A stretch of DNA of 64,000 nucleotides, taken from IMG/VR virus record IMGVR_UViG_3300013131_000036, positions 14,720 through 78,719 of that record. The stretch is one strand, 5' to 3'. A model generated the notes under the pieces. It had not been told where the DNA came from. It was given only the letters and a program-made list of their open reading frames with translations, and ran no database searches. This document shows positions 1-64,000 of this stretch, one piece after another; within the stretch, counting starts at the first letter, position 1, and every line of letters starts with the position of its first letter. Source of the stretch: a virus. The translations under genes and the position numbers were made by a program.

Positions 1-2098
1 AACTAAAATTGACAATACACCTGTATACAATTTACAGGAAGCAATCATCAATGCCATTGAATCTTATCCTTTCTTTATAAAAGAACTAGGCACCACCAAT
101 TTTACAATTAATTTTCAGCTTTCAACCACAAATTATTCATATTTGGACGGAAGAGACTTTAAAGATTATGATAATAATTCTAAACCCACAAACACAAATG
201 TTTTTCAATATCAAAAACTTTATCAAAAAAACTTGGGAAATAAACTATTGGCATTGACCGGACAATATCTTTTGGATCCTTTAAGCGGATATGTGTTGAT
301 TCCGGATTTTCCCCATCAAAATATTCTTAATAGACGCTTTCCCACAATTGCACATGTTCCGGAAATAGTGCGGGCCCAGCGTGAAAAATATTTGGGCAAT
401 TTCTTTACTAAAGACAATTTAGGTCTTTTGTTTTGGAATACATATAAAAAAGAATATTCTTTTTCAAGACAATTATCTTCAGGTGAAGTGATACTGATTC
501 CTGATCCAGAGGTGGGCGCAAATGCATCCGGACTTTCTTTGTATGATCAATCTCTTAGCGGAATAGATTATTCTGTTGATGTTCAATGGAACAGATACGA
601 TTGGTCAAATGATTATGCTTTTGGAAGAATTTATTCTGATCCTAAAATACACAAATTTTATCCTTATACAACAAAAACAGAAATATCAGAAGATAGCGAT
701 GAGGGAATTTCCAGAATAACCGATTATCAAGATTTTTGGAATGATCGTATAATTTGGAGAAATAAAGATGTTTTTGATTTTTTGGGGGATGATTTTTATC
801 CTTTAGATGAACGTAAAAAATATCTTTTATATAATAAAGGTATTTTAAGCAAATATAAAACTGATATTTTTGGAAATCATTATGGTTTATTTAAAAATTC
901 TTTGACAGATAGCTATTCAGCGGTTTCTACGTCTTTGCAATACCCATCTGCCACGGATATTTTTTCCACAAATATAACAGCTTTAAGCTCTTTGTATGAA
1001 AAACAAAATTTACAAATCGGACAAGTTTATGTTCGTTTATATAATGATACCAATGTTTTACCATTAAGCACAGCATTAAGCGGAATTTTTATAAAATATC
1101 CAGCAGTTGTTAGAACAGAACTGCAAAATTATTTGTTGGATATGGATTTAATTTTCAACACAATAATTTTAGAAACACCCAATTATGTCGTTTTGGATAA
1201 GATTAATTTTGATTTCGAAACAAACTCCTTCAATTCCATTTATACCAAAGAGACTTACTATAAAAAATACACGGAAAATTCTTCTTTAGAGAATTATTCC
1301 AATTTTTGGTACGATGATGAATACAAAAAAATATATTTAAATTTTTTAACTTTGTTTGAAACAAATTCTGCCAAAAGTGAAAAAATCCTTTATCCTAAAA
1401 TTTTAGTGGCAGACATACAGGACTTAAAATTCTCAAATTTTTATCCGGAATTTGAGAATATCCGATCATTAAGTTCATTTGCGGTGAATTTAAGTTTTGA
1501 AAATTACAATTCAACTTACAATGACAGAAGTCTTTTAAATGTTCATCATGAATCCCAAATTTTAGGAATACTGGTAAAAAGTTACAATAATAATGGCGTT
1601 CCTTTGCTTCAAAATTACAAATTCAAGCGGGCATTCAAAGGATTAAGTTTAGACCAATTTTTGGTTCTTAAACCTTGTGGGTTTATTTATGACAGAAATT
1701 ATAATGATATTATCAAGAAACAAACAGTCCGACATTCTTCATTTTATTCTTCAATAGTGGGAAATCAAAAAAATTTCAACAGTTTGGTGTGCACCACCTC
1801 CTCTTCAAATTATTATAATTATTATTACGCGGCCACAGAACCTTTGACGATTAGTTCGACGGTTTCTTCGTTTGTTTTATGCGATTCCACGCTTACAAAT
1901 GTTTTTGCCATAACTGCTGGCAATAAAAATCTTAATTTGAGAGATGTATATGGAACTTTGGTATATGACTTTTCCGGCAACAATCAGCATTATTTTACAA
2001 CGATTAACGATTCCATAACCGCTCAAGATGGATCGAATGTTTTTTCGATCACATACGTGGCCAGCGGACAACATGTTATTTACATAGATCCCAGATGA
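1..2098 (+). CDS. Large virion structural protein (baseplate/tail-associated), 5'-truncated by the window edge
   Basis: The frame is open from position 2 (TKIDNTPVYN...) to TGA at 2096-2098, so the track start at 143 is internal. Asn/Tyr/Ser-rich; first gene of a structural run. Confidence 0.6.
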   Translation, partial: TKIDNTPVYNLQEAIINAIESYPFFIKELGTTNFTINFQLSTTNYSYLDGRDFKDYDNNSKPTNTNVFQYQKLYQKNLGNKLLALTGQYLLDPLSGYVLIPDFPHQNILNRRFPTIAHVPEIVRAQREKYLGNFFTKDNLGLLFWNTYKKEYSFSRQLSSGEVILIPDPEVGANASGLSLYDQSLSGIDYSVDVQWNRYDWSNDYAFGRIYSDPKIHKFYPYTTKTEISEDSDEGISRITDYQDFWNDRIIWRNKDVFDFLGDDFYPLDERKKYLLYNKGILSKYKTDIFGNHYGLFKNSLTDSYSAVSTSLQYPSATDIFSTNITALSSLYEKQNLQIGQVYVRLYNDTNVLPLSTALSGIFIKYPAVVRTELQNYLLDMDLIFNTIILETPNYVVLDKINFDFETNSFNSIYTKETYYKKYTENSSLENYSNFWYDDEYKKIYLNFLTLFETNSAKSEKILYPKILVADIQDLKFSNFYPEFENIRSLSSFAVNLSFENYNSTYNDRSLLNVHHESQILGILVKSYNNNGVPLLQNYKFKRAFKGLSLDQFLVLKPCGFIYDRNYNDIIKKQTVRHSSFYSSIVGNQKNFNSLVCTTSSSNYYNYYYAATEPLTISSTVSSFVLCDSTLTNVFAITAGNKNLNLRDVYGTLVYDFSGNNQHYFTTINDSITAQDGSNVFSITYVASGQHVIYIDPR

Positions 2099-2127
2099 CA
2101 AAAGAATTTAACAATTAAATAATTTAT

Positions 2128-4089
2128 ATGCAATTCAACAGAATATATAACGAAACCCCTTTTGATAGCCGTCATGACATAGCGGCTTCATTGACCTTTT
2201 CTGTATTCAATCCGGTTTCCTCATGTTCTGGTGGGATCAGCATGGTTTTTTATGAAGACTCTCTGATTTCACCCTATGGTGGCGGCCCTTCAGGTTCTCT
2301 GGGATATGCGCCATATACAGGATCTCCTGTATTTTCTCAATCCAATTATGAAGGTTTAAAGGGTGGATATTTGGGAATAGGATTGGACATAACAGGAAAT
2401 TTTTCTAAAAAAGGAGAAGGAAAAACTGACGGGGATTTTAAAAACAATCCGAACACGGTAGCAATAAGGGGCCCGGAAGCGAATGGTTATTCTCTTTTGA
2501 CGGTAACAGAAAATCTTTCTTCTTTGTCAAACATAGTTTTGGGTCAAGGATACACAACAGAAGAAAATGCAATCTATCAAACAATCCGTGTTGTTTTAAC
2601 AGATCACGGTCGAAAAATTAAGGTTCAAAAAATGCAATCTCCTGATAATTTCATTACCATTGCTGAAACATACATCAACAAAAGAAAAAACACCGCTTAT
2701 CGAGTTGCGTGTAATTTTGTTTCAAATGACAATACAACTGTTTTTAAAACAAAAGAATTTGATTGTTATGGATTTGAAAATAAAATTGCCGACAACATTC
2801 TAGATTCAAATTTAGCAACATGTTTGCAATTTATAAAAACAAATGTTTTTAGTGTAGGACAAACAAGAAAATTATTCTTGGGTTCCAATAATTTGTTTTC
2901 AGAAATTGCGGGAAATAAATCGTTCTCCAATTACATTTTAACCACATCCATAACTGCTCCTTTTGATTTTAGACAAACCATTGTTTATAATTTATCAACG
3001 GTTGAAAACTTTTTAGACAATTCAATTGATAATCTTCTTGTAAGAAACACCTTAAACAATTCTGTAGATATTTACAGAAATTTAGGCAGAAACGTTGTAA
3101 AGGAATACACGGTTTATTCCACAAATGTTTCAGGATTTGGAATGCACGGAAGTTTGGATGGGGACTATCTCTATTTATCCACTCTTTCTTCTGTTGAAAT
3201 TTACAAAAGAAACAACTATGATTGGAACTATAATTCCAGAATAACAGGTCTTTCATCTGTTCCCACAAACATAAAATTTAAAAATGATAAAGGAATAGTT
3301 TCGTACATAGATGGGTCAGCAGAAATTTTTGAAAGGTCCGATTCCTTATCAAATTATTCAAGTGTTTTTTATCTTTCAGGAATATCGAATGCTTTGGAAG
3401 GATTTGGATACTCTATAGCAATTGGAGATTATTTTGCTGCGATTAGTTCACCATACAAAACATGTTCTTATACATCCGACGGGGCGGTTTTTATCTTTAC
3501 AAAAAACCCATCAACAAATTTATGGTCATATACATTGCAACTGTCTTCCGGTGATAATTTTAATGCAAATTTTGGAGCTGCTCTTACTATTTATAACAAT
3601 ATTTTTGCAGTAACAAGACCAGGAAATAGCGTATCTTTAAACAATAATGCCGGATTGATTGATATTTATAATTACTCTCAATCCAACGAATCTTTGAGTT
3701 TTTCAAAGACATATCCCCCCATATCGCTCACACCAAATGTTTATTTGGGAACTCATATAGACATCAAGGGAAATATTCTGGCGGCCCGTTCCACAAACGG
3801 AATAAGCATTTTTAATTTAACTTGTGATCCGGCATATGTTCCACCTCCCGTTATTCCTCCTTGTGCAATTCAATTGCTCACGCCTCTATCGGTTTCATAT
3901 ATAAGAAAAATAGATTTAAGCGGATATGTATTAACCATTCAATGTCCCAAGCCTCCAATCCTACCTTTGAGTGCTTATTGTGCAATGGTTGAAATTGTTA
4001 ACAGCAGCATTCCTCTTTATTCCATAAATGGTTTTGATATTCTGAGTCCGATTTATTGCCCACCGTTGACGGGAGTTCCCATAATATGA
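2128..4089 (+). CDS. Virion protein with an N-terminal legume-lectin (L-type)-like domain and an FG-GAP-like beta-propeller
   Basis: GGISMVF...GSLGY...YLGIGLDITGNF lectin-like motifs; FGYSIAI, FGAALTI, GAVFIF and GLIDIY FG-GAP-type repeats; C-terminal Pro/Cys modules. Confidence 0.65.
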   Translation: MQFNRIYNETPFDSRHDIAASLTFSVFNPVSSCSGGISMVFYEDSLISPYGGGPSGSLGYAPYTGSPVFSQSNYEGLKGGYLGIGLDITGNFSKKGEGKTDGDFKNNPNTVAIRGPEANGYSLLTVTENLSSLSNIVLGQGYTTEENAIYQTIRVVLTDHGRKIKVQKMQSPDNFITIAETYINKRKNTAYRVACNFVSNDNTTVFKTKEFDCYGFENKIADNILDSNLATCLQFIKTNVFSVGQTRKLFLGSNNLFSEIAGNKSFSNYILTTSITAPFDFRQTIVYNLSTVENFLDNSIDNLLVRNTLNNSVDIYRNLGRNVVKEYTVYSTNVSGFGMHGSLDGDYLYLSTLSSVEIYKRNNYDWNYNSRITGLSSVPTNIKFKNDKGIVSYIDGSAEIFERSDSLSNYSSVFYLSGISNALEGFGYSIAIGDYFAAISSPYKTCSYTSDGAVFIFTKNPSTNLWSYTLQLSSGDNFNANFGAALTIYNNIFAVTRPGNSVSLNNNAGLIDIYNYSQSNESLSFSKTYPPISLTPNVYLGTHIDIKGNILAARSTNGISIFNLTCDPAYVPPPVIPPCAIQLLTPLSVSYIRKIDLSGYVLTIQCPKPPILPLSAYCAMVEIVNSSIPLYSINGFDILSPIYCPPLTGVPII

Positions 4090-4970
4090 AATATAATACG
4101 GCAATAATTTATCTTACAGCCGACGAAAATTTCGTCAGTTACGGCACAATTGACGGGTATGTTTACCAAGATCCTATTTTTGGCTATGGGTTTACATATA
4201 CAAACACTCTTTGTTCCGGCACGTTTGCATCATTGAGCGCGTATCCCCCGCTTTCAGCGCTTCCTGTAAATGATTATACAAACACATCAACATTTTCTGC
4301 TTCAGAAAATATAGTTATTCGTCGGCACGAACAAAATGAATTTCTTTTTATAGCCCCTATTATCATTACATATTCTTTATCAGGTGTTCAACAAACCTTT
4401 TATAAAATACAAAAGGTTTCTTCAAATTTAAATAATAATTTAGTAGAAACAAACGTTAATTTGGTTAATCCGACATTAACCACAATAAAAAGCGTGTCGG
4501 GAACATATGAAACGACTAAAAACTTTTTGGAATCATACAGTGCAAGTATCAGTTGTTATCGGGAAAATTTTTATGTTGATGTTTTTGTTATTCATTTAAG
4601 TTGCACACAACCCAGTATCATAGATCCTGTTTTGGATTATAAAATTTTAAATTATCAATTGTTGGATGATGCAAGAAATTATTTGTTGACGCTTCAAGGA
4701 TATAACATGTTAAATGTCCATTACGGAGTTTTAGGAACCGGTGATTATCTGTTCAACGCACCTCCTATAATAAGACCGGAACTTCCCCCCCTTGAATTTG
4801 CAATTACAATTTTACCTGCCATAACTTCCGAGCCAATTTATCCGGTCATACCTCCTTTGAGTGCTTATTGTGCATTAATAACAATTTTAAACAATGAACT
4901 ATTGATAGGTGTTAATGTATTCAATCCAACTTATTTGGTTCCAATAAGTTGTGTTGCCCCGATATATTAA
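4086..4970 (+). CDS. Putative virion structural protein
   Basis: ATG at 4086 overlaps the previous stop (ATGA). Shares the C-terminal PLSAYC module with the upstream gene. Confidence 0.55.
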   Translation: MKYNTAIIYLTADENFVSYGTIDGYVYQDPIFGYGFTYTNTLCSGTFASLSAYPPLSALPVNDYTNTSTFSASENIVIRRHEQNEFLFIAPIIITYSLSGVQQTFYKIQKVSSNLNNNLVETNVNLVNPTLTTIKSVSGTYETTKNFLESYSASISCYRENFYVDVFVIHLSCTQPSIIDPVLDYKILNYQLLDDARNYLLTLQGYNMLNVHYGVLGTGDYLFNAPPIIRPELPPLEFAITILPAITSEPIYPVIPPLSAYCALITILNNELLIGVNVFNPTYLVPISCVAPIY

Positions 4971-4981
4971 TAAATATTTTT

Positions 4982-7900
4982 ATGCCTGTAAAATCATTTG
5001 ATGACAATAATTGGTCGAACATGGAAGTTTTTTATGTTCAGGACAATGATTTACAAACCCATCAACAAAGAATATTCAGTGATTCTTGCATAAATTTCGT
5101 ATATCCTGAATTGTTTTCAAAAACATTTGACCAAAAAAATAATAATTATTCCACGATTGCTTTAACATCTTCAATTGGATTTTTAAAAGAATTTTCATTA
5201 ACAAATCCAAATCAAACTGGAAACGGTTTTGTCACTACTATCAGCAATGGTTTGGCCAGCGTAAAAGACACGGCGCAACGTTTTTGGGCCATATCACCGA
5301 TAGTTTCATCCAATTATATGGATATAACCACAAATAATTTTTTCGGAGGAAAAAATTCCAATTATTATTTTGAAGTAGATTTCTTGCCAAACAATCTTTG
5401 CAGAGTTTCACACGAATATTACAATGTAAGATATTATTTAAATGTAAATTTTCTTACCAATCGTGTTTATCTGCTTTCATCCACAACTGACATTTACAAC
5501 ACAAACAGCCTGTATCATCAGGCTTTCGAATACATTTTAGATGCAACCAACAATTGCATGGCTTTGTTTTACAGAAAAAACAACAATGTTTATACATTAG
5601 TAAGGGAAAGTTCCTCTTTAGGATTTGTTCCTTTGACAGGAAGTGATGTTCAATTAACCCCGCAGAATACATTTAATATTTTGCCAATAAAATTTAATCT
5701 TTTGGATTCTCTTTCATCCAGATGGTTTTCATATACAAAACAATTTGATACGAACAATTTAAATGTGGATTGTTCGCAATCAGAAATAATAAAAAACCAA
5801 GTCATATTTCATAGTGAATTTAACAACATATCCTCTGAACGAATTCCTTATAATTTTATAACAGAAAAAAACAACTTAACTCCCCAATCTGAGAATGTTT
5901 CATACGGTGAAAATAAAGAACTTAGAAAATATGTATCTTTAAACACAGGATCATTTCAGGAAAAGGGAAATCTAAAATTTTCTCAGAATTACCAAAGCAA
6001 AATAAACGAATACAGGTTTGAACCGGGAAGATTGACTTACTTCCATACATCTTTGGATATGGGTGAATATAATTTCATCAACATCAATGATTCAAAATTA
6101 GCCGAATCCGGGGCGGTTTATTCAAATACTCCTGAATTTTCCGATAAAATATGGAAAAAAAATGCAGATTATAAAAATACGTCAAATCAGGGGAATCCTC
6201 GGGGGGAAATTAACGGTACCTGGCTTTGCTCATGGTTGAGCGGTTCTTCAAATCCCAATACACGTCCTGTCTGGTATGATCGATATTTTTTACCGAATAA
6301 AACAACACGGCAATTGGCTTTTTCGGCCAATGATGTTTTTGCATATGAAAGTTATTATGATTGTATAACAAAACAATTGAATGTTCCGTCAGAAATTTTT
6401 GATATAAAAAGTCAATTAACGTTTGAACCTTATACTCTTTATGCGTATTATAGAATAGGAAAACAGGATATTGATGAATATATAAATAAAAACGATTCTT
6501 CAGTTCTTTTTAATGGAATCGATCAATATTTGCAAACAAACGGCACTGTGTTGGCTCCTTCAAACGGTGTTTATAAATTTTTGGGAAATGTGTATGCGAT
6601 AAATGAAACAATTAATAGTAAAAATTTTGATAATCGATTCACATTTTTCTTTACAATAGGAAGCAAAGATTTTCGTGTGCCATTTGGACATGAAATCGTT
6701 GGTAATTACAAAAATACCGGCATAGGAATTTATTCTGACCGGGCAGTGACCCCTTTTGTTCGGACTATTGACGGAAACAAAGTAAAAATTTACAATTCAG
6801 AATGGAGTTTAATAGACACAATAGAATTTAACAAGCCCATTTTAGACCTTGTTCAAATTGAAAGTCTGGATGATTATTTTGTTTTGGACAATTCAGGCGA
6901 ACTTTTTCAAATAAATTCTCAAAACACAATTACAGACAGTTCCCAGTACAATCCCCTTTCATCAACTATATCGCATTTTTCCGATGCAACAAGCACATAT
7001 TTCTTGGTATCACCAGTGGGTGACTTTGTTTCTTACAACCGAAAAACAGAAAAATTTGATTATAATGATCTGGTTAAACAATATTCCACAACTCCCATGG
7101 TAAGTGCCAAATCTTTGAAAAAAATAGGAAATGCGATTTATATATTGGATGGGGGCGATTCAGAAATACGTGACCAAGTTAGAATTTTTTACAATTCAAA
7201 CGGAGAAATAAAAGAATGGAACGTTTCTAGCAATAATATTGAAACCCGCATTTACAATAGTAGCGGGGCCATAACTACATTTACAATTGATAATGATTTG
7301 AACTTTTTTATATTCGATAACAATTCAACCTGTTATGTCCACAATTCTGCCGGATTCGTTATCAATTCATTTAAATTACCCGTAAGTGCTCAAAATGTAA
7401 TTGCCAGTGATTATTGTTCAACTTACGTGGCAGGAGAAAATATTTCCACAGTTTATGCCATATGTTCAACAACCAACACAACAGGATCAGTGGCTTTGAT
7501 AGACACAAAAACATTTGAAGCAAATGAAAACGTAATTACATTGGATTATCCTGTTTCCGCTTGTTTTACTGTTCCCACCACAAATTCAGTTTATAATCAT
7601 GAAATTATAAACCAAACATATCCCAAAAATGGGTTGACCATAAGAATCAATCTTCCGAATGTGTATCCGTCCGAATCTTCAGAGGAATTAAACCTTTCTT
7701 TTGACATAAACCAATTAAATTTTGGTTATCATCAGTTTGCCTTATCATTTGATTCTGTAAAAGGAAATTGTGTTTTATTTGTGGATGGTCAAATCGCGAC
7801 ATCAAAAACCTTCAGCCCCGGAAAATACACATTAAGTGAAATTATCAGTGAACCTTTTACATATGGAACCACTCAATATTTTGCCGGAATTAATTTGTAT

Positions 7901-8263
7901 GATAAATTAAAAATAGAAAATGCATTCACAGTCAAAAACATGGATATTCGTGATGTGTTTTTCTTCACGAAAGCTTTGGATTATTATACCATAAGATTAA
8001 TTCAAAAATATTCTAAAAACATTCAGCCCCTGTTATTCAATCTCCCTTCGGAAAATAGAAATTATACAGACACAATTGACAAGTTTTTCCGTCAAAGAGT
8101 ACCTTATCACAAATCTCCAGCAATAAACATTTCCATAAACAATTCCAGAATAACAGACTCAACTGCACGAGCCTATGTGCAACAGCAATTAAATACCATA
8201 TTGTTGAACAATCTTCCGTACATGACTGAAATTAAAGATTTGGTATGGAGAGAAAATTTGTGA
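4982..8263 (+). CDS. Large virion protein with propeller-like and C-terminal LamG/ConA-like segments
   Basis: ATG at 4982 lies 5 nt after AATAAATA. YHQFALSFD...CVLFVDGQ is a LamG-like motif. About 1093 aa. Confidence 0.6.
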   Translation: MPVKSFDDNNWSNMEVFYVQDNDLQTHQQRIFSDSCINFVYPELFSKTFDQKNNNYSTIALTSSIGFLKEFSLTNPNQTGNGFVTTISNGLASVKDTAQRFWAISPIVSSNYMDITTNNFFGGKNSNYYFEVDFLPNNLCRVSHEYYNVRYYLNVNFLTNRVYLLSSTTDIYNTNSLYHQAFEYILDATNNCMALFYRKNNNVYTLVRESSSLGFVPLTGSDVQLTPQNTFNILPIKFNLLDSLSSRWFSYTKQFDTNNLNVDCSQSEIIKNQVIFHSEFNNISSERIPYNFITEKNNLTPQSENVSYGENKELRKYVSLNTGSFQEKGNLKFSQNYQSKINEYRFEPGRLTYFHTSLDMGEYNFININDSKLAESGAVYSNTPEFSDKIWKKNADYKNTSNQGNPRGEINGTWLCSWLSGSSNPNTRPVWYDRYFLPNKTTRQLAFSANDVFAYESYYDCITKQLNVPSEIFDIKSQLTFEPYTLYAYYRIGKQDIDEYINKNDSSVLFNGIDQYLQTNGTVLAPSNGVYKFLGNVYAINETINSKNFDNRFTFFFTIGSKDFRVPFGHEIVGNYKNTGIGIYSDRAVTPFVRTIDGNKVKIYNSEWSLIDTIEFNKPILDLVQIESLDDYFVLDNSGELFQINSQNTITDSSQYNPLSSTISHFSDATSTYFLVSPVGDFVSYNRKTEKFDYNDLVKQYSTTPMVSAKSLKKIGNAIYILDGGDSEIRDQVRIFYNSNGEIKEWNVSSNNIETRIYNSSGAITTFTIDNDLNFFIFDNNSTCYVHNSAGFVINSFKLPVSAQNVIASDYCSTYVAGENISTVYAICSTTNTTGSVALIDTKTFEANENVITLDYPVSACFTVPTTNSVYNHEIINQTYPKNGLTIRINLPNVYPSESSEELNLSFDINQLNFGYHQFALSFDSVKGNCVLFVDGQIATSKTFSPGKYTLSEIISEPFTYGTTQYFAGINLYDKLKIENAFTVKNMDIRDVFFFTKALDYYTIRLIQKYSKNIQPLLFNLPSENRNYTDTIDKFFRQRVPYHKSPAINISINNSRITDSTARAYVQQQLNTILLNNLPYMTEIKDLVWRENL

Positions 8264-10017
8264 AAAATATTTCCCAATCATTTCAGGAAGAAAATTTAAT
8301 TTTTGATCGAGTGGTGGGGGATTTTGTCAACTTGCCTTATCAGTTTGATAAAATTCAAATTCCCGTCAATGAATTGAGCGTTTCAGGTGCTTTGAATTTG
8401 CGTTTGGATTATTTGTACAAAAATCTTTTATATCTTTATTCTCGAACCAAAATTCTCACAAATCAAATACCGTATTCCTATACAAATTGGTTGGGGGTTC
8501 CTTCCGGACAAAATCAAATCAAATGGAATTTAACAACGACGCCAAACACCAGTGGTGCATCGTTTTTAAACGTGGGTCTTTCTGCACTGGATGGTATACG
8601 TGATTTTGTTGTGGTTCCCACCTCAGACAATGAAAATAGAATTTTGATAGCTTCCCAGGGGCAAACAATATTTTTCTCAAAATTTAATAAAGACTATACA
8701 ACTTTCAATATTTTGCTTTCCAGCATTTATGTGGATGAGCAGACACAATTGAGGAACGGAAACATAACCGATTTGATTTTGAATCAAAACGATCTTTATG
8801 TTGTTGATGCTGTTAACAATGAAATTATATTATATGATGTTGAAGGTTTTATTGGAGGAGAAAATGTAAAACTCAATAAACGATATCTAAAAAAAATCAT
8901 AGGCGGTCAGGGAGGACGTTACGACAACAACGAATTTAATAATCCTTATGCTGCCGATTTGTATCTTTCCACATTGGTGGTCATGGACAGCGGAAATTCC
9001 TCTTTAAAGTTTTTCGATAGCCAACTTAATTGGAGATATTCATTAACGTTAAAAAAACTTTTTTCCACATATACGATTGTTGACATCAAACTTCACAAAA
9101 ATCAATCCACGAACATAACCGAAATATTCCTTCTTTCCAAAGAAAACAAGATTATCATAGTTGATATATCAAATTCTTCCTACAAAATAATAGATTTTTC
9201 AGAGGAAACAATTTTTGGTGAATATGCAATAAAATATGTGTTTAGTCAGGAAAATTCGAATATTTTTTATATTTTAACAAACAAATCCTTGTATAAAAAA
9301 TATTTTTCAAGACCCACAACAAAAATTGGAAAATATAATTTAACAAAGGACAACATTTTTAATTATAGTTTGCAGGCTTTGGATCTTTATTTAAACGAGA
9401 ATGTGGATGATATATTGTTGTTTTCGTCCACAACATTGGGTACAAATATTTCGGGAGGTCAGTTTTTTAGATTTTTGGAGCCAAATACCACAAACAATAT
9501 GCTTTACTCTTATGATTTTGAAATATTTTCTTCACAACAAATTCACGTGGAGGATGACGAATATTCTCAAAGTTTTGTTTTCAATAAAAGCATAAGCAAA
9601 CTTATCAACAACAATTACATTCTTTTGAATCAGGCGCGGCAAAGATTCAAGTTTGATCTGGATCCATTTCTTCCACTTTCTGCTGTGGACATTCAAATGA
9701 CAAATCAAGACATTTATGAAAGTTATAGATTTGTAAAAAATATCTATATGGACGATTCGTTTTTATCAGGTCCGGCACTAAACATTAACTGTGATAATTT
9801 TATTGGAAATAATGAAAATTATCAAAGTGATGTGATAAACAGGTGTTTATATAAATTATATTTGCAACAATTAGCTATTCTTGATGTGATTCAAGGTGAT
9901 ACGCCCCTGCCAATACCAATATTCAAAACAGATTGCAATATTATTACCATAGACGCCGGTGCTGATATGATAGGTGTTGGAGATGGTGCATTTATAATCG
10001 GCATCCTCTGCACATAA
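8260..10017 (+). CDS. Virion protein with NHL-repeat-like beta-propeller
   Basis: LYVVDAVNNEI, EFNNPYAADL and LVVMDSGNSSLKFFD are NHL motifs. GTG start overlaps the previous stop (GTGA). Confidence 0.6.
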   Translation: MKNISQSFQEENLIFDRVVGDFVNLPYQFDKIQIPVNELSVSGALNLRLDYLYKNLLYLYSRTKILTNQIPYSYTNWLGVPSGQNQIKWNLTTTPNTSGASFLNVGLSALDGIRDFVVVPTSDNENRILIASQGQTIFFSKFNKDYTTFNILLSSIYVDEQTQLRNGNITDLILNQNDLYVVDAVNNEIILYDVEGFIGGENVKLNKRYLKKIIGGQGGRYDNNEFNNPYAADLYLSTLVVMDSGNSSLKFFDSQLNWRYSLTLKKLFSTYTIVDIKLHKNQSTNITEIFLLSKENKIIIVDISNSSYKIIDFSEETIFGEYAIKYVFSQENSNIFYILTNKSLYKKYFSRPTTKIGKYNLTKDNIFNYSLQALDLYLNENVDDILLFSSTTLGTNISGGQFFRFLEPNTTNNMLYSYDFEIFSSQQIHVEDDEYSQSFVFNKSISKLINNNYILLNQARQRFKFDLDPFLPLSAVDIQMTNQDIYESYRFVKNIYMDDSFLSGPALNINCDNFIGNNENYQSDVINRCLYKLYLQQLAILDVIQGDTPLPIPIFKTDCNIITIDAGADMIGVGDGAFIIGILCT

Positions 10018-10030
10018 TATGCAATTAATT

Positions 10031-10038
10031 TATAAATA
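10031..10038 (+). promoter_or_regulatory. T4-type late promoter TATAAATA
   Basis: Exact T4 late consensus, 5 nt before ATG 10044. Confidence 0.75.
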
Positions 10039-10043
10039 AATAT

Positions 10044-10667
10044 ATGGCTGGCAATTATCCTTTTCACGGAAAGCTTCATCGTTCCACCCACCATACCAAT
10101 CCCACTCCGGGCATATTGGAAAGTGGAACCGATCCTGTTGCCGGACCCAATTCCAAATTTCAGGGAATTTTTTACACTCAAGATCAAGGCACAAGTGAAA
10201 ACTGGTATAGTGCATATTTAACACTTCAAGCCAATAGCGGTTATTGGGTCAGCGTTTACACCACAGTTCAAACAAACAGTTCCGATTGGGAAAGTGTTTA
10301 TACTCATGTTTTATCTTTCAGTTCCAATTGGCAAAGCACTTATATAACAGTTAATACACTTTCCGGAAGCTGGTCTTCAGTTTATACAACGGTCAAAGCT
10401 GACAGTGCATATTGGGCGGAAGCATATGCAAATCTTGTGGCCAACAGTGCAAATTATACCTCATTCCTTTCATCGGTTGGATTTGGCAACATTCTTTCTC
10501 CAAATGTTTTTTATCAGGACAGAATACAGGCGTTAGATCTGAATTATGCTTCTGTGCAGGCGGCAGTATCCGCCCTGCATGAACGGGTAAATGCTCTTTA
10601 CGTAATGTTTACTGGTCTGACCGCCAACCAATCCACCATCATTGTTTCCATAACCAGCAACAATTAA
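10044..10667 (+). CDS. Fibre-like protein with 14-aa Trp/Tyr repeats
   Basis: W-x-S-x-Y-x-T-V-x-x-x-S repeats at exact 14-residue spacing, followed by a coiled-coil C-terminus. Confidence 0.6.
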   Translation: MAGNYPFHGKLHRSTHHTNPTPGILESGTDPVAGPNSKFQGIFYTQDQGTSENWYSAYLTLQANSGYWVSVYTTVQTNSSDWESVYTHVLSFSSNWQSTYITVNTLSGSWSSVYTTVKADSAYWAEAYANLVANSANYTSFLSSVGFGNILSPNVFYQDRIQALDLNYASVQAAVSALHERVNALYVMFTGLTANQSTIIVSITSNN

Positions 10668-10668
10668 T

Positions 10669-11673
10669 ATGAGCCTAAGTTGTACAGTCACACAAAACGT
10701 CAGCACGTTTTACAGCACAAATCTGAATAGCCGGATCCAGGCATTCAATGATCTGGGCATTCGTATCAGCCGTCAGTTGGGAGCACCTCTTGTTAATGTG
10801 GAAATTCATCAGGACCAACTTTATGAAAACATAGCGATTGCCGTGGAAATGTTCAGCAAGTTCGCAGGTTATACCGAAGAATATGTTGTGTTTGATAGCG
10901 CACTTTATGATGAAGGAAAAGGATTGCGTCTGGATACATTGTTCAGTTTGACCCCGGATTTCAATTTCCGTTACGATGTTCGCAACACCAGCATCAACAG
11001 CATGTACAACATTGGTAACATGGTGATTGGAGATCCGGAAAATCCCATGGCGTTTCAAGTTGCAAGTCCGGATCCAGAGGGAAATTTTGCGGATCAGATT
11101 TCCATTTTGAATTCCTATGATTATCTTGTTAAAACATACCGCAAGGTCATAGACATTCGGTATTTTGAAGAAGGTAGTAGCACAGGAGTCAACACATTGT
11201 TCACAATCGAACAAACACTGGCCCAACAAACTTATTTCAGTTATGCCATGGGTAATTACGGATTTGATTTGGTTAGCTGGTACATCCTCAAAGATTGGTT
11301 GAAAAACCGAGAAAAACTATTGAGCATTCCTCGTGCTGTTAAATTTGATGAACGCACACAATACATGCAAATGTATCCACCTCCCCGGGATTCCAGATTT
11401 TATGGAGTTTTAAATTGTTATGTGGAACGTCCAGTTCAACAACTGATTCAGGAACAATGGGTGCAACAATATGCCCTTGCATTGACCAAGATTGCCGTGG
11501 GACATGTGCGCGGAAAATACACCGCTGTAAACCTTTTCGGAGGGGGGCAACTCAATTATAATGACATGCTTCAACAAGGTCTTCGAGAAAAAGAAGAATT
11601 GGAGAAGCGGTTGTATGAGGGCTCGGCTCCTGGACTGGGCGATGCAAGCCCCGTACAAATGCTGGTTGGATAA
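10669..11673 (+). CDS. gp13: Neck protein (T4 gp13-like)
   Basis: RQLGAPLVNVEI...QL N-terminus; WVQQYALALTK...G..RGKY..V.LFGGGQLNY..M...G..EKEELE C-terminus. Confidence 0.8.
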   Translation: MSLSCTVTQNVSTFYSTNLNSRIQAFNDLGIRISRQLGAPLVNVEIHQDQLYENIAIAVEMFSKFAGYTEEYVVFDSALYDEGKGLRLDTLFSLTPDFNFRYDVRNTSINSMYNIGNMVIGDPENPMAFQVASPDPEGNFADQISILNSYDYLVKTYRKVIDIRYFEEGSSTGVNTLFTIEQTLAQQTYFSYAMGNYGFDLVSWYILKDWLKNREKLLSIPRAVKFDERTQYMQMYPPPRDSRFYGVLNCYVERPVQQLIQEQWVQQYALALTKIAVGHVRGKYTAVNLFGGGQLNYNDMLQQGLREKEELEKRLYEGSAPGLGDASPVQMLVG

Positions 11674-11703
11674 TTTTGAAAATAATTCCAATTTAGGAGA
11701 CGC

Positions 11704-12177
11704 ATGATTCCTCTCCAAAAAAATTCAAGATTCATTCAAGGAATTTTTTCTCCCAAGAATGAAAACAAATATGTGGGAAAAAAGCCCATTGTTTATCGTT
11801 CATCCTATGAACTTAAATTTTTTCGTTTTTGTGATGACAATCCAAATGTTTCTCGCTGGGCCAGTGAGAGTGTGAAAATTCCTTACTTTCATCCTTTTGA
11901 AAAATGCAGTCGTCTTTATCATGTGGATTTGAACATGGTGATAAAAGAAGGAGACGTTTATAAAAAGTATCTGGTGGAGATCAAACCAGAGAAACAAACA
12001 CGGAAACCTGATTTCACAAACAGCAAATGCCGAAAAGCCACAATGCTTTATGAACAAATGACTTACGTAACAAATTGTGCAAAATGGGAAGCAGCCAAAA
12101 ATTTTGCAAAGAAACACGACATGCAGTTCGTTATCCTCACAGAGAAAAATTTAAAAATAAATCCATCGAAAAAATAA
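11704..12177 (+). CDS. gp4: Head completion nuclease (T4 gp4-like, TnsA-type PD-(D/E)XK)
   Basis: GIFSPKNENKYVG, YRSSYELKF, WASE, LVEIKP..QT, N.AKWEAA, F.ILTE. Confidence 0.9.
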   Translation: MIPLQKNSRFIQGIFSPKNENKYVGKKPIVYRSSYELKFFRFCDDNPNVSRWASESVKIPYFHPFEKCSRLYHVDLNMVIKEGDVYKKYLVEIKPEKQTRKPDFTNSKCRKATMLYEQMTYVTNCAKWEAAKNFAKKHDMQFVILTEKNLKINPSKK

Positions 12178-12185
12178 CGAATTTG

Positions 12186-12193
12186 TATAAATA
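12186..12193 (+). promoter_or_regulatory. T4-type late promoter TATAAATA
   Basis: Exact consensus 8 nt upstream of the gp21 ATG. Confidence 0.7.
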
Positions 12194-12201
12194 TTTAAAC
12201 A

Positions 12202-12882
12202 ATGAGTGATGGTCTAAAGCTGATCGTTGAACGTCCCGCATCGAATGATGATTTCGAATATGTGTTGGAGGAAAAAAATCCAAATCAACCTGCTACTCTT
12301 TATATCAAAGGTCCTTACATGATGGCCGAACAAGCCAATCGCAACCGGCGCATTTACAATCTGGAAGAAATGGCCAAGGAAGTGGGTCGTTACACCAGCG
12401 AAATGATCCGGAATAATCGCAGCATGGGCGAACTGAATCATCCCCAAACTCCGGAAGTGAATCTGGAACGGGTTTGTCACATGGTCACGGAACTGCGTCA
12501 GGACGGAAATATTTTTTACGGCAAGAGCAAAGTTCTGAGCACACCCATGGGCATGATTGTGAAGAGCTTGATTCAAGACGGAGTCAAGGTCGGCATGAGC
12601 AGCCGCGCCCTGGGAAAACTGACAGAAGCAGGTAACGGCACCAACAAAGTAACTGATCTGCGTTTGGTCGCAATTGATTGTGTTGCGGATCCGTCGTTCC
12701 CCAAGGCATTTGTGGATGGTATTTTGGAAAGCAAACAATTTGTTTTGAAAGAAAGCGGACAATATGAAGAAGTGTATGACAGCTTCGGAGATGCGCTTCG
12801 TAATTTGCCAAAAAATGATGTGGAGAATTTCCTGAAAGAACAGGTGGTTTTGTTCTTTAGAAAACTCAGTTCAAAAAGCTAA
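12202..12882 (+). CDS. gp21: Prohead core protease (T4 gp21)
   Basis: NRNRRIY, GELNHP, TPMG, GMSSRALG, DCVADPS.P.AFV.GI.E motifs. Confidence 0.95.
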   Translation: MSDGLKLIVERPASNDDFEYVLEEKNPNQPATLYIKGPYMMAEQANRNRRIYNLEEMAKEVGRYTSEMIRNNRSMGELNHPQTPEVNLERVCHMVTELRQDGNIFYGKSKVLSTPMGMIVKSLIQDGVKVGMSSRALGKLTEAGNGTNKVTDLRLVAIDCVADPSFPKAFVDGILESKQFVLKESGQYEEVYDSFGDALRNLPKNDVENFLKEQVVLFFRKLSSKS

Positions 12883-12893
12883 ATATAAAAACC

Positions 12894-13043
12894 ATGGATA
12901 ATAAACAAAAAGCCCTGATCAGCAATTTTCTCAAATGTCTTACTGAAAAAGACTATAGCAACGCCAAAAAGTCCCTGCAGGCAGTCATGGACATTAAATT
13001 GCAAAATCGCATCCAGAACGCCGTCAAGGATTTAAAAAAATAA
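12894..13043 (+). CDS. Small 49-aa protein in the prohead-core cluster (possibly gp67/gp68-like); missing from the ORF track
   Basis: ATG 12894 to TAA 13043 reads MDNKQKALISNFLKCLTEKDYSNAKKSLQAVMDIKLQNRIQNAVKDLKK. It fills the gp21-gp22 gap and has TAAATA upstream. Confidence 0.65.
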   Translation: MDNKQKALISNFLKCLTEKDYSNAKKSLQAVMDIKLQNRIQNAVKDLKK

Positions 13044-13083
13044 AAAAATCAAAAAAATAGAAAGGTTTTAAATAAATAATTTT

Positions 13084-13965
13084 ATGAGCAAAAACGTTGT
13101 AGAAGTACTCAAAGAAGCCACAAAGGATATTCTCACTGAGCAAACACTGAACGAAATCCAGCAAGCTTTTGAAGCTTCTGTAAACGAAAAAGTAAAAATA
13201 CACGTTGAAAAAGCTCTGGCTGAACAAGATGAAGATCACAGCAAAAAGCTGGAAGCCCTTGTTGAAGCCATCGATAAAGATCACGTTGCCAAGCTGAACA
13301 AGGTTGTGGCCGCTATCGACGAAAATCACAGCGGTAAACTCAAGGCAATTGTTGAAAAGTATCAAACTGCCCTTTCTGGTGAAGCCAAAAGCTTCAAAAA
13401 TGAAACCGTCAATGATATCAGCACCTATCTGGAAGCTTATCTTGACGAAGTTGTGCCTGCCGAGGATATCAAAAAGGCTGTTGCCAATCGCAAAGCCAAT
13501 GACACCCTCTCCAAGGTTCGCAATCTTCTCGCCGTTGATGCCGCGATTGCTCAAGACAGCATTCGTGAGGCAGTAATGGACGGCAAGAAACAATTAGATG
13601 AAGCTCGTAAAGAGCTTGAAAGCGCTAAAGGGCGCGTAGTAGTTCTTGAAAAAGAACTGAATAAGACACAAGCCTCGCTTCTGCTTGAACAGAAGACACG
13701 GGAGCTTCCGGAGAACAAAAAGAAGTTCATCCAAAAGCTTCTGGGCAACAAGGATGTGTCCTTCATCAATGAAAACTACGATTACACCCTTAAACTCTTC
13801 AATAAAACTGAAGAGGAGCGTCTTTCAACCATTCGCGACGAAGCCACTAAGCAAACCGAAACTGTGGATCGCGTAGTTGTTGAGGAAGCTGCAACTGAAA
13901 AGTCTGCCGCCTCTGAAGACAACGACGCCACAAACGGTTATCTTAGCGAACTGAGTCGCTGGTAA
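13084..13965 (+). CDS. gp22: Prohead core scaffold protein (T4 gp22-like)
   Basis: Coiled-coil, Glu/Lys/Ala-rich, located between the protease and capsid genes, with high-expression codon bias. Confidence 0.85.
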   Translation: MSKNVVEVLKEATKDILTEQTLNEIQQAFEASVNEKVKIHVEKALAEQDEDHSKKLEALVEAIDKDHVAKLNKVVAAIDENHSGKLKAIVEKYQTALSGEAKSFKNETVNDISTYLEAYLDEVVPAEDIKKAVANRKANDTLSKVRNLLAVDAAIAQDSIREAVMDGKKQLDEARKELESAKGRVVVLEKELNKTQASLLLEQKTRELPENKKKFIQKLLGNKDVSFINENYDYTLKLFNKTEEERLSTIRDEATKQTETVDRVVVEEAATEKSAASEDNDATNGYLSELSRW

Positions 13966-14028
13966 ACATTTCTGAGGTTTTAAGCCTGAGATTATTTGGT
14001 AGCAATGCTACCGGTCGAATTTACTATA

Positions 14029-14034
14029 AAGGAG
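14029..14034 (+). promoter_or_regulatory. Shine-Dalgarno AAGGAG of the major capsid gene
   Basis: AAGGAG 10 nt before ATG 14045; the only clear SD I noticed in the window. Confidence 0.7.
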
Positions 14035-14044
14035 AATGTAATAA

Positions 14045-15541
14045 ATGAGTAAGCGTATCGCTCCTCCCACGAGTTACATCAATCAGTCTCGCGCCAAGAC
14101 CCTCCTTGAGAAGTGGGCACCCGTTCTTGATTACACCTCGGATTCCGTCCGGGCCATCGAAGACGATCACACACGTCTCAACACCGCCATGCTCTTGGAA
14201 AACCAAGAAGCTTGGTGCATGATTAACGAAGATAATACCGCCGGTAACGGTGGTGTCTTCGGTAGTGGAGCTTCTATCGGTGCGGCATTCAATCCTCCTG
14301 GCAAGATCACCTCGGGTGACAACTATGCCCAGGGTGATGCTCGTCTGCCGAAGATTCTGATTCCGATGATTCGTCGTACATTCCCCGAACTAATCACCAA
14401 CGAGATCGTAGGCGTACAGCCCATGAGCGGTCCGGTGGGTCTTGCTTTCGCTCTGCGCTACAAGTACCTTGGCAAACAGCTGGGTAACACAGGCGTGGAC
14501 GGCAGCGGAACCAACGCGAACGGCTCCTTGGGCGTTCCTTACAGCCAAGCGAATGGCGCTGAATTGGGTTACCAATTCCTCGACACACGCTTCACTGGTA
14601 CATCGTCTTCTCAGCTCTCCGGTGCTTCCCCTTCGCAGCCGTATTCGAATCAATTTGAAATACTTGGCAGCGATCAGGGCGTTGCCCAGATTCTGAGCCA
14701 GTTCGAACTTACCGGTCGTATTCCTCAGATTGAGGTTTCTTTCGAGAAAACCGCAGTCGAAGCCGGAACACGCAGGCTCGCCGCTCGCTGGTCCGTAGAA
14801 CTTGAGCAAGACTTGAAGAATATGAATGGTATCGACATCGACACAGAGTTGACCAATGCTATGAGCTATGAGCTACAAGCAGAAATCGACCGTGAGATGA
14901 TCATTCGTATGATTCAGGTTGCCCTCAATGCAGGCTACGGCTCAGGATATTCCGTATGGTCCCCGGCTTCCGCAGACGGTCGCTGGCTAGTTGAACGCAA
15001 TCGCGACTTCTACCAGAGACTGATCATCGAAGCCAACCGTATTGCAGTTCGTAACCGTCGTGGTGCCGCCAACTTTGTTGTCGCCACACCCCGCGTTTGC
15101 GCAATTCTGGAAATGCTTCCTGAGTTCCAGTGGGTTCCGGTCCAAGGCAATGTCAACACTCAACCTGTTGGCGTGGCCAAGGTCGGTAATCTCGGTGGTC
15201 GGTTCAATGTGTATCGTGATACACGCACGGACGCTCAAGCCGAAAACCAGGGTGCATATCCTTGGTCCGGCACGAATCCGCAGCGCACAACCCGTCTCGA
15301 GTACGCCCTTCTGGGCTACAAGGGTCCGGAGTATTACGACACAGGTATTATCTATTGCCCGTACATCCCAGTCCTCGTTCAGCGCACGATTGGTCCTAAC
15401 GACTTCTCGCCTCGCGTTGGATTGATGACTCGTTACGGCGTTGTGGATAATATTTTCGGGGCTAACCTGTACTACCACGTCATTATCGTCGTGGGTCTGG
15501 GTCAGCCGTTCACACCGGCCACACAAAGCGTCTACTTCTAA
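14045..15541 (+). CDS. gp23: Major capsid protein (T4 gp23)
   Basis: LLEKWAPVL, GVQPMSGPVGLAFALR, A.TR.L.A.WSVELEQDLK, EIDRE, YCPYIP, PRVGLMTRYG. Confidence 0.98.
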   Translation: MSKRIAPPTSYINQSRAKTLLEKWAPVLDYTSDSVRAIEDDHTRLNTAMLLENQEAWCMINEDNTAGNGGVFGSGASIGAAFNPPGKITSGDNYAQGDARLPKILIPMIRRTFPELITNEIVGVQPMSGPVGLAFALRYKYLGKQLGNTGVDGSGTNANGSLGVPYSQANGAELGYQFLDTRFTGTSSSQLSGASPSQPYSNQFEILGSDQGVAQILSQFELTGRIPQIEVSFEKTAVEAGTRRLAARWSVELEQDLKNMNGIDIDTELTNAMSYELQAEIDREMIIRMIQVALNAGYGSGYSVWSPASADGRWLVERNRDFYQRLIIEANRIAVRNRRGAANFVVATPRVCAILEMLPEFQWVPVQGNVNTQPVGVAKVGNLGGRFNVYRDTRTDAQAENQGAYPWSGTNPQRTTRLEYALLGYKGPEYYDTGIIYCPYIPVLVQRTIGPNDFSPRVGLMTRYGVVDNIFGANLYYHVIIVVGLGQPFTPATQSVYF

Positions 15542-15600
15542 AAAAAGTAGTCACTGAGTGGAAAAAGAAAATTTTTCACACGGTAAGTCCCGTGAAATTT

Positions 15601-15635
15601 AAAGAAGGGAGTCTTGCGGCTCCCTTCTTTTTTTG
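15601..15635 (+). terminator. Rho-independent terminator after gp23
   Basis: AAAGAAGGGAGTC-TTGC-GGCTCCCTTCTTT hairpin followed by a T tract. Confidence 0.85.
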
Positions 15636-15654
15636 TCTAAATATAAATAATATG

Positions 15655-15951
15655 ATGAAGTTTAAGCAGTTTTTTCTCCGGGAAATCAACATTCCGTATG
15701 GCGGAGAACAGGAATTTGATATTTTGAAAACATTAATTGATGATCTTAACAAGTATATCGAAAATACATACAAAATAGAAAATAATATATTATATTCTGC
15801 CGAGGAAAAACAGGAGATATTGTCAAAAAGATACGAACATGCCAGTCGGGTATGGCATAAAATGATACATCCCAAGCTGGAAACCATGAAACAGTTTGAT
15901 CCGGAAAATGTTAAGTTTTTACCTAAAATTCTTACAATTCCCGTGCCATAA
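15655..15951 (+). CDS. Hypothetical protein with a capsid-targeting-like leader
   Basis: TATAAATA at 15642-15649, 5 nt before the ATG of MKFKQFFLRE. Confidence 0.55.
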   Translation: MKFKQFFLREINIPYGGEQEFDILKTLIDDLNKYIENTYKIENNILYSAEEKQEILSKRYEHASRVWHKMIHPKLETMKQFDPENVKFLPKILTIPVP

Positions 15952-15976
15952 TTAATAAATATTAAAAATAACATAT

Positions 15977-16186
15977 ATGGCTTATCAGGATGATATTATA
16001 GAAGTGCGGGAACGTGTAACTCGCATTGAAACAAAATTAGACCATGTGATCAACAAAATGGATGATCACCATGATCGCCTTACCAATATTGAAAAATTTA
16101 AAACAAAAATAGTGGGCGGGGCCATAACCATTTCAGCATTAGCCACTTTTCTCTGGGACATAGTCAAAACAAAATTCGGAATTTAA
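15977..16186 (+). CDS. Small coiled-coil protein with a C-terminal TM helix (XhlA/holin-like)
   Basis: RVTRIETKLD coiled coil followed by hydrophobic IVGGAITISALATFLW. Confidence 0.5.
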   Translation: MAYQDDIIEVRERVTRIETKLDHVINKMDDHHDRLTNIEKFKTKIVGGAITISALATFLWDIVKTKFGI

Positions 16187-16210
16187 CAACAAAAAGAGTA
16201 AATATATTAT

Positions 16211-16732
16211 ATGCCCAATATTACAGTACCTCTTGAAATCGCTGGAGATGCTCTCAGCACCAGTTCAACAATTCTGACACCCGGAACCCTTTCTGCGGAC
16301 AATGTGATTGTTCGCGTTCCTCTCACAGCAACATTTGGTGTTTCTGCTGTTGTGACGGGCATCTCTTTCGGAGATGTGAAAAGCGGCGCTCCTATCTTCA
16401 CAGCAGGTGCTGCTGGTCAAATCTTCAATGCCGAAAACGATCAATCATTTCCCCAGCAAATAAGATTTGGTGGAGGAGCCTCATCTTCTCCTATCACAGT
16501 GAGTCTTTCTGCAATCGGCCAACCTTGCGCATTGGGTGCTCAACGTCTTCTGTATGTCATCAGCCTGAGTTCCGAAGCCCTTTCCGGTAATGGATCTGGA
16601 TATGGTGTTCGCGTTGATGTGACCAACACAACTGACACAACACAAAGCACCACAGTGACTGCCACTAATGAAGCATTTGGCAACCGTCTCTGCTTTGCCG
16701 AACATCGTCGGCTGGTTACCCTCGAAGCTTAA
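16211..16732 (+). CDS. Putative virion (decoration-type) protein
   Basis: Ser/Thr/Gly/Ala-rich, beta-type composition; TAAATA box 6 nt before the ATG. Confidence 0.5.
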   Translation: MPNITVPLEIAGDALSTSSTILTPGTLSADNVIVRVPLTATFGVSAVVTGISFGDVKSGAPIFTAGAAGQIFNAENDQSFPQQIRFGGGASSSPITVSLSAIGQPCALGAQRLLYVISLSSEALSGNGSGYGVRVDVTNTTDTTQSTTVTATNEAFGNRLCFAEHRRLVTLEA

Positions 16733-17289
16733 TTCATTTCGCTCAAAACTTTTGAAGTTCTATCCTTCAAAGAACCTGTCAATCTCACAACTTTTTTGAA
16801 TTTCACTATTGGTTCTTTCAGATAGTTTTCAAAGATAGCCTGTATCACCGTCCGGTATTCTTCGTCGGTATTCCGGTAATTGTCATTCTCAACCGGCACA
16901 CCTTCTATATCACAATAAAAAAGAACATCGATTTCGGTGTGTAGCATTTTCAGCATGAGTTGACCATAATCGTAAACCCAAGGAGGGTTTTTACCGATAC
17001 TCACGCTCCAATCACAGTAAACAACACCATCTAACAACCACCGATCATAAATGTAATGCTTGGAAACAGTTTCTTTTGGTTTTACCACAAGATCATCAAT
17101 GTATGAATTGAAAAGCAAAACTTGCGAAAGATCCGTACCCTTTTCATTAATTTCAAATCCATGATCTTTTAGTCTTCGGGCACCTCCTTTAATAAAGGTA
17201 TATTCTTCTTTGTTAAGAAAATTATCCAGCAAGTGTCGTATCAGTGTGCTTTTGCCAGATGCTTGAGGGCCGGAAAATGCTATTTTCAA
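16729..17289 (-). CDS. P-loop nucleotide kinase-like protein (AAA_28/NadR-Ttd14 or dNMP kinase family)
   Basis: N-terminal KIAFSGPQASGKSTL and IYDRWLLDGVVY. Confidence 0.75.
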   Translation of the reverse strand: MKIAFSGPQASGKSTLIRHLLDNFLNKEEYTFIKGGARRLKDHGFEINEKGTDLSQVLLFNSYIDDLVVKPKETVSKHYIYDRWLLDGVVYCDWSVSIGKNPPWVYDYGQLMLKMLHTEIDVLFYCDIEGVPVENDNYRNTDEEYRTVIQAIFENYLKEPIVKFKKVVRLTGSLKDRTSKVLSEMN

Positions 17290-17364
17290 CTGTTTTATGT
17301 TACTAAACCATAAGGGTTTTTCAATATTGCAAAAGGGTTTTGTTTCATAAATATTTCTAGTATT

Positions 17365-19125
17365 ATGCCTGAAATTCCTGCCGCATTATTGACAAAATTA
17401 GCTCCGGAAATGAATCTTTCCCAGCTTAATAAAATTTTGTCTATTCCTGAGTTGGACGATCTGTCTCAACAACTTTCACAGCTTAATCCGGATCAAATAT
17501 TCAGTTCAATGGATTTTTCCGGAAACATAAATGATTTGTTTAGCCAAGTCACAAATTTTCAAAACAATCTGGGATTGTATCTTCCCATATCTGATTTTTT
17601 ACCACAATTACCTTCTCCTCAAATTTTGGACCAAACCATAGCAAATGTAACTCAAGGGTTAAACATAACCAATCAGCTGCAAGGTTTGGTTCAATCCTCA
17701 CTTGGAAACAATCTGCAAATTCCGAATTTTGCCGGAGGAGAGGTTGATATCGGAAGTATTTTTTCAAATACATTTTCATCTTTTTCAAATACAAATTCAA
17801 ATGCATTTGATTTCGCCAAACAACAAGTCACAAACAATCTGCAAGGAATACAAAATGTAAGCAATGTAAGTTCTCTTTTAAATTCCATACGAACAAGCGT
17901 TCCATCCAATTTGTCACCAAAAACTGTCCGGGACCTTGCCACAAATCCTCAAACATTTAATAATTTCATACAAAATGGAGCAAGCACCGCCGGATCCAGT
18001 TTAAACAGTCAGGTAAAACAAAATGCACAAAGCTATCAAAAAAGTTTCACTGGTGGAGACAATACACAAGTCAAAGCAGGTCCGGTCACACCAAATTCAG
18101 TATCTCCAAATGATTTTAGAATTAATGCCGTGGTGACAACTTATAGTGCGGAAGAAAGAATAGGAAAAGGCGGGGACAAGTGGTCCCGTGCAAAAGTAAG
18201 TTCCACATCCAAAGATAAACAACCCAATCTTATTGAAGGTGTTAGTTGTGCAGTAGATCCAAGCCAGATTCCTTATGGAAGCAAAATAGTTTTTGATCGA
18301 CCCGAAATAGGCACTCGTGTTGCCATGGACACCGGCGAAGATGTTTATCTTCAGACTGCCGCCATACAACGCGGAATCAATCCGGACAAACCTCCAGCAG
18401 ATGCACAATCACCTTATCCTCCGGGAACAGCTTTTGCAAAAACAGATCAACAAGTAAGAGCAGGAGGATATGGAAGCAAAACAACTGGAACTTTAAGTCT
18501 TACAAATTCACAAGGACAAGTAGTGGGCACATATCAGTTTGTAAATGGAGGTTCTAGAAGAGGAAGCATTCCTTTTGGATCATATACGGTTTCAAATTAT
18601 CAAACAGCCCAAACACGTGCACGCTTGAAAAGAAGTCAAAAAGGCATTTTGGCAGGGGCCGACACATTTGATTTGAATAATGTTTATGATCCGGTAATAG
18701 GTGACACTCGAACTGGTCTTTTGATACATAGGGCCAGAGATGCAACAGAAGGATGTATCGGAATTCAGGGAGGAGATGCGGCTTGGTCTGATTTTCGTGA
18801 CAAAATGAAAAGATTATTGGATGAAAATGGAGGAAAATACACATTGATCCTTGGTCCGGACCCAAATGCCAAACAACAAGCTTCAAAAACACTTACGGTG
18901 GATATATATTTTGATACGGAGCAATCAAGATTGAATTTTGAAAAAAATGTACTTTCCGGAGGAGGAACACAAGGTGCCACTGTACAACCACCCAAAAGCG
19001 GGGTTTATTCCCAACAGGTGGAATTTCCGTCCGGAAGAAAAATTCAGGCTTATTATCCAAGCGGATACAAGCAACTAAAAACACGTTCTGCAGACGATCT
19101 TTTAGCAGCGGCAGGAAACGCATAA
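17365..19125 (+). CDS. Baseplate-associated murein hydrolase: low-complexity N-terminus plus a 3D domain with an inserted Tlde1/YkuD-like domain
   Basis: CAVDP..IPYGS, AMDTG and VDIYF are 3D-domain motifs. The insert has GSIPFGSY and LLIH-x8-C (EGCIG). Directly upstream of gp5. Confidence 0.65.
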   Translation: MPEIPAALLTKLAPEMNLSQLNKILSIPELDDLSQQLSQLNPDQIFSSMDFSGNINDLFSQVTNFQNNLGLYLPISDFLPQLPSPQILDQTIANVTQGLNITNQLQGLVQSSLGNNLQIPNFAGGEVDIGSIFSNTFSSFSNTNSNAFDFAKQQVTNNLQGIQNVSNVSSLLNSIRTSVPSNLSPKTVRDLATNPQTFNNFIQNGASTAGSSLNSQVKQNAQSYQKSFTGGDNTQVKAGPVTPNSVSPNDFRINAVVTTYSAEERIGKGGDKWSRAKVSSTSKDKQPNLIEGVSCAVDPSQIPYGSKIVFDRPEIGTRVAMDTGEDVYLQTAAIQRGINPDKPPADAQSPYPPGTAFAKTDQQVRAGGYGSKTTGTLSLTNSQGQVVGTYQFVNGGSRRGSIPFGSYTVSNYQTAQTRARLKRSQKGILAGADTFDLNNVYDPVIGDTRTGLLIHRARDATEGCIGIQGGDAAWSDFRDKMKRLLDENGGKYTLILGPDPNAKQQASKTLTVDIYFDTEQSRLNFEKNVLSGGGTQGATVQPPKSGVYSQQVEFPSGRKIQAYYPSGYKQLKTRSADDLLAAAGNA

Positions 19126-19126
19126 C

Positions 19127-21481
19127 ATGAAAAGATATGATGGACATTATTTGGGAATAGTAGTTCAAAACAACGATCCAGAACAACGTGGTCGTGTCAA
19201 AGTTTTTGTTCCACACGTCACACCCACAGTTTATAACAAATGGAATGAAGTTCAGGTTGATAAAGAATTTAACTTTATAGGTCAAAATCTTAACAGCAGC
19301 ATCAATGACATATTAGAGGATCTTAAAAAAATATTGCCTTGGGCGGACTGTGCCATGCCTCTTTTCGGCGGGGCTGCCAGCGGAAGATATAATGCCACAG
19401 AAAAATTTGGATCCATTAGTGACAGTTCATTGATCGACACCTGCAAACCACAAGAAAATTATGAAACCACCGCCTTCAGTCAAAATACTGATGGTATCGG
19501 TGAAAAACCGGGAAATGTTTACGAGCGGGGTGCCGTTCCGTTAAGTGACGCATTCAATTCAGCTCCTGCCAACAATGTGGCTCATGTCAATCCAAATACT
19601 TACGGATATGTTCCGGGTAGTTATAGTAACCGGGCAAAAGGTGTTTTTTGTGTTCCTAATGTCGGGGCCCATCTTTGGGTTTTCTTTTATGATGGAAATC
19701 CCATGCGTCCTGTTTACTGGGCAACAAGTTTTGGTCAAACTGCTTGGAATGGAATTTATCAGGATGACTATGGTGTGGCGGAAGATTATCCGGGTGCTTA
19801 TGAAAATTTTGATAAAAATGACACCAATCTTAATGTTCAACAAGTGGATACTGAAACATACAGGAACAAAACTGTATTATCTCAAAAAGGTGGGGTAATT
19901 GAATTTGTAAACACAGATCTTAAAGAGGTTCTTAAACTTACACATTACTCCGGTTCATTTTTGGAATTTAACAACGCCACCACGAGCCGGTTATCCGTAA
20001 AGAATGATCAACAACTTGTTTTGGCGGACAAATTTACAACAGTAAAAGGTAATAATAGCCTGTATGTTGGAGGTGATTTGGATATAGTGGTAAAAGGAAA
20101 TTATTATTTTAAGGTGGGTGAACAGGATCCTCAATATCAGCAGCAATGGAAAACGTTGATGGATCCTATTGCGGATCTTAAACAATTGTTTGAAATAGAC
20201 CGGACCAAGAAAAAAGACGGGGATCCAAATCGTGTCAGCAGCACCAATCAAAAGCAAAAAGGAAAGCCCGGACCTTGTCCTGTTTGTTCCAAAGACCGGA
20301 AATATTATGCGGTAAACAACAAATTCAATCAGGTAATCATTCCGGTGGTTACTTTTAACAGCAATGGTGTGGACAAATATGAAACAGTGGATCCTCAAGG
20401 AAAACAACCGGAAGCCAAACTGATAGCATTTCCTCCTCCTCCGCAATGTCCTGTTTGTAAAGGTCAAAAACTTAGTCCCAGCAGCATGGATGGGAAATGG
20501 GAAGAAAATCCTGAAAAGAAAAAATTAGAACAATTATACAAGGACAAAATTGTTGAACTTGCGAAAATAGAGGAAAATATGGGCGTGGGAGGAAGTTTGG
20601 TAACAGAAATACCCAAACACAAATTTGACATGATTGGTCAGGTCATGAATGATTTTGGAAGCATACGGATTGATGCAGAGGGTAAAATTTACAATTATAA
20701 AGTTCAGGTTGGGGAGCTTGGTGTATTTGAAAATCAAAAAGCCAGCCCACTTATTGAACCGGTTCACGTGGATGATCTTCCCGGGGGCAATTACACAGTC
20801 AACGCATGCAATCGCTACACGCTTCAGGTAGGTGCCGGAGGAATCAATATAAAAACACTGGGTCCGATTGAAATGAGCGGAACCATAACCAATATTGCCG
20901 GTCAGCAAACCAACATCGGAGCTCAGTATGAATTGAATATTGATGGAGGAAACCGAACAGTTATCACAAGTGACATTCTTGTGTTACGTCAGCGCAATTA
21001 TGAACAGGTCATGGTGGATTCAAGCCTGGGGGTGAGTCGAAATCTTTTGGTGGGTGGTGGTGCTCATATTGAAGGGGAGCTTACGGTTCATCACATCACA
21101 GCCCCGGTTGAAATCCAGGAAACTGAAAAAAGCTTTGTTTATGGAAAAAGCAACAACATGGAACGATTGGTTATAGGATATGTTAGTCCTTGCCCGGGTG
21201 ATTGGGTTCCAGATAAATGTGGAAACTGGACAAAAGTGTATAGCCGTGTACCTGCTGGAGGGGCACCTGGAAATGGTACGGCAGACGACAATTGTTTATT
21301 CACATACAGCCACAGTCATTTATTTAAAAATCTCCCGCTTAATCTTCTTCCGGAAAACAAGGATGTGAGAAATGTTGGTCAGGCTTGCAACAACACGGAT
21401 CGGGTGGTCGCGGATCCTCAAAACATGGCTTACAACATCAAGGGAACCAATCCCCCGAATGATCCGGTTGTTGGTGATTAA
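19127..21481 (+). CDS. gp5: Baseplate hub/spike (T4 gp5-like, no lysozyme domain)
   Basis: YLGIVVQNNDPEQRGRVKV, LPWA and VPNVGAHLWVFFYDGNPMRPVY (OB fold); beta-helix repeats; two CPVC motifs; C-terminal HSH. Confidence 0.85.
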   Translation: MKRYDGHYLGIVVQNNDPEQRGRVKVFVPHVTPTVYNKWNEVQVDKEFNFIGQNLNSSINDILEDLKKILPWADCAMPLFGGAASGRYNATEKFGSISDSSLIDTCKPQENYETTAFSQNTDGIGEKPGNVYERGAVPLSDAFNSAPANNVAHVNPNTYGYVPGSYSNRAKGVFCVPNVGAHLWVFFYDGNPMRPVYWATSFGQTAWNGIYQDDYGVAEDYPGAYENFDKNDTNLNVQQVDTETYRNKTVLSQKGGVIEFVNTDLKEVLKLTHYSGSFLEFNNATTSRLSVKNDQQLVLADKFTTVKGNNSLYVGGDLDIVVKGNYYFKVGEQDPQYQQQWKTLMDPIADLKQLFEIDRTKKKDGDPNRVSSTNQKQKGKPGPCPVCSKDRKYYAVNNKFNQVIIPVVTFNSNGVDKYETVDPQGKQPEAKLIAFPPPPQCPVCKGQKLSPSSMDGKWEENPEKKKLEQLYKDKIVELAKIEENMGVGGSLVTEIPKHKFDMIGQVMNDFGSIRIDAEGKIYNYKVQVGELGVFENQKASPLIEPVHVDDLPGGNYTVNACNRYTLQVGAGGINIKTLGPIEMSGTITNIAGQQTNIGAQYELNIDGGNRTVITSDILVLRQRNYEQVMVDSSLGVSRNLLVGGGAHIEGELTVHHITAPVEIQETEKSFVYGKSNNMERLVIGYVSPCPGDWVPDKCGNWTKVYSRVPAGGAPGNGTADDNCLFTYSHSHLFKNLPLNLLPENKDVRNVGQACNNTDRVVADPQNMAYNIKGTNPPNDPVVGD

Positions 21482-21981
21482 TAATTGGTAAGCAAAAACA
21501 GGTGGAAAGGTGCGATTGTGTGATGCAATGGCAATTCCGGATCCCGTTCAAGAATTTCAGAATAGTTTGAAATATTTTTAAAATTTGATTTTGTAAAAAA
21601 TCTGTGAGCATAGAACGAATTTACCGGATAAAGATTTTTACCCAAAAACAAATAACAGTCGTTGCATTCCACATCCAAAGGTCTTAACACCGCTTCATAT
21701 TGTTCGTGATTCATTTGAGGATTGTTTTTTAAAGGATAAATGTAGGGCAACACGTCATTGGACACGGGTTCGGTAATGCCATAAAGAAACATGATTTCCT
21801 CTGGCTTGGTTCCGTATTTGTGAACAATATATTGCGGGTTGAATTCATTTTTAATTTTTAAACGTTTTTGATCGTATAAGCTTCTTATGGCAAAACCAAA
21901 AAAGAAAGTTGGATAGGTGATTGTCTGGAATTTTTCCAGATCGGCAGGTTTTTCAGTGTCGTTAAATGTAAGTGTCATCAT
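21478..21981 (-). CDS. Hypothetical protein
   Basis: 167-aa ORF preceded by TTGAAA-N16-TACCAT. Confidence 0.55.
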   Translation of the reverse strand: MMTLTFNDTEKPADLEKFQTITYPTFFFGFAIRSLYDQKRLKIKNEFNPQYIVHKYGTKPEEIMFLYGITEPVSNDVLPYIYPLKNNPQMNHEQYEAVLRPLDVECNDCYLFLGKNLYPVNSFYAHRFFTKSNFKNISNYSEILERDPELPLHHTIAPFHLFLLTNY

Positions 21982-22011
21982 GCTTGTATGGTAAGGTACA
22001 AGCAGAAAATT

Positions 22012-22245
22012 TCAAGCCACTGGAAATGAAAAAACTTGAGAAAGACTGGGCAGTTTAAAAATGATGCCTTTGCGATGACCCGAACTGTTTTGCACAATGA
22101 CCGTGACCCGGTCACCCACCACCACTGGGCTGGAATGTAAGGTTTCTTGCAGTTTCAGGGATCTTACGGTTGTGCCTGTATTTGCATCAAAAACCCGCAG
22201 GCTGTTTACGCCATCCACAACCACGGAATAAGCCTTTTTAACCAT
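22012..22245 (-). CDS. Hypothetical protein
   Basis: 77-aa ORF with GATAAATA 6 nt before the ATG. Confidence 0.55.
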   Translation of the reverse strand: MVKKAYSVVVDGVNSLRVFDANTGTTVRSLKLQETLHSSPVVVGDRVTVIVQNSSGHRKGIIFKLPSLSQVFSFPVA

Positions 22246-22311
22246 ATAAGTTATTTATCATAATATTTTTAAAATAATTGTAGAAAACAATATATTAAAT
22301 AAATAATAATA

Positions 22312-23466
22312 ATGGCAGCCGAGATCAAAAAGATCATTTTCCGTCAGGGTACGGAAACTGAAAGAAAAAATGTTACACTGGAACCAGGTGAACCAGGTTA
22401 TTGTACGGATAGCCAACGTCTTTATGTGGGCACCGGAAGTTTGGCAGGTATTCCTGTTGGAACACGGAATCTGGGATTTGCAACATTCAGCGGAAATCTC
22501 ACAAATTTAAACAACAATTTAGCCCCGGCCAGTGGAGATTTTGTTTTTGATACAGCTAGTAATCTCACCTATATGCTGACCGGGACAGATTTTGCCCGAG
22601 TTAGCTCTTTTGCTCCGTTTGGAAGTCAGTTTACAATTGATAACAATACACTCATTCAGTTGTCGAATGTTGTTCGTGTTGCGGATAATAGCTTGTTCGC
22701 CACAAAACTTGCCAGTGGTGCAATAGGGGCCGGATTGGAACGAATTGGTGTCAACACCATTTTAAAAACAAAATTGGGCAGCAGTCTGACTTATGATGGC
22801 AGCCAAAGCATAACCATTGCAACCAACGGTGTGACAAACGCCATGCTTGCCAATGCTCCCGCCAACACATTAAAAGGTCGTCTCAATACTTCCGGACAAG
22901 TTCAAGATCTTACCACTTCCGATTTGCAGATTCTTCTTGCCGGGTTGGTGACCACAAATCCAATCGGAACGGTTATTGATTGGGCCGGGGCAGGAACCCC
23001 TCCGGCAACTTATCTGGAATGCAATGGATCCCCTGTTTCCCGCACAACCTATTCTCAACTTTTTGCAGTCTTGGGAACTACGTGGGGAGCAGGAGACGGA
23101 AGTACTACATTTAATCTTCCGGATCTTCGCAGACGGGTGACCATGGGTGCGGGTGGAACTGGAACCGCCACCATTGCAAACGCAGTGGGCAGTACCGGTG
23201 GTGAGGAAAATCACGTTCTGACAGAAGCTGAAGGTAAGTGTGAATTTGATGTAACAGCGGAATTTCGCGAACCCGGTTCAATCAATCCCAACGGAGTGGG
23301 TTATGTGGGAGGATTAACCATTCAAAACTCAAATGGAAATTATTCATATACATATAGTCAGGGAGTGGTGGATGCAACCGGAACCGTGGGATCAGGTGCA
23401 GCGGATGGTCACAACACCATTCAGCCCAGTGCAATTGTTCGCAAACTTATCAAAGCATCATCATGA
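22312..23466 (+). CDS. Tail fibre protein with an Mtd_N/hyaluronidase-like N-terminus and a tail collar domain
   Basis: IIFRQGT...LEPGEPGYCTDSQRLYVGTG; PIGTVIDWAG...YLECNG..VSRTTYSQLFAVLGTTWGAGDGSTTFNLPDLR. Confidence 0.85.
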   Translation: MAAEIKKIIFRQGTETERKNVTLEPGEPGYCTDSQRLYVGTGSLAGIPVGTRNLGFATFSGNLTNLNNNLAPASGDFVFDTASNLTYMLTGTDFARVSSFAPFGSQFTIDNNTLIQLSNVVRVADNSLFATKLASGAIGAGLERIGVNTILKTKLGSSLTYDGSQSITIATNGVTNAMLANAPANTLKGRLNTSGQVQDLTTSDLQILLAGLVTTNPIGTVIDWAGAGTPPATYLECNGSPVSRTTYSQLFAVLGTTWGAGDGSTTFNLPDLRRRVTMGAGGTGTATIANAVGSTGGEENHVLTEAEGKCEFDVTAEFREPGSINPNGVGYVGGLTIQNSNGNYSYTYSQGVVDATGTVGSGAADGHNTIQPSAIVRKLIKASS

Positions 23467-23717
23467 CGAATGGTTTTGACAAGGTTATTAAAAAACTAAC
23501 AGAAGATTTTAACATTCTTCCCATGGCCAAGGTTCCCAAGACTTTTCAGGGAAAAAGCATTGATTGGGGTAAGACAGGCACTCACCCGAGCGGATTCAAA
23601 GGAGATACCAGCAATCCCGGCAGCATGCAGCTGGTTTTTGCCATACCCGCCAAAAAGAAAAAGAAGTCAGCGAATGTTCTTAAAAAACGTGTGGCTGCCA
23701 ATCGTGTTCGTCGCTAG
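23463..23717 (+). CDS. Small basic protein with a capsid-targeting-like leader
   Basis: ATGA overlap with the fibre gene; MTNGFDKVIKKLTE leader; KKKKK tail. Confidence 0.5.
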   Translation: MTNGFDKVIKKLTEDFNILPMAKVPKTFQGKSIDWGKTGTHPSGFKGDTSNPGSMQLVFAIPAKKKKKSANVLKKRVAANRVRR

Positions 23718-24200
23718 GGCTTCTTTGTTTTTTCCGCCAAATTGTGGACTGCTCCAATAAGGTTTCACTTTGCTGGGTCCCTTGGTCACATGATAGTGAG
23801 TGGCTCCTCCAGTAAGATCCTCCAGTTTTCCCCGCATGCCCACAATTGCCAGTTCCTTGGCCATGGCCCATCGAGGATGCCCCATGGCTTTGGTTATAAT
23901 GTCGCCCATTTTCACTGAACCGGCGTTATAACCATCAAAAAAGCTGAATTGTTTGGGTTTCAACACCACATCCACTGCACCCCGGAACGGATCCCCACCT
24001 TTTACCCTGTTCATGATCACATTCATCACGGCTTGCATGCCTTCATATCCCTCTCCTCCGGCTTCACCGATAAGAGCTGCAGCAACAATATCGCTGTATT
24101 TGATAGCGGCTTCGGCTTTTTGAACCAGGGCCGGAGGTGGCGGAGGCAAATCGGGTGTTACCTCCAACAACAGTTGTTTTATTCTATCTTCAAACCTCAC
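23667..24200 (-). CDS. Cell wall hydrolase (SleB/Hydrolase_2 family)
   Basis: IGEAGGEGYEGMQAVMNVIMNRV, QFSFF, TGGATHYH, IGSHTFF. Likely start is GTG 24200, 5 nt after TATAAATA. Confidence 0.9.
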   Translation of the reverse strand: MRFEDRIKQLLLEVTPDLPPPPPALVQKAEAAIKYSDIVAAALIGEAGGEGYEGMQAVMNVIMNRVKGGDPFRGAVDVVLKPKQFSFFDGYNAGSVKMGDIITKAMGHPRWAMAKELAIVGMRGKLEDLTGGATHYHVTKGPSKVKPYWSSPQFGGKNKEALATNTIGSHTFFKNIR

Positions 24201-24201
24201 C

Positions 24202-24681
24202 TTAATATTTATAAACACTGACTGTGACTATTTTGGGGTGATTATATGCAAAATCCAAAGCATCCTTCTTTTTTTCAAAAAATATGTCTATAACAGGCAG
24301 TTTACCTCCACTTGCCTTCTTTTGCTTAACAGCTGTGCCGGTGTCATGAGCCACCCTGATGCCCAAATTTGGTATGTATAAACGCTTATAAAAGGGGATC
24401 AGGCGCGGATCGACTGCCACGCTTACCCCTTCACGAAGACGCGTTCCTGACGAGCTTCTTTTACGGGCCGTATCCCTGTCGGTGTCCCCTCCTTTGGCCC
24501 AATATACAGTTAATCTTGCCTTTATTTTCTTTTCAACAACCGTCTTTTTGAGTGTTTTTTGGGCCAAATAATCCAGTTTTTTGGAAATAATGGAGTCGAT
24601 TGGATTATCATTAACAGGGGAATCCTGAACCATAATATATAAAAAGATTGAAGCCATGATTAAAATGAAAAATCGGTTCAT
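24202..24681 (-). CDS. 3D (Asp-Asp-Asp) domain protein with an N-terminal membrane anchor
   Basis: RLTVYW, VAVDPRLIP, AHDTG, VIDIFF; hydrophobic N-terminus. Confidence 0.85.
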   Translation of the reverse strand: MNRFFILIMASIFLYIMVQDSPVNDNPIDSIISKKLDYLAQKTLKKTVVEKKIKARLTVYWAKGGDTDRDTARKRSSSGTRLREGVSVAVDPRLIPFYKRLYIPNLGIRVAHDTGTAVKQKKASGGKLPVIDIFFEKKKDALDFAYNHPKIVTVSVYKY

Positions 24682-25277
24682 ATTTGGTCATCCTCCCGTA
24701 TTGGATAGTAAAAATCTACCTGACGATAGGTATTCTTATGAAAGAAAAGAGGGGATCCAAATTTATCAGATGCTGCATAAAGTCGTTTGTTTTTCTTAAA
24801 TAAAACCTCTATATGACCGGGTTTGCGACTGTGTTTTGGTTGATAAACTGCAATCACAATGGTGTTTTCCGGCAATTGCATCACTTCTTTTCGACCTATT
24901 TTTACAAAATCATGTTTGTTTTCAAATACATTTTTGTAGTTTTTTGCATACAGGATGCCGTTGTTTGAGGTGGTGACCGGATAGGTTTGCCGTCCTTGCC
25001 GTCCCTGGACCAATCTACCTTCCCGCAAATCCAATTGAGGGAAAGCCCGTTCATTTCGTTCGTGCAGGTTGTCCAACAGGGCCGTGGTGAACTTGGCACA
25101 AAGACCACTGCTGTAATTGCGGGTCAGTTTACTCACATCGACCATGAAAGTTTTGAATTCAGCCGGGGTAAGATTAGGTTTAACGATGGATTGAGGCAAA
25201 ACGCATCGGCCAGCTTCAGTGCTGAAGCTGTTTGCTACCCCCAAGACCAAAGCTGCGGCTAATAGTGTTTTTTTCAT
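24678..25277 (-). CDS. Secreted CHAP/NlpC-P60-like cysteine amidase (putative)
   Basis: Sec signal peptide MKKTLLAAALVLGVANS; SGLCAKF (Cys) and PGHIEV (His), followed by ASD. Confidence 0.55.
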   Translation of the reverse strand: MKKTLLAAALVLGVANSFSTEAGRCVLPQSIVKPNLTPAEFKTFMVDVSKLTRNYSSGLCAKFTTALLDNLHERNERAFPQLDLREGRLVQGRQGRQTYPVTTSNNGILYAKNYKNVFENKHDFVKIGRKEVMQLPENTIVIAVYQPKHSRKPGHIEVLFKKNKRLYAASDKFGSPLFFHKNTYRQVDFYYPIREDDQI

Positions 25278-25378
25278 GTGGCTGGACCCGATTATATCAG
25301 GGTCAAAAAATTGTAAAGAAGATTCTTTACAAAACGTTGTTATTTTTGTTAATAATATTTATCTTTTTGCAAAGATAT

Positions 25379-25897
25379 TCAAGCTTTACTCAACAAATCT
25401 TTTATATATTTTCTCAGATTATTGTTTCTATTCGTCCAACCTTTTTTGAAAACAGCCAACTTAGGACGTTTTTCACACAAATTATTATAAAAAGTCTGCC
25501 GTTGATCAATAATATCAAAAGCCAGATCTTTCGGATCTTTCTTGGCCATGAGACTGCGAGTATATGGCCCAACAATACCATCTGCGGTGGCTCCTACTAC
25601 ACGTTGCAGAAACTTGTTGGCTTGGGTACGACCTGTGTTTACACAACTGTCAAAATAACTGATATAGGCAGGGAACGGAACCTGTGGAGCCGCACTTTTG
25701 AGCCAGTAATCTTGCCAAAATATCTCATCTGCCTGTTCCCGGGTAAGATTTTTAATGTCCAGCAAAGGATAATCACGTTGAGTAATCCCCATATTTGTGA
25801 TTTTTCCAGGATCGTTTGGATGATTATATAATCCCCCTTCAGCTTCCCTGACAAACTTCATCGCAATTTCAAATTCTTTTGATTTCTCACTAGGCAT
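25379..25897 (-). CDS. Endolysin, glycoside hydrolase family 108 with a PG-binding segment
   Basis: EGG..NHPNDPG..TNMGIT, YFDSCVNTG, LQRVVGATADGIVGP.T, F.KGW.NR. Likely start MPSEK at 25897. Confidence 0.9.
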   Translation of the reverse strand: MPSEKSKEFEIAMKFVREAEGGLYNHPNDPGKITNMGITQRDYPLLDIKNLTREQADEIFWQDYWLKSAAPQVPFPAYISYFDSCVNTGRTQANKFLQRVVGATADGIVGPYTRSLMAKKDPKDLAFDIIDQRQTFYNNLCEKRPKLAVFKKGWTNRNNNLRKYIKDLLSKA

Positions 25898-26483
25898 TTG
25901 ATTGATCCTTTTGTTCTTTTTGATATTTAACCACCTCTTCACAAACTTCAATAAATTCATTATCGCTCATGCGTTGTTTCATGAAATTTATACGACGATC
26001 CACCCACTGAACATTTCCTTCTATGTAACCTTTACTGGAATCTATGCGATCTAATGAAGCAGTATTTGTTAAATTTACTCTATAAATAGATGGTATTTCA
26101 ATAAAAATACCACTTATCTTGCATTTAAAATTTTGTTTTTCTAAAAGATTCCAAAGATATTCAATATTCAAATTAAATTCTAATTTTCTTCTACTAGCAT
26201 TACTTTTTAATTCTGTATAAAACTGTCTGGGTATTCCTTTATATCCTCGATAAACATGAGATTCTTCACCTTTTATACCTTTGTTCCAAGTACCAAAATC
26301 TTTTCTCAAACATCCACAACTTTTTGTTGTTCCATTTCTTAGTGCACCACCTAAAATATCTTTAATTTTTCCACATGAGCATTTACATACCCAGTATTTG
26401 TCATGGGCTTTTGATATTTTTTCAGATTTTTTTAAAACAACAAACCTGCCGTAGTGGTTGCCTGTTAAATCAATAAATTTCAC
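25890..26483 (-). mobile_element. Free-standing HNH homing endonuclease gene
   Basis: IDLTG..YGR.VV, W.CKCSCG, SCGC, SLDRIDSSKGYIEGNVQWV...IN.MK. Visibly more AT-rich than its neighbours. Confidence 0.85.
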
Positions 26484-26728
26484 AAATCAAGCCCATTTAA
26501 AATCTCTTTGATCTTTTTCAATGCTTCCCGCAGCTTGGTTTCTTTCTCGCCTTCTTCATTTTCACCAATCCGATAGTCGTTTGGTGTGTAAATGTTTTGG
26601 CTGGCCCCACTGTCCCGGTTGATTCCCGGACTTATCTGGCTTGCATCGGGTGCACTCATCTGGCCGGTGTTGCGAATCGTGCCTTCATAAATCTTTTCCA
26701 AATCAATTTGTTTCAGATAATCTTTCAT
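26480..26728 (-). CDS. Hypothetical protein
   Basis: 82-aa ORF; TAAATA box upstream; stop overlaps the HNH start. Confidence 0.5.
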   Translation of the reverse strand: MKDYLKQIDLEKIYEGTIRNTGQMSAPDASQISPGINRDSGASQNIYTPNDYRIGENEEGEKETKLREALKKIKEILNGLDL

Positions 26729-26925
26729 CAGTTGTAATATTTATCAAAATCCTTGGGCATGACCAGATAATGATTCAGATTTTTTGCCAACAATTTTACT
26801 TTTAGCAAAATCTCCTCCTTCTTATCTTTGTTTTTTTCCCGTTTGTATTTTTCATACATGTCCAAAACAAGATCGGCTGTGATCTTTTGGTTCACAATTC
26901 CTTCTACCTTTTCAGCTTTGGACAT
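26728..26925 (-). CDS. Hypothetical protein (MSKAEKV...)
   Basis: ATG at 26925 lies 5 nt after ATTAAATA. The track's longer 5' extension overlaps the opposite-strand gene. Confidence 0.55.
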   Translation of the reverse strand: MSKAEKVEGIVNQKITADLVLDMYEKYKREKNKDKKEEILLKVKLLAKNLNHYLVMPKDFDKYYN

Positions 26926-26943
26926 ATAAATATTTAATATATC

Positions 26944-27156
26944 GTGAATAGCAAAAGAAAAAGAATGCTTTTGGACATAAAACGGTTTCCTTTTTATTAT
27001 AAAATATGTGAAGCTTGCGACAATGTGAATGCAAAAGACAGTGCGTTCTGCATTTTTTGCGGAAATTACCGGTTTGATGAAAGCATTGTGCAGGTCAGTA
27101 AACGAAGCGAAGAAATGTTGACACAAGAAGAGGATCCTTTAAATTTTCTGGAATGA
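26944..27156 (+). CDS. Small zinc-ribbon protein
   Basis: CEAC-x10-CIFC. Confidence 0.6.
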   Translation: MNSKRKRMLLDIKRFPFYYKICEACDNVNAKDSAFCIFCGNYRFDESIVQVSKRSEEMLTQEEDPLNFLE

Positions 27157-27284
27157 GCAAGGGTAAAACCGCCAAATTAAACACCGTTCAGAACGGAAAA
27201 GGCGACCGTCCCCGGAGCATAAGCAAGAAGTTTTGGCAAAATTACGATACGATTCGTTGGAGCAAAAAGAAAAAATTAGGGTAA
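27153..27284 (+). CDS. Small basic 43-aa phage protein; missing from the ORF track
   Basis: ATGA overlap; MSKGKTAKLNTVQNGKGDRPRSISKKFWQNYDTIRWSKKKKLG carries a GKG.RPR...NYD.I pattern I recall from small phage proteins. Confidence 0.55.
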   Translation: MSKGKTAKLNTVQNGKGDRPRSISKKFWQNYDTIRWSKKKKLG

Positions 27285-27935
27285 AATTTGATTGATTTGA
27301 TGCATTAAATTGATTCGAGTTTGAAAATCGTACCCGGCAAAATGAGCCACGTTGCATTTGCTCCAGCTTTGTTCGTCCCCCCCGTTCTGTCCCATCAGAT
27401 TCCATTGTGAACCAAGATTGTGATATTTTATATTATATCGGGCCCGGTTCAGATTCATGATGGTTTGATCCGGGTACCACGGCATCAGTTTGAAGTATTC
27501 CGGATTGCTAAAAATTTTGATTGCATCCGGGCGAAGCAATAAAACACCTCCGTTAAAATAACCCTCCCACGGTTCAATTTCTGTCAGGGCGGCCGCCGCC
27601 TTGATGTATTTGTTCCATTCCGGATTGGGTTGATCATTTTTAGAATCCCATACCGCACTCATGCCTTGTGATGGAGCCAGATTGAAAATGTCCGGGGCGT
27701 TCCGGTTGATGAGGGCGTCCGTGTCCAGATAAAAAATGCCCTCGGAATAGTTTGGAAGATGGCGTTCCATGAAAAATTTGCTCATGGCAATGAAATCAAA
27801 CGGGGGTAGTCGTTTTTTGATCACAATCAAACGGGCTCCCACCTTTTTTGCATAATCCTCCATCCGGGGAATACTTATGTTTCCCATAATTTCGCCTTCC
27901 CCATCAATCATGGTGGTGATTACGGCTCGATTCAT
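27276..27935 (-). CDS. Glycosyltransferase, GT8-like
   Basis: YLDTD (DxD), YFNGGVLL, DQTIMN, WN, HFAG. Confidence 0.8.
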   Translation of the reverse strand: MNRAVITTMIDGEGEIMGNISIPRMEDYAKKVGARLIVIKKRLPPFDFIAMSKFFMERHLPNYSEGIFYLDTDALINRNAPDIFNLAPSQGMSAVWDSKNDQPNPEWNKYIKAAAALTEIEPWEGYFNGGVLLLRPDAIKIFSNPEYFKLMPWYPDQTIMNLNRARYNIKYHNLGSQWNLMGQNGGDEQSWSKCNVAHFAGYDFQTRINLMHQINQILP

Positions 27936-27936
27936 A

Positions 27937-28593
27937 TTAAAAAGTTTTCACGCAACGGTCCACATGCGAATAACCACTGCAATGTTTGGTAAATATTTGT
28001 TTGCTGCATCCTGTTTTCATTCGGGCAACCTTGGTGATCCAAAGATCATAAGCATCCCACGCACAGGTTTTGAATTTGAATTGAACTTGTTTTAGTTTTT
28101 CCCGGGGTATCAGGTAAGACTGGGCCGGTATGAAAAAATGCACCCCCAGAATATAATCTTCCATTTCAGTATCAAACGTGTATCCCGTTCCCTGATTGTT
28201 TCCCAGATTAAACAAATCCAGATCATGATTCTTTGTTATTTTATAAAAATGTTCCAACTTATTGTAAAAATCTTCAAAATCATGGTTTATGATGGCATCT
28301 TCAAATATTAATATAAAATCATAATTGATGTTATCCTCCAAGCTTATGCCGTTTTTATGGGCCAGAAAACAACCGTAGTGACCCGGGGAAAGATTGCCGT
28401 TACCCGGTTGCATGCTCACACTGTTTGGTCGGTTGCAGTTTTCCATGGGCGGAAGATTTTTATATATTTCGTTGATGGTTTGTTTGTATTCCACCGGATA
28501 TTTGCTGCAAAAAGTCTTCAGATTATGCACAGATTCTTTTTCTTTGCGATCATTCTCAGGATCCGTGACCAGATGCACTATTCTGCAATTCAC
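27937..28593 (-). CDS. Glycosyltransferase, GT25-like
   Basis: LSPGHYGCFLAH, LIFEDA, AQSYLI. Confidence 0.75.
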   Translation of the reverse strand: MNCRIVHLVTDPENDRKEKESVHNLKTFCSKYPVEYKQTINEIYKNLPPMENCNRPNSVSMQPGNGNLSPGHYGCFLAHKNGISLEDNINYDFILIFEDAIINHDFEDFYNKLEHFYKITKNHDLDLFNLGNNQGTGYTFDTEMEDYILGVHFFIPAQSYLIPREKLKQVQFKFKTCAWDAYDLWITKVARMKTGCSKQIFTKHCSGYSHVDRCVKTF

Positions 28594-29528
28594 AGTATTT
28601 TGTCCAGATGTTCCGTGAATTGTTCCAGTTTATACTCCCCACATTCCAGTGTTCCCGTCCAGCAATCATCAAACCGATAATTGAAAAGATGCCAGTCCGT
28701 GTAACAGAAACGGCATTTCTCTTTGCCCACAGTTACCGGATACATGTTCCATCCCAGTTTACCGTTTCGCACAAACATGCGATAATCCGGATTCACATAG
28801 GTATAGGCACAAATGATGGGGATGTTGGTGAGTCCTGCCAGATGAATGGGTCCCCCATCATAACCCACAAGGCATTTTGATTGCTGAAAAATGCCGATCA
28901 AGTCATTCAAGTTTGTTTTGTCAATCAAGTTCACACAGGTGGTGATGTCCCGCACATCCAACACCTTGGCTTCATCCCCTTGTTTATAGGCAACCAACGG
29001 GCTGTTCGGATCAAACGGTTCTTTGCTTGTGCCAATCAACACCGGAATATGATCCCGTTCCACAATGTGTTCGGTGAGTTTTCTTAAAAGTTCTTTGTTC
29101 CATTTTCTAACCGGGGAACGAAATCCAACGGATATGATCACGGATCGACTGAAATCCACATTGTATTTGTTCACATCAATATTTTTTGGATACAACGGAT
29201 AATTATAATCCTCATCCCGCAAAACCTTGTTGATCAGATTATAGCTGGCCACTTTGCTCAGATTGCTTTTGGGCACATCCGGAACACCGTGGGGAAATAT
29301 GCGAACATGCCGGTATTCCTCTTTGAATTCATATCTTTCAAAAATGCTGTTGAACCGATTGTCGGGAACAAACCATAAAATATCTCGGTACGCCGGAACC
29401 GTGCTGACCAGATATTTGCCGTCCTTGTGAAAGTTTTCAATTGCATATTTGACCACGGGACTTGCAGCGATCACATCTCCCAATCCTCCGTTCAATATGT
29501 AATGAGTGGGCGTGGCAGGATAATGCAT
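28590..29528 (-). CDS. Glycosyltransferase, GT9 (heptosyltransferase-like)
   Basis: GGLGDVI, NLIDKTNLNDL, VGYDGGPIHLAG, C-terminal Cys cluster. Confidence 0.85.
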   Translation of the reverse strand: MHYPATPTHYILNGGLGDVIAASPVVKYAIENFHKDGKYLVSTVPAYRDILWFVPDNRFNSIFERYEFKEEYRHVRIFPHGVPDVPKSNLSKVASYNLINKVLRDEDYNYPLYPKNIDVNKYNVDFSRSVIISVGFRSPVRKWNKELLRKLTEHIVERDHIPVLIGTSKEPFDPNSPLVAYKQGDEAKVLDVRDITTCVNLIDKTNLNDLIGIFQQSKCLVGYDGGPIHLAGLTNIPIICAYTYVNPDYRMFVRNGKLGWNMYPVTVGKEKCRFCYTDWHLFNYRFDDCWTGTLECGEYKLEQFTEHLDKIL

Positions 29529-29556
29529 AACCTAGTTTACCAAATAATTTGGTAAA

Positions 29557-30102
29557 TCAAGCCTTGTGCTGCGTCAGAACCCGACGCGAACCATTTTGAT
29601 CAAAATAACTTTCCATCACAAATGGTATGTTGCGTATCAGTCCTTTTGCAAGCTGTTCCGTGTTTTCCTTTTCATAATCTTTATGCCATTCAATATAAAG
29701 CTCATTTATTTTTTTAATATTTGCGTGTTTCAGCATTTTTGGAACAATATTGTATTCGCTGCCTTCAACATCAATTCGCATAATGCAAAAATCAAAACCG
29801 TCCAACCTGTTCAATATATTATCAATATCTTCGGTTTGTACAGTATATCCCTGCTTTGTTTCATTATATATTATGTTTCCGTGTTGTTCATCCGGATAAA
29901 AAATTGCTTCTCCTTCCTTGTCAGAAACCGCTTTGTTTACAATTTCAGCAGATGGATATTTTGTTTTTAATATTTCTGGACACTGTTTGTTTGGTTCATA
30001 AAGCAAAAGGTGATATTCCTTGTCTATGCGTTTGCTGTCAAAAAAAGCATCAGTACTGTCCCCTTTGTATGCACCCAGACTGATAAAAATCTTTTTCAAC
30101 AA
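29557..30102 (-). CDS. FkbM-family methyltransferase
   Basis: SLGAYKGD, YEPN, NKAVSD, RIDVEGSEY, YIEWH. Confidence 0.85.
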   Translation of the reverse strand: MLKKIFISLGAYKGDSTDAFFDSKRIDKEYHLLLYEPNKQCPEILKTKYPSAEIVNKAVSDKEGEAIFYPDEQHGNIIYNETKQGYTVQTEDIDNILNRLDGFDFCIMRIDVEGSEYNIVPKMLKHANIKKINELYIEWHKDYEKENTEQLAKGLIRNIPFVMESYFDQNGSRRVLTQHKA

Positions 30103-30132
30103 AAGAATTTATGGATTTTTTTTATAAAACAA

Positions 30133-31500
30133 TCAGTATTTATTTAAATGAGGACCCGTGGTTGCGGCCGGGGAAAAATCAACATTGTGTGCCACTTTAA
30201 GCGCACGTGCTATGGTAACTTCTTGTGGAACACAATACACATCTCCATTGTTCAAAAGAACACAGCTTTGATATTTGTCGGCAGCCACGCCAAAAGCACC
30301 AGAAGGTGTTGACATGCTATCCGTCAATGGATCATATATTTTTGCATTATTCGCATTTTGCGGACATAAAAATATGCGTCCGTCCGGCAGCAAACATCCG
30401 GTGCTGTATGGTCCCTCTATTCCGGGAAATCCCCCGTTGGGTGTTGTTAATTGGTCGGTGTAAGGATTGTATATTGTGGCCACGGATCCACCGTCCGGTA
30501 CGCAAAATACGCGACCATCCGCCATCAAAACACCTCCGGTTCCATAATTTGAACCTGCTCCGGCGGGAAATGTTCCGGCCGGTGTTGTGATTTGATTTGT
30601 GAACGGATTGTAAATTCTTGACCGGGACGCACTATGAGGAACCATATAGATGCGACCATCCAACAAGGTCACACATCCGTCATAAGCGGGTTGTGTTTCC
30701 GCATGTGTTTGAGAAAGTGAAGTGACCGTATCTGTTACTGGATCATATATCCGGAACGTTGTTGAACTGAAAGGAGCCAAAAACACGCGGCCATCCGGTA
30801 AAAGAGCACAGCTTTCAGTTGTGCCACCACCTCCGCTTATGGTTGTTGTTGCGAAAATTGTGTCTTTGACCACATCATGAATTCTTCCGGCCGTGTTTAG
30901 AAATGGACTGCAGAACACACGACCATCCGGAAGCAAACAACCTCCAAAAAAAGCAAAGCCTCCCGGATAAGCCGGAGACAACACGGACAAAGTATTTGTT
31001 CGAGGATCATATACCCGTGCAACTGTTGCACCCGCTGGAACACAAAACACCCGACCATCCGGAAGCAACACACCTCCCACATAACTGTTTCCAGCTGCCG
31101 GAAATGTTCCACCGGGGGTGTATAAAACTTCTGCTCCGGTGACAGGTTTATTCAAACTTGTAACATATTGAAAATGTTGAAAACATTGGGCACTTAAACT
31201 GATTTGCTGGCTTGTTCGGGCGCTGAATCCCCCCACAATTGTGGTTCTGTTTTCACCATAAAGCATTTTTCCGGTCTGGCCAATGTGCCATTGCGGACAA
31301 ACCAACTGGGAAAATTGGGCGGTGGTGCCGCTTTGATTCAGCGTTACTCCGCTGCCTGCAATGAAATTTGTGTTTCCCGAAGGCAAAAGATTAATGTTTT
31401 GAAAATTAGGGGTTGATTCCGGACCGGTACTGACCAGAAATTGTTCCGGGGTGGTGGTATCCAGTGTTCCCAAAAGTGCCAGATTTACGTTTTTGCTCAT
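30133..31500 (-). CDS. 7-bladed Kelch-like beta-propeller fibre/adhesin, paralog 1
   Basis: Seven ~43-aa GG.LLPDGRVF..P......IYDP repeats. Confidence 0.75.
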   Translation of the reverse strand: MSKNVNLALLGTLDTTTPEQFLVSTGPESTPNFQNINLLPSGNTNFIAGSGVTLNQSGTTAQFSQLVCPQWHIGQTGKMLYGENRTTIVGGFSARTSQQISLSAQCFQHFQYVTSLNKPVTGAEVLYTPGGTFPAAGNSYVGGVLLPDGRVFCVPAGATVARVYDPRTNTLSVLSPAYPGGFAFFGGCLLPDGRVFCSPFLNTAGRIHDVVKDTIFATTTISGGGGTTESCALLPDGRVFLAPFSSTTFRIYDPVTDTVTSLSQTHAETQPAYDGCVTLLDGRIYMVPHSASRSRIYNPFTNQITTPAGTFPAGAGSNYGTGGVLMADGRVFCVPDGGSVATIYNPYTDQLTTPNGGFPGIEGPYSTGCLLPDGRIFLCPQNANNAKIYDPLTDSMSTPSGAFGVAADKYQSCVLLNNGDVYCVPQEVTIARALKVAHNVDFSPAATTGPHLNKY

Positions 31501-31503
31501 AAG

Positions 31504-32838
31504 TTAATTTTTGTTGAAATGTGGTCCGGTTAGTGCTGCCAAAGAAAAATTGGCATTTGTATATATGTAGTGTCTTCGGGCTTCTGTGGAATAGTGTGGC
31601 ACACTAAACACACTTCCATCCGGAAGGAGCACACAACTCAAAGAGCCGTTAAAATTATAAAAAGTCCCGGCCGGTGTTGATAATGTATCGGTTCGGGGAT
31701 CATATATTCTGGCAACAGAACTGTAACCAGGATTGCAATAGATTCGTCCGTCCGGAAGCAAACAACCTCCGTCGTGAGAGGTTGCTCCCGGATATGTTCC
31801 GCTCGGGGTAGATATTGTATCAGTGACAGGATCGTAAATGATGGCAATTGTTGCAGTGTAAGGAACATTAAATATCCGTCCATCCGCCATCAATACGGTC
31901 CCTATCCAGCTTCCAGATGCATATGTTCCGTTTGGAGTTGTTGTAATATCCTTATACGGATCATATATTTTTGCAATTGTACCATTAGACGTGGGACCAC
32001 AATACACACGACCATCCAACATTAATGTCGCCCGGTAAGTTTTTTGACCTCCTCCATATGCTCCCCCGGCTGTTGTGAGAGTATCAGTTGTGGGATCATA
32101 AATGACAGCAACAGAACTGTTTTCTGGTGAACAAAAAACACGTCCGTCCGGAAGCAAACAACCTCCGGCAAATGCAGCAAAACCGGATGGCCAACTAACA
32201 CTGGGAATTGTGACAGTGTCTTTGGCCGGATCATAAATACTGGGACCGCCTGAATCAGGAATGCAAAACACTCGGCCATCCGCCATGAGAACTCCCCCTT
32301 CTGATTGGGTAGGAGAACCTGAAGGAGTTGTGTAAACATTTTTAACCGGATCATATATGACTGCAAACGCTTTATTAAAAACACAGCAATATACCCGGCC
32401 ATCCGCCATGAGAACTCCTGCCCCAAAAGATTGGTTTCCGCCTACTGCTCCCGGAGGTGTGGTGAGTATTTCCGCCCCGGTCATGGGCACTGTTTGACTG
32501 ACCACAAATTGAAGATGCGCCAGAAATTGAGCGCTCAATGCAACCTGTTGGCTGACACGATTGGCTGATGTTTCTTGAGCAAGAGGTTTTCCTGTTTTCC
32601 CCACTGTCCAATTGGGACATGTGTTCAGGTTAAAAGTGACTGTATTTGCGTTAACATCTCGGACCGTGTTGAAACCGCTGCTGCTCAGATTTTCAAACGT
32701 TGTGGCTGTTGGTTGCGGTCCGCCCGCTCTTGTTGCAGAAAATACTGGACTGAGTGTGGAGCCGCGTGTGCGCAAAGCATAATATGCTTGTTCAAAACTG
32801 GATACACCAAATAATGCGGTTACACTTGCCCTGCTCAT
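31504..32838 (-). CDS. 7-bladed Kelch-like beta-propeller fibre/adhesin, paralog 2
   Basis: Same repeat, the CPxW..GKTGK linker and the GPHFNK C-terminus. Confidence 0.75.
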   Translation of the reverse strand: MSRASVTALFGVSSFEQAYYALRTRGSTLSPVFSATRAGGPQPTATTFENLSSSGFNTVRDVNANTVTFNLNTCPNWTVGKTGKPLAQETSANRVSQQVALSAQFLAHLQFVVSQTVPMTGAEILTTPPGAVGGNQSFGAGVLMADGRVYCCVFNKAFAVIYDPVKNVYTTPSGSPTQSEGGVLMADGRVFCIPDSGGPSIYDPAKDTVTIPSVSWPSGFAAFAGGCLLPDGRVFCSPENSSVAVIYDPTTDTLTTAGGAYGGGQKTYRATLMLDGRVYCGPTSNGTIAKIYDPYKDITTTPNGTYASGSWIGTVLMADGRIFNVPYTATIAIIYDPVTDTISTPSGTYPGATSHDGGCLLPDGRIYCNPGYSSVARIYDPRTDTLSTPAGTFYNFNGSLSCVLLPDGSVFSVPHYSTEARRHYIYTNANFSLAALTGPHFNKN

Positions 32839-32880
32839 GTATTATTATTTATTAAAAAACCACCAGCGTTGCTGATGTTT

Positions 32881-33222
32881 TTAAGCGGGTTTCGTGGGCC
32901 AAACAACTTCGAAGGGACTATTAAAATTCTGGGGCAAGTTGCGAAGAGCATTGCGATAATCCAACCAAGCCTGCTTATTTACCGTGCAATCAGGGATTTG
33001 CGTCCAATCAGTTTCAGAAAGCAGTTTGTTGCGTTCCTCCCGTATCCGTTTCCAAACAATAGGAGAACCATCCAATATATTAAATCTTTCTTCAAAATTC
33101 ACGTTGTCACGATCCGGACGATTCATCGATGATAAAGGTTTAGGAAAACGGGCAGCAACGGCACCTTCAGCGTCTATATATTCGTAACAATTGCCCACGT
33201 CGTAAATGTCGATTTTGTCCAT
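32881..33222 (-). CDS. Tail fibre assembly chaperone
   Basis: W..IR.ERN.LL.ETDWTQ.PD...W..YR.ALRNLPQ......VVWP.KP. Confidence 0.9.
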   Translation of the reverse strand: MDKIDIYDVGNCYEYIDAEGAVAARFPKPLSSMNRPDRDNVNFEERFNILDGSPIVWKRIREERNKLLSETDWTQIPDCTVNKQAWLDYRNALRNLPQNFNSPFEVVWPTKPA

Positions 33223-33243
33223 AATAGTATTTATATTTATATA

Positions 33244-34608
33244 TTATAATTTATTATAAAAGGGTCCATTTATCAATGCTGGTGAAAAATTAGGTCCTGT
33301 ATATGATATTTTTGCAATTACTGCCCGAGTAGACCAACCAGGAACCATGAAAACATTTCCGTTTTGCATAAGTACTGCTCCTATAAACCCATTATATCCT
33401 GCCAATGTCCATACAGTACCAGTTGGTGTTGTTGTGGTGTTTGATATTGGATCATATACCCGGGCAGTTCCCCCTCCGGTTGGTCCGGCCGGAGCGCAAA
33501 ACACCCGTCCGTCCGGCAAAAGACATCCTCCTGTATAATCTTTTCCTTGCATATTCGGGGTGGTTATAATATTCGTTGTTGGATTGTATATCAATGCTTG
33601 GCCTACAACTGATTCGTCAGGAACACAAAACACCCGACCATCCGGCATTAAAACACAACTTTCAAATCCACTAGGAGGAATATAGGTTCCAAGAGGAGTT
33701 GTTAAGGTATCGTTAAAAGGACTGTAAATGACAAATGTGGCGTTAGGAACAGCTTCAGGAGCCATAAAAACACGACCATCCAGTAGCAAAGTGGCACCAA
33801 AACGTGATCCCTCTGGATCAGCATTATATGTTCCGCTTGGGGTTGTTAAATCATTGTTGACTGGATCGTATATACGAGCCGTTGCAAACTGTCTAGGCAC
33901 ACAAAACACCCGACCGTCAGAAAGCAAAACACCTCCTGCATATTTCGCAGCACCTGCTGGAAACGTTCCGGCCGGTGTTGACAACGTGTTTGTGGCCGGA
34001 TCATATATTCTAGCTATTGTTATGTTTTGAGGAACACAATACACCCGGCCATTCGGAAGCAAAATTGCTCCAGAGTGATCGGAAGAACCACCATATGTTC
34101 CACTTGGAGTGATTAATGTGTCTGTGACAGGATCATATATTCTGGCTACTGTACTGCCCATGGGAACACAAAACACCCGACCGTCAAGAAGCAAAACACC
34201 TCCTTGATGGGCATCAGAAGTTCCCGGATATGCACCGGTGGGTGTGGTTAGCACATCCATTCCGGTAAGAGGAAGATTTTGAGCAACAACGTATTGAATA
34301 TGTCTTTGAAATTGACCGCTAAGAGCAACCTGTTGGCTGACGCGATTGGCTGCTGTTTCTTGATAAAGAAACTTACCGGTTTTTCCCGTTTTCCAATCCG
34401 GACACTGCAATAAATTTACTTTGACACTTGTATTGCTTGCCCCCACTTCAATAACGGTTCCACTACCTGCAAGAAAATTGGTGTTAACGTCACTGATGGG
34501 TATTGCTGAAAAAACCGGAGTGGTGGTGTTGCCTGTGGACGTTAATATTTGCCCGGATTGACCAAAATCGGGCAGAGCAATGTTTGCAAGGTTGGATGCA
34601 TTACTCAC
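33244..34608 (-). CDS. 7-bladed Kelch-like beta-propeller fibre/adhesin, paralog 3
   Basis: Same repeat, linker and C-terminus (GPFYNKL). Confidence 0.75.
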   Translation of the reverse strand: MSNASNLANIALPDFGQSGQILTSTGNTTTPVFSAIPISDVNTNFLAGSGTVIEVGASNTSVKVNLLQCPDWKTGKTGKFLYQETAANRVSQQVALSGQFQRHIQYVVAQNLPLTGMDVLTTPTGAYPGTSDAHQGGVLLLDGRVFCVPMGSTVARIYDPVTDTLITPSGTYGGSSDHSGAILLPNGRVYCVPQNITIARIYDPATNTLSTPAGTFPAGAAKYAGGVLLSDGRVFCVPRQFATARIYDPVNNDLTTPSGTYNADPEGSRFGATLLLDGRVFMAPEAVPNATFVIYSPFNDTLTTPLGTYIPPSGFESCVLMPDGRVFCVPDESVVGQALIYNPTTNIITTPNMQGKDYTGGCLLPDGRVFCAPAGPTGGGTARVYDPISNTTTTPTGTVWTLAGYNGFIGAVLMQNGNVFMVPGWSTRAVIAKISYTGPNFSPALINGPFYNKL

Positions 34609-34617
34609 AACAAACTG

Positions 34618-34803
34618 TTATTTTTTCTCTTCCACACTGACAATACCGCGCAGAAAGAGTGTTCCCGAAGCAGGATCAATCCATTGTGCTTCTTTCATGA
34701 TATTCTTGCCCACCTGACGTTCCACAATGACCGGTTTGGTCATCTGACCAGAAATGGGGCTGACTTGGGGTTTGGGCTGAACAAATGGTACGTTTTTGAT
34801 CAT
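34618..34803 (-). CDS. Hypothetical small late protein
   Basis: TATAAATA 5 nt before the ATG. Confidence 0.6.
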   Translation of the reverse strand: MIKNVPFVQPKPQVSPISGQMTKPVIVERQVGKNIMKEAQWIDPASGTLFLRGIVSVEEKK

Positions 34804-34817
34804 ATTATTATTTATAA

Positions 34818-35093
34818 TTATTTTGCTTTTTTATACTGCATTTCGCAAACTTTAAACACCTTGCCGGGAAGATTTTGTATAAAATCTATTATTTTACAAT
34901 TAATTCCCATATCAATTTTTTCAAAAGGAGCATTCCGCTTAATCATATTAGGAAGAGATAGGAAGTCATAATCTTTTTCATTTTTGTTGATCAATACCCA
35001 GAATTCTCCCCCATATTTGCCTTTGGTTATGGCAAAAAAATCCCCCCGTTTGTACGTTTTAAGCTTGATCAGCTTGAATATTTTTGACAGCAT
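34818..35093 (-). CDS. Hypothetical protein
   Basis: ORF in the co-directional run; likely start MLSKIF. Confidence 0.5.
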   Translation of the reverse strand: MLSKIFKLIKLKTYKRGDFFAITKGKYGGEFWVLINKNEKDYDFLSLPNMIKRNAPFEKIDMGINCKIIDFIQNLPGKVFKVCEMQYKKAK

Positions 35094-35949
35094 TGGCAAA
35101 CCCCCGGATATTTTCATTAAGATCCTCGATCACATATTTTGGTTTGTATCCAAGACTTTCAATTTTTTGACAAGAAAGCATGCAATTACTACGATTAACT
35201 CGGAAATTCATTTCATCATAACCCAATATTTTCCAGTTTTTATTTTCCAGACCATGCTCTTTCAAAAGCTGGATCACATCCTGTCCACGGACCACACCGT
35301 TGTTGACCACATTGTAAACGCCCGGTTCCGGTTTTTGTTCCAGATTAATGAAAAAATCCGTGAATTCGTTCAATAGATTCAGGCTGGTGATGCTGTTTTT
35401 CAGACTGATCAGATTGTCATATTTCAAAAGTTTATAAAGATAATTTTTGGTTGTGTAACTTTCATCATAAGGAATGCGAATGCGGAATGTGTAGCACGGA
35501 TAATCTTCCAGTTTTTCCTCGCAAAGATGTTTAGTTTTACTGTAAAAACTGCTGCGATTGCTGAATATACCAAAATTAGGCATGTCATATTCGCTGTAAA
35601 TTTTGTCCTGATGATCATAAATGCAACCACTGCCAATGTTGATGAAAGGCACATCCAATTCTTTGCATACTTTGGCAATGCGAACCGGAACCAAAACATT
35701 CCAAAAATAACAATCTTGCCAATTGGTTTCACAACCTTCCACGTTGGGTGAACCGGTATAGCCTGCCGCACTGATCAAATAATCTGGTTTTCCCTTTTTC
35801 AGGTATTCCCGAAGTTTTTCTGGTTGGGTATAATCCAAAAATTCCCGGCGAACCATGTCCACGGTTTTTACATGTCCCAAACTTTTCAGTTTGGCCGACA
35901 TGCTTTTTCCCACAAATCCCCCTCCCAGGATCAGCGCATTGTTAATCAT
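35059..35949 (-). CDS. NAD-dependent NDP-sugar epimerase/reductase (RmlD- or NRS/ER-like)
   Basis: ILGGGFVG, AAGYTGSPNVEGCE, GSGCIY, SFYSKTK (YxxxK), RIRIP. Confidence 0.85.
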   Translation of the reverse strand: MINNALILGGGFVGKSMSAKLKSLGHVKTVDMVRREFLDYTQPEKLREYLKKGKPDYLISAAGYTGSPNVEGCETNWQDCYFWNVLVPVRIAKVCKELDVPFINIGSGCIYDHQDKIYSEYDMPNFGIFSNRSSFYSKTKHLCEEKLEDYPCYTFRIRIPYDESYTTKNYLYKLLKYDNLISLKNSITSLNLLNEFTDFFINLEQKPEPGVYNVVNNGVVRGQDVIQLLKEHGLENKNWKILGYDEMNFRVNRSNCMLSCQKIESLGYKPKYVIEDLNENIRGFANAVKNIQADQA

Positions 35950-36304
35950 CGTTGCTTTTTGGTTTAATATTGTTTTGGGATTGGTAAAAGAACCGGTTAA
36001 TGGCCGCGCTCAAAGCATCGGCATCTTTTTGGTCTTTAGCATGAATAAAATTGATTTGGCTGTTAAGCATGTCATAGCCAATGATAATGAAACAATCCAG
36101 ATATTCGCTGATGATGCTGTCCAAGTGTGAAATGTCAGTGGCCCGTTCATTTTTCAGTTCCAGTTTTTGTTGCAGATAATTGTGCAACGTGCTTTTAATC
36201 AGATTCTCCATGTTTTCCGGACGAACCGAAGCTTCAGGTTTTTTACCAGAAAGAGGATTAGATGCTGTTGACTGTTTGTTGCTCTTCTTGCGCGGACTTT
36301 TCAC
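35942..36304 (-). CDS. Hypothetical protein
   Basis: GTG start 6 nt after GGTAAATA. Confidence 0.55.
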   Translation of the reverse strand: MKSPRKKSNKQSTASNPLSGKKPEASVRPENMENLIKSTLHNYLQQKLELKNERATDISHLDSIISEYLDCFIIIGYDMLNSQINFIHAKDQKDADALSAAINRFFYQSQNNIKPKSNDD

Positions 36305-36662
36305 TGATAGTATTTACCGGTTTTTTGAAAAATCTACTATTCTTTGCATTATTACCAATACCTTTTTCGAGCAACAATAATATGACACTTTCAATGCTGT
36401 CGGTTCTGAGACTGAAGTTTTTTACAAACCGAATGCCCCCGTCATTGATTTCAAACATGATGTCTCCGTTAAAGTCTTTGTTTTGATAACAGGTGATGAA
36501 CGTGCTGCTGTTACAAGGATCCACAATGATGGTCCACAAACGAGTGTCCACCTTTGCATATTGCTGGAAAACTTTCCACACGATAAAGCCATTATCGCGA
36601 AGACGTTTGATGAAATAGCTGGGAGTACGAACCTTGTTTTTGCTGATGCGTTTTTTATTCAT
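36258..36662 (-). CDS. Hypothetical protein
   Basis: ATGA overlap with the clamp stop codon. Confidence 0.55.
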   Translation of the reverse strand: MNKKRISKNKVRTPSYFIKRLRDNGFIVWKVFQQYAKVDTRLWTIIVDPCNSSTFITCYQNKDFNGDIMFEINDGGIRFVKNFSLRTDSIESVILLLLEKGIGNNAKNSRFFKKPVNTISEKSAQEEQQTVNSI

Positions 36663-37393
36663 TTGATCAGGCAAGGAACAACATAAGACATTTTGATTCC
36701 GTCTGTTTCATATATTAGATTTACTAGGCTGCTGGCTTTATGAAAGCGAAATTTTATTTTTTCTATCTTATTTGACAAAATAACCCGGATTGGATCCAAC
36801 GGAAGAATAAAATCCAAATCTCCCTTAGAAGAAGGAACGTTTTCAATGGTGCGGGTGAATCCGTCCGATTGATTTTTTTGGCGATCAGAAAGCTCAATGG
36901 TCAGGTTATTATTTGCAAAATTAAAATATAATTTATTAAGATCTGGATAAATGGCACTTGCCTTTATTATTTCAAAAAAAACATCCGTGTTCAGGTCGAT
37001 TTCCAAATCAAAATCCAAAGAGTTTATTTTTTCAAAACTTAACCGAGGTTTGTTCACAACCTTGGTGTCATACAACTGCATCATGAACTGATTGGCGGTG
37101 TCTTTGTATGAAAGATAATTATGTTCCAGTTTGAAACTGACCACATCTTTTTGCACAAAATCCAGGGTCTTTATGAACCGGGAAAGATCAATGAACGCCA
37201 GTTCTTTTTCATCCTTGATATCCGTATCAATGTTTCCGGTGGCTTCCAGAAACAAACTGCCATCCGGATAACTGCTTTTGGCTTGTACTTGATCCGGTTG
37301 AATTTTAAGGATGCATTTTGGGTTCAGCTTTAGTAGCGGCTCCAAAAAATATCGGCAAAACTTGTTTTTATTTTCAATCGTGAATCGGTTCAT
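36659..37393 (-). CDS. gp45: Sliding clamp (T4 gp45-like)
   Basis: 244 aa, FIDLSRFIK.L motif, alternating beta/alpha pattern, position in the replication module. Confidence 0.65.
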   Translation of the reverse strand: MNRFTIENKNKFCRYFLEPLLKLNPKCILKIQPDQVQAKSSYPDGSLFLEATGNIDTDIKDEKELAFIDLSRFIKTLDFVQKDVVSFKLEHNYLSYKDTANQFMMQLYDTKVVNKPRLSFEKINSLDFDLEIDLNTDVFFEIIKASAIYPDLNKLYFNFANNNLTIELSDRQKNQSDGFTRTIENVPSSKGDLDFILPLDPIRVILSNKIEKIKFRFHKASSLVNLIYETDGIKMSYVVPCLIK

Positions 37394-37808
37394 TCAAAAG
37401 GTTCTTGATGTTACTTAATGCCGAAATAATATTGTCAATTTCCTTTTTCACATCCCCGCTATTTTTTATTCCCAGTTCTATCCGAGTTTGTGGAGGTGTA
37501 ACCGGAAGAGTGGCAACCGGAATGGTATGGGGAATGTTCAATCCGGCATTCACAACGGTTGCTTGTGGAATGGGCTGAATTTCGGGTTGTTGTACCGGAG
37601 GAGCCGAAGGAAGAACCGGCATTTCATTTGGAAGCAAATTCATGCTGGCATCATGACTCATGCTGAAAACATTTTTGGGATTGGTTTTCACAGCCTTGAG
37701 ACTGTTGCTTCCCAAATTGTTTTTATCTATTTCATTCAATTGAGCAAGGGTATTGCCCAAGAAATTATAGACCACGTTGGCGATGCGTGGATCGATCTGC
37801 TGGCTCAT
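37374..37808 (-). CDS. Hypothetical Pro/Gln-rich protein
   Basis: Coupled by overlaps to the gp32 and gp45 genes. Confidence 0.5.
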   Translation of the reverse strand: MSQQIDPRIANVVYNFLGNTLAQLNEIDKNNLGSNSLKAVKTNPKNVFSMSHDASMNLLPNEMPVLPSAPPVQQPEIQPIPQATVVNAGLNIPHTIPVATLPVTPPQTRIELGIKNSGDVKKEIDNIISALSNIKNLLNEPIHD

Positions 37809-38686
37809 TCAGTTGTTTCCAGACCATCCAGAAGATCCTTGATCAAATCTTCTTCGTTGCTTTCCTTCTTGGAAGAAATGGTGGTTTTGACCTGAACCTT
37901 TTCCTCGACAAGATCACTGTTGTTGGATGCGGCATCCTTCTTTTTTGACGGAGCAGGAGAAGTGCTGATATTACAGAAGAAATGTTCGTCCAGAAGTTTC
38001 TGCAGTTCGTCCTGGCTTTTCTTCTGGTAAACAGCTTCCAGATCAAAAACCGATTCGTATATTTTTTCCTGGGCTTTATTGTCCAGATTTTCAATTGCCT
38101 TGGGGCTTGTGAACCGGCTGCTGCTATAGTTGGGATATTCGCCTTGGGCTTCCACCTTGATTTTCAGATTGCAACCCCGCTCAGAAAGATCAAAAATACG
38201 ATCACCCAAATCTTCACTCTCCTCTCCGCTGATGGCATCCATGATAATCTTGTGTAGTTGTTTTCCAAAACGAAGAATCATGACCTTGCCATTGTTGCCT
38301 TTGTTGACCGGATCATCAACCACAAGAATGTTGGCCAGCCACTTTTCACTTCGCTTGATTTCAGATGCCTTGACCTTGTCTGCATCATTGTTGCTCTTGT
38401 AAAGCATTTTATACCGGGTTTGACCGATGGGATCTGCTTCACCCCAAGTGGTGGGCGACAATGCGCTCACAAACTGACCCGTGGCGAAACTTGTCCAGCC
38501 ATGCTGCACATGATGAAAAAATGTCTTTTTAGCATCCTTAAGATTCGGAAGAAGGCGAACAACATAAGTGTTGCCCTTTTCCAGCTTCAAAATATGCTTG
38601 TAAAGACCGCTGTTTGAGGAGCCCTCCGTTTTCTTGGTGAGGGATTCCTTAAGTGTCTCGAACATTGATGATGTGAATTTACTCAT
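37805..38686 (-). CDS. gp32: Single-stranded DNA-binding protein (T4 gp32)
   Basis: VVRLLP, ANILVVDDP...NNGKV.I.RFGK, IFDL...GCN.KIK, YPNYSSSRF, acidic C-terminal tail. Confidence 0.9.
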   Translation of the reverse strand: MSKFTSSMFETLKESLTKKTEGSSNSGLYKHILKLEKGNTYVVRLLPNLKDAKKTFFHHVQHGWTSFATGQFVSALSPTTWGEADPIGQTRYKMLYKSNNDADKVKASEIKRSEKWLANILVVDDPVNKGNNGKVMILRFGKQLHKIIMDAISGEESEDLGDRIFDLSERGCNLKIKVEAQGEYPNYSSSRFTSPKAIENLDNKAQEKIYESVFDLEAVYQKKSQDELQKLLDEHFFCNISTSPAPSKKKDAASNNSDLVEEKVQVKTTISSKKESNEEDLIKDLLDGLETTE

Positions 38687-38692
38687 GAATTT

Positions 38693-38719
38693 ATCTTAAC
38701 ATGCAAGTTTATATGTCAA
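38693..38719 (-). promoter_or_regulatory. Sigma70-like promoter of gp32 (TTGACA-N15-TAAGAT, extended -10)
   Basis: Minus strand reads TTGACA tataaacttgcatgt TAAGAT aaattc ATG. Confidence 0.55.
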
Positions 38720-39345
38720 CCAAGAATCTTTTTATTTAAAATACTTTTTACCAACATTCTTCCGTGTTTGCTACTGGCAAATTTTATATTATATAATTCA
38801 TAATTCTCATAAATGTCTGGTACTATGAATCTTAGGAGATTGGAATCAAAACTGAAAAATGCCTTATGAAAACCATCCAAACCCAAAAGAAAATAAACTG
38901 AAACCTTTTTGTTTTTCAAATGTGTTATAAAAGAAGGAACTTTGTCTTTTTTGTATTCAAGATATTCTGAAAAGTTTATGCCGTTTTCTTTCAAAAATTT
39001 CTTGATGAAACTGGCAGAATTTTTTATTTTGACAAGATTACGGGAATTGTCCGGACCCAGCATGAGCAATTGTTTTTCAAAATCACTGTAACTTTTCACT
39101 GCTTTTCTGGAAAGATAATAATCAAAAGCAAAATATTTTGTGTCAGGATACAGAAAATAAGGAGCTTCAAAAAAATCGTTGATGTCAATGTCGTAAGAAT
39201 CAAAAAACAATTTTATTCGTTCAACCTTGTTTTTGACTTCCTGGGGTAACGTATCGTAGTTTTTACGGGCCCGGTAAGGAGCGGAATTGGCAGTGCGATA
39301 TGCTCGAATGAACGAGTTGTAAATGTCCAGCAAATCGTTTTTCAC
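38716..39345 (-). CDS. Hypothetical protein (position compatible with a helicase loader)
   Basis: 209-aa ORF between gp32 and the helicase region; no firm motif. Confidence 0.45.
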   Translation of the reverse strand: MKNDLLDIYNSFIRAYRTANSAPYRARKNYDTLPQEVKNKVERIKLFFDSYDIDINDFFEAPYFLYPDTKYFAFDYYLSRKAVKSYSDFEKQLLMLGPDNSRNLVKIKNSASFIKKFLKENGINFSEYLEYKKDKVPSFITHLKNKKVSVYFLLGLDGFHKAFFSFDSNLLRFIVPDIYENYELYNIKFASSKHGRMLVKSILNKKILG

Positions 39346-39614
39346 GAAAGCTTCAGCTTTTTATTCTTATTTAAAAACTTGGTTATGTATTTTGATTTAT
39401 GGAGGTTGGGATCAAAATTAATAAAAATCTTCACACACTCATGATCAGTTTCCACATGCAACAATTGCTTGAACAATGTTCTGTAGTTTTTATTTTTTAA
39501 AAAAGCTATGAAAACATTTGGAAGATTCAGCTTCTTTTCTGCCAAAATACACATGAGACTGCAGAAACAAAGAAAGTAATATTCTGTTTCTTTGTCTATG
39601 ATGGTCTTTTCCAT
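39342..39614 (-). CDS. Hypothetical protein
   Basis: Likely start MEKTIIDK at 39614, directly after the DHH gene stop. Confidence 0.5.
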   Translation of the reverse strand: MEKTIIDKETEYYFLCFCSLMCILAEKKLNLPNVFIAFLKNKNYRTLFKQLLHVETDHECVKIFINFDPNLHKSKYITKFLNKNKKLKLS

Positions 39615-39615
39615 A

Positions 39616-40467
39616 TCAAATCTTATTGAACCGACTGGATAATTCAACAAATTTTTCGGTAACTTTTCCTGCTGCAAAGTTTTTATATCCATGTCCATCC
39701 AAAAATATTTTGGCAAAAACACCGCAATTAAAGTTTGATTCTTTATTTCTGTTGATTCGAACACAGACAGAAAGGTTGTTTTTGTTTATGCTCACGGCCG
39801 CATGGGTATCATATTTTTTGCAAAATTCTGCACAAATCTCATTTATTGCAAAATCAGCATAAAAAATTATTATATTAAAATTTTTTGTTTTGAGCAGGTG
39901 AGGTTCTGCGTTCTTCATGGCTTGCAGCATTTTATCCAGATAAAGACGCACCATGTTCTTTTCTTCGTTTGTGAATTCCCGGTCACCCCCTTCAAATGCA
40001 GAAATAAACTTTTCCAGTTTGTTTCCAGTATAAGACCAAAAGACCATGTTTAAAAACAATGATTTTTTGTGCAAAAGATTATAACTGTCATAATCATTGA
40101 TATATTCCAAAAGCTTTTTTTGGTTGTCATTTAATTGTGGTTTGAGACTATCTGCAAAAAGTTTGGTACAAGAAGGTTCCTGTTTGGTTATGATTTTACA
40201 ATTTTTACCGGAAACATTTTCCAGTAACTCATGGTGATGTATGAACAATGCATTGGATCGATCCGCCAAATCAATATGCTTTTGATCAAAAGCCATGTCA
40301 CAAACAACAAGGGGAATTCTTGGGTCGCTATTTTTTATATCTTCGGAAAGATTCTCTTCGTTTGTTGGAACAATATCATATTCCTGATTGGGCGAGGACC
40401 ATTTGGCTACCAGGCAGCAACCGGCCCCGTCTAGATCAAAATCACAAAGTATGCGGGTCTTTTTCAT
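39616..40467 (-). CDS. DHH/DHHA1-family phosphoesterase-like protein
   Basis: D.DLDGAGC, VCDM, IHHH (in the DHH position), SCT, INDYD, GHG...AAG. Confidence 0.7.
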   Translation of the reverse strand: MKKTRILCDFDLDGAGCCLVAKWSSPNQEYDIVPTNEENLSEDIKNSDPRIPLVVCDMAFDQKHIDLADRSNALFIHHHELLENVSGKNCKIITKQEPSCTKLFADSLKPQLNDNQKKLLEYINDYDSYNLLHKKSLFLNMVFWSYTGNKLEKFISAFEGGDREFTNEEKNMVRLYLDKMLQAMKNAEPHLLKTKNFNIIIFYADFAINEICAEFCKKYDTHAAVSINKNNLSVCVRINRNKESNFNCGVFAKIFLDGHGYKNFAAGKVTEKFVELSSRFNKI

Positions 40468-41828
40468 TCCATAAGATCGTTAAGACTGTTTTCTGTGCTG
40501 GAAACGGCATCTGTGGAATCTGTTTTCACTTCTTCCCGGATTTGCATGGTGGAATAATCTATCGCAAAAGAAGCAGTTCCAAAAACCGGACCCTGTCGGT
40601 TCTTTTGAATTCCTATGTTGATTCTTCCCAGTTCTTCATCCTCTTTTTCCCGCCAAATGCTGAACATACAATCTGCTGTCATGGCCAATCCCATACTTTC
40701 ACTGGTGGTTTCTAATCCGGGATTGCTTTGATTAAAGGCATTTCGGTTCAATTGAGTGGCGGTAATGACCGGAACATTGAACACGTAACTGACAGAACGC
40801 AGCTGTTCTGTTATGTGTTTGATTCTTTCATAGGAATTGTTTCCAAATGATGTTGTGAAAAGATTCACATAATCCACAACAATCACGTCTGGTTTGATTC
40901 CAGTCTGGACCAGTTTCTTCACATAACCAATAAGATTTCCGATAGTGATTGTGCTGGGGGGAAATTCCTTGATGATCAGTTTAGCCTTGGGATTTTCCCG
41001 CACATATTTGGATATGGCATCCCTTAAATCGTCCAATTTGTGTCTGAGCGAAAAAATTGGGATATTGGAGAAATTACCGCAAAGACGTTTGGCATACATG
41101 ATTTCACTCATTTCCAGACTGACCAACAAAACTGTTTTTCCCTGAGAACATATGTTGCTGGCCAGATTACCCAGAACAATACTTTTACCCACATTGGTTT
41201 GACCGCTGAAAACATACAATGCTTTTCCTTCTTGTAGGAATCCACCCCCAAGTTTTTCATCTATCCACTTGTATCCGCTGGAAATGTAATTTTCCACCTT
41301 GTTCAATTCAGTGGCCACCTTTTCAATGTGATTGAAATATTCCAATCCCAGGTCGTTGGTAAGACTGATGCTGCATGCTTCCTGTGTTTTTTCCAACAAT
41401 TCGGATGCATCAATATTGTTCTTTTCGCTCATTTCAAGTGCCTGCATCATCACGTTGAAAATTGCTTTTTCTCTTAAAAATATCTCAGTGTTTTGAAAAA
41501 GCTCCTTTTCATTCAGGTTTTTGTCCAGTTTTGAAATTTCTTCCACAACATTTTTGAAAGAAATCTTAAGTTTATCATTTACCAGATAGTTTTTTATCTC
41601 TGTTACAGTCGGAGGTGCATTGTGTTTTTCATGAAAATCCGTGATGATTTGCACAATATTCCGGATGTTTTCATTTTTAAAATACTCCGGTTTCAAATAT
41701 TGGGAAACTGTTCCCAGATATGAAGCGTCGGCCAGACACTTATAAATGATAAGTGGCTCGAATGTGTCCGCGTCGATTTTGTTTACTTTGACCATTTTTG
41801 CAGAAACCATTGTTGACCTTTTTGCCAA
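40464..41828 (-). CDS. gp41: Replicative DnaB-like helicase (T4 gp41)
   Basis: GQTNVGKS, SLEMSE, IKEFP, VVDYVNL, TATQLNR, SES.GL..TAD, KNRQG. Exact start uncertain. Confidence 0.95.
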   Translation of the reverse strand: MAKRSTMVSAKMVKVNKIDADTFEPLIIYKCLADASYLGTVSQYLKPEYFKNENIRNIVQIITDFHEKHNAPPTVTEIKNYLVNDKLKISFKNVVEEISKLDKNLNEKELFQNTEIFLREKAIFNVMMQALEMSEKNNIDASELLEKTQEACSISLTNDLGLEYFNHIEKVATELNKVENYISSGYKWIDEKLGGGFLQEGKALYVFSGQTNVGKSIVLGNLASNICSQGKTVLLVSLEMSEIMYAKRLCGNFSNIPIFSLRHKLDDLRDAISKYVRENPKAKLIIKEFPPSTITIGNLIGYVKKLVQTGIKPDVIVVDYVNLFTTSFGNNSYERIKHITEQLRSVSYVFNVPVITATQLNRNAFNQSNPGLETTSESMGLAMTADCMFSIWREKEDEELGRINIGIQKNRQGPVFGTASFAIDYSTMQIREEVKTDSTDAVSSTENSLNDLME

Positions 41829-42490
41829 ACCTGATCCTCATAACTGCGAAGACCCGGACTTGCATGCAAAACCCATATGGGCCACACACCTATTTTATAA
41901 TTGTATTTTTTTGCTTCAAGACAGGTATCAATATCCGTGAAGTGGGTGTGACAAGGATTGGTTTCATCAAACCGGAAGTTGCTGTTTATCCTGAAAAGCT
42001 TGGTGCGAAATGCCATGAAAAGGTTGTCGATAAGATCCACCTCACAGGGAGTCACTCCAAAACTGGTCATGAAGATGCTGTTGTTGTCGTGAGGATGTGC
42101 AACTGCTCCCCGCAAATTGGATCGATCACACATCAAATGCCAAAGAACCGGGGCCCGGATAACCGGACTTATTCCCCCGGCCAAACCAATAATGTCATAT
42201 CCTGCTTCATTGCTGGCTTTGGTAAGCTTATGCACGATCCGAAGATCGTCTATGTAAACGTCATCATGAATGAAACATATGATATCATGGCTATCCATAT
42301 ATTTTTGGACGGCCCGATTGTAAACAACACACAGTTTTTCTGTGTTGTTTTCTATGATTTCGTATTCTGCCCCGGGAACCTTGGTGATGCTTTTTAGAAA
42401 CGATGTGCCGTCTTTGCTTCCACGGGTGGCACTAATGAAAATGATCTTTTCATTCTTCTGTTGCTGTGGCTGCGTATTTGTAGGCGACAT
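41783..42490 (-). CDS. Glycosyltransferase, GT-A fold (GT2-like)
   Basis: YN.A, FIHDDV, IIGLAG, IDNLFMA, FDE, HFTDID.CL, H.SPG. Confidence 0.75.
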   Translation of the reverse strand: MSPTNTQPQQQKNEKIIFISATRGSKDGTSFLKSITKVPGAEYEIIENNTEKLCVVYNRAVQKYMDSHDIICFIHDDVYIDDLRIVHKLTKASNEAGYDIIGLAGGISPVIRAPVLWHLMCDRSNLRGAVAHPHDNNSIFMTSFGVTPCEVDLIDNLFMAFRTKLFRINSNFRFDETNPCHTHFTDIDTCLEAKKYNYKIGVWPIWVLHASPGLRSYEDQVWQKGQQWFLQKWSK

Positions 42491-43517
42491 TTAATTTCTC
42501 CTGAAGAGTAGGTATAACATACTCTTCCCAAAAAGAAACATCATTTTTAAAATTTTTTCCATAACCCAGTTTTGTTCCGTCCGGTTTTGTATAAGTAGGT
42601 CCATTTTGAATAATAACTCCATGGTTTACTGCCATTTCAAGAAGACCGCTATATTTGTCCAGACCTGTTTTATAATTTAAATAGATTGGAACCTCCAAAA
42701 ACGGGGGAACAAAACGATTTTTCGTGGTCATGGCCCTAAGAGTCACTCCAGAATATTGTTTGGCTTCCGGAAGAATCTTGTCATCCTCGTTTTTGTCGTC
42801 TTGTTTCTCGTTTCGGCGGGCCAACTGCACAATCACACTGCTCATGTACAATGGACCACTACCCCCGCTTTGGTTTTTCACCAAGCTGGGATACATGCTG
42901 GCAGGATCAGCATAGGTATGGTTACTGCAAAGAATGGTGACTCCTGCTTTTGCAGCCTTGTAGGTCAGAATACGCAGCATGCTCTTCAAACTTTTGGCTC
43001 GAAGACCCATGTCCGCCGCACTCTTGTCTTTTTCAACGTCAGCAACTTCCTTGCTACCGGCTAGATTGCCCAGACTATCAATACTGATAATGAATTTGCC
43101 TTGAGCTTTCTTTTCAATCACATTGTCCAGGAACTTGCTGATTTGATTCTTGCATTCATCTACCGTGTAGATCGGACAATACTTTGTCTTCTCTGGATCC
43201 AACCCCACGCTTTTACCACTTTCCGCGTCCACACTCATTTCACTGTCAAAAATGACAGGATACAATCCTTGCTTTTGCGCAATACCAAGGATTTTGTTGA
43301 TAAGAAGTGTTTTTCCGGTTTGTGATTCGCCGGTAAAAACAATGATTCTGCCTTTGGGCACTCCACCTTCCCGCAGTTTCCCGCTGATGATGGAATTCAG
43401 GGCATAACAACCTGTGTCATACCATGTATCAACATTGCTAAGAGTGTTGTCCGACAGATAAGCAGCTTCTGGATTAATATCATCCAGACAACCTAGGATT
43501 TTATCCAGATCGCTCAT
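42450..43517 (-). CDS. uvsX: RecA-like recombinase UvsX
   Basis: DTGCYALN.IISG, GESQTGKT, FDSE, IDSLGNL, DMG.RAK, NHTY, SGG.G..Y, KNRF. Confidence 0.95.
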   Translation of the reverse strand: MSDLDKILGCLDDINPEAAYLSDNTLSNVDTWYDTGCYALNSIISGKLREGGVPKGRIIVFTGESQTGKTLLINKILGIAQKQGLYPVIFDSEMSVDAESGKSVGLDPEKTKYCPIYTVDECKNQISKFLDNVIEKKAQGKFIISIDSLGNLAGSKEVADVEKDKSAADMGLRAKSLKSMLRILTYKAAKAGVTILCSNHTYADPASMYPSLVKNQSGGSGPLYMSSVIVQLARRNEKQDDKNEDDKILPEAKQYSGVTLRAMTTKNRFVPPFLEVPIYLNYKTGLDKYSGLLEMAVNHGVIIQNGPTYTKPDGTKLGYGKNFKNDVSFWEEYVIPTLQEKLNVAYKYAATATEE

Positions 43518-43864
43518 CAGTCTTCGAATAAACGAACAACTTCGGGGTTAGAGGCAGGTGCCGGAGCAGTTGTAAAAATACGGCTGTACTGCTCAATGAT
43601 CCTTTCCTCAAGCTTGATATCCGTGGTCAGAACCAGCTTGTCCTTGGGGAAAAGCCAGGTACCAACCGTTTCACGAACCGAAGGGCTGATAAATTCCTTG
43701 AAAAACAAAGGAACTGTCTGGATACTGAGTTGTCCAGTAGCCTGGTTCGGTTGGACCAGAAGGATGGCGGGATTCTTCACCTTTAGGTTTCCGTTCTCCT
43801 CGCCAAGAACTTCACCAATGATTGTACGTCCGACATGATCTACGAATGGTTGAATTGAATTCAT
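43517..43864 (-). CDS. Hypothetical protein upstream of uvsX
   Basis: Likely start MNSIQPF; stop abuts the uvsX start. Confidence 0.6.
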   Translation of the reverse strand: MNSIQPFVDHVGRTIIGEVLGEENGNLKVKNPAILLVQPNQATGQLSIQTVPLFFKEFISPSVRETVGTWLFPKDKLVLTTDIKLEERIIEQYSRIFTTAPAPASNPEVVRLFED

Positions 43865-43914
43865 ACGAGCATTTAACCACACGATTTAAAAAAGCAACAA
43901 TAATAAATAATATT

Positions 43915-44709
43915 ATGCATCAAGAGTCTCACAAAATATTCGAGGCGTATGTTCTTGCAAAACGTCTTGAAGATAAACAACTTAACGAAGGTATTATGGA
44001 TTTCTTGGGTGGATTGAAAGTAAGGCGCGAAGACAAAATGCGTTACAACACATATAAAGATATGTGGACAAGATTCTGGTATCCTCGTTTTGCAAAGAAA
44101 GGGGACATCAAAACAAACAAAGAGAAAGCCATAGATACGTTTGACAAGTTTCTGAATAGCCGTCGTTGGGCCGATGAAAACATGGAAGTCAACAAAGACG
44201 AAGCTCTAGAATATTTTAGCAAAAATCACGGCAGCATGGATTTTGACAATCTTCAAAAAGGTGCGATTGAAACACTTCTTTATGGTCAGACTTCAACCAG
44301 CACACCCGCCAAAACAACAGAACCCGCAAAGGAAACAGCACCTGAAACAAAAACAGCTGAACCCGCCGCTGATGCCGGAAAGGTTGTGGATCAAGCCGCA
44401 TCCTCTCCAACTGTTGCAGCTACTATGAGTAAAAGTGAAAGAGATAATTTATCTCCTGATGATAGAGCTGAAATAGACAAAAAAACATTCGCTAGACCTG
44501 AAACAGTTGCACCCACACCTGCTCCGGTTGCATCCCCGGCAGAAACTCCCGCTGAACCAGAAGAAGATGCTTACAAGCTAAAAGCAGAAGTGACTCGTTT
44601 GAAAAACCTGAATCAAGCCTGGATTGGGGCCATCAAGAAAAAGTTTGGTCGGAATGTGAGAAAGCCCAGTGATCTTGTTGGTAAAAAATCAGTCGTCAGA
44701 AAAAAGTAA
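43915..44709 (+). CDS. Late protein with an Ala/Pro/Glu-rich linker, probably capsid-internal
   Basis: AATAAATA 5 nt before ATG 43915 (MHQESHKIFEAY...QLNE). Opposite strand to the surrounding replication genes. Confidence 0.6.
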   Translation: MHQESHKIFEAYVLAKRLEDKQLNEGIMDFLGGLKVRREDKMRYNTYKDMWTRFWYPRFAKKGDIKTNKEKAIDTFDKFLNSRRWADENMEVNKDEALEYFSKNHGSMDFDNLQKGAIETLLYGQTSTSTPAKTTEPAKETAPETKTAEPAADAGKVVDQAASSPTVAATMSKSERDNLSPDDRAEIDKKTFARPETVAPTPAPVASPAETPAEPEEDAYKLKAEVTRLKNLNQAWIGAIKKKFGRNVRKPSDLVGKKSVVRKK

Positions 44710-47274
44710 TTCCAAATTGGCATAATTCATCTGGCTTGGTTCCCGGATTTGCCATCCTACTGGTTCGAATAGTTTGCGCATGGTTTCCGATACAAGTTTT
44801 TCAAACTGCTTTTCTTTGTCCATAGGGAAAATATCCTTGAATTCCTCGGGCAAACGATTTTTAAACGCCATCACTGTCAAAGCATATTTGTTTGGTTGCT
44901 GCACATAGTAATATTGAATCTTGTCGCCACTGTTTATTTTTTCATATTTCTTGTCCAGCTTCATGGTTTTGATGAAATAATTGTAATAATACGCGGCTTT
45001 CACATGCACAGGCATTCCTTTTATGGTTGTCAGTTCGTTGCAGGAGTCCGCATATTTTTCGTAATTTTTAATTCCCACCACAAATGAAAGCTCGTTTTCC
45101 GGTTTGGTTTGAAATTCTTCATAGATTTTGTCCATGATGATGTTTGTCTGGGAAGGATCCCGGGTTTTCAGCATGGTTTCAATGATTTTTTTGTTGAAAA
45201 CTTTAACTTCTTTTGTCATGGTGCTGCGAACAACCTCAATTCCTGTATACTTGGTTTTGTCACAAGGAACACCTTCTTCGTCTATGACATGAAGCACATT
45301 GCGTTTCTTTTGAATAAAAATACCCACATCACAAATGCTTTCCCGTTTGAATTCCAGGGTGGGCTTGTTGCTGTTTAGTTCTTTCTTGGCCCAATCACAT
45401 ATCTTTTCATTTATATATTTTTCCAGGTTTTCGATCAATTTTTCAGCTTCGGAAGACAATGTTTTGTCTTTTTTCAATAATTTTATATTATTTTTTTCAA
45501 TCAACGGCTGAATGGAGATGTAAACAGAATCTGTGTCATTATAAATGGTGGGTGGATTTGTTTTTAATGTTTCCCGGTCAATTCCAGCTTCCACAAAGAA
45601 ATTTTCAATAATCTCGTTTGCATGTTTGATCACGGTCTGACCTGTAAGAGTGATGCTTCGGGCAATGTCCCGGTCACTAAGAAAGAAGAAATTGTTGGCA
45701 AATGCCCCATAGATACTGTTCATGAGTATTTTAAGCGCATACTGTTTGTTGTTGAGCACAGATTCCCGGTTCTTTTTTTGTTTGTATTCGGGTGAATCCT
45801 TGGAAAGAGAAAGCAGTTCTCGTTTGATTTTCTTAAGTTCCCGCTTGATATCCACCCGTTTTTTATAATTTTCTGCAACAATTTGAGGAACCAGACCCTC
45901 TTCTTTTTGGTAAAACAATGTTCCTATTTTTGTGCGGGACAGATTTTCCTTCTCGATAAAGATATTCAGCTTTTCCTCTGTTAGTCGGTATTTCTTTCCG
46001 CTGGCATGCGTTAAGGTATAGGTACCATCATCATTTTGACCATCAATGGTTCCCACTTTGGTTTCCGGAGACATGTTGCAGGTGCGAATCAGATTGGGAT
46101 ACAATGAATTGGCATCAAAACTAATGACAGCCTCATGAAATCCCCGTTGTGGTTCGCTGACAAACCCCCCTTCAATTGTCACCCCGTCATCTTCTTTGTG
46201 AGGAAACGTGGGTATGATCTTGTTGTTTTTCTTGGCTTGAATGGCCACGGCACCTGCCACAATGCTGATTGTGCTCATGGCAGTTTCCAAATTGGTCAAA
46301 CCCACATGTGAAAGAGAACGCAAGATGCTCAGATAACTGAGTTTTTCTTCCAGCTTAACAAGCAGATTAACGTCCTGAATGTTATATTCTACAAATTGCT
46401 TCCAGTTCTTGTCGGCCAGCGACGAAAGATTGCTTTCCTCATATTCAACTTTTGTTTCTCCCAGTTCCAAAGCACCGATGGATCCGAGCGAATAGCTCTC
46501 CCGCTGGATCGGACAGAACTTTTTGTAAACGTTCATATAATCCAGATTGGCAATTCCTTCAATATAAAACTTCTCTGCTTTTCTTCCGAATTTGGTGAAT
46601 ATCTCTTTGCCAATAAGGTTTCGATAAGGACTCAATCTTTTGGAATCGTCCTCGCTTAATACCCGGCTGATCCGGTTAACAAGATATGGAATATCAAAAA
46701 GTTCTCCGTTCCAGGTTGCAACAATATCCGGATAATCTTTTTCAAAGAATTCCAGGAAGCTTCCAAGCAAAACAACTTCATCTTTGCAGTAATGATACAC
46801 AACATTGTCGTGAGAATCGTATGGATGCAGCCCAAAACTATGAAATGTCTGAGTCAAACTATCATAAATGGTGATCATGTTGACCGGAGCTTTGGCCAAA
46901 TTAGGTTCTGGAAACTCATCCGGACTGTATGTTTCAATATCCAGATAAAATATCTTTAACGGATGTTTAACAAAGTCTGGATTTTCTATCTCACTTGAAA
47001 ATTCGTCGATCAGAAATTGCTGCGAACACGTGAAATTATGAAATATTCGGTTGTTCTCATCCTTTTCTGTAAACAATCGTCGTTCTTTGGATGAATTGAA
47101 AGTCTTTTTCTTTAATTTTGTATTATATAATGATGTTTCGTCGTTTTGGCCGTTGGTTTCAACATACAGATACGGATAATAAGTGCGACTGACTGTGATT
47201 CTTTGCCCCGTTTCAGACCATGTGGCCAAACGGATGGCGTGATTTAACGGATCATATGTGGCATGTCTGTACAC
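44689..47274 (-). CDS. gp43: Family B DNA polymerase (T4 gp43)
   Basis: LDIET, WN...FDIPY, YNIQDV, FDANSLYP, K..MNS.YG, YNDTDS, KKR. Confidence 0.97.
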   Translation of the reverse strand: MYRHATYDPLNHAIRLATWSETGQRITVSRTYYPYLYVETNGQNDETSLYNTKLKKKTFNSSKERRLFTEKDENNRIFHNFTCSQQFLIDEFSSEIENPDFVKHPLKIFYLDIETYSPDEFPEPNLAKAPVNMITIYDSLTQTFHSFGLHPYDSHDNVVYHYCKDEVVLLGSFLEFFEKDYPDIVATWNGELFDIPYLVNRISRVLSEDDSKRLSPYRNLIGKEIFTKFGRKAEKFYIEGIANLDYMNVYKKFCPIQRESYSLGSIGALELGETKVEYEESNLSSLADKNWKQFVEYNIQDVNLLVKLEEKLSYLSILRSLSHVGLTNLETAMSTISIVAGAVAIQAKKNNKIIPTFPHKEDDGVTIEGGFVSEPQRGFHEAVISFDANSLYPNLIRTCNMSPETKVGTIDGQNDDGTYTLTHASGKKYRLTEEKLNIFIEKENLSRTKIGTLFYQKEEGLVPQIVAENYKKRVDIKRELKKIKRELLSLSKDSPEYKQKKNRESVLNNKQYALKILMNSIYGAFANNFFFLSDRDIARSITLTGQTVIKHANEIIENFFVEAGIDRETLKTNPPTIYNDTDSVYISIQPLIEKNNIKLLKKDKTLSSEAEKLIENLEKYINEKICDWAKKELNSNKPTLEFKRESICDVGIFIQKKRNVLHVIDEEGVPCDKTKYTGIEVVRSTMTKEVKVFNKKIIETMLKTRDPSQTNIIMDKIYEEFQTKPENELSFVVGIKNYEKYADSCNELTTIKGMPVHVKAAYYYNYFIKTMKLDKKYEKINSGDKIQYYYVQQPNKYALTVMAFKNRLPEEFKDIFPMDKEKQFEKLVSETMRKLFEPVGWQIREPSQMNYANLELLFSDD

Positions 47275-47279
47275 GCCGA

Positions 47280-48500
47280 CTAGGTTAAACCATTGTACTT
47301 GTTTAGCAACACCCTTCTTTCGTCACCATAAGGATATTTGTACAATTCCACGTATTTGTTGATATTATCATCATTTTCCAGCCACCGGGTTTCAGCATAT
47401 GCCCGGGCCCGTTCACAATGTGTCATGTATTTTGATTTTTTGCTTAAAACCTGTTCAATTGTTTTAATCATTTCATCTCCGGTATCAAATTTGAAAGGCG
47501 CATCTTCATAAGTGCAAAGATTTTGACAAGCAATTGGTAAACCATAACAACAAGCCTCAATATATTTCAAATCACTTTTGCTTTTATTGAAATTATTGTT
47601 TTGCAGAGGGGCAATCATCATATTGATTTTCATGTCATTTATTTTGCCCGGATAGTTGTATAGCTCGGCCCACGGATGATATTCAAAAATACCCCGTTCA
47701 ACCAGGGGTCGGAACATCATGGGAAACGCTCCAAAGAAAACCCACTGATATTTGTCTTTGGTGTCAGCAATTGCCTGCAGAACATGTGCAAAATCATCAT
47801 TTTGACCTACCCGGTTCTCCACATCAAAATGTGCGCCACTTCCTGCATAAAGAATACGAGGTTTCTTTTGAAAAGCATCATAGTTTTCACTGGTACGCTT
47901 CAGATTATAGTAATTGCCCATCCAAAACTTGGGAGGATAGTTGGGAATGATGGTAATGTTCTTGTGTCCGGTCTTTTCCGCATAATAATCCTTCATGAAT
48001 TTGCATGTCACGGTGATTTCATCACACTCATTCATGATGGCTTGAGCTTGTTTGCGGATATTTGGATCAATGAAAGCGGTTTTAAACTTGTTATAGTCTG
48101 GGATATCCTCGTGAAACACAAGATCATCAATTTCATACATGAGACGAAAGCCCTGTTGCTGGCCCAGTTGTTTTAGAAACTGTACAAATTTAAGCTGATG
48201 TTCGGTTGCTTGGCGTTGCACACGAACTGCTTTGGTATGAATGTAATAACGAGGATCAAGGCACATGACGGTCGTGCTGTGCATGGTCATTTTGTTGTGG
48301 GCATTTAGGATCATTTCGGGCCAGATCAAACGCCAATGACCACAACCACTGTAGTCTGCAAGATAGTTGATGCCCCGGTCCGGAATATTGTCCGGTTGAG
48401 CAGGAGTGGGAGTAAGCTGCCGAGGAACTGCTTTGTTGGTGTATTGACTTGCTGCCTGAAGCAAAGGATTGGATACGTAGGGATTGCCCGGTGTAAACAT
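47280..48500 (-). CDS. Glycosyltransferase, GT-B fold (GT4-like)
   Basis: ADYSGCGHWR..WP, YEIDD, IAPL..N.FN..KSDLK.IE. Confidence 0.75.
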   Translation of the reverse strand: MFTPGNPYVSNPLLQAASQYTNKAVPRQLTPTPAQPDNIPDRGINYLADYSGCGHWRLIWPEMILNAHNKMTMHSTTVMCLDPRYYIHTKAVRVQRQATEHQLKFVQFLKQLGQQQGFRLMYEIDDLVFHEDIPDYNKFKTAFIDPNIRKQAQAIMNECDEITVTCKFMKDYYAEKTGHKNITIIPNYPPKFWMGNYYNLKRTSENYDAFQKKPRILYAGSGAHFDVENRVGQNDDFAHVLQAIADTKDKYQWVFFGAFPMMFRPLVERGIFEYHPWAELYNYPGKINDMKINMMIAPLQNNNFNKSKSDLKYIEACCYGLPIACQNLCTYEDAPFKFDTGDEMIKTIEQVLSKKSKYMTHCERARAYAETRWLENDDNINKYVELYKYPYGDERRVLLNKYNGLT

Positions 48501-48521
48501 AAATTTAATTAATATATATTT

Positions 48522-50300
48522 TTAATTTTCAAGCAGGTTTGTTATGCCATTTTTCTTTTGCAAGCTTATGGTTTTGTAGTTATTTGAATAAATTGCATCT
48601 TTTCGGTGGCTGATAATGAAAACACACTTGTTTTGGGCAATTTCTTCACATATGTCCGTGATAAGTTGCACACTTTTCTTGTCAAAACTGCTGTCAAATA
48701 TCTCATCAAACAGCACAAAATTAAACATGGGGAAGTTCTGAAGTTCCCGCATTTCCATAAAAGAGAACATGCAAGCCAAATCCACTGCTTTCTTTTCTGC
48801 CCCGGACAGGTTTGCATAGCTTGCAACCTTGCCCACCGCATCTGTCAGACTGTCCTCAAAATAATGATCAAAAGTTATGCGGGAATTGGCATCCAATTTG
48901 TTCAAATAATGGTTTATTTTATTGTTGAGAAGGTTTATTATTTTAGAAATAAATACGCTTTTAAGACCTTCATCACTCAAAATGAATTTACTATTATTTA
49001 AAATATAAATTCTTTGGTCTGCTTCAGTTATCTTTTTCTGCAAATCATCCAGTTTGGTTTTGTTATCTTCTATGGTTTTGTCAAAATTCTCTGTTCGATT
49101 CTTTTCCTTTTCAATCTGATTTTCAACATCCTTGATGGAAGATTCTATTTGCTCGATAAGCTTTTTGTTTTGTTCCTGTTTGGAATTGTCTTTTTCAAAT
49201 TGTTTTTCCCTTTTTTGAAGGGTGTCTATTATTTTTTCTGCATCGTTTCTTTTTAAAAGTATTTTTTTACGATTTTCTGTTTCTTTCAAAATAAGGGCTT
49301 CATTATTTTCTATTTGTTGTTGCATTTCTTTTTTTCGGTTTTCCACATGATCCTTGCAGCTTTCATCAATTTCCCGCAAGCAGGATGGACAAACGTCAAT
49401 GTTTTCCTTGATTTCATTCAGATTTTTTTGAATGCTTTTGATTTCAGATTGTTTGGCTGCTATATTTTTATCTGATTCATTTGCTTTTTGCTCTATGACT
49501 TTCAATGCATTTTTGGCTTGGTTTATCTTTTCAGAGTAATCGATCTGCTCAGTCTTTTGCAGCTCCTCAATTTCTTTGTTTAGAACAGTTATGTTTGTTT
49601 GCAGGGTTTTTATCTTTGTTTCCAGTTCCTCTATGTTTTTCTTTTTCTTATTTTCAAACTCGTCTTTTTGTTTTTTATAATCATCCAGAATGGATTCATA
49701 GGTTTCTTTTTTGGCATTCAGTCCTTCCCGAATTTTTCTTTCTTCGGAAAGTTCACCTTTGCACAATTCCGTCATTTCTGAAAAAATATCTAAATCCAAA
49801 ATGGATTCAATATATTCCCGCTTTTCAGACTTTTTCATATTCATGAAGCAATTGCTGCTGTTGATCCCCAATGAAATACAATTGTTGAATATTTTGCTTG
49901 TGCAGTGAATCAGGGTTTGAATTGTTTCATTTGTGTTTGCGATGGTGTCTTTGGTTTCATCCACCGAATTTTTTATCAATTTGACCATGGTGGGATTGAT
50001 TGTGCGGATTATTTCATAACTGTCGCTGCTGATGTCAAACGTAATGTTAACAACCGTTTTTCCGTTTGTGTAATAATTGGGTATCAGGTCTTTTTTGATT
50101 TCCCGGATGGTTTCTCCAAACAAAGCAAAATGAATGGCATCGGCTATGGTGCTTTTGCCCACACCGTTAGATCTTTCCGGTTTGTCCAGATTTTGGCCGG
50201 TAATCAGGCAAAGACCCCTTTCAAACTGCACTGTGATGGGCTTTTCCCCCACAGAAAGAAAATTCTTTATATAAACTGTTTTGAAATTTATGGATTGCAT
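48522..50300 (-). CDS. gp46: Recombination endonuclease ATPase subunit (T4 gp46, SbcC/Rad50-like)
   Basis: KNFLSVG, NGVGKST, CPSC hook, LSGAEK, FDEIFDSS.D, ISH. Confidence 0.95.
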   Translation of the reverse strand: MQSINFKTVYIKNFLSVGEKPITVQFERGLCLITGQNLDKPERSNGVGKSTIADAIHFALFGETIREIKKDLIPNYYTNGKTVVNITFDISSDSYEIIRTINPTMVKLIKNSVDETKDTIANTNETIQTLIHCTSKIFNNCISLGINSSNCFMNMKKSEKREYIESILDLDIFSEMTELCKGELSEERKIREGLNAKKETYESILDDYKKQKDEFENKKKKNIEELETKIKTLQTNITVLNKEIEELQKTEQIDYSEKINQAKNALKVIEQKANESDKNIAAKQSEIKSIQKNLNEIKENIDVCPSCLREIDESCKDHVENRKKEMQQQIENNEALILKETENRKKILLKRNDAEKIIDTLQKREKQFEKDNSKQEQNKKLIEQIESSIKDVENQIEKEKNRTENFDKTIEDNKTKLDDLQKKITEADQRIYILNNSKFILSDEGLKSVFISKIINLLNNKINHYLNKLDANSRITFDHYFEDSLTDAVGKVASYANLSGAEKKAVDLACMFSFMEMRELQNFPMFNFVLFDEIFDSSFDKKSVQLITDICEEIAQNKCVFIISHRKDAIYSNNYKTISLQKKNGITNLLEN

Positions 50301-51310
50301 CAAGCACACCTTTTGTAAAGATTGCTGCAATAATTTAAGGTTTCTTTTTTATGTTCTACTTCCATCCCGTTAATAAATTCTTCCAGCATCTGTTCAAACC
50401 CTATATTGGTTTCGTTTGATTGGGATTCGCTCTTTAATTCAAAATCTGTCTGGGTGAGCAATGTAAATGGCGTGAATTCTTCCTGTATTTGGCTGGAAAA
50501 GCTGGTGTATTTTTCTGTGGTATCAGAAACATCAAAGATGATTCGCACGATAGATTTTTTTCTTTTGGGCGTTTCTTTTTTTGAATATCTGATTATTTCA
50601 TGCCGAGGCGAAAACTCATTCTCGAATTTTTTCAAACTCATATTTTCCAAATCAAGAATGTATGCATATTTGTTGTTGTTAATATCCGCAAAAGTATGTT
50701 GAAAAGGATTTCCCAGATATCCCGCTGTCAGTTTGTTCATTTTGCGAACATCACTGATATGAAAGTGACCGGCCAGAATAAACCTTTCTTTTTCTCTATA
50801 TTTTTCCAAATCAGCTCCTTCTTCGCAAAATTTGCTGTTGTTCATTTTAAAATGTTTGAATTCGGCATGAGTTAACACAACGTCCGCTTCATAGTTCTTT
50901 TCATCAGATGAATCTGTCCAGGGAACCATGTTGATTTGTTTGTCCCCATATTTGAAAGATGTTGCGTTATTCACAACACTCACATACGGATAACCCTGAA
51001 AAACATGCAGGGAAGTTACATCATTCTTTTCTTTGAAATAAATGTCGTGATTACCCGTGATCAAATAAACTTTGAAATCGGAAAAGATATCCAACACTTT
51101 TCTTGCAATATCCAAAGTGGAAACATCAATCTGGTCCCGATCATGGAAATAATCCCCCAAACAAATGATCGATTCGGCCCCTTCTTGAACGGCAATTTCC
51201 CTGGCCCACTCAGCCCAATCCAAAGCAAGCTGATGCCATTTGGGACTATTCTGGTGAACGCCCAAATGGAAATCGGCAAAAAGAAGAGATTTTTTGGTCA
51301 GTGTTTTCAA
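50300..51310 (-). CDS. gp47: Recombination endonuclease nuclease subunit (T4 gp47, SbcD/Mre11-like)
   Basis: ADFHLG, LGDYFH, GNHD, GHFH. Confidence 0.93.
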   Translation of the reverse strand: MKTLTKKSLLFADFHLGVHQNSPKWHQLALDWAEWAREIAVQEGAESIICLGDYFHDRDQIDVSTLDIARKVLDIFSDFKVYLITGNHDIYFKEKNDVTSLHVFQGYPYVSVVNNATSFKYGDKQINMVPWTDSSDEKNYEADVVLTHAEFKHFKMNNSKFCEEGADLEKYREKERFILAGHFHISDVRKMNKLTAGYLGNPFQHTFADINNNKYAYILDLENMSLKKFENEFSPRHEIIRYSKKETPKRKKSIVRIIFDVSDTTEKYTSFSSQIQEEFTPFTLLTQTDFELKSESQSNETNIGFEQMLEEFINGMEVEHKKETLNYCSNLYKRCA

Positions 51311-52848
51311 TTGTCATCATTGTTGTCATTATCAATATAAACGTGACCACCCGTGTTTTCCGTTCCTTCTATCATTTTGTCCATGTACATTTTTTCCTTG
51401 TATTGTTCCAAGGTTTCATGATGCTTTTTTTCTTTCTTGATCCTGTTGATAAAAGCATGAAACGCAATCGTGGTGAAATAACTGAAGGGGCTGTATCCAG
51501 AATCCAAATTGAATTTTTTATGCTTGAGGGCCGTCATCATTTTGACAATGGCATCTCCCACCATTTCGTCCCGATAACTATTTCCCGTAACATAAATTTT
51601 CCCATTTCTTCTGCAAACAAAAGTTCCATACTCGGTGGTGGGGCACCAAACAGTTCCATTGTAGGGATGGGTCGGTAGATTTGGTTTGCCCGCCTTTCCT
51701 ATTGTTTTTGTTTTACCAACAGAAGTTACACCTGCTCCGGGTCTTCCTCCGTGCATATCTATGTTTTCCACTCGACATGTTAATTTTGGTTTGTCGTAAA
51801 TATTTGAAACAAAATATTCACTGTAACCAAATCTGGAACGATGTTTTCTTAGAATTTTGGAGGCGGTGATTCCTGCCAATGTGCAAACAATCAAAAACAT
51901 GTCCATGTGCTTTTCACACTTTTGAACATAAGTTCTTAAATTTTGATTGTCATCCTTATGTCTTGTGCTGCCATCACCATCCACCATGGTTTGAATCAAC
52001 AACAGTCTTTGTTTTTGGGTCAAATTTAATATAAATTCCATGCTCATGATTCGTTTTGGTGCCAAACGAATTATCTCATTTGCATATTTTTTATTAAAAT
52101 AAAACCCCAAAATCTCGGGATTGGACCAATTATAAATTTTATATTTTATTCCCAATTTATCCATGCAGTTTTTTATTCTATCCGCTTTTGGTCCAATCTT
52201 TTGAAAGATAGTTATGCTGTGGGTTTTTTTACCCAGTGCAAAATGTCCTTCAGTTATGGCCCATCCCATCAATTCGACAAAAGCATTGCTATAAATTGCT
52301 TTGTTTGGTTTAACATGTTTGCCCATTAAAACCAAATGGTTGTTGGTTTTCAACAATTCAACAGGCTGTAGCCCATTTTCAATTGTGACAAATTTATGAT
52401 TTGGCGTGACCAAAGCATCAAGTGCTTTCAAAGTCAATCGATGCATTTTTCCTTTATATTTTCCAACATACAAATCCAGTATTTTGGACCATGCAAATCT
52501 TTTTTCATCGATATTGTATGACAAAATAATGTCCTTTTTTGTAAGTTCAGAATATTTTAGCCATCCCCGTTGAGTTAATGCCTCTGTTTGTGTGTCCACA
52601 CAATAATTTATGAAGTTGGGGGCATAGCTAAGACCGTTTGCAATCTTGCTGACACTTTCACCCAGATAGGCGGTCAGTGTTCCGGACAAATAAAATCCCC
52701 GGATACCATCTTCAAATTCTTTTGAATTCACATAGTGAATCTTTTCTTTTTTAACCTTTTCAGCTATTTTTTTAATATCAACATTGTCATCGGAACAATC
52801 CGATAATTGTTGTTGATTCTTGGGTTTGCGTCCTCTTTTTTTCTTCAT
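51307..52848 (-). CDS. gp55: Late-transcription sigma factor (T4 gp55) precursor containing an intein
   Basis: HYVN..EF, KIA.GLS..PNFINY | SYRDEMVGDA, F.YFT.IAF.AF..RI.KEKK. The spliced product is 172 aa. Confidence 0.92.
   Translation of the reverse strand: MKKKRGRKPKNQQQLSDCSDDNVDIKKIAEKVKKEKIHYVNSKEFEDGIRGFYLSGTLTAYLGESVSKIANGLSYAPNFINYCVDTQTEALTQRGWLKYSELTKKDIILSYNIDEKRFAWSKILDLYVGKYKGKMHRLTLKALDALVTPNHKFVTIENGLQPVELLKTNNHLVLMGKHVKPNKAIYSNAFVELMGWAITEGHFALGKKTHSITIFQKIGPKADRIKNCMDKLGIKYKIYNWSNPEILGFYFNKKYANEIIRLAPKRIMSMEFILNLTQKQRLLLIQTMVDGDGSTRHKDDNQNLRTYVQKCEKHMDMFLIVCTLAGITASKILRKHRSRFGYSEYFVSNIYDKPKLTCRVENIDMHGGRPGAGVTSVGKTKTIGKAGKPNLPTHPYNGTVWCPTTEYGTFVCRRNGKIYVTGNSYRDEMVGDAIVKMMTALKHKKFNLDSGYSPFSYFTTIAFHAFINRIKKEKKHHETLEQYKEKMYMDKMIEGTENTGGHVYIDNDNNDDN
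51580..52602 (-). mobile_element. Intein (341 aa) with LAGLIDADG homing endonuclease in gp55
   Basis: Starts CVDTQTEALTQRGW; block B VTPNH; MGWAITEG and MVDGDG LAGLIDADG blocks; ends VWCPTT..GTFVCRRNGK.YVTGN with +1 Ser. Confidence 0.92.
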
Positions 52849-54260
52849 ATGATTTTATATTTTGTTTTCTTGGTTTCAATTTGTTCTTTTTGATATATTT
52901 CACACCTTTTTTCAAAGTGTCTTTTTCCGTAGTAAAGTTGGTCGGCTAGATCAATAAGCATAAGTTTTTCCTTGGAGGGATGTAATCTTAACCCACGCCC
53001 TATGCTTTGCAATAGACGTATTTTGGCTTTTCCTGCGTTTGCTAAAATAATATTGTGAAGGTTTTTGATATCGATTCCAGTTGCAAAAATACTGCTTATG
53101 GCAATGCAAACAACGTTGGCGGCCTGCTCCATGATGCGCCGAATTTCATTTCGGGATTCAACTTCAACCTCGCCCCGTATAAAAAACACCTTTTTGTTTT
53201 CACAAATTTTTTCCAAAACCTTTTGCAAATCCAATCCATGCTGAATTCGATCTATCAAAACAAGCGTATTATTTTGCAAATTACAACTAAGTTTGCTAAT
53301 AATTTTATTTCGGGAGTCATTGTTTATTATAAATTCATATTCTTGCCGGTACCTTTTCATGTCATCTGGTGAACACCATTCCGGTTGATTTTCATAATCC
53401 AGTTCAATCACGTTACAGATTGCTTGGGAAAGATACTCTTTAAGATCCACACTGGTTTTTTTGTAAATTACCGGTCCTATTTTCCCCTCTATGCAAAGCA
53501 CATCTTCTTTCTCATCCGGTAAAGTTCCTGTAAAACCAAACCGTATGTTGGCATCTATCTTGTCCAAAACCTTGTTGATTTTGTTTCCTCGTTTGTATTT
53601 GTGTGCTTCATCAATGATTATCACATCACAATCTGTTAATTTTTCCTCCCCTCGAGCATTCAATACACCGATATTGGCAATCACCACCTGGCAATCTCCG
53701 TCAAAATCATTTTCCCCGGTATATTTTTTCACATCACATCTCAATCCACACTTTTCAAATTCTTCATAAACCTGTTCCACAAGACCCAAATCCGGCTCCA
53801 ACACAAGAATTTTTTTGGCCAGACTGTTTTTCAAAAAATTGTGACACAACAAAGCCATCACATATGTTTTTCCGCCTCCGGTGGCAACTTCAAATATTCC
53901 CCGACCAAACCGAAAAGCTTTCTCGCACATTTCTTTTTGATAGTCCCGGGGTTCATATTGCAAATATTCCACCTGAATTTTTGATCTTATAGGATTGGCT
54001 TTGAGCAAAACCTCGGAATCGACTGTTACCTGCTCCAATCCCAGCGTTTCGGTCATGTATCTGAAGATGGAAAAGAACAATCCCAGATCAAACCTTCCTG
54101 ATGGCGTTATGGCATACAACCGATCCGCAACATAATAACCTTTGCGGCGCATATGCTTTGCCGTTTTGTTTTCACACGAAAAATGATTTCGAATCATCCG
54201 AATGTGCGGAGATTCTATCATCCCAAACCTTTTGGATTTGTCCAGATAGATACGGTTCAA
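52845..54260 (-). CDS. uvsW: SF2 DNA helicase UvsW
   Basis: PRDYQ, ATGGGKT, IIDEAH, GFTGT, GIDIKNLHN, LQSIGRGLR. Confidence 0.95.
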   Translation of the reverse strand: MNRIYLDKSKRFGMIESPHIRMIRNHFSCENKTAKHMRRKGYYVADRLYAITPSGRFDLGLFFSIFRYMTETLGLEQVTVDSEVLLKANPIRSKIQVEYLQYEPRDYQKEMCEKAFRFGRGIFEVATGGGKTYVMALLCHNFLKNSLAKKILVLEPDLGLVEQVYEEFEKCGLRCDVKKYTGENDFDGDCQVVIANIGVLNARGEEKLTDCDVIIIDEAHKYKRGNKINKVLDKIDANIRFGFTGTLPDEKEDVLCIEGKIGPVIYKKTSVDLKEYLSQAICNVIELDYENQPEWCSPDDMKRYRQEYEFIINNDSRNKIISKLSCNLQNNTLVLIDRIQHGLDLQKVLEKICENKKVFFIRGEVEVESRNEIRRIMEQAANVVCIAISSIFATGIDIKNLHNIILANAGKAKIRLLQSIGRGLRLHPSKEKLMLIDLADQLYYGKRHFEKRCEIYQKEQIETKKTKYKII

Positions 54261-54649
54261 TTTGTTTCGAGTTTGATTAGTTCAACCAGATTCTTGATGT
54301 CAAAGCTTGCCGAGCTTAGAATCTTTTCACTTTTTTCACATATTTCCAATATCAGTTCGTTGTTTTTTATCTTTTTGTCTATTTCTGAAATGATTTCATG
54401 ATCTGAAGCTAGTTTTTCCGCAGAAATCAAACTGAGTTTTACCGGCGATTCCCGGTTGATTTCATCCACTACATTTCGCAACATGCGTTTTCGTTCTGCA
54501 TGCAAATCGCCAAGTTCCCGTTTTGTTTGAATGTAAATTGTTGCATACCTGTGTTTGATGCTGGGCAACATCAATTGTTTTTCTTTCAAATTAAGTTCAT
54601 CAAACTGAAGAAACTGTTTTAGTTCTTCCAGCAGTTTTTCTGGTTCCAT
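54257..54649 (-). CDS. uvsY: Recombination mediator UvsY-like protein
   Basis: Helical ~130-aa protein coupled to uvsW, ending FDIKN.VE..KLE. Real start MEPEK at 54649. Confidence 0.65.
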   Translation of the reverse strand: MEPEKLLEELKQFLQFDELNLKEKQLMLPSIKHRYATIYIQTKRELGDLHAERKRMLRNVVDEINRESPVKLSLISAEKLASDHEIISEIDKKIKNNELILEICEKSEKILSSASFDIKNLVELIKLETN

Positions 54650-54654
54650 TAATA

Positions 54655-54662
54655 TATAAATA
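54655..54662 (+). promoter_or_regulatory. T4-type late promoter TATAAATA
   Basis: Exact consensus 6 nt before ATG 54669. Confidence 0.75.
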
Positions 54663-54668
54663 CTTGAT

Positions 54669-54905
54669 ATGGGTCTTTTTTCAAACATTTTTACCAAAAT
54701 ACTAAACGAAGACAACGTGGCAGGCGTTGGGGGTGTGTTTGGGAGCGGACCCAGCATCGGTGGGGTTTTTAACCCCCCATCTCAAATCAGCAGCGGGGAC
54801 AATTATGCCCCGGGCGATGCCCGCATTCCTTTTGCTTTTGGTGCAGTTAAAAGGGGCAAGAAAAAGAAAAAAAAGAAGATTCTCATACAACGCCGGAGGT
54901 TGTAA
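54669..54905 (+). CDS. 78-aa paralog of the major capsid protein N-terminal arm with a poly-Lys tail
   Basis: Residues 13-54 match gp23 residues 61-102 at 32/42 positions; has its own late promoter. Confidence 0.85.
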   Translation: MGLFSNIFTKILNEDNVAGVGGVFGSGPSIGGVFNPPSQISSGDNYAPGDARIPFAFGAVKRGKKKKKKKILIQRRRL

Positions 54906-54908
54906 TCC

Positions 54909-55328
54909 ATGAGTGATAATGGTCACTGGATTTGTGAAAATTTCGAACCAGAAAGCTTTGGTTTCATTTATTTGATAACAAATCTTAAAAACAACCGCAA
55001 ATATATTGGAAAAAAACAGCTTCAATTTCGCAAAAAAAGAAAACTGAAGAGCCGCAAAAACAGTAAAATTTCATATTCTGAAAGTGATTGGAAAACCTAC
55101 ACAGGTTCTTGCCGGGAACTTAACGAGGATATTGAAAAATATGGTAAAGAAAATTTCCGGTTTGAAATACTTCGGTTTTGCCGCAGCAAATGGGAACTGG
55201 GTTATGAAGAGATCAGGTTGCAAATTCAGAACGAAGTGATAAAAAATCCGGAGTATTACAATGGAATTATTAATTGCCGTCTCGGAAAGCCAAAGGAGTT
55301 CTGGTTTAAAGATGCAGAAAAAGGATAA
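54909..55328 (+). CDS. GIY-YIG endonuclease-like protein
   Basis: FGFIYLITN..N.RKYIGKKQ, SDWKTYTGS, F.FEIL, E, YN..I. Confidence 0.85.
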   Translation: MSDNGHWICENFEPESFGFIYLITNLKNNRKYIGKKQLQFRKKRKLKSRKNSKISYSESDWKTYTGSCRELNEDIEKYGKENFRFEILRFCRSKWELGYEEIRLQIQNEVIKNPEYYNGIINCRLGKPKEFWFKDAEKG

Positions 55329-55851
55329 CATTGTATTTGTGGATTTTTGGGATGCGTTTTCAAACAAACTGGAAACAAAGATTTTGGATTCTTGTCACAA
55401 GTTTAAGCTGCTTGAAAAGCCCCTGAAGAAGAATCGGGACGCCAAAAACATACTGGTGTATCAATTGGCAAACCTTTTGCTGTCCAATTTTGTGATCAAA
55501 CGTCAACCTGAAGACATTGTGTTTGTTGTTTCGGAACAAAGCTTGAAAGATTTGGAAATCTGTGAGCATTTTGATTCGGATGAACTTTTTGATGTTTGCA
55601 TCAAGATTCTTAAAAAATTTGAAAAATATCTGAGCTTTACTGTTATTGAATATGAAGGATCTTTCGTTCAATTCAGCAAATTGATATCCTCGGATCCTGT
55701 TTTTTATAAAACAATTGCCAGCAAAATTATAAACTCCATTCTGATTCAAAGCAGTAAAAATTTCAGCATGAAGGACATACAAAAGGTTTTAAAAGAATAT
55801 AACCTGTCTAATTCCGTGTTAAAAAAGAATTATTCAATGAAATTAGAGTAA
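55312..55851 (+). CDS. Hypothetical protein
   Basis: Likely start MQKKDNIVFVD; co-directional with neighbours. Confidence 0.5.
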   Translation: MQKKDNIVFVDFWDAFSNKLETKILDSCHKFKLLEKPLKKNRDAKNILVYQLANLLLSNFVIKRQPEDIVFVVSEQSLKDLEICEHFDSDELFDVCIKILKKFEKYLSFTVIEYEGSFVQFSKLISSDPVFYKTIASKIINSILIQSSKNFSMKDIQKVLKEYNLSNSVLKKNYSMKLE

Positions 55852-55859
55852 ATACTTAC

Positions 55860-56300
55860 ATGGCAAGATTTCATAAGTTGTTGGAACAAGAATATCTTAA
55901 ATTAGACATCAAACCGCCAAAATTGACTGAACTGCAACAAAATGTGGTGGACAAAATGGTTTCGTCCGGCAAAGCCAAATATGAAGGTCTTAAAAAAATG
56001 AATGCGGTTGTCAGCTATGATGTGGATGGTGAAAAGGGTAGATTTAAAATAACTCCGGACGGCAAAGTGGAAAAACATGCAGAAGAAGATCAGGAAGAAT
56101 TTAGCGGTCTTACCAAATTAACAGGGGGGAGTTTGACTCCTAATGATTTAAAAATAGCTCGTATTTTAGCAGGAGGAAATGCAAAAGGAGGAATTCTTTT
56201 CAATAGAAATCCTCAAAAACAAATTGAACAAGCACTCGGCGCAATTACAGGAAAATTAGCAAAAAAACTTAAAAAAGTTGCAGACGGAATAAAAGTATGA
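55860..56300 (+). CDS. Late protein, probably capsid-internal
   Basis: AGTAAATA 5 nt before the ATG; MARFHKLLE leader. Confidence 0.55.
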   Translation: MARFHKLLEQEYLKLDIKPPKLTELQQNVVDKMVSSGKAKYEGLKKMNAVVSYDVDGEKGRFKITPDGKVEKHAEEDQEEFSGLTKLTGGSLTPNDLKIARILAGGNAKGGILFNRNPQKQIEQALGAITGKLAKKLKKVADGIKV

Positions 56301-56632
56301 AATTCGATGATATTTTAAAAAATAAATACGGTCTTCTTAACGAACAGCCCCCGGCAACACTGGATGCTGCTGAAGATGTTGCTCAACCAGAGGAACCTGC
56401 AGCGGAACAACCGGCTGCTGAAACACCTGCTGAAGAAGCACCCAAGCTTGATACACAAGGTGTTCAGTATCTTGTTGATCTGATTCGTAAAGCTTTGCTT
56501 ATCGACAAACTGGATGATCGTGAAAAAGCAGATTTGATTAATTTAACAATTGATGCGGGCAATGCTTTTAATATTTTAGAAAATAAAATTATACCAATTC
56601 TTAATAAATATATTCCCGAGACTACCTCTTGA
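56297..56632 (+). CDS. Acidic late protein, probably capsid-internal
   Basis: MKFDDILKNKYGLLNE leader followed by an EEPAAE-rich segment. Confidence 0.55.
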   Translation: MKFDDILKNKYGLLNEQPPATLDAAEDVAQPEEPAAEQPAAETPAEEAPKLDTQGVQYLVDLIRKALLIDKLDDREKADLINLTIDAGNAFNILENKIIPILNKYIPETTS

Positions 56633-56661
56633 AATTACGCTTTTATCCGTAAAATAAAACT

Positions 56662-57411
56662 ATGGCCAAACCATTAAAGTTCGTTGCTGCCGGGGATGTT
56701 CACGGCGACGAATCCGATCCGCAAGCATTAAAATGTTTGTTCGGCTTCATGCGGGATTATAAACCGGATCTGACGGTTTGTATCGGAGATGTGTGGGATT
56801 TTCGTGCCATCCGAAAAAATTGTGATGTGGACACCGAACAAAGTCAAAGCATGATCGAGGATTGGGAAGCAGGAAAAGATTTCTTTAAAAAGTTTTTCTC
56901 ATTTGGAAGTGAGCGTGTATTTTTGAGGGGAAATCACGACGAAAGAATTTATGATCTGCGTTTGAATGCCAGTAGCGGATTGAAGCGGGATTATGCCCGT
57001 CAAGGAATTGAGTCTATCGAGGAAATGTGTAAAAAGCAACGAGTCCGAATGTTTCCTTATGATTCCAAAGAAGGTGTTTACAAATGTGGTTCCCTTTCAT
57101 TTGTTCATGGATATGGGCACAACATGCATGGTTCCAAACAACACTCTGATGTGTACGGTAACGTTTTGTTCGGGCATACCCACGCAATTGATTATTTCCG
57201 GTCGGTCAGCACAGATGTTCGGGAAGGTTGGAATATCGGTTGTCTGAGTAATTTGTCCCCTTCATACAACCGCAATCAAATGCGCCGTCTTCGGTGGCAA
57301 CACGGATGGGCTTTTGGTTTGATTCATATGGACAATACTCATGAAGTTTATCAAGCCAAGGAACGCAATCGAAAATATATAATTCCTACCAATATAAAGG
57401 TTTATAGTTGA
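56662..57411 (+). CDS. Calcineurin-like metallophosphoesterase
   Basis: GDVHG, GDVWD, GNHD, FVHG, FGHTH, WQHG. Confidence 0.9.
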   Translation: MAKPLKFVAAGDVHGDESDPQALKCLFGFMRDYKPDLTVCIGDVWDFRAIRKNCDVDTEQSQSMIEDWEAGKDFFKKFFSFGSERVFLRGNHDERIYDLRLNASSGLKRDYARQGIESIEEMCKKQRVRMFPYDSKEGVYKCGSLSFVHGYGHNMHGSKQHSDVYGNVLFGHTHAIDYFRSVSTDVREGWNIGCLSNLSPSYNRNQMRRLRWQHGWAFGLIHMDNTHEVYQAKERNRKYIIPTNIKVYS

Positions 57412-57435
57412 CATTATTTTCAGTTCCGATAATAT
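57408..57435 (+). promoter_or_regulatory. Sigma70-like promoter TTGACA-N16-TAATAT
   Basis: The -10 element ends 6 nt before ATG 57442. Confidence 0.55.
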
Positions 57436-57441
57436 CGGTCC

Positions 57442-57963
57442 ATGAGTAAAAAGTTTAGAATCAAAAACGTACAATCGGACAATTGGGCCCGTTTTCTTTT
57501 TCAGGAAATGCGCAAGGATGAGAAGCGTCCCACCGGAGAACGTTGGTTGGAATTGAAACAAATATGTGAACTGACAAAAAACAAAGCAAAATATCACACA
57601 CTCAGAAACATTTTGTCGGAAATAATCAACCGAAAAGAATGTGAACTTTATGTTGGTACAGTTCGTTCCCCAAAAGGATTTGTGAAAAAAGCGGTATGGT
57701 ATCGCCACAAAAAATATACATGGAAGGAATATTTTTCAAAAAACATATACAAGAAGGAACGTCAACGCATTCCCAATGGCACAGATTGGTTCACAGCAGA
57801 AGATCTTTCAAAAAAAACCGGTCTGAGAAAATCAAAAATTCTAAGACTTATACGGGAACACCGGTTAAATAAACAGGTAAAAACTTTTGATGGTTATAAA
57901 TTCAACGCCAATAAAAATTATTTGGAAAGAAAAATCTGGTATAAATTATGTCTAAATGGGTAG
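57442..57963 (+). CDS. Basic protein with two tandem winged-HTH-like repeats
   Basis: EKRPTGERW... and QRIPNGTDWFT... repeats, each ending in WY[RK]. Confidence 0.6.
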   Translation: MSKKFRIKNVQSDNWARFLFQEMRKDEKRPTGERWLELKQICELTKNKAKYHTLRNILSEIINRKECELYVGTVRSPKGFVKKAVWYRHKKYTWKEYFSKNIYKKERQRIPNGTDWFTAEDLSKKTGLRKSKILRLIREHRLNKQVKTFDGYKFNANKNYLERKIWYKLCLNG

Positions 57964-58412
57964 AACAACTTCAGTCTGTAATCAAAAAGGAGGAAACCAG
58001 ACCGCAAGGAAACTGGAAAACCAAATTTGAGATTGTGGACATTATCAAAAGCAGCACGGATAATTGCCAAAAATTTCTGCAATGGGGACTAAAAACCAAC
58101 CGGATAAAAATGAAAACCGGAACCAGCCTCACCTCAACCCGAGTTATGACAAGCAAAATGTTTTACCATCCTTTAAAAAAGGATTGGAAACGTCTTTACG
58201 CGGAGTATGCCAAAAGCAGGGAAAAGCGTCCCAAAGGAAACGGATGGAAAACGTTTACTCAGCTTTGTCGTGAATTAAAACTTAGCGAATCGCATGGACG
58301 CAAAATGATTTGTCTTTTGGTCAAAAATCAAAAATTGGAAATTTTTCGGGGCGGAATTGTGGACGAGGGCAGCAGAATCACCGCTATCAAGTTTTATCGT
58401 ATCAAAGGATAG
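57948..58412 (+). CDS. Paralog with two tandem winged-HTH-like repeats
   Basis: ETRPQGNWKT... and EKRPKGNGWKT... repeats, each ending in FY[HR]. Confidence 0.6.
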   Translation: MSKWVEQLQSVIKKEETRPQGNWKTKFEIVDIIKSSTDNCQKFLQWGLKTNRIKMKTGTSLTSTRVMTSKMFYHPLKKDWKRLYAEYAKSREKRPKGNGWKTFTQLCRELKLSESHGRKMICLLVKNQKLEIFRGGIVDEGSRITAIKFYRIKG

Positions 58413-58626
58413 TTTCCAACACCCGCAAAACTACCTTCTTGCGGATTTCCGGTCCTTGCAGATTCTTAAGAAAAGTCAGAAACTCGTTTAGAACTTTCTC
58501 TGGATCCTGACGAACAACCGTGGGCACTTCTGCGGCAGGGTTTAATGCACTGTTGGCTTGTGGTCCAAGACCTAGATTTTCACAATAAAGATCTCCCATT
58601 TTACGGATATCGTCACTCAAACTCAT
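58402..58626 (-). CDS. Small late protein
   Basis: AATAAATA 5 nt before the ATG on the minus strand. Confidence 0.55.
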   Translation of the reverse strand: MSLSDDIRKMGDLYCENLGLGPQANSALNPAAEVPTVVRQDPEKVLNEFLTFLKNLQGPEIRKKVVLRVLETIL

Positions 58627-58644
58627 GTAAATATTTATTAATTC

Positions 58645-59814
58645 ATGATCAGTTTTAAAAATATAAAAACTATTTTAAATGAAAAGTTGGTTTTGAAAAA
58701 AAGACTCGCTCCTGAAGGCAAAACCATTTTTATAGCGACCAGCGATCTACAGGACCCAAAACAATCTGGTAATGAGACATTTACAAATAAAGATTTTATT
58801 AAAACCCTGGGATTTAAATGGAATGCTCTGGAACGCCGATGGGAAACAGGCGCTTTGGACGAATCCGAAGCATCAGATTTTGTAAAAAATACAATCAAAA
58901 AACTGAATGAATTCAACAAAGAAGAACTTACCGACACAACTGTTGCTGAATTTGGCGGGGAAAATTTGGAGGATCGTTTCAAAAAATTCGTGGAACTTTT
59001 GAAAAGTGGCGTATTGAATGTAAAAAACAGCAAGGAATATCAAGAATATGTTCAGTTTCAAAAACGTTTTCGCAATTATTCATTCAACAACCAGATTCTA
59101 ATCTTTCTGCAAAGAAAAAATGCTTCCAGAGTGGCCGGAAAAAACACATGGTTTCGACAGTTCGGCCGAAAAATAAAACCCGGAGAACGGGCCATACTGA
59201 TTTATGCTCCGATCATGGTCAAACAAAAAGACGGAGACATAAGTGTGGGAGAAGATCCTACGGCCGGTATTAAGGAAAAAGTGATGCGATTCCGTCTTGT
59301 GCCTGTTTTTGATATCAGTCAAACCGAACCTATTCCTGGCCGGGAAAAAGAAATTCCCGAGGAAATACAATGGTTTGATGACACGCCGCTAAATGAACGC
59401 ATGCGCACCATATTTGATGCTGTGAAACAATATGCAGGGGAAAACAACATCAAAGTGGACATCAAGGCAGAAGACGAACTGGGTGGTGCCCGGGGCGTCA
59501 GCCGGGGCGGAACCATTGAGCTTGTTAGTGAAAATTTAAGCACATTAATCCATGAAGTTGCCCACGAAATGTTGCATTGGAAAGATCGGGAAAATGTTCC
59601 GGAACGGAAAATACGAGAACTTCAGGCAGAAGGAGTGGCAAATTTTGTTTTGAGTGAATATGATATTCCCGCTCCTCACACTGAAAAGTATCTGGCTCTT
59701 TGGCAGATCGATCCGGAACATATCACCAGCAACTTTAATATTATAAAAGACACTTCAAAAACCCTTATAGAATATATAAATAATCATGTGGAACAAAAAG
59801 GTGCAAATCTATGA
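58645..59814 (+). CDS. ArdC-like ssDNA-binding domain plus zincin (MPTase/ImmA-like) metallopeptidase
   Basis: FRNYSFNNQILI..Q...ASRVAG...W...GR.IKPGERAI.I.AP, VFDISQT, TLIHEVAH, ELQAEGVA. Confidence 0.85.
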   Translation: MISFKNIKTILNEKLVLKKRLAPEGKTIFIATSDLQDPKQSGNETFTNKDFIKTLGFKWNALERRWETGALDESEASDFVKNTIKKLNEFNKEELTDTTVAEFGGENLEDRFKKFVELLKSGVLNVKNSKEYQEYVQFQKRFRNYSFNNQILIFLQRKNASRVAGKNTWFRQFGRKIKPGERAILIYAPIMVKQKDGDISVGEDPTAGIKEKVMRFRLVPVFDISQTEPIPGREKEIPEEIQWFDDTPLNERMRTIFDAVKQYAGENNIKVDIKAEDELGGARGVSRGGTIELVSENLSTLIHEVAHEMLHWKDRENVPERKIRELQAEGVANFVLSEYDIPAPHTEKYLALWQIDPEHITSNFNIIKDTSKTLIEYINNHVEQKGANL

Positions 59815-60965
59815 AAAACATTAATGTAGAATATGATATGGATGAAAATGATCTGGATATCATTCTCCGGGATATTGTAAAAGAACATAAAACAAAACCC
59901 AATCTGGATTATATTTTTGAAAATTATAGCAATCTGCTTTCCGTATTCAAACCGCATGTGATCAAGAAAGCATTGGATGGTATTGAAGAGGATTACACAC
60001 ACGCTCCTAATGAAGGTGAGGAATCCGGAACAACTTTATCCGTGAGTCCAAAAGCTGCTCTGGCTAAAGCAAAAGAAGCAATAAAAAATTTAGAAAAAGA
60101 TAATCAGCAGTTGGCAAAAATAATAGATGCCCAACCTGATTTGATTAAAGTGATGATTCGAACCAGAGATTTGTTTCCTTACAAATTTCGGGGAGACAGT
60201 GAAGTGATACAATTTATTAAAAAAGCAATTGGCCCGGAAGCTTTTAAACTGGCATATCACGCCGAAAACCAAGCCAATCAATTTGAAGATGAACCGCACG
60301 ATATTGAAAGTGATCCGGAAAGCATGAAAGAAGAAAGCACTTTTACCCGAGCTTATGACAAGCTCATGGGTAATCTGAATGAATCTCATGTTCCAGAAGG
60401 TGATGATGAAGGTCGCATGCTTGAATATCAGCTTCGTACTATTCGGGATGAAATTGATGAATTGCTTCCTCTCATTCAACCCAACGATCAGTTTGAAGGT
60501 TGGGTGCAAAGCAAGGTTACTTTGGCAAAAGATTATGTTTCGGCTGTTAAAGATTATCTGACACAACATCACGCTGAATATCATAGCGATGATGATGGTG
60601 ATCGGGGCAGTCATGATTTGAGTGATGATGCGGGGGCTTTGGCCAGTGCAGGTTACGGAACGGATGAAGATTACGGTTATTACGGGAGAAATGAAGACAA
60701 CGAAGAAGTAAAAGAAGGTGTAGTCATGGAAAAGAAAGGTGCGCGTTGCACCAAGGTAACCGGTCAAATGCAATCAACACGCAGTGATAAAAAATACATG
60801 CGTTGTGCCAGGGTTGGTGGAAAGCTCAAACGAGTACATTACGGTGATCCTAAAAGAAGGATTAAAAAGTCTAATCCTAAAAAACGTCGTTCATTTCGGG
60901 CACGTCATAAATGTTCTACTGCCAAACCCGGTACGGCAAAATACTTTAGTTGTAAAAATTGGTGA
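59811..60965 (+). CDS. Multi-module late protein with a basic Cys-containing C-terminus
   Basis: EGRM...QL and WVQSKVTLAKDY modules; C-terminal YGDP...RRSFRARHKC......KYFSCKNW, a pattern I recall from T4-like phage hypotheticals. Confidence 0.6.
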   Translation: MKNINVEYDMDENDLDIILRDIVKEHKTKPNLDYIFENYSNLLSVFKPHVIKKALDGIEEDYTHAPNEGEESGTTLSVSPKAALAKAKEAIKNLEKDNQQLAKIIDAQPDLIKVMIRTRDLFPYKFRGDSEVIQFIKKAIGPEAFKLAYHAENQANQFEDEPHDIESDPESMKEESTFTRAYDKLMGNLNESHVPEGDDEGRMLEYQLRTIRDEIDELLPLIQPNDQFEGWVQSKVTLAKDYVSAVKDYLTQHHAEYHSDDDGDRGSHDLSDDAGALASAGYGTDEDYGYYGRNEDNEEVKEGVVMEKKGARCTKVTGQMQSTRSDKKYMRCARVGGKLKRVHYGDPKRRIKKSNPKKRRSFRARHKCSTAKPGTAKYFSCKNW

Positions 60966-60972
60966 TAAGTCT

Positions 60973-61158
60973 ATGAATTTCAACGACTTAGTAACTCAAC
61001 TTCTTGAAGAAGCCACCAAGAAAAAAGCCAAACGGGATGCTTGTTATCACAAGGTAAAGCGCCGGTATAAAGTTTGGCCTTCGGCATATGCTTCTGGGGC
61101 GTTATCAGCGTGCAGAAAACGCGGTGCGGCTAATTGGGGTAAGAGCAAAAAGAAATGA
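60973..61158 (+). CDS. Small basic protein
   Basis: MNFNDLVTQLLEE leader; DACYHKVK.RYKVWPSAYASGAL..CRK.GA.NWG. Confidence 0.65.
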   Translation: MNFNDLVTQLLEEATKKKAKRDACYHKVKRRYKVWPSAYASGALSACRKRGAANWGKSKKK

Positions 61159-61427
61159 CCCAAAACTTTGATAACTTGGTTGATTCCCTGATCAACGAAG
61201 CCAAGTTTTCTCTTGAAAAGAAATATGGTCTTCGTGGTTGGTTCATGCGCAATAAAGGTAAAGGTTGGGTAGACTGTCGTACCGGTAAACCCTGTGGTCG
61301 TCAGAAGGGAGAAAAGCGCAAGGGGTATCCGGCCTGTCGTCCCACTAAAAGCATGTGCAGCAGCCGTAAACGTCTAAAAAAAACCAAAAAGCGTATCAGT
61401 TGGAAAAAAGGCGCACCTGCCAAATAG
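61155..61427 (+). CDS. Small basic Cys-rich protein
   Basis: MTQNFDNLVDSLINE leader; LRGWF, WVDC.TGKPCGR, YPACRP. Confidence 0.65.
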   Translation: MTQNFDNLVDSLINEAKFSLEKKYGLRGWFMRNKGKGWVDCRTGKPCGRQKGEKRKGYPACRPTKSMCSSRKRLKKTKKRISWKKGAPAK

Positions 61428-61439
61428 TTAAATATTCTT

Positions 61440-62225
61440 ATGAAGAAAGGCATATGCAAACTGGCTCCAAACGAGGTGCATAAAGGTGACAAGATTAAGA
61501 ACACCAATCCGGATTGCAAACACTACCAAAGCAAAGGGGTGGTCATCAAAGTCAGCAAGATAAAAGGTAAAAAAGGTAATATTGTGGGCAACAAGGTGGA
61601 ATACAAAGCCAGCAACAAAGGCAAACACTGGAAAAAAGGAGATAAGCTGGAAAAAACTGAAATACAGCTGAATAAAGAATCATTCAAACCTTTTCGTTTC
61701 TTTTTTGAAAAACATTGTCCAGACACAGTTGGTATTGTGGAAAAGGTTTATATTGATGGGCTGGGAAATGTGGATGCCAAGATAGACAGCGGAAACGACA
61801 GCAACAATGTGCTTTGTGGAACGGATATTCAACTGATTGAAAAAAATGGTCGCAAATATGCCAAATTCACAAGTGTTGGAAACAAACAACTGACCCGTCC
61901 TCTTTTGGATCTGGTCAGCATACATATCGGGGCCGGTGAAGAAGAAAAGCGTCCCCTTGTGGCCCTGGATATCGTTTTTGGTGATACGTTGCACAAAGTT
62001 GTCCCATTCAGTATCGGGGACCGAACCCAGAACGATCAACCCGTTCTTATTGGAAAAAAATTTCTACAACAATTGGGAATGGTGATTGATGTGAATTCAA
62101 AGTATCTGTTGTCAGTGTATGATGAAAAGCGGGGACAATTCAGCCAAAAACCCAGTTTGAATTATGTAAGCAATCCTCCGGCACAGGTAGGCGGGGGAAA
62201 TACAGTTGGTCGGGACGTTGCTTAA
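61440..62225 (+). CDS. Basic N-terminal domain plus a retropepsin-like (RimK-associated, Zn_protease-family) protease
   Basis: AKIDSGN, EE.RP.V.L.I, FSIGDR, PVLIG..FL. Confidence 0.75.
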   Translation: MKKGICKLAPNEVHKGDKIKNTNPDCKHYQSKGVVIKVSKIKGKKGNIVGNKVEYKASNKGKHWKKGDKLEKTEIQLNKESFKPFRFFFEKHCPDTVGIVEKVYIDGLGNVDAKIDSGNDSNNVLCGTDIQLIEKNGRKYAKFTSVGNKQLTRPLLDLVSIHIGAGEEEKRPLVALDIVFGDTLHKVVPFSIGDRTQNDQPVLIGKKFLQQLGMVIDVNSKYLLSVYDEKRGQFSQKPSLNYVSNPPAQVGGGNTVGRDVA

Positions 62226-62530
62226 CGATATCCCAAAAGATCCAAGCAACTATTCAGGTTATATTGATCAATACGGTCAATAACATGGCTGGGAGCAAAT
62301 CTTGCCTGTGTATCAAACCTTAAACCAGTTTCCTCTCCGGTTAACAATATGTCTTCTACAAAATCCATGGCCCCAAATTTTTTCAAAAATCGATAATAAG
62401 GGTCTTTTTCAAAATCAGTTTCAAGCAGAACCGTATGGTTTAGATCAATATGCGCCACCATTGTCAGCGTTCGAAAACAACTTATGCTGCTGGGCGGGTT
62501 AACCAACTGTGCATTTATGATGATATGCAC
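62222..62530 (-). CDS. Hypothetical protein
   Basis: GTG start 5 nt after ATTAAATA. Confidence 0.55.
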   Translation of the reverse strand: MHIIINAQLVNPPSSISCFRTLTMVAHIDLNHTVLLETDFEKDPYYRFLKKFGAMDFVEDILLTGEETGLRFDTQARFAPSHVIDRIDQYNLNSCLDLLGYR

Positions 62531-62553
62531 CTTAATATTTAATAAATAATAGT

Positions 62554-63774
62554 GTGAATTTTGAAAAAATGATGCTTCGCACGGTGGTGGAAAAACTGAA
62601 GCTGCGCCGCATGCGGTTCAAGGTGGATCCGGCCATCAGCAATCTGGAAGACTTTGACGGCAACACCAGTTATGAAGGTTACATCCTGAATGAAAATGAA
62701 GGGGTCTTGAATATTTTGGTGGTGGATCCAAACAATCAGGTTCGTCAAACTGCGGTATTTTCAAATGCAGTGAATGTTCTTTCCAACAATCTGGTTGAAT
62801 TCAAACGCAATCTGGTTCGGATCATCCTGAAAAAAGTACCAGAACAGGTATTGGAACAGATTCAAAATGCATCCACGTTTGATGAAGTTGAACAATTGGC
62901 CACACAAAATGGCGCAACCGAAGATGATATAAAGAACGCTTATCGTTCTTTCAATACTGAGTCCACTCTGAATGAACAAGGAATTTTAGGTAGAGCAGCT
63001 CAAAAAGCAAAAGATGTTACGGCATCTGCGGTTTCAAAAGTTCCGGGTGCACAAAGCTCGGGACTTATAAGAAGGGGACTTGGCAAAGCTGCTGACATTG
63101 GAAAAGAAGTTGCGTTTGGAAAAGACGCCAAAACCTTGGGGCAAAAAGCTTGGGGTGCTGCCAACATAATGGGAAGAGTGGGAGAAACTTTGAAAAAATT
63201 TGGCCCCAAAGGATCTAGAGACTTTGAATTCAAAGATCGTTCTGGGTTTTATCATAAAGACAAACCTCGAATTGGACAAAAATTTGAAATATCTTACAGT
63301 AAAAACAAAAAAGATTACCAAATTACAGCAACTGTTTCAGGTGAAAAAACATCTGGAAATAAAACATTTATTCAATTAAGAAACGTTTCTGTAAACCCTC
63401 CATTTGAAGATTATGAAAAAGTAAACGGAATTCTTGTGGAATTTGGTTTAAATAGTCCCCGTGCTAATTTTCATGTATATGATGATAGCAACAAGTTGCG
63501 GGACGGATTTTCAACAAAATTACAATACGATAATTCCACAAAAACATGGGAGGGAATTGAATCTGATAAAACAGAAGAGATAAATGATGATGAAAAACAA
63601 CCGGGACGAAAAGTTGTGGCTAGTAAGGCAAATATCAAATCTCTTGCCGATACTAAAGGATATGAAAGTTTTCAAGAACCTTATGGTCAAAAAAGAATTT
63701 TGTTTAAAATAAAAGGCGAAAAAATTTATTTTGATAGTAATCACAATAGACAAACACCAAAACTAGAACCTTGA
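62554..63774 (+). CDS. Late protein, probably capsid-internal
   Basis: AATAAATA 5 nt before the GTG; MNFEKMMLRTVVE leader; internal TLNE. Confidence 0.6.
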   Translation: MNFEKMMLRTVVEKLKLRRMRFKVDPAISNLEDFDGNTSYEGYILNENEGVLNILVVDPNNQVRQTAVFSNAVNVLSNNLVEFKRNLVRIILKKVPEQVLEQIQNASTFDEVEQLATQNGATEDDIKNAYRSFNTESTLNEQGILGRAAQKAKDVTASAVSKVPGAQSSGLIRRGLGKAADIGKEVAFGKDAKTLGQKAWGAANIMGRVGETLKKFGPKGSRDFEFKDRSGFYHKDKPRIGQKFEISYSKNKKDYQITATVSGEKTSGNKTFIQLRNVSVNPPFEDYEKVNGILVEFGLNSPRANFHVYDDSNKLRDGFSTKLQYDNSTKTWEGIESDKTEEINDDEKQPGRKVVASKANIKSLADTKGYESFQEPYGQKRILFKIKGEKIYFDSNHNRQTPKLEP

Positions 63775-63789
63775 AGGGTAAATAAAAAC

Positions 63790-64000
63790 ATGAGCACAAT
63801 TAATGAAAAAAAGATGACATCCGGTCAAAAAAAGAAACGGGAAAAAATTGTTAAGGGTATGAAAAAAGGATTGAAAGGCATGAAAGAACGTTATGGCAAG
63901 CGTGCCAAGGAAGTCATGTATGCCACTGCCACAAAGCAAGCCATGAAGGAAAGTGCATCCTTTGATGAACTTGTGGGAAAGATATTGTCGGAAAGCTACA
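63790..64000 (+). CDS. Basic late protein, 3'-truncated by the window edge
   Basis: GGTAAATA 5 nt before the ATG; MSTINEKKMTSGQKKKREKIVKGMKK...RYGKRAKEVMYATATKQAM. Confidence 0.65.
   Translation, partial: MSTINEKKMTSGQKKKREKIVKGMKKGLKGMKERYGKRAKEVMYATATKQAMKESASFDELVGKILSESY

What the first reader, a model, noticed from the sequence alone, without database searches (positions are those of the whole stretch)
54669..54905. A stand-alone mini-gene encodes a copy of the major capsid protein's mature N-arm fused to a poly-Lys tail
Seen: residues 13-54 (NEDNVAGVGGVFGSGPSIGGVFNPPSQISSGDNYAPGDARIP) align without gaps to gp23 residues 61-102 (NEDNTAGNGGVFGSGASIGAAFNPPGKITSGDNYAQGDARLP, nt 14225-14350) at 32/42 identity, 40 kb away. 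The codons differ heavily at synonymous sites (GAT/GAC, AAT/AAC, TCT/AGC, TCG/AGC), so the conservation is at protein level and this is not a recent DNA duplication. Similarity starts at an I/L-N-E site. The ORF has its own TATAAATA, a capsid-targeting-like leader and a C-terminal KRGKKKKKKK..RRR. Known: T4 gp21 cleaves gp23 and internal proteins after [ILV]-x-E. Inference: after processing, this peptide has the same new N-terminus as mature gp23. It could supply an N-arm in trans at symmetry-mismatched sites (portal or vertices), tether DNA to the inner capsid wall through its basic tail, or act as a decoy for capsid-sensing defence systems. I know of no described equivalent.
Basis: partly seen in the sequence, partly recalled or inferred. 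Interest (0 to 1): 0.9.

Follow-up and report, generated by a model that had tools for sequence, protein, structure and literature searches.

The report
Small gene copying the capsid arm
An uncultured freshwater T4-like phage has a small, conserved late gene that joins a head-targeting leader and a protease cut site to a copy of its own capsid protein's flexible N-terminal arm and a lysine-rich tail; phage T4 (gene 61.1) and cyanophage Syn9 (gp190) carry equivalent, uncharacterised genes that match their own capsid proteins, so this may be an overlooked head component.

Summary
ORF 54669-54905 (78 aa) matches residues 59-102 of the window's gp23 at 32/44, E 3e-21. Only 10 of 31 identical residues share a codon.

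It is a real gene. There are 38 close homologues, 329 cluster representatives and 249 viral-contig loci. dN/dS is 0.08-0.29, and most loci have a late TATAAATA just upstream. It always sits between uvsY and a conserved GIY-YIG gene, so it is not a fragment carried by a homing endonuclease.

In marine relatives the same N-terminal module carries variable C-terminal domains. The arm copy tracks each lineage's own gp23. One lineage shares a private GNQFPSQND variant. I confirmed that T4 gp61.1 matches T4 gp23 (E 1e-9) and Syn9 gp190 matches Syn9 gp23 (E 2e-10), while cross-clade matches are weak or absent.

Best reading (about 0.5): a processed internal head protein like the T4 internal proteins. 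Its arm copy reuses gp23's contacts in the prohead and its basic tail binds DNA.

"No described equivalent" is partly wrong, because T4 61.1 exists as an unstudied ORF. This scan noted the same kind before on other DNA.

The parts
54655..54662 (+). T4-type late promoter motif TATAAATA, ending 7 nt before the ATG
   Evidence: Read directly. Exact TATAAATA lies at -13 to -19 in 22 of 33 distinct upstream regions of orthologues, and most of the rest have near-variants. Promoter function is inferred.
54669..54905 (+). Mini-gene (78 aa plus stop): leader, cut site, gp23 arm copy, Lys run, KILIQRR
   Evidence: 38 homologues of 63-122 aa. dN/dS is 0.08-0.29 in unsaturated pairs.
54669..54710 (+). Leader MGLFSNIFTKILNE (residues 1-14), similar to a capsid-targeting sequence and ending in the L-N-E cut motif
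   Evidence: E14 is invariant and D15 nearly so in 39 sequences. Similar conserved leaders occur on ORFs at 56297, 58645 and 60973. Cleavage is inferred.
54711..54830 (+). Copy of the gp23 N-terminal arm (residues 15-54; motifs GGVFG and D-x-YAPGDAR-x-P)
   Evidence: Gapless match to gp23 63-102. YAPGDAR is invariant in the module alignment A2.
54849..54878 (+). Basic run KRGKKKKKKK (residues 61-70); contains an A8 tract at 54867-54874
   Evidence: A run of four or more K/R follows the module in 126 of 145 family members that carry the YAPGDAR motif.
54876..54896 (+). C-terminal KILIQRR (residues 70-76), resembling gp23 KILIPMIRR (103-111)
   Evidence: Sequence comparison. A hydrophobic-Q-[RT]-R motif follows the module in 68 of 145 members.
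14045..15541 (+). gp23-type major capsid protein (498 aa)
   Evidence: Pfam PF07068 2.5e-88. It is the only Gp23-family gene in the 78.7-kb record.
14219..14377 (+). gp23 residues 59-111: putative cut site I-N-E62|D63, the arm that the mini-gene copies, and KILIPMIRR
   Evidence: E62 and Y94-P102 are invariant in 18 gp23 sequences.
12202..12882 (+). gp21-type head maturation protease (226 aa)
   Evidence: phrog_207, 5.4e-60.
13084..13965 (+). Probable gp22-type scaffold (293 aa, coiled-coil, many [LI]-x-E sites), lying between the protease and gp23
   Evidence: Assigned by position and composition only. No PHROG hit.
54257..54649 (-). UvsY-like gene, divergent neighbour; its start is 19 nt from the mini-gene start
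   Evidence: Pfam UvsY 1.1e-5 and phrog_231 3.5e-10. Syntenic in all loci.
54909..55328 (+). Conserved 139-aa GIY-YIG (SegE-type domain) gene directly downstream
   Evidence: Pfam PF19835 3.8e-32. Present next to, or 1-2 kb downstream of, the mini-gene in most loci, at 52-57% identity even where uvsW is only 41-44% identical.

Best explanation
The mini-gene encodes a small head-internal protein of the same kind as the T4 internal proteins. It is made late and enters the assembling prohead. The gp21-type protease probably cuts it after L-N-E14, giving a roughly 64-residue peptide that begins DNVAG, just as mature gp23 would begin DNTAG. Its first part is a co-evolving copy of the gp23 segment that, in T4, is flexible and faces the scaffolding core before expansion. 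I infer that this copy uses the contacts gp23's own arm makes in the prohead, with the scaffold core or the shell, to place or hold the protein there. I infer that the Lys/Arg tail binds packaged DNA. In marine relatives the same module carries other cargo domains. Shown here: the gene is real, it is under selection, it sits behind a late-promoter motif, its module structure is conserved, it co-varies with gp23, and it has T4 and Syn9 equivalents. Inferred: cleavage, packaging, the binding partner and DNA binding.
For: The family is real and conserved: 38 homologues, 329 cluster representatives at E<=1e-3 and 249 viral-contig loci, always between uvsY and the GIY-YIG gene.

Selection is purifying: dN/dS is 0.08-0.29 in unsaturated pairs.

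A late-promoter motif is conserved upstream.

The genome has a gp21-type protease. The [ILVMF]-x-E motif occurs within the first 35 residues in 122 of 145 members.

Similar leaders are conserved on an ArdC-like protein (MISFKNIKTILNE), on an acidic 111-aa ORF and on a 61-aa ORF in the same 7-kb stretch. This matches the way T4 tags its internal proteins (PMC9026906).

Relatives fuse the module to a ParB-like domain, a Cys-rich domain and other domains. Two of these domains occur in the window as separate genes, one with its own leader of the same type.

The arm copy tracks the genome's own gp23. In the 7-genome score matrix only 3 of 5040 permutations reach the diagonal, and with one representative per clade 2 of 720 do. 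G017 shares GNQFPSQND-x-AYAP with its gp23 at 18/21 residues but only 5 identical codons.

T4 gp61.1 matches T4 gp23 57-93 at 17/37, E 1e-9. Syn9 gp190 matches Syn9 gp23 at 17/27, E 2e-10. The window's mini-protein gives no alignment to T4 gp23.

In T4 the copied segment (66-105) is disordered and internal in the unexpanded head and is thought to contact the scaffold core (PMC9546572).
Against: There are no virion, prohead or expression data for any member. The T4 head inventory in PMC9026906 does not list gp61.1.

Other proteins of this phage have the leader without the arm copy. The leader may therefore be enough for targeting, which would leave the arm copy with a different job.

Syn9 gp190 has almost no leader; it starts MKEE.

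T4 61.1 has no TATAAATA in the 100 nt upstream.

Among close relatives (G000 against G001) the mini-protein is no closer to its own gp23 than to the other genome's. Co-variation is therefore seen only between lineages, and old gene conversion could produce it.

The cut site in both proteins is inferred from a three-residue motif.
Confidence: 0.5

Rival explanations
1. Trans-acting arm. After cleavage the peptide occupies arm-binding sites in the gp23 lattice that no gp23 arm fills, around the portal or the vertices, or it takes part in the expansion switch. It would then be a minor structural part of the shell, with its tail pointing at the DNA or the portal.
For: The copy covers the whole segment that switches from disordered to ordered on expansion in T4 (PMC9546572), probably through KILI..RR. 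It would have the same new N-terminus as mature gp23. It tracks its own gp23 across lineages. Syn9 gp190 starts almost directly with the arm copy.
Against: The variable cargo domains fused behind the module in relatives are hard to fit to a lattice part. In T4 the arm and N-fist end up on the outer surface, where a DNA-binding tail would serve no purpose. No solved T4 head structure contains a gp61.1 chain; the only PDB matches to gp61.1 are T4 gp23 chains. The gene is present whether the genome has gp24 (T4) or shows none (this record), so it is not a substitute for a vertex protein.
Confidence: 0.2
2. Assembly or maturation modulator. The arm copy competes with gp23's arm for the scaffold core or the protease in the prohead. 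This would tune shell growth, head size or the timing of cleavage, and the protein need not stay in the virion.
For: It shares the cut-site context and arm with gp23. In T4, contacts between the gp23 N-terminal region and the scaffold influence head length (PMC9546572), and IPIII mutants give aberrant heads (PMC9026906). A late-promoter motif is present.
Against: The conserved Lys run and the cargo domains have no role in this model. There is no evidence of any assembly phenotype.
Confidence: 0.12
3. Decoy or anti-defence peptide. It is a free copy of a capsid segment that a host immune sensor recognises. It either soaks up the sensor or is delivered with the DNA to block it.
For: Host systems that sense the capsid protein exist, for example Lit, which senses the Gol region of T4 gp23 (from my knowledge of that system). 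Neighbouring leader-tagged genes include an ArdC-like anti-restriction protein. Lineage-specific tracking of gp23 is what a decoy would need.
Against: The copy stops just before the region that corresponds to Gol (T4 93-122). No sensor of the N-arm is known. The leader, the cut site and the poly-Lys tail point to the head interior. The family is conserved from coliphages to cyanophages to uncultured freshwater phages, which is broader than a host-specific arms race would predict.
Confidence: 0.07
4. Non-functional remnant: a piece of a foreign gp23 gene carried along with the adjacent GIY-YIG homing endonuclease.
For: The next gene has a SegE-type GIY-YIG domain, and T4 seg genes are mobile.
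Against: The uvsW-uvsY | mini | GIY-YIG arrangement is kept in most of the roughly 60 loci that carry the mini-gene, including clades whose uvsW is only 41-44% identical. The mini-gene is intact everywhere and under purifying selection. The copy matches the resident gp23, not a foreign one.
Confidence: 0.01

Closest known systems
T4 gene 61.1 product (54 aa, 'hypothetical protein'; phrog_1823, long form phrog_2086)
   Same: Same architecture. It has a leader like the internal proteins' targeting sequence (MKTFKEFIKE) ending in x-K-E, then a gapless copy of the phage's own gp23 across the cut site and arm (17/37, E 1e-9), then a Lys run (IPKKKK). Across the PDB its only matches are T4 gp23 chains (best E 0.0067). 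The leader and EDMVAG match the module profile of this family (hhalign 86%, E 4.6e-6 over 17 columns).
   Different: The window's protein does not hit phrog_1823. T4 61.1 lies next to primase gene 61, not uvsY. It has no TATAAATA within 100 nt upstream. It lacks the YAPGDAR and QRR motifs and ends in an acidic stretch. Its function is unknown: only two papers in the library name it, and only in passing.
[quoted passage not shown]
   Same: They are small and basic, with an N-terminal propeptide of 10-19 residues ending in a gp21 cut motif. Several such genes are clustered. Cargo is variable and exchangeable between related phages (PMC9026906).
   Different: There is no sequence homology. No internal protein is known to copy the capsid protein's arm. 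Packaging and injection have not been shown here.
N-terminal arm and N-fist of T4 gp23* (residues 66-105)
   Same: The mini-protein is homologous to the equivalent segment of its own gp23 and would share its processed N-terminus.
   Different: It has no HK97-fold body (no Pfam Gp23 hit), so it cannot be a shell subunit. It carries a poly-Lys insertion.
Synechococcus phage Syn9 gp190 (174 aa; labelled 'major head protein' in RefSeq, plain 'gp190' in GenBank)
   Same: Its N-terminus copies the Syn9 gp23 arm (17/27, E 2e-10) and is followed at once by a basic run (KFRGKIKKK). It lies two genes upstream of primase 61, close to where 61.1 lies in T4.
   Different: It has almost no leader (MKEE). 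It has a further 140 residues of unknown function. It shows no detectable similarity to the window's mini-protein.
Gol peptide of T4 gp23 (residues 93-122), sensed by the Lit protease
   Same: It is a short segment of the gp23 N-terminal region with a biological role of its own (from my knowledge of that system; not tested here).
   Different: The arm copy ends where the Gol-equivalent region begins, apart from the short KILI..RR motif. No link to defence has been shown.

Membership tests
T4-type internal head proteins (targeting-sequence-bearing, gp21-processed) | N-terminal propeptide of about 10-19 residues that targets the protein to the prohead core | tested here: inconclusive
   A 14-residue amphipathic leader is present and conserved. 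Leaders of the same pattern occur on three other ORFs nearby and are conserved in relatives. Whether it targets anything cannot be tested here.
T4-type internal head proteins (targeting-sequence-bearing, gp21-processed) | [L/I]-x-E cut motif at the end of the propeptide, and a gp21-type protease in the genome | tested here: met
   L12-N13-E14, with E14 invariant in 39 sequences. A gp21-type protease is present, phrog_207 5.4e-60. Actual cleavage is not testable here.
T4-type internal head proteins (targeting-sequence-bearing, gp21-processed) | Basic mature protein | tested here: met
   The predicted mature part (residues 15-78) has 12 K/R against 4 D and no E. 126 of 145 members have a K/R run after the module.
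T4-type internal head proteins (targeting-sequence-bearing, gp21-processed) | Physically present in the head and ejected with the DNA | not testable with these tools
   No proteomic or RNA data are available. No RNA run was listed.
T4-type internal head proteins (targeting-sequence-bearing, gp21-processed) | Sequence homology to IPI, IPII or IPIII | tested here: not met
   No Pfam or PHROG family at E<=0.01.
T4 gp61.1 family (phrog_1823 / phrog_2086) | Match to the family profile | tested here: not met
   The window's protein and five diverse relatives hit neither phrog_1823 nor phrog_2086.
T4 gp61.1 family (phrog_1823 / phrog_2086) | Remote homology by profile comparison | tested here: inconclusive
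   hhalign of gp61.1 against module alignment A2: probability 86%, E 4.6e-6, but only 17 columns covering the leader and EDMVAG. gp61.1 against the window's gp23 60-103: E 0.005.
T4 gp61.1 family (phrog_1823 / phrog_2086) | Architecture: leader, cut motif, copy of the genome's own gp23 arm, Lys run | tested here: met
   Window pair; T4 pair.
T4 gp61.1 family (phrog_1823 / phrog_2086) | Position next to primase gene 61 | tested here: not met
   Here, and in every locus that still includes the upstream flank, the gene follows uvsY. T4 61.1 abuts gene 61.
gp23 / HK97-fold major capsid proteins (PF07068) | HK97-fold body matching the Gp23 profile | tested here: not met
   No Pfam hit for the mini-protein. 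Similarity is limited to gp23 59-111.
Gene fragment hitch-hiking with a mobile GIY-YIG homing endonuclease | Sporadic presence linked to presence of the endonuclease; decay of the fragment | tested here: not met
   Synteny is constant in distant clades and the ORF is intact and under selection.

The most novel reading that the evidence does not exclude
T4-like phages in general (Straboviridae including T4 itself, cyanophages, and large uncultured freshwater and marine clades) carry an overlooked head component: a free-standing, co-evolving copy of the capsid protein's conformational-switch arm. It would act in trans on the shell, the scaffold or the portal during assembly or maturation, and some lineages would also use it as a handle to load cargo enzymes into the head.
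Probability: 0.25. Interest if true: 0.85.

Novelty: new variant of a known kind. Interest (0 to 1): 0.7.

Why it matters
T4 head assembly is one of the most thoroughly studied assembly pathways, and its parts list is regarded as complete. This work points to a small gene that copies the capsid protein's own N-terminal arm. It is kept under selection, it tracks the resident capsid protein from coliphage T4 to cyanophages to uncultured lake and ocean phages, and no paper in the library searched mentions it. That suggests an unrecognised contact in prohead assembly or maturation. Because T4 gene 61.1 is an equivalent, the question can be tested directly in a standard genetic system. If the arm copy works as a packaging or anchoring handle, it would be a second natural route for loading proteins into T4-type heads, alongside the known targeting sequence. 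That would be of use to groups who load T4 capsids with proteins.

Tried and rejected
1. Homing-endonuclease cargo fragment: rejected, because the uvsY | mini | GIY-YIG order is conserved in distant clades and the gene is under selection.

2. tblastn of the mini-protein against 50,697 phage records found no match at E<=0.01. The low-complexity filter was on and the clade has no cultured member.

3. Pfam and PHROGs returned nothing for the mini-protein. Pfam also returned nothing for most cargo domains of relatives. Only a ParB-like signal appeared, by tblastn and PHROGs.

4. Complex prediction with gp23 62-498 in two copies plus mini 15-78, using my own alignments: no verdict (score 0.00, below the mark, controls not run). 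This is not evidence either way.

The long metagenome contigs holding P0015, P0034, P0037 and P0007 could therefore not be used, and only 7 same-record mini/gp23 pairs were available, plus T4 and Syn9.

6. A search of five more gp23-bearing records for the mini-gene found only gp23. In three of them (G028-G030) the expected position lies off the contig; the other two are short fragments.

7. Fine-scale co-variation between the close genomes G000 and G001 was not seen.

8. Sequencing runs: no RNA holder was listed, and read laying was not used.

9. Literature searches for gp61.1, 'gene 61.1' and capsid-arm paralogues found nothing on function.

10. The module profile A2 has no match in the PDB.

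Full report
**What is there.** The + strand ORF 54669..54905 encodes 78 residues, MGLFSNIFTKILNE-DNVAG...GDARIP-FAFGAV-KRGKKKKKKK-ILIQRRRL. The window's major capsid gene is 14045..15541 (498 aa, Pfam Gp23 2.5e-88). BLASTP gives one gapless alignment, mini 11-54 against gp23 59-102, 32/44 identical, E 3e-21. A search of the whole 78.7-kb virus record finds only these two places. Over E14-P54, 31 of 41 residues are identical but only 10 codons are. The copy probably extends through residue 111, with the Lys run as an insertion.

**It is a real, old gene.** A word-indexed search of 5.8 billion proteins gave 38 homologues of 63-122 aa with no frameshifts. A profile of the N-terminal module found 329 cluster representatives at E<=1e-3 among 1.84 billion. 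A scan of IMG/VR gave 249 loci.

In every locus that carries the mini-gene and still includes the upstream flank, the order is uvsW(-) uvsY(-) | mini(+). The 139-aa GIY-YIG gene (+) follows directly or 1-2 kb downstream in most of them. This holds even in marine clades where uvsW is only 41-44% identical and the GIY-YIG protein 52-57%. That removes my first rival, a gp23 fragment dragged along by a homing endonuclease. The GIY-YIG gene is a fixed neighbour.

Among freshwater orthologues, dN/dS is 0.08-0.29 for unsaturated pairs. The mean pN/pS is 0.22 in the arm copy, 0.30 in the leader and 0.31 in the tail. An exact TATAAATA lies 13-19 nt before the start in 22 of 33 distinct upstream regions, and most others have near-variants.

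**Anatomy of the family.** The family has three conserved elements:
- an amphipathic leader ending in [ILVM]-x-E followed by D/E/S;
- the arm copy, with GG-x-FG and an invariant YAPGDAR;
- a K/R run, often with a hydrophobic-Q-[RT]-R motif.

In marine relatives the same N-terminal module is followed by a conserved acidic linker ([FY]LTGEE[DN]EE) and then by different C-terminal domains:
- a ParB-like domain (L024, 222 aa);
- a Cys-rich CxxC domain (L050, L062, L082);
- a KTSAYKSGAIVRCR-type domain (L032, L061, L067);
- an RRKSFRARHKC...YWSCKKW domain (P0044);
- a 282-aa form (L073).

The last two small domains also occur in the window itself. One forms a separate gene with its own leader of the same type (60973-61158, MNFNDLVTQLLEE|A). 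The other forms the C-terminal end of the 384-aa protein at 59811-60965. An ArdC-like protein (58645-59814, MISFKNIKTILNE|K; Pfam ArdcN 2.5e-5) and an acidic ORF (56297-56632, MKFDDILKNKYGLLNE|Q) carry leaders of the same pattern, and these are conserved in relatives. A gp21-type protease is present (phrog_207, 5.4e-60). This is the pattern of T4 internal proteins: a short targeting propeptide removed by gp21 at [L/I]-x-E, with cargo that varies between related phages (PMC9026906).

**Co-variation with gp23.** Seven records hold both genes. In the score matrix of mini against gp23 arm, only 3 of 5040 permutations reach the diagonal sum. These genomes fall into about four lineages, so the figure overstates independence. 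The clearest case is G017. Its mini-protein and its gp23 share a private variant, GNQFPSQND-x-AYAP, at 18/21 residues but only 5 identical codons. That is not a recent conversion. Between the close genomes G000 and G001 there is no such tracking.

Earlier notes of this scan said that T4 gene 61.1 is the same kind of gene, so I tested this. T4 gp61.1 reads MKTFKEFIKE-DMVAGDSGG...TSGAV..GPEQIPKKKKEE. It aligns without gaps to T4 gp23 57-93, across the known E65|A66 cut site, at 17/37 and E 1e-9. Across the PDB its only matches are T4 gp23 chains. It matches the leader and EDMVAG part of the family profile (hhalign 86%, E 4.6e-6, 17 columns). It weakly matches the window's gp23 at the same place (E 0.005).

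I also found that cyanophage Syn9 gp190 begins MKEE-MMTTGYTGGDAATGPTAGYDPVM-KFRGKIKKK. This copies Syn9 gp23 49-75 at 17/27, E 2e-10, and the gene lies two genes upstream of primase 61.

In the nine-genome matrix, each divergent lineage's mini-protein scores best with its own gp23: T4 82 against at most 45, Syn9 103 against at most 32, and G017 124 against at most 83. With one representative per clade, 2 of 720 permutations reach the diagonal. The window's mini-protein gives no alignment to T4 gp23.

**How it most likely works.** In T4, gp23* residues 66-105 are disordered and lie inside the unexpanded head. They are thought to contact the scaffolding core. After expansion they become the externalised arm and N-fist, which make intercapsomer contacts (PMC9546572). 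The mini-protein copies this segment of its own gp23.

My best reading (about 0.5) is a late, gp21-processed internal head protein. Its arm copy reuses gp23's prohead contacts to place or hold it there, and its basic tail binds DNA. The cargo fusions in relatives fit a delivery or anchoring handle.

There are weaknesses. No member has been seen in a virion. The leader alone may be enough for targeting, since other proteins of this phage have it without the arm. Syn9 gp190 lacks a leader. T4 61.1 has no nearby late-promoter motif.

The rivals are:
- a trans-acting arm in the lattice or at the portal (0.2);
- a modulator of assembly or cleavage (0.12);
- a decoy for capsid sensors (0.07).

A complex prediction gave no verdict and says nothing either way.

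**Known or new.** The papers I could search name gp61.1 only in passing. Nothing describes a capsid-arm copy. The ORF family is catalogued only as phrog_1823 and phrog_2086, both 'unknown function', and the window's protein is too divergent to hit them. I file it as a new variant of the leader-tagged internal head proteins and not as a proven member. This scan has noted the same kind of gene on other genomes, including T4 itself.
- the fixed uvsY-side position in this clade;
- the cargo fusions;
- the G017 co-variant with saturated silent sites;
- the KILI..RR extension of the copy;
- the Syn9 gp190 case;
- the refutation of the homing-endonuclease idea.

**Limits.** No RNA run was listed.

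Noticed in passing
window 54909-55328: The 139-aa SegE-type GIY-YIG gene after the mini-gene is not sporadic like a homing endonuclease. It lies next to, or 1-2 kb downstream of, the mini-gene in most loci, at 52-57% identity in clades whose uvsW is only 41-44% identical. It overlaps the next ORF (55261-55851) by 68 nt. It may be a domesticated nuclease with a fixed role.
   Followed up: partly
window 56297-56632, 58645-59814, 60973-61158, 61155-61427: A run of + strand genes share an amphipathic leader ending in L-[LI]-x-E: MKFDDILKNKYGLLNE, MISFKNIKTILNE (ArdC-like, Pfam ArdcN 2.5e-5), MNFNDLVTQLLEE and MTQNFDNLVDSLINE. The first three leaders are conserved in relatives. This looks like a cassette of head-targeted, possibly injected, proteins.
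   Followed up: partly
window 59811-60965 (C-terminal ~60 aa) and 60973-61158; relatives P0044, L032, L061, L067: Two small Cys/Lys-rich domains stand alone, or on another protein, in this phage. They are RRRSFRARHKC...YFSCKNW and a C...SAYASGA..CR type. In marine relatives both are fused directly behind the arm-copy module. The same cargo is therefore used with different tags.
   Followed up: partly
window 54655-54671: TATAAATA ends 7 nt before the ATG and there is no Shine-Dalgarno sequence. If transcription starts as at T4 late promoters, the mRNA would be leaderless or nearly so. The spacing is similar in most orthologues (-13 to -16).
   Followed up: no
window 54867-54874: There is an A8 tract inside the Lys run, and the number of Lys codons varies among close relatives. 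Such tracts are prone to polymerase or ribosome slippage, so tail length may be heterogeneous.
   Followed up: no
L024, L032, L040, L043, L050, L062 (marine relatives), just after the K run: A conserved acidic linker, [FY][LA]TGEE[DN]EE, lies between the basic run and the variable cargo domain. It could be a second processing site or a hinge.
   Followed up: no
NC_008296.2 154429-154953 (L111:1504-2028): Syn9 gp190 is labelled 'major head protein' in RefSeq. It is a 174-aa protein that shares only about 27 N-terminal residues with gp23. GenBank calls it just gp190. The RefSeq name is misleading.
   Followed up: yes
records G000, G001 against G007, G013, G016: Gene order differs between clades. 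In the freshwater records gp23 lies 35-40 kb upstream of the mini-gene on the same strand. In the marine records the mini-gene lies about 37 kb upstream of gp23.
   Followed up: no
window 14045-15541 and the whole record G000: The 78.7-kb record has no second Gp23-family gene (no gp24-type vertex protein), and none lies beside gp23 as in T4. The record is only about 37% complete, so absence is not proven.
   Followed up: partly
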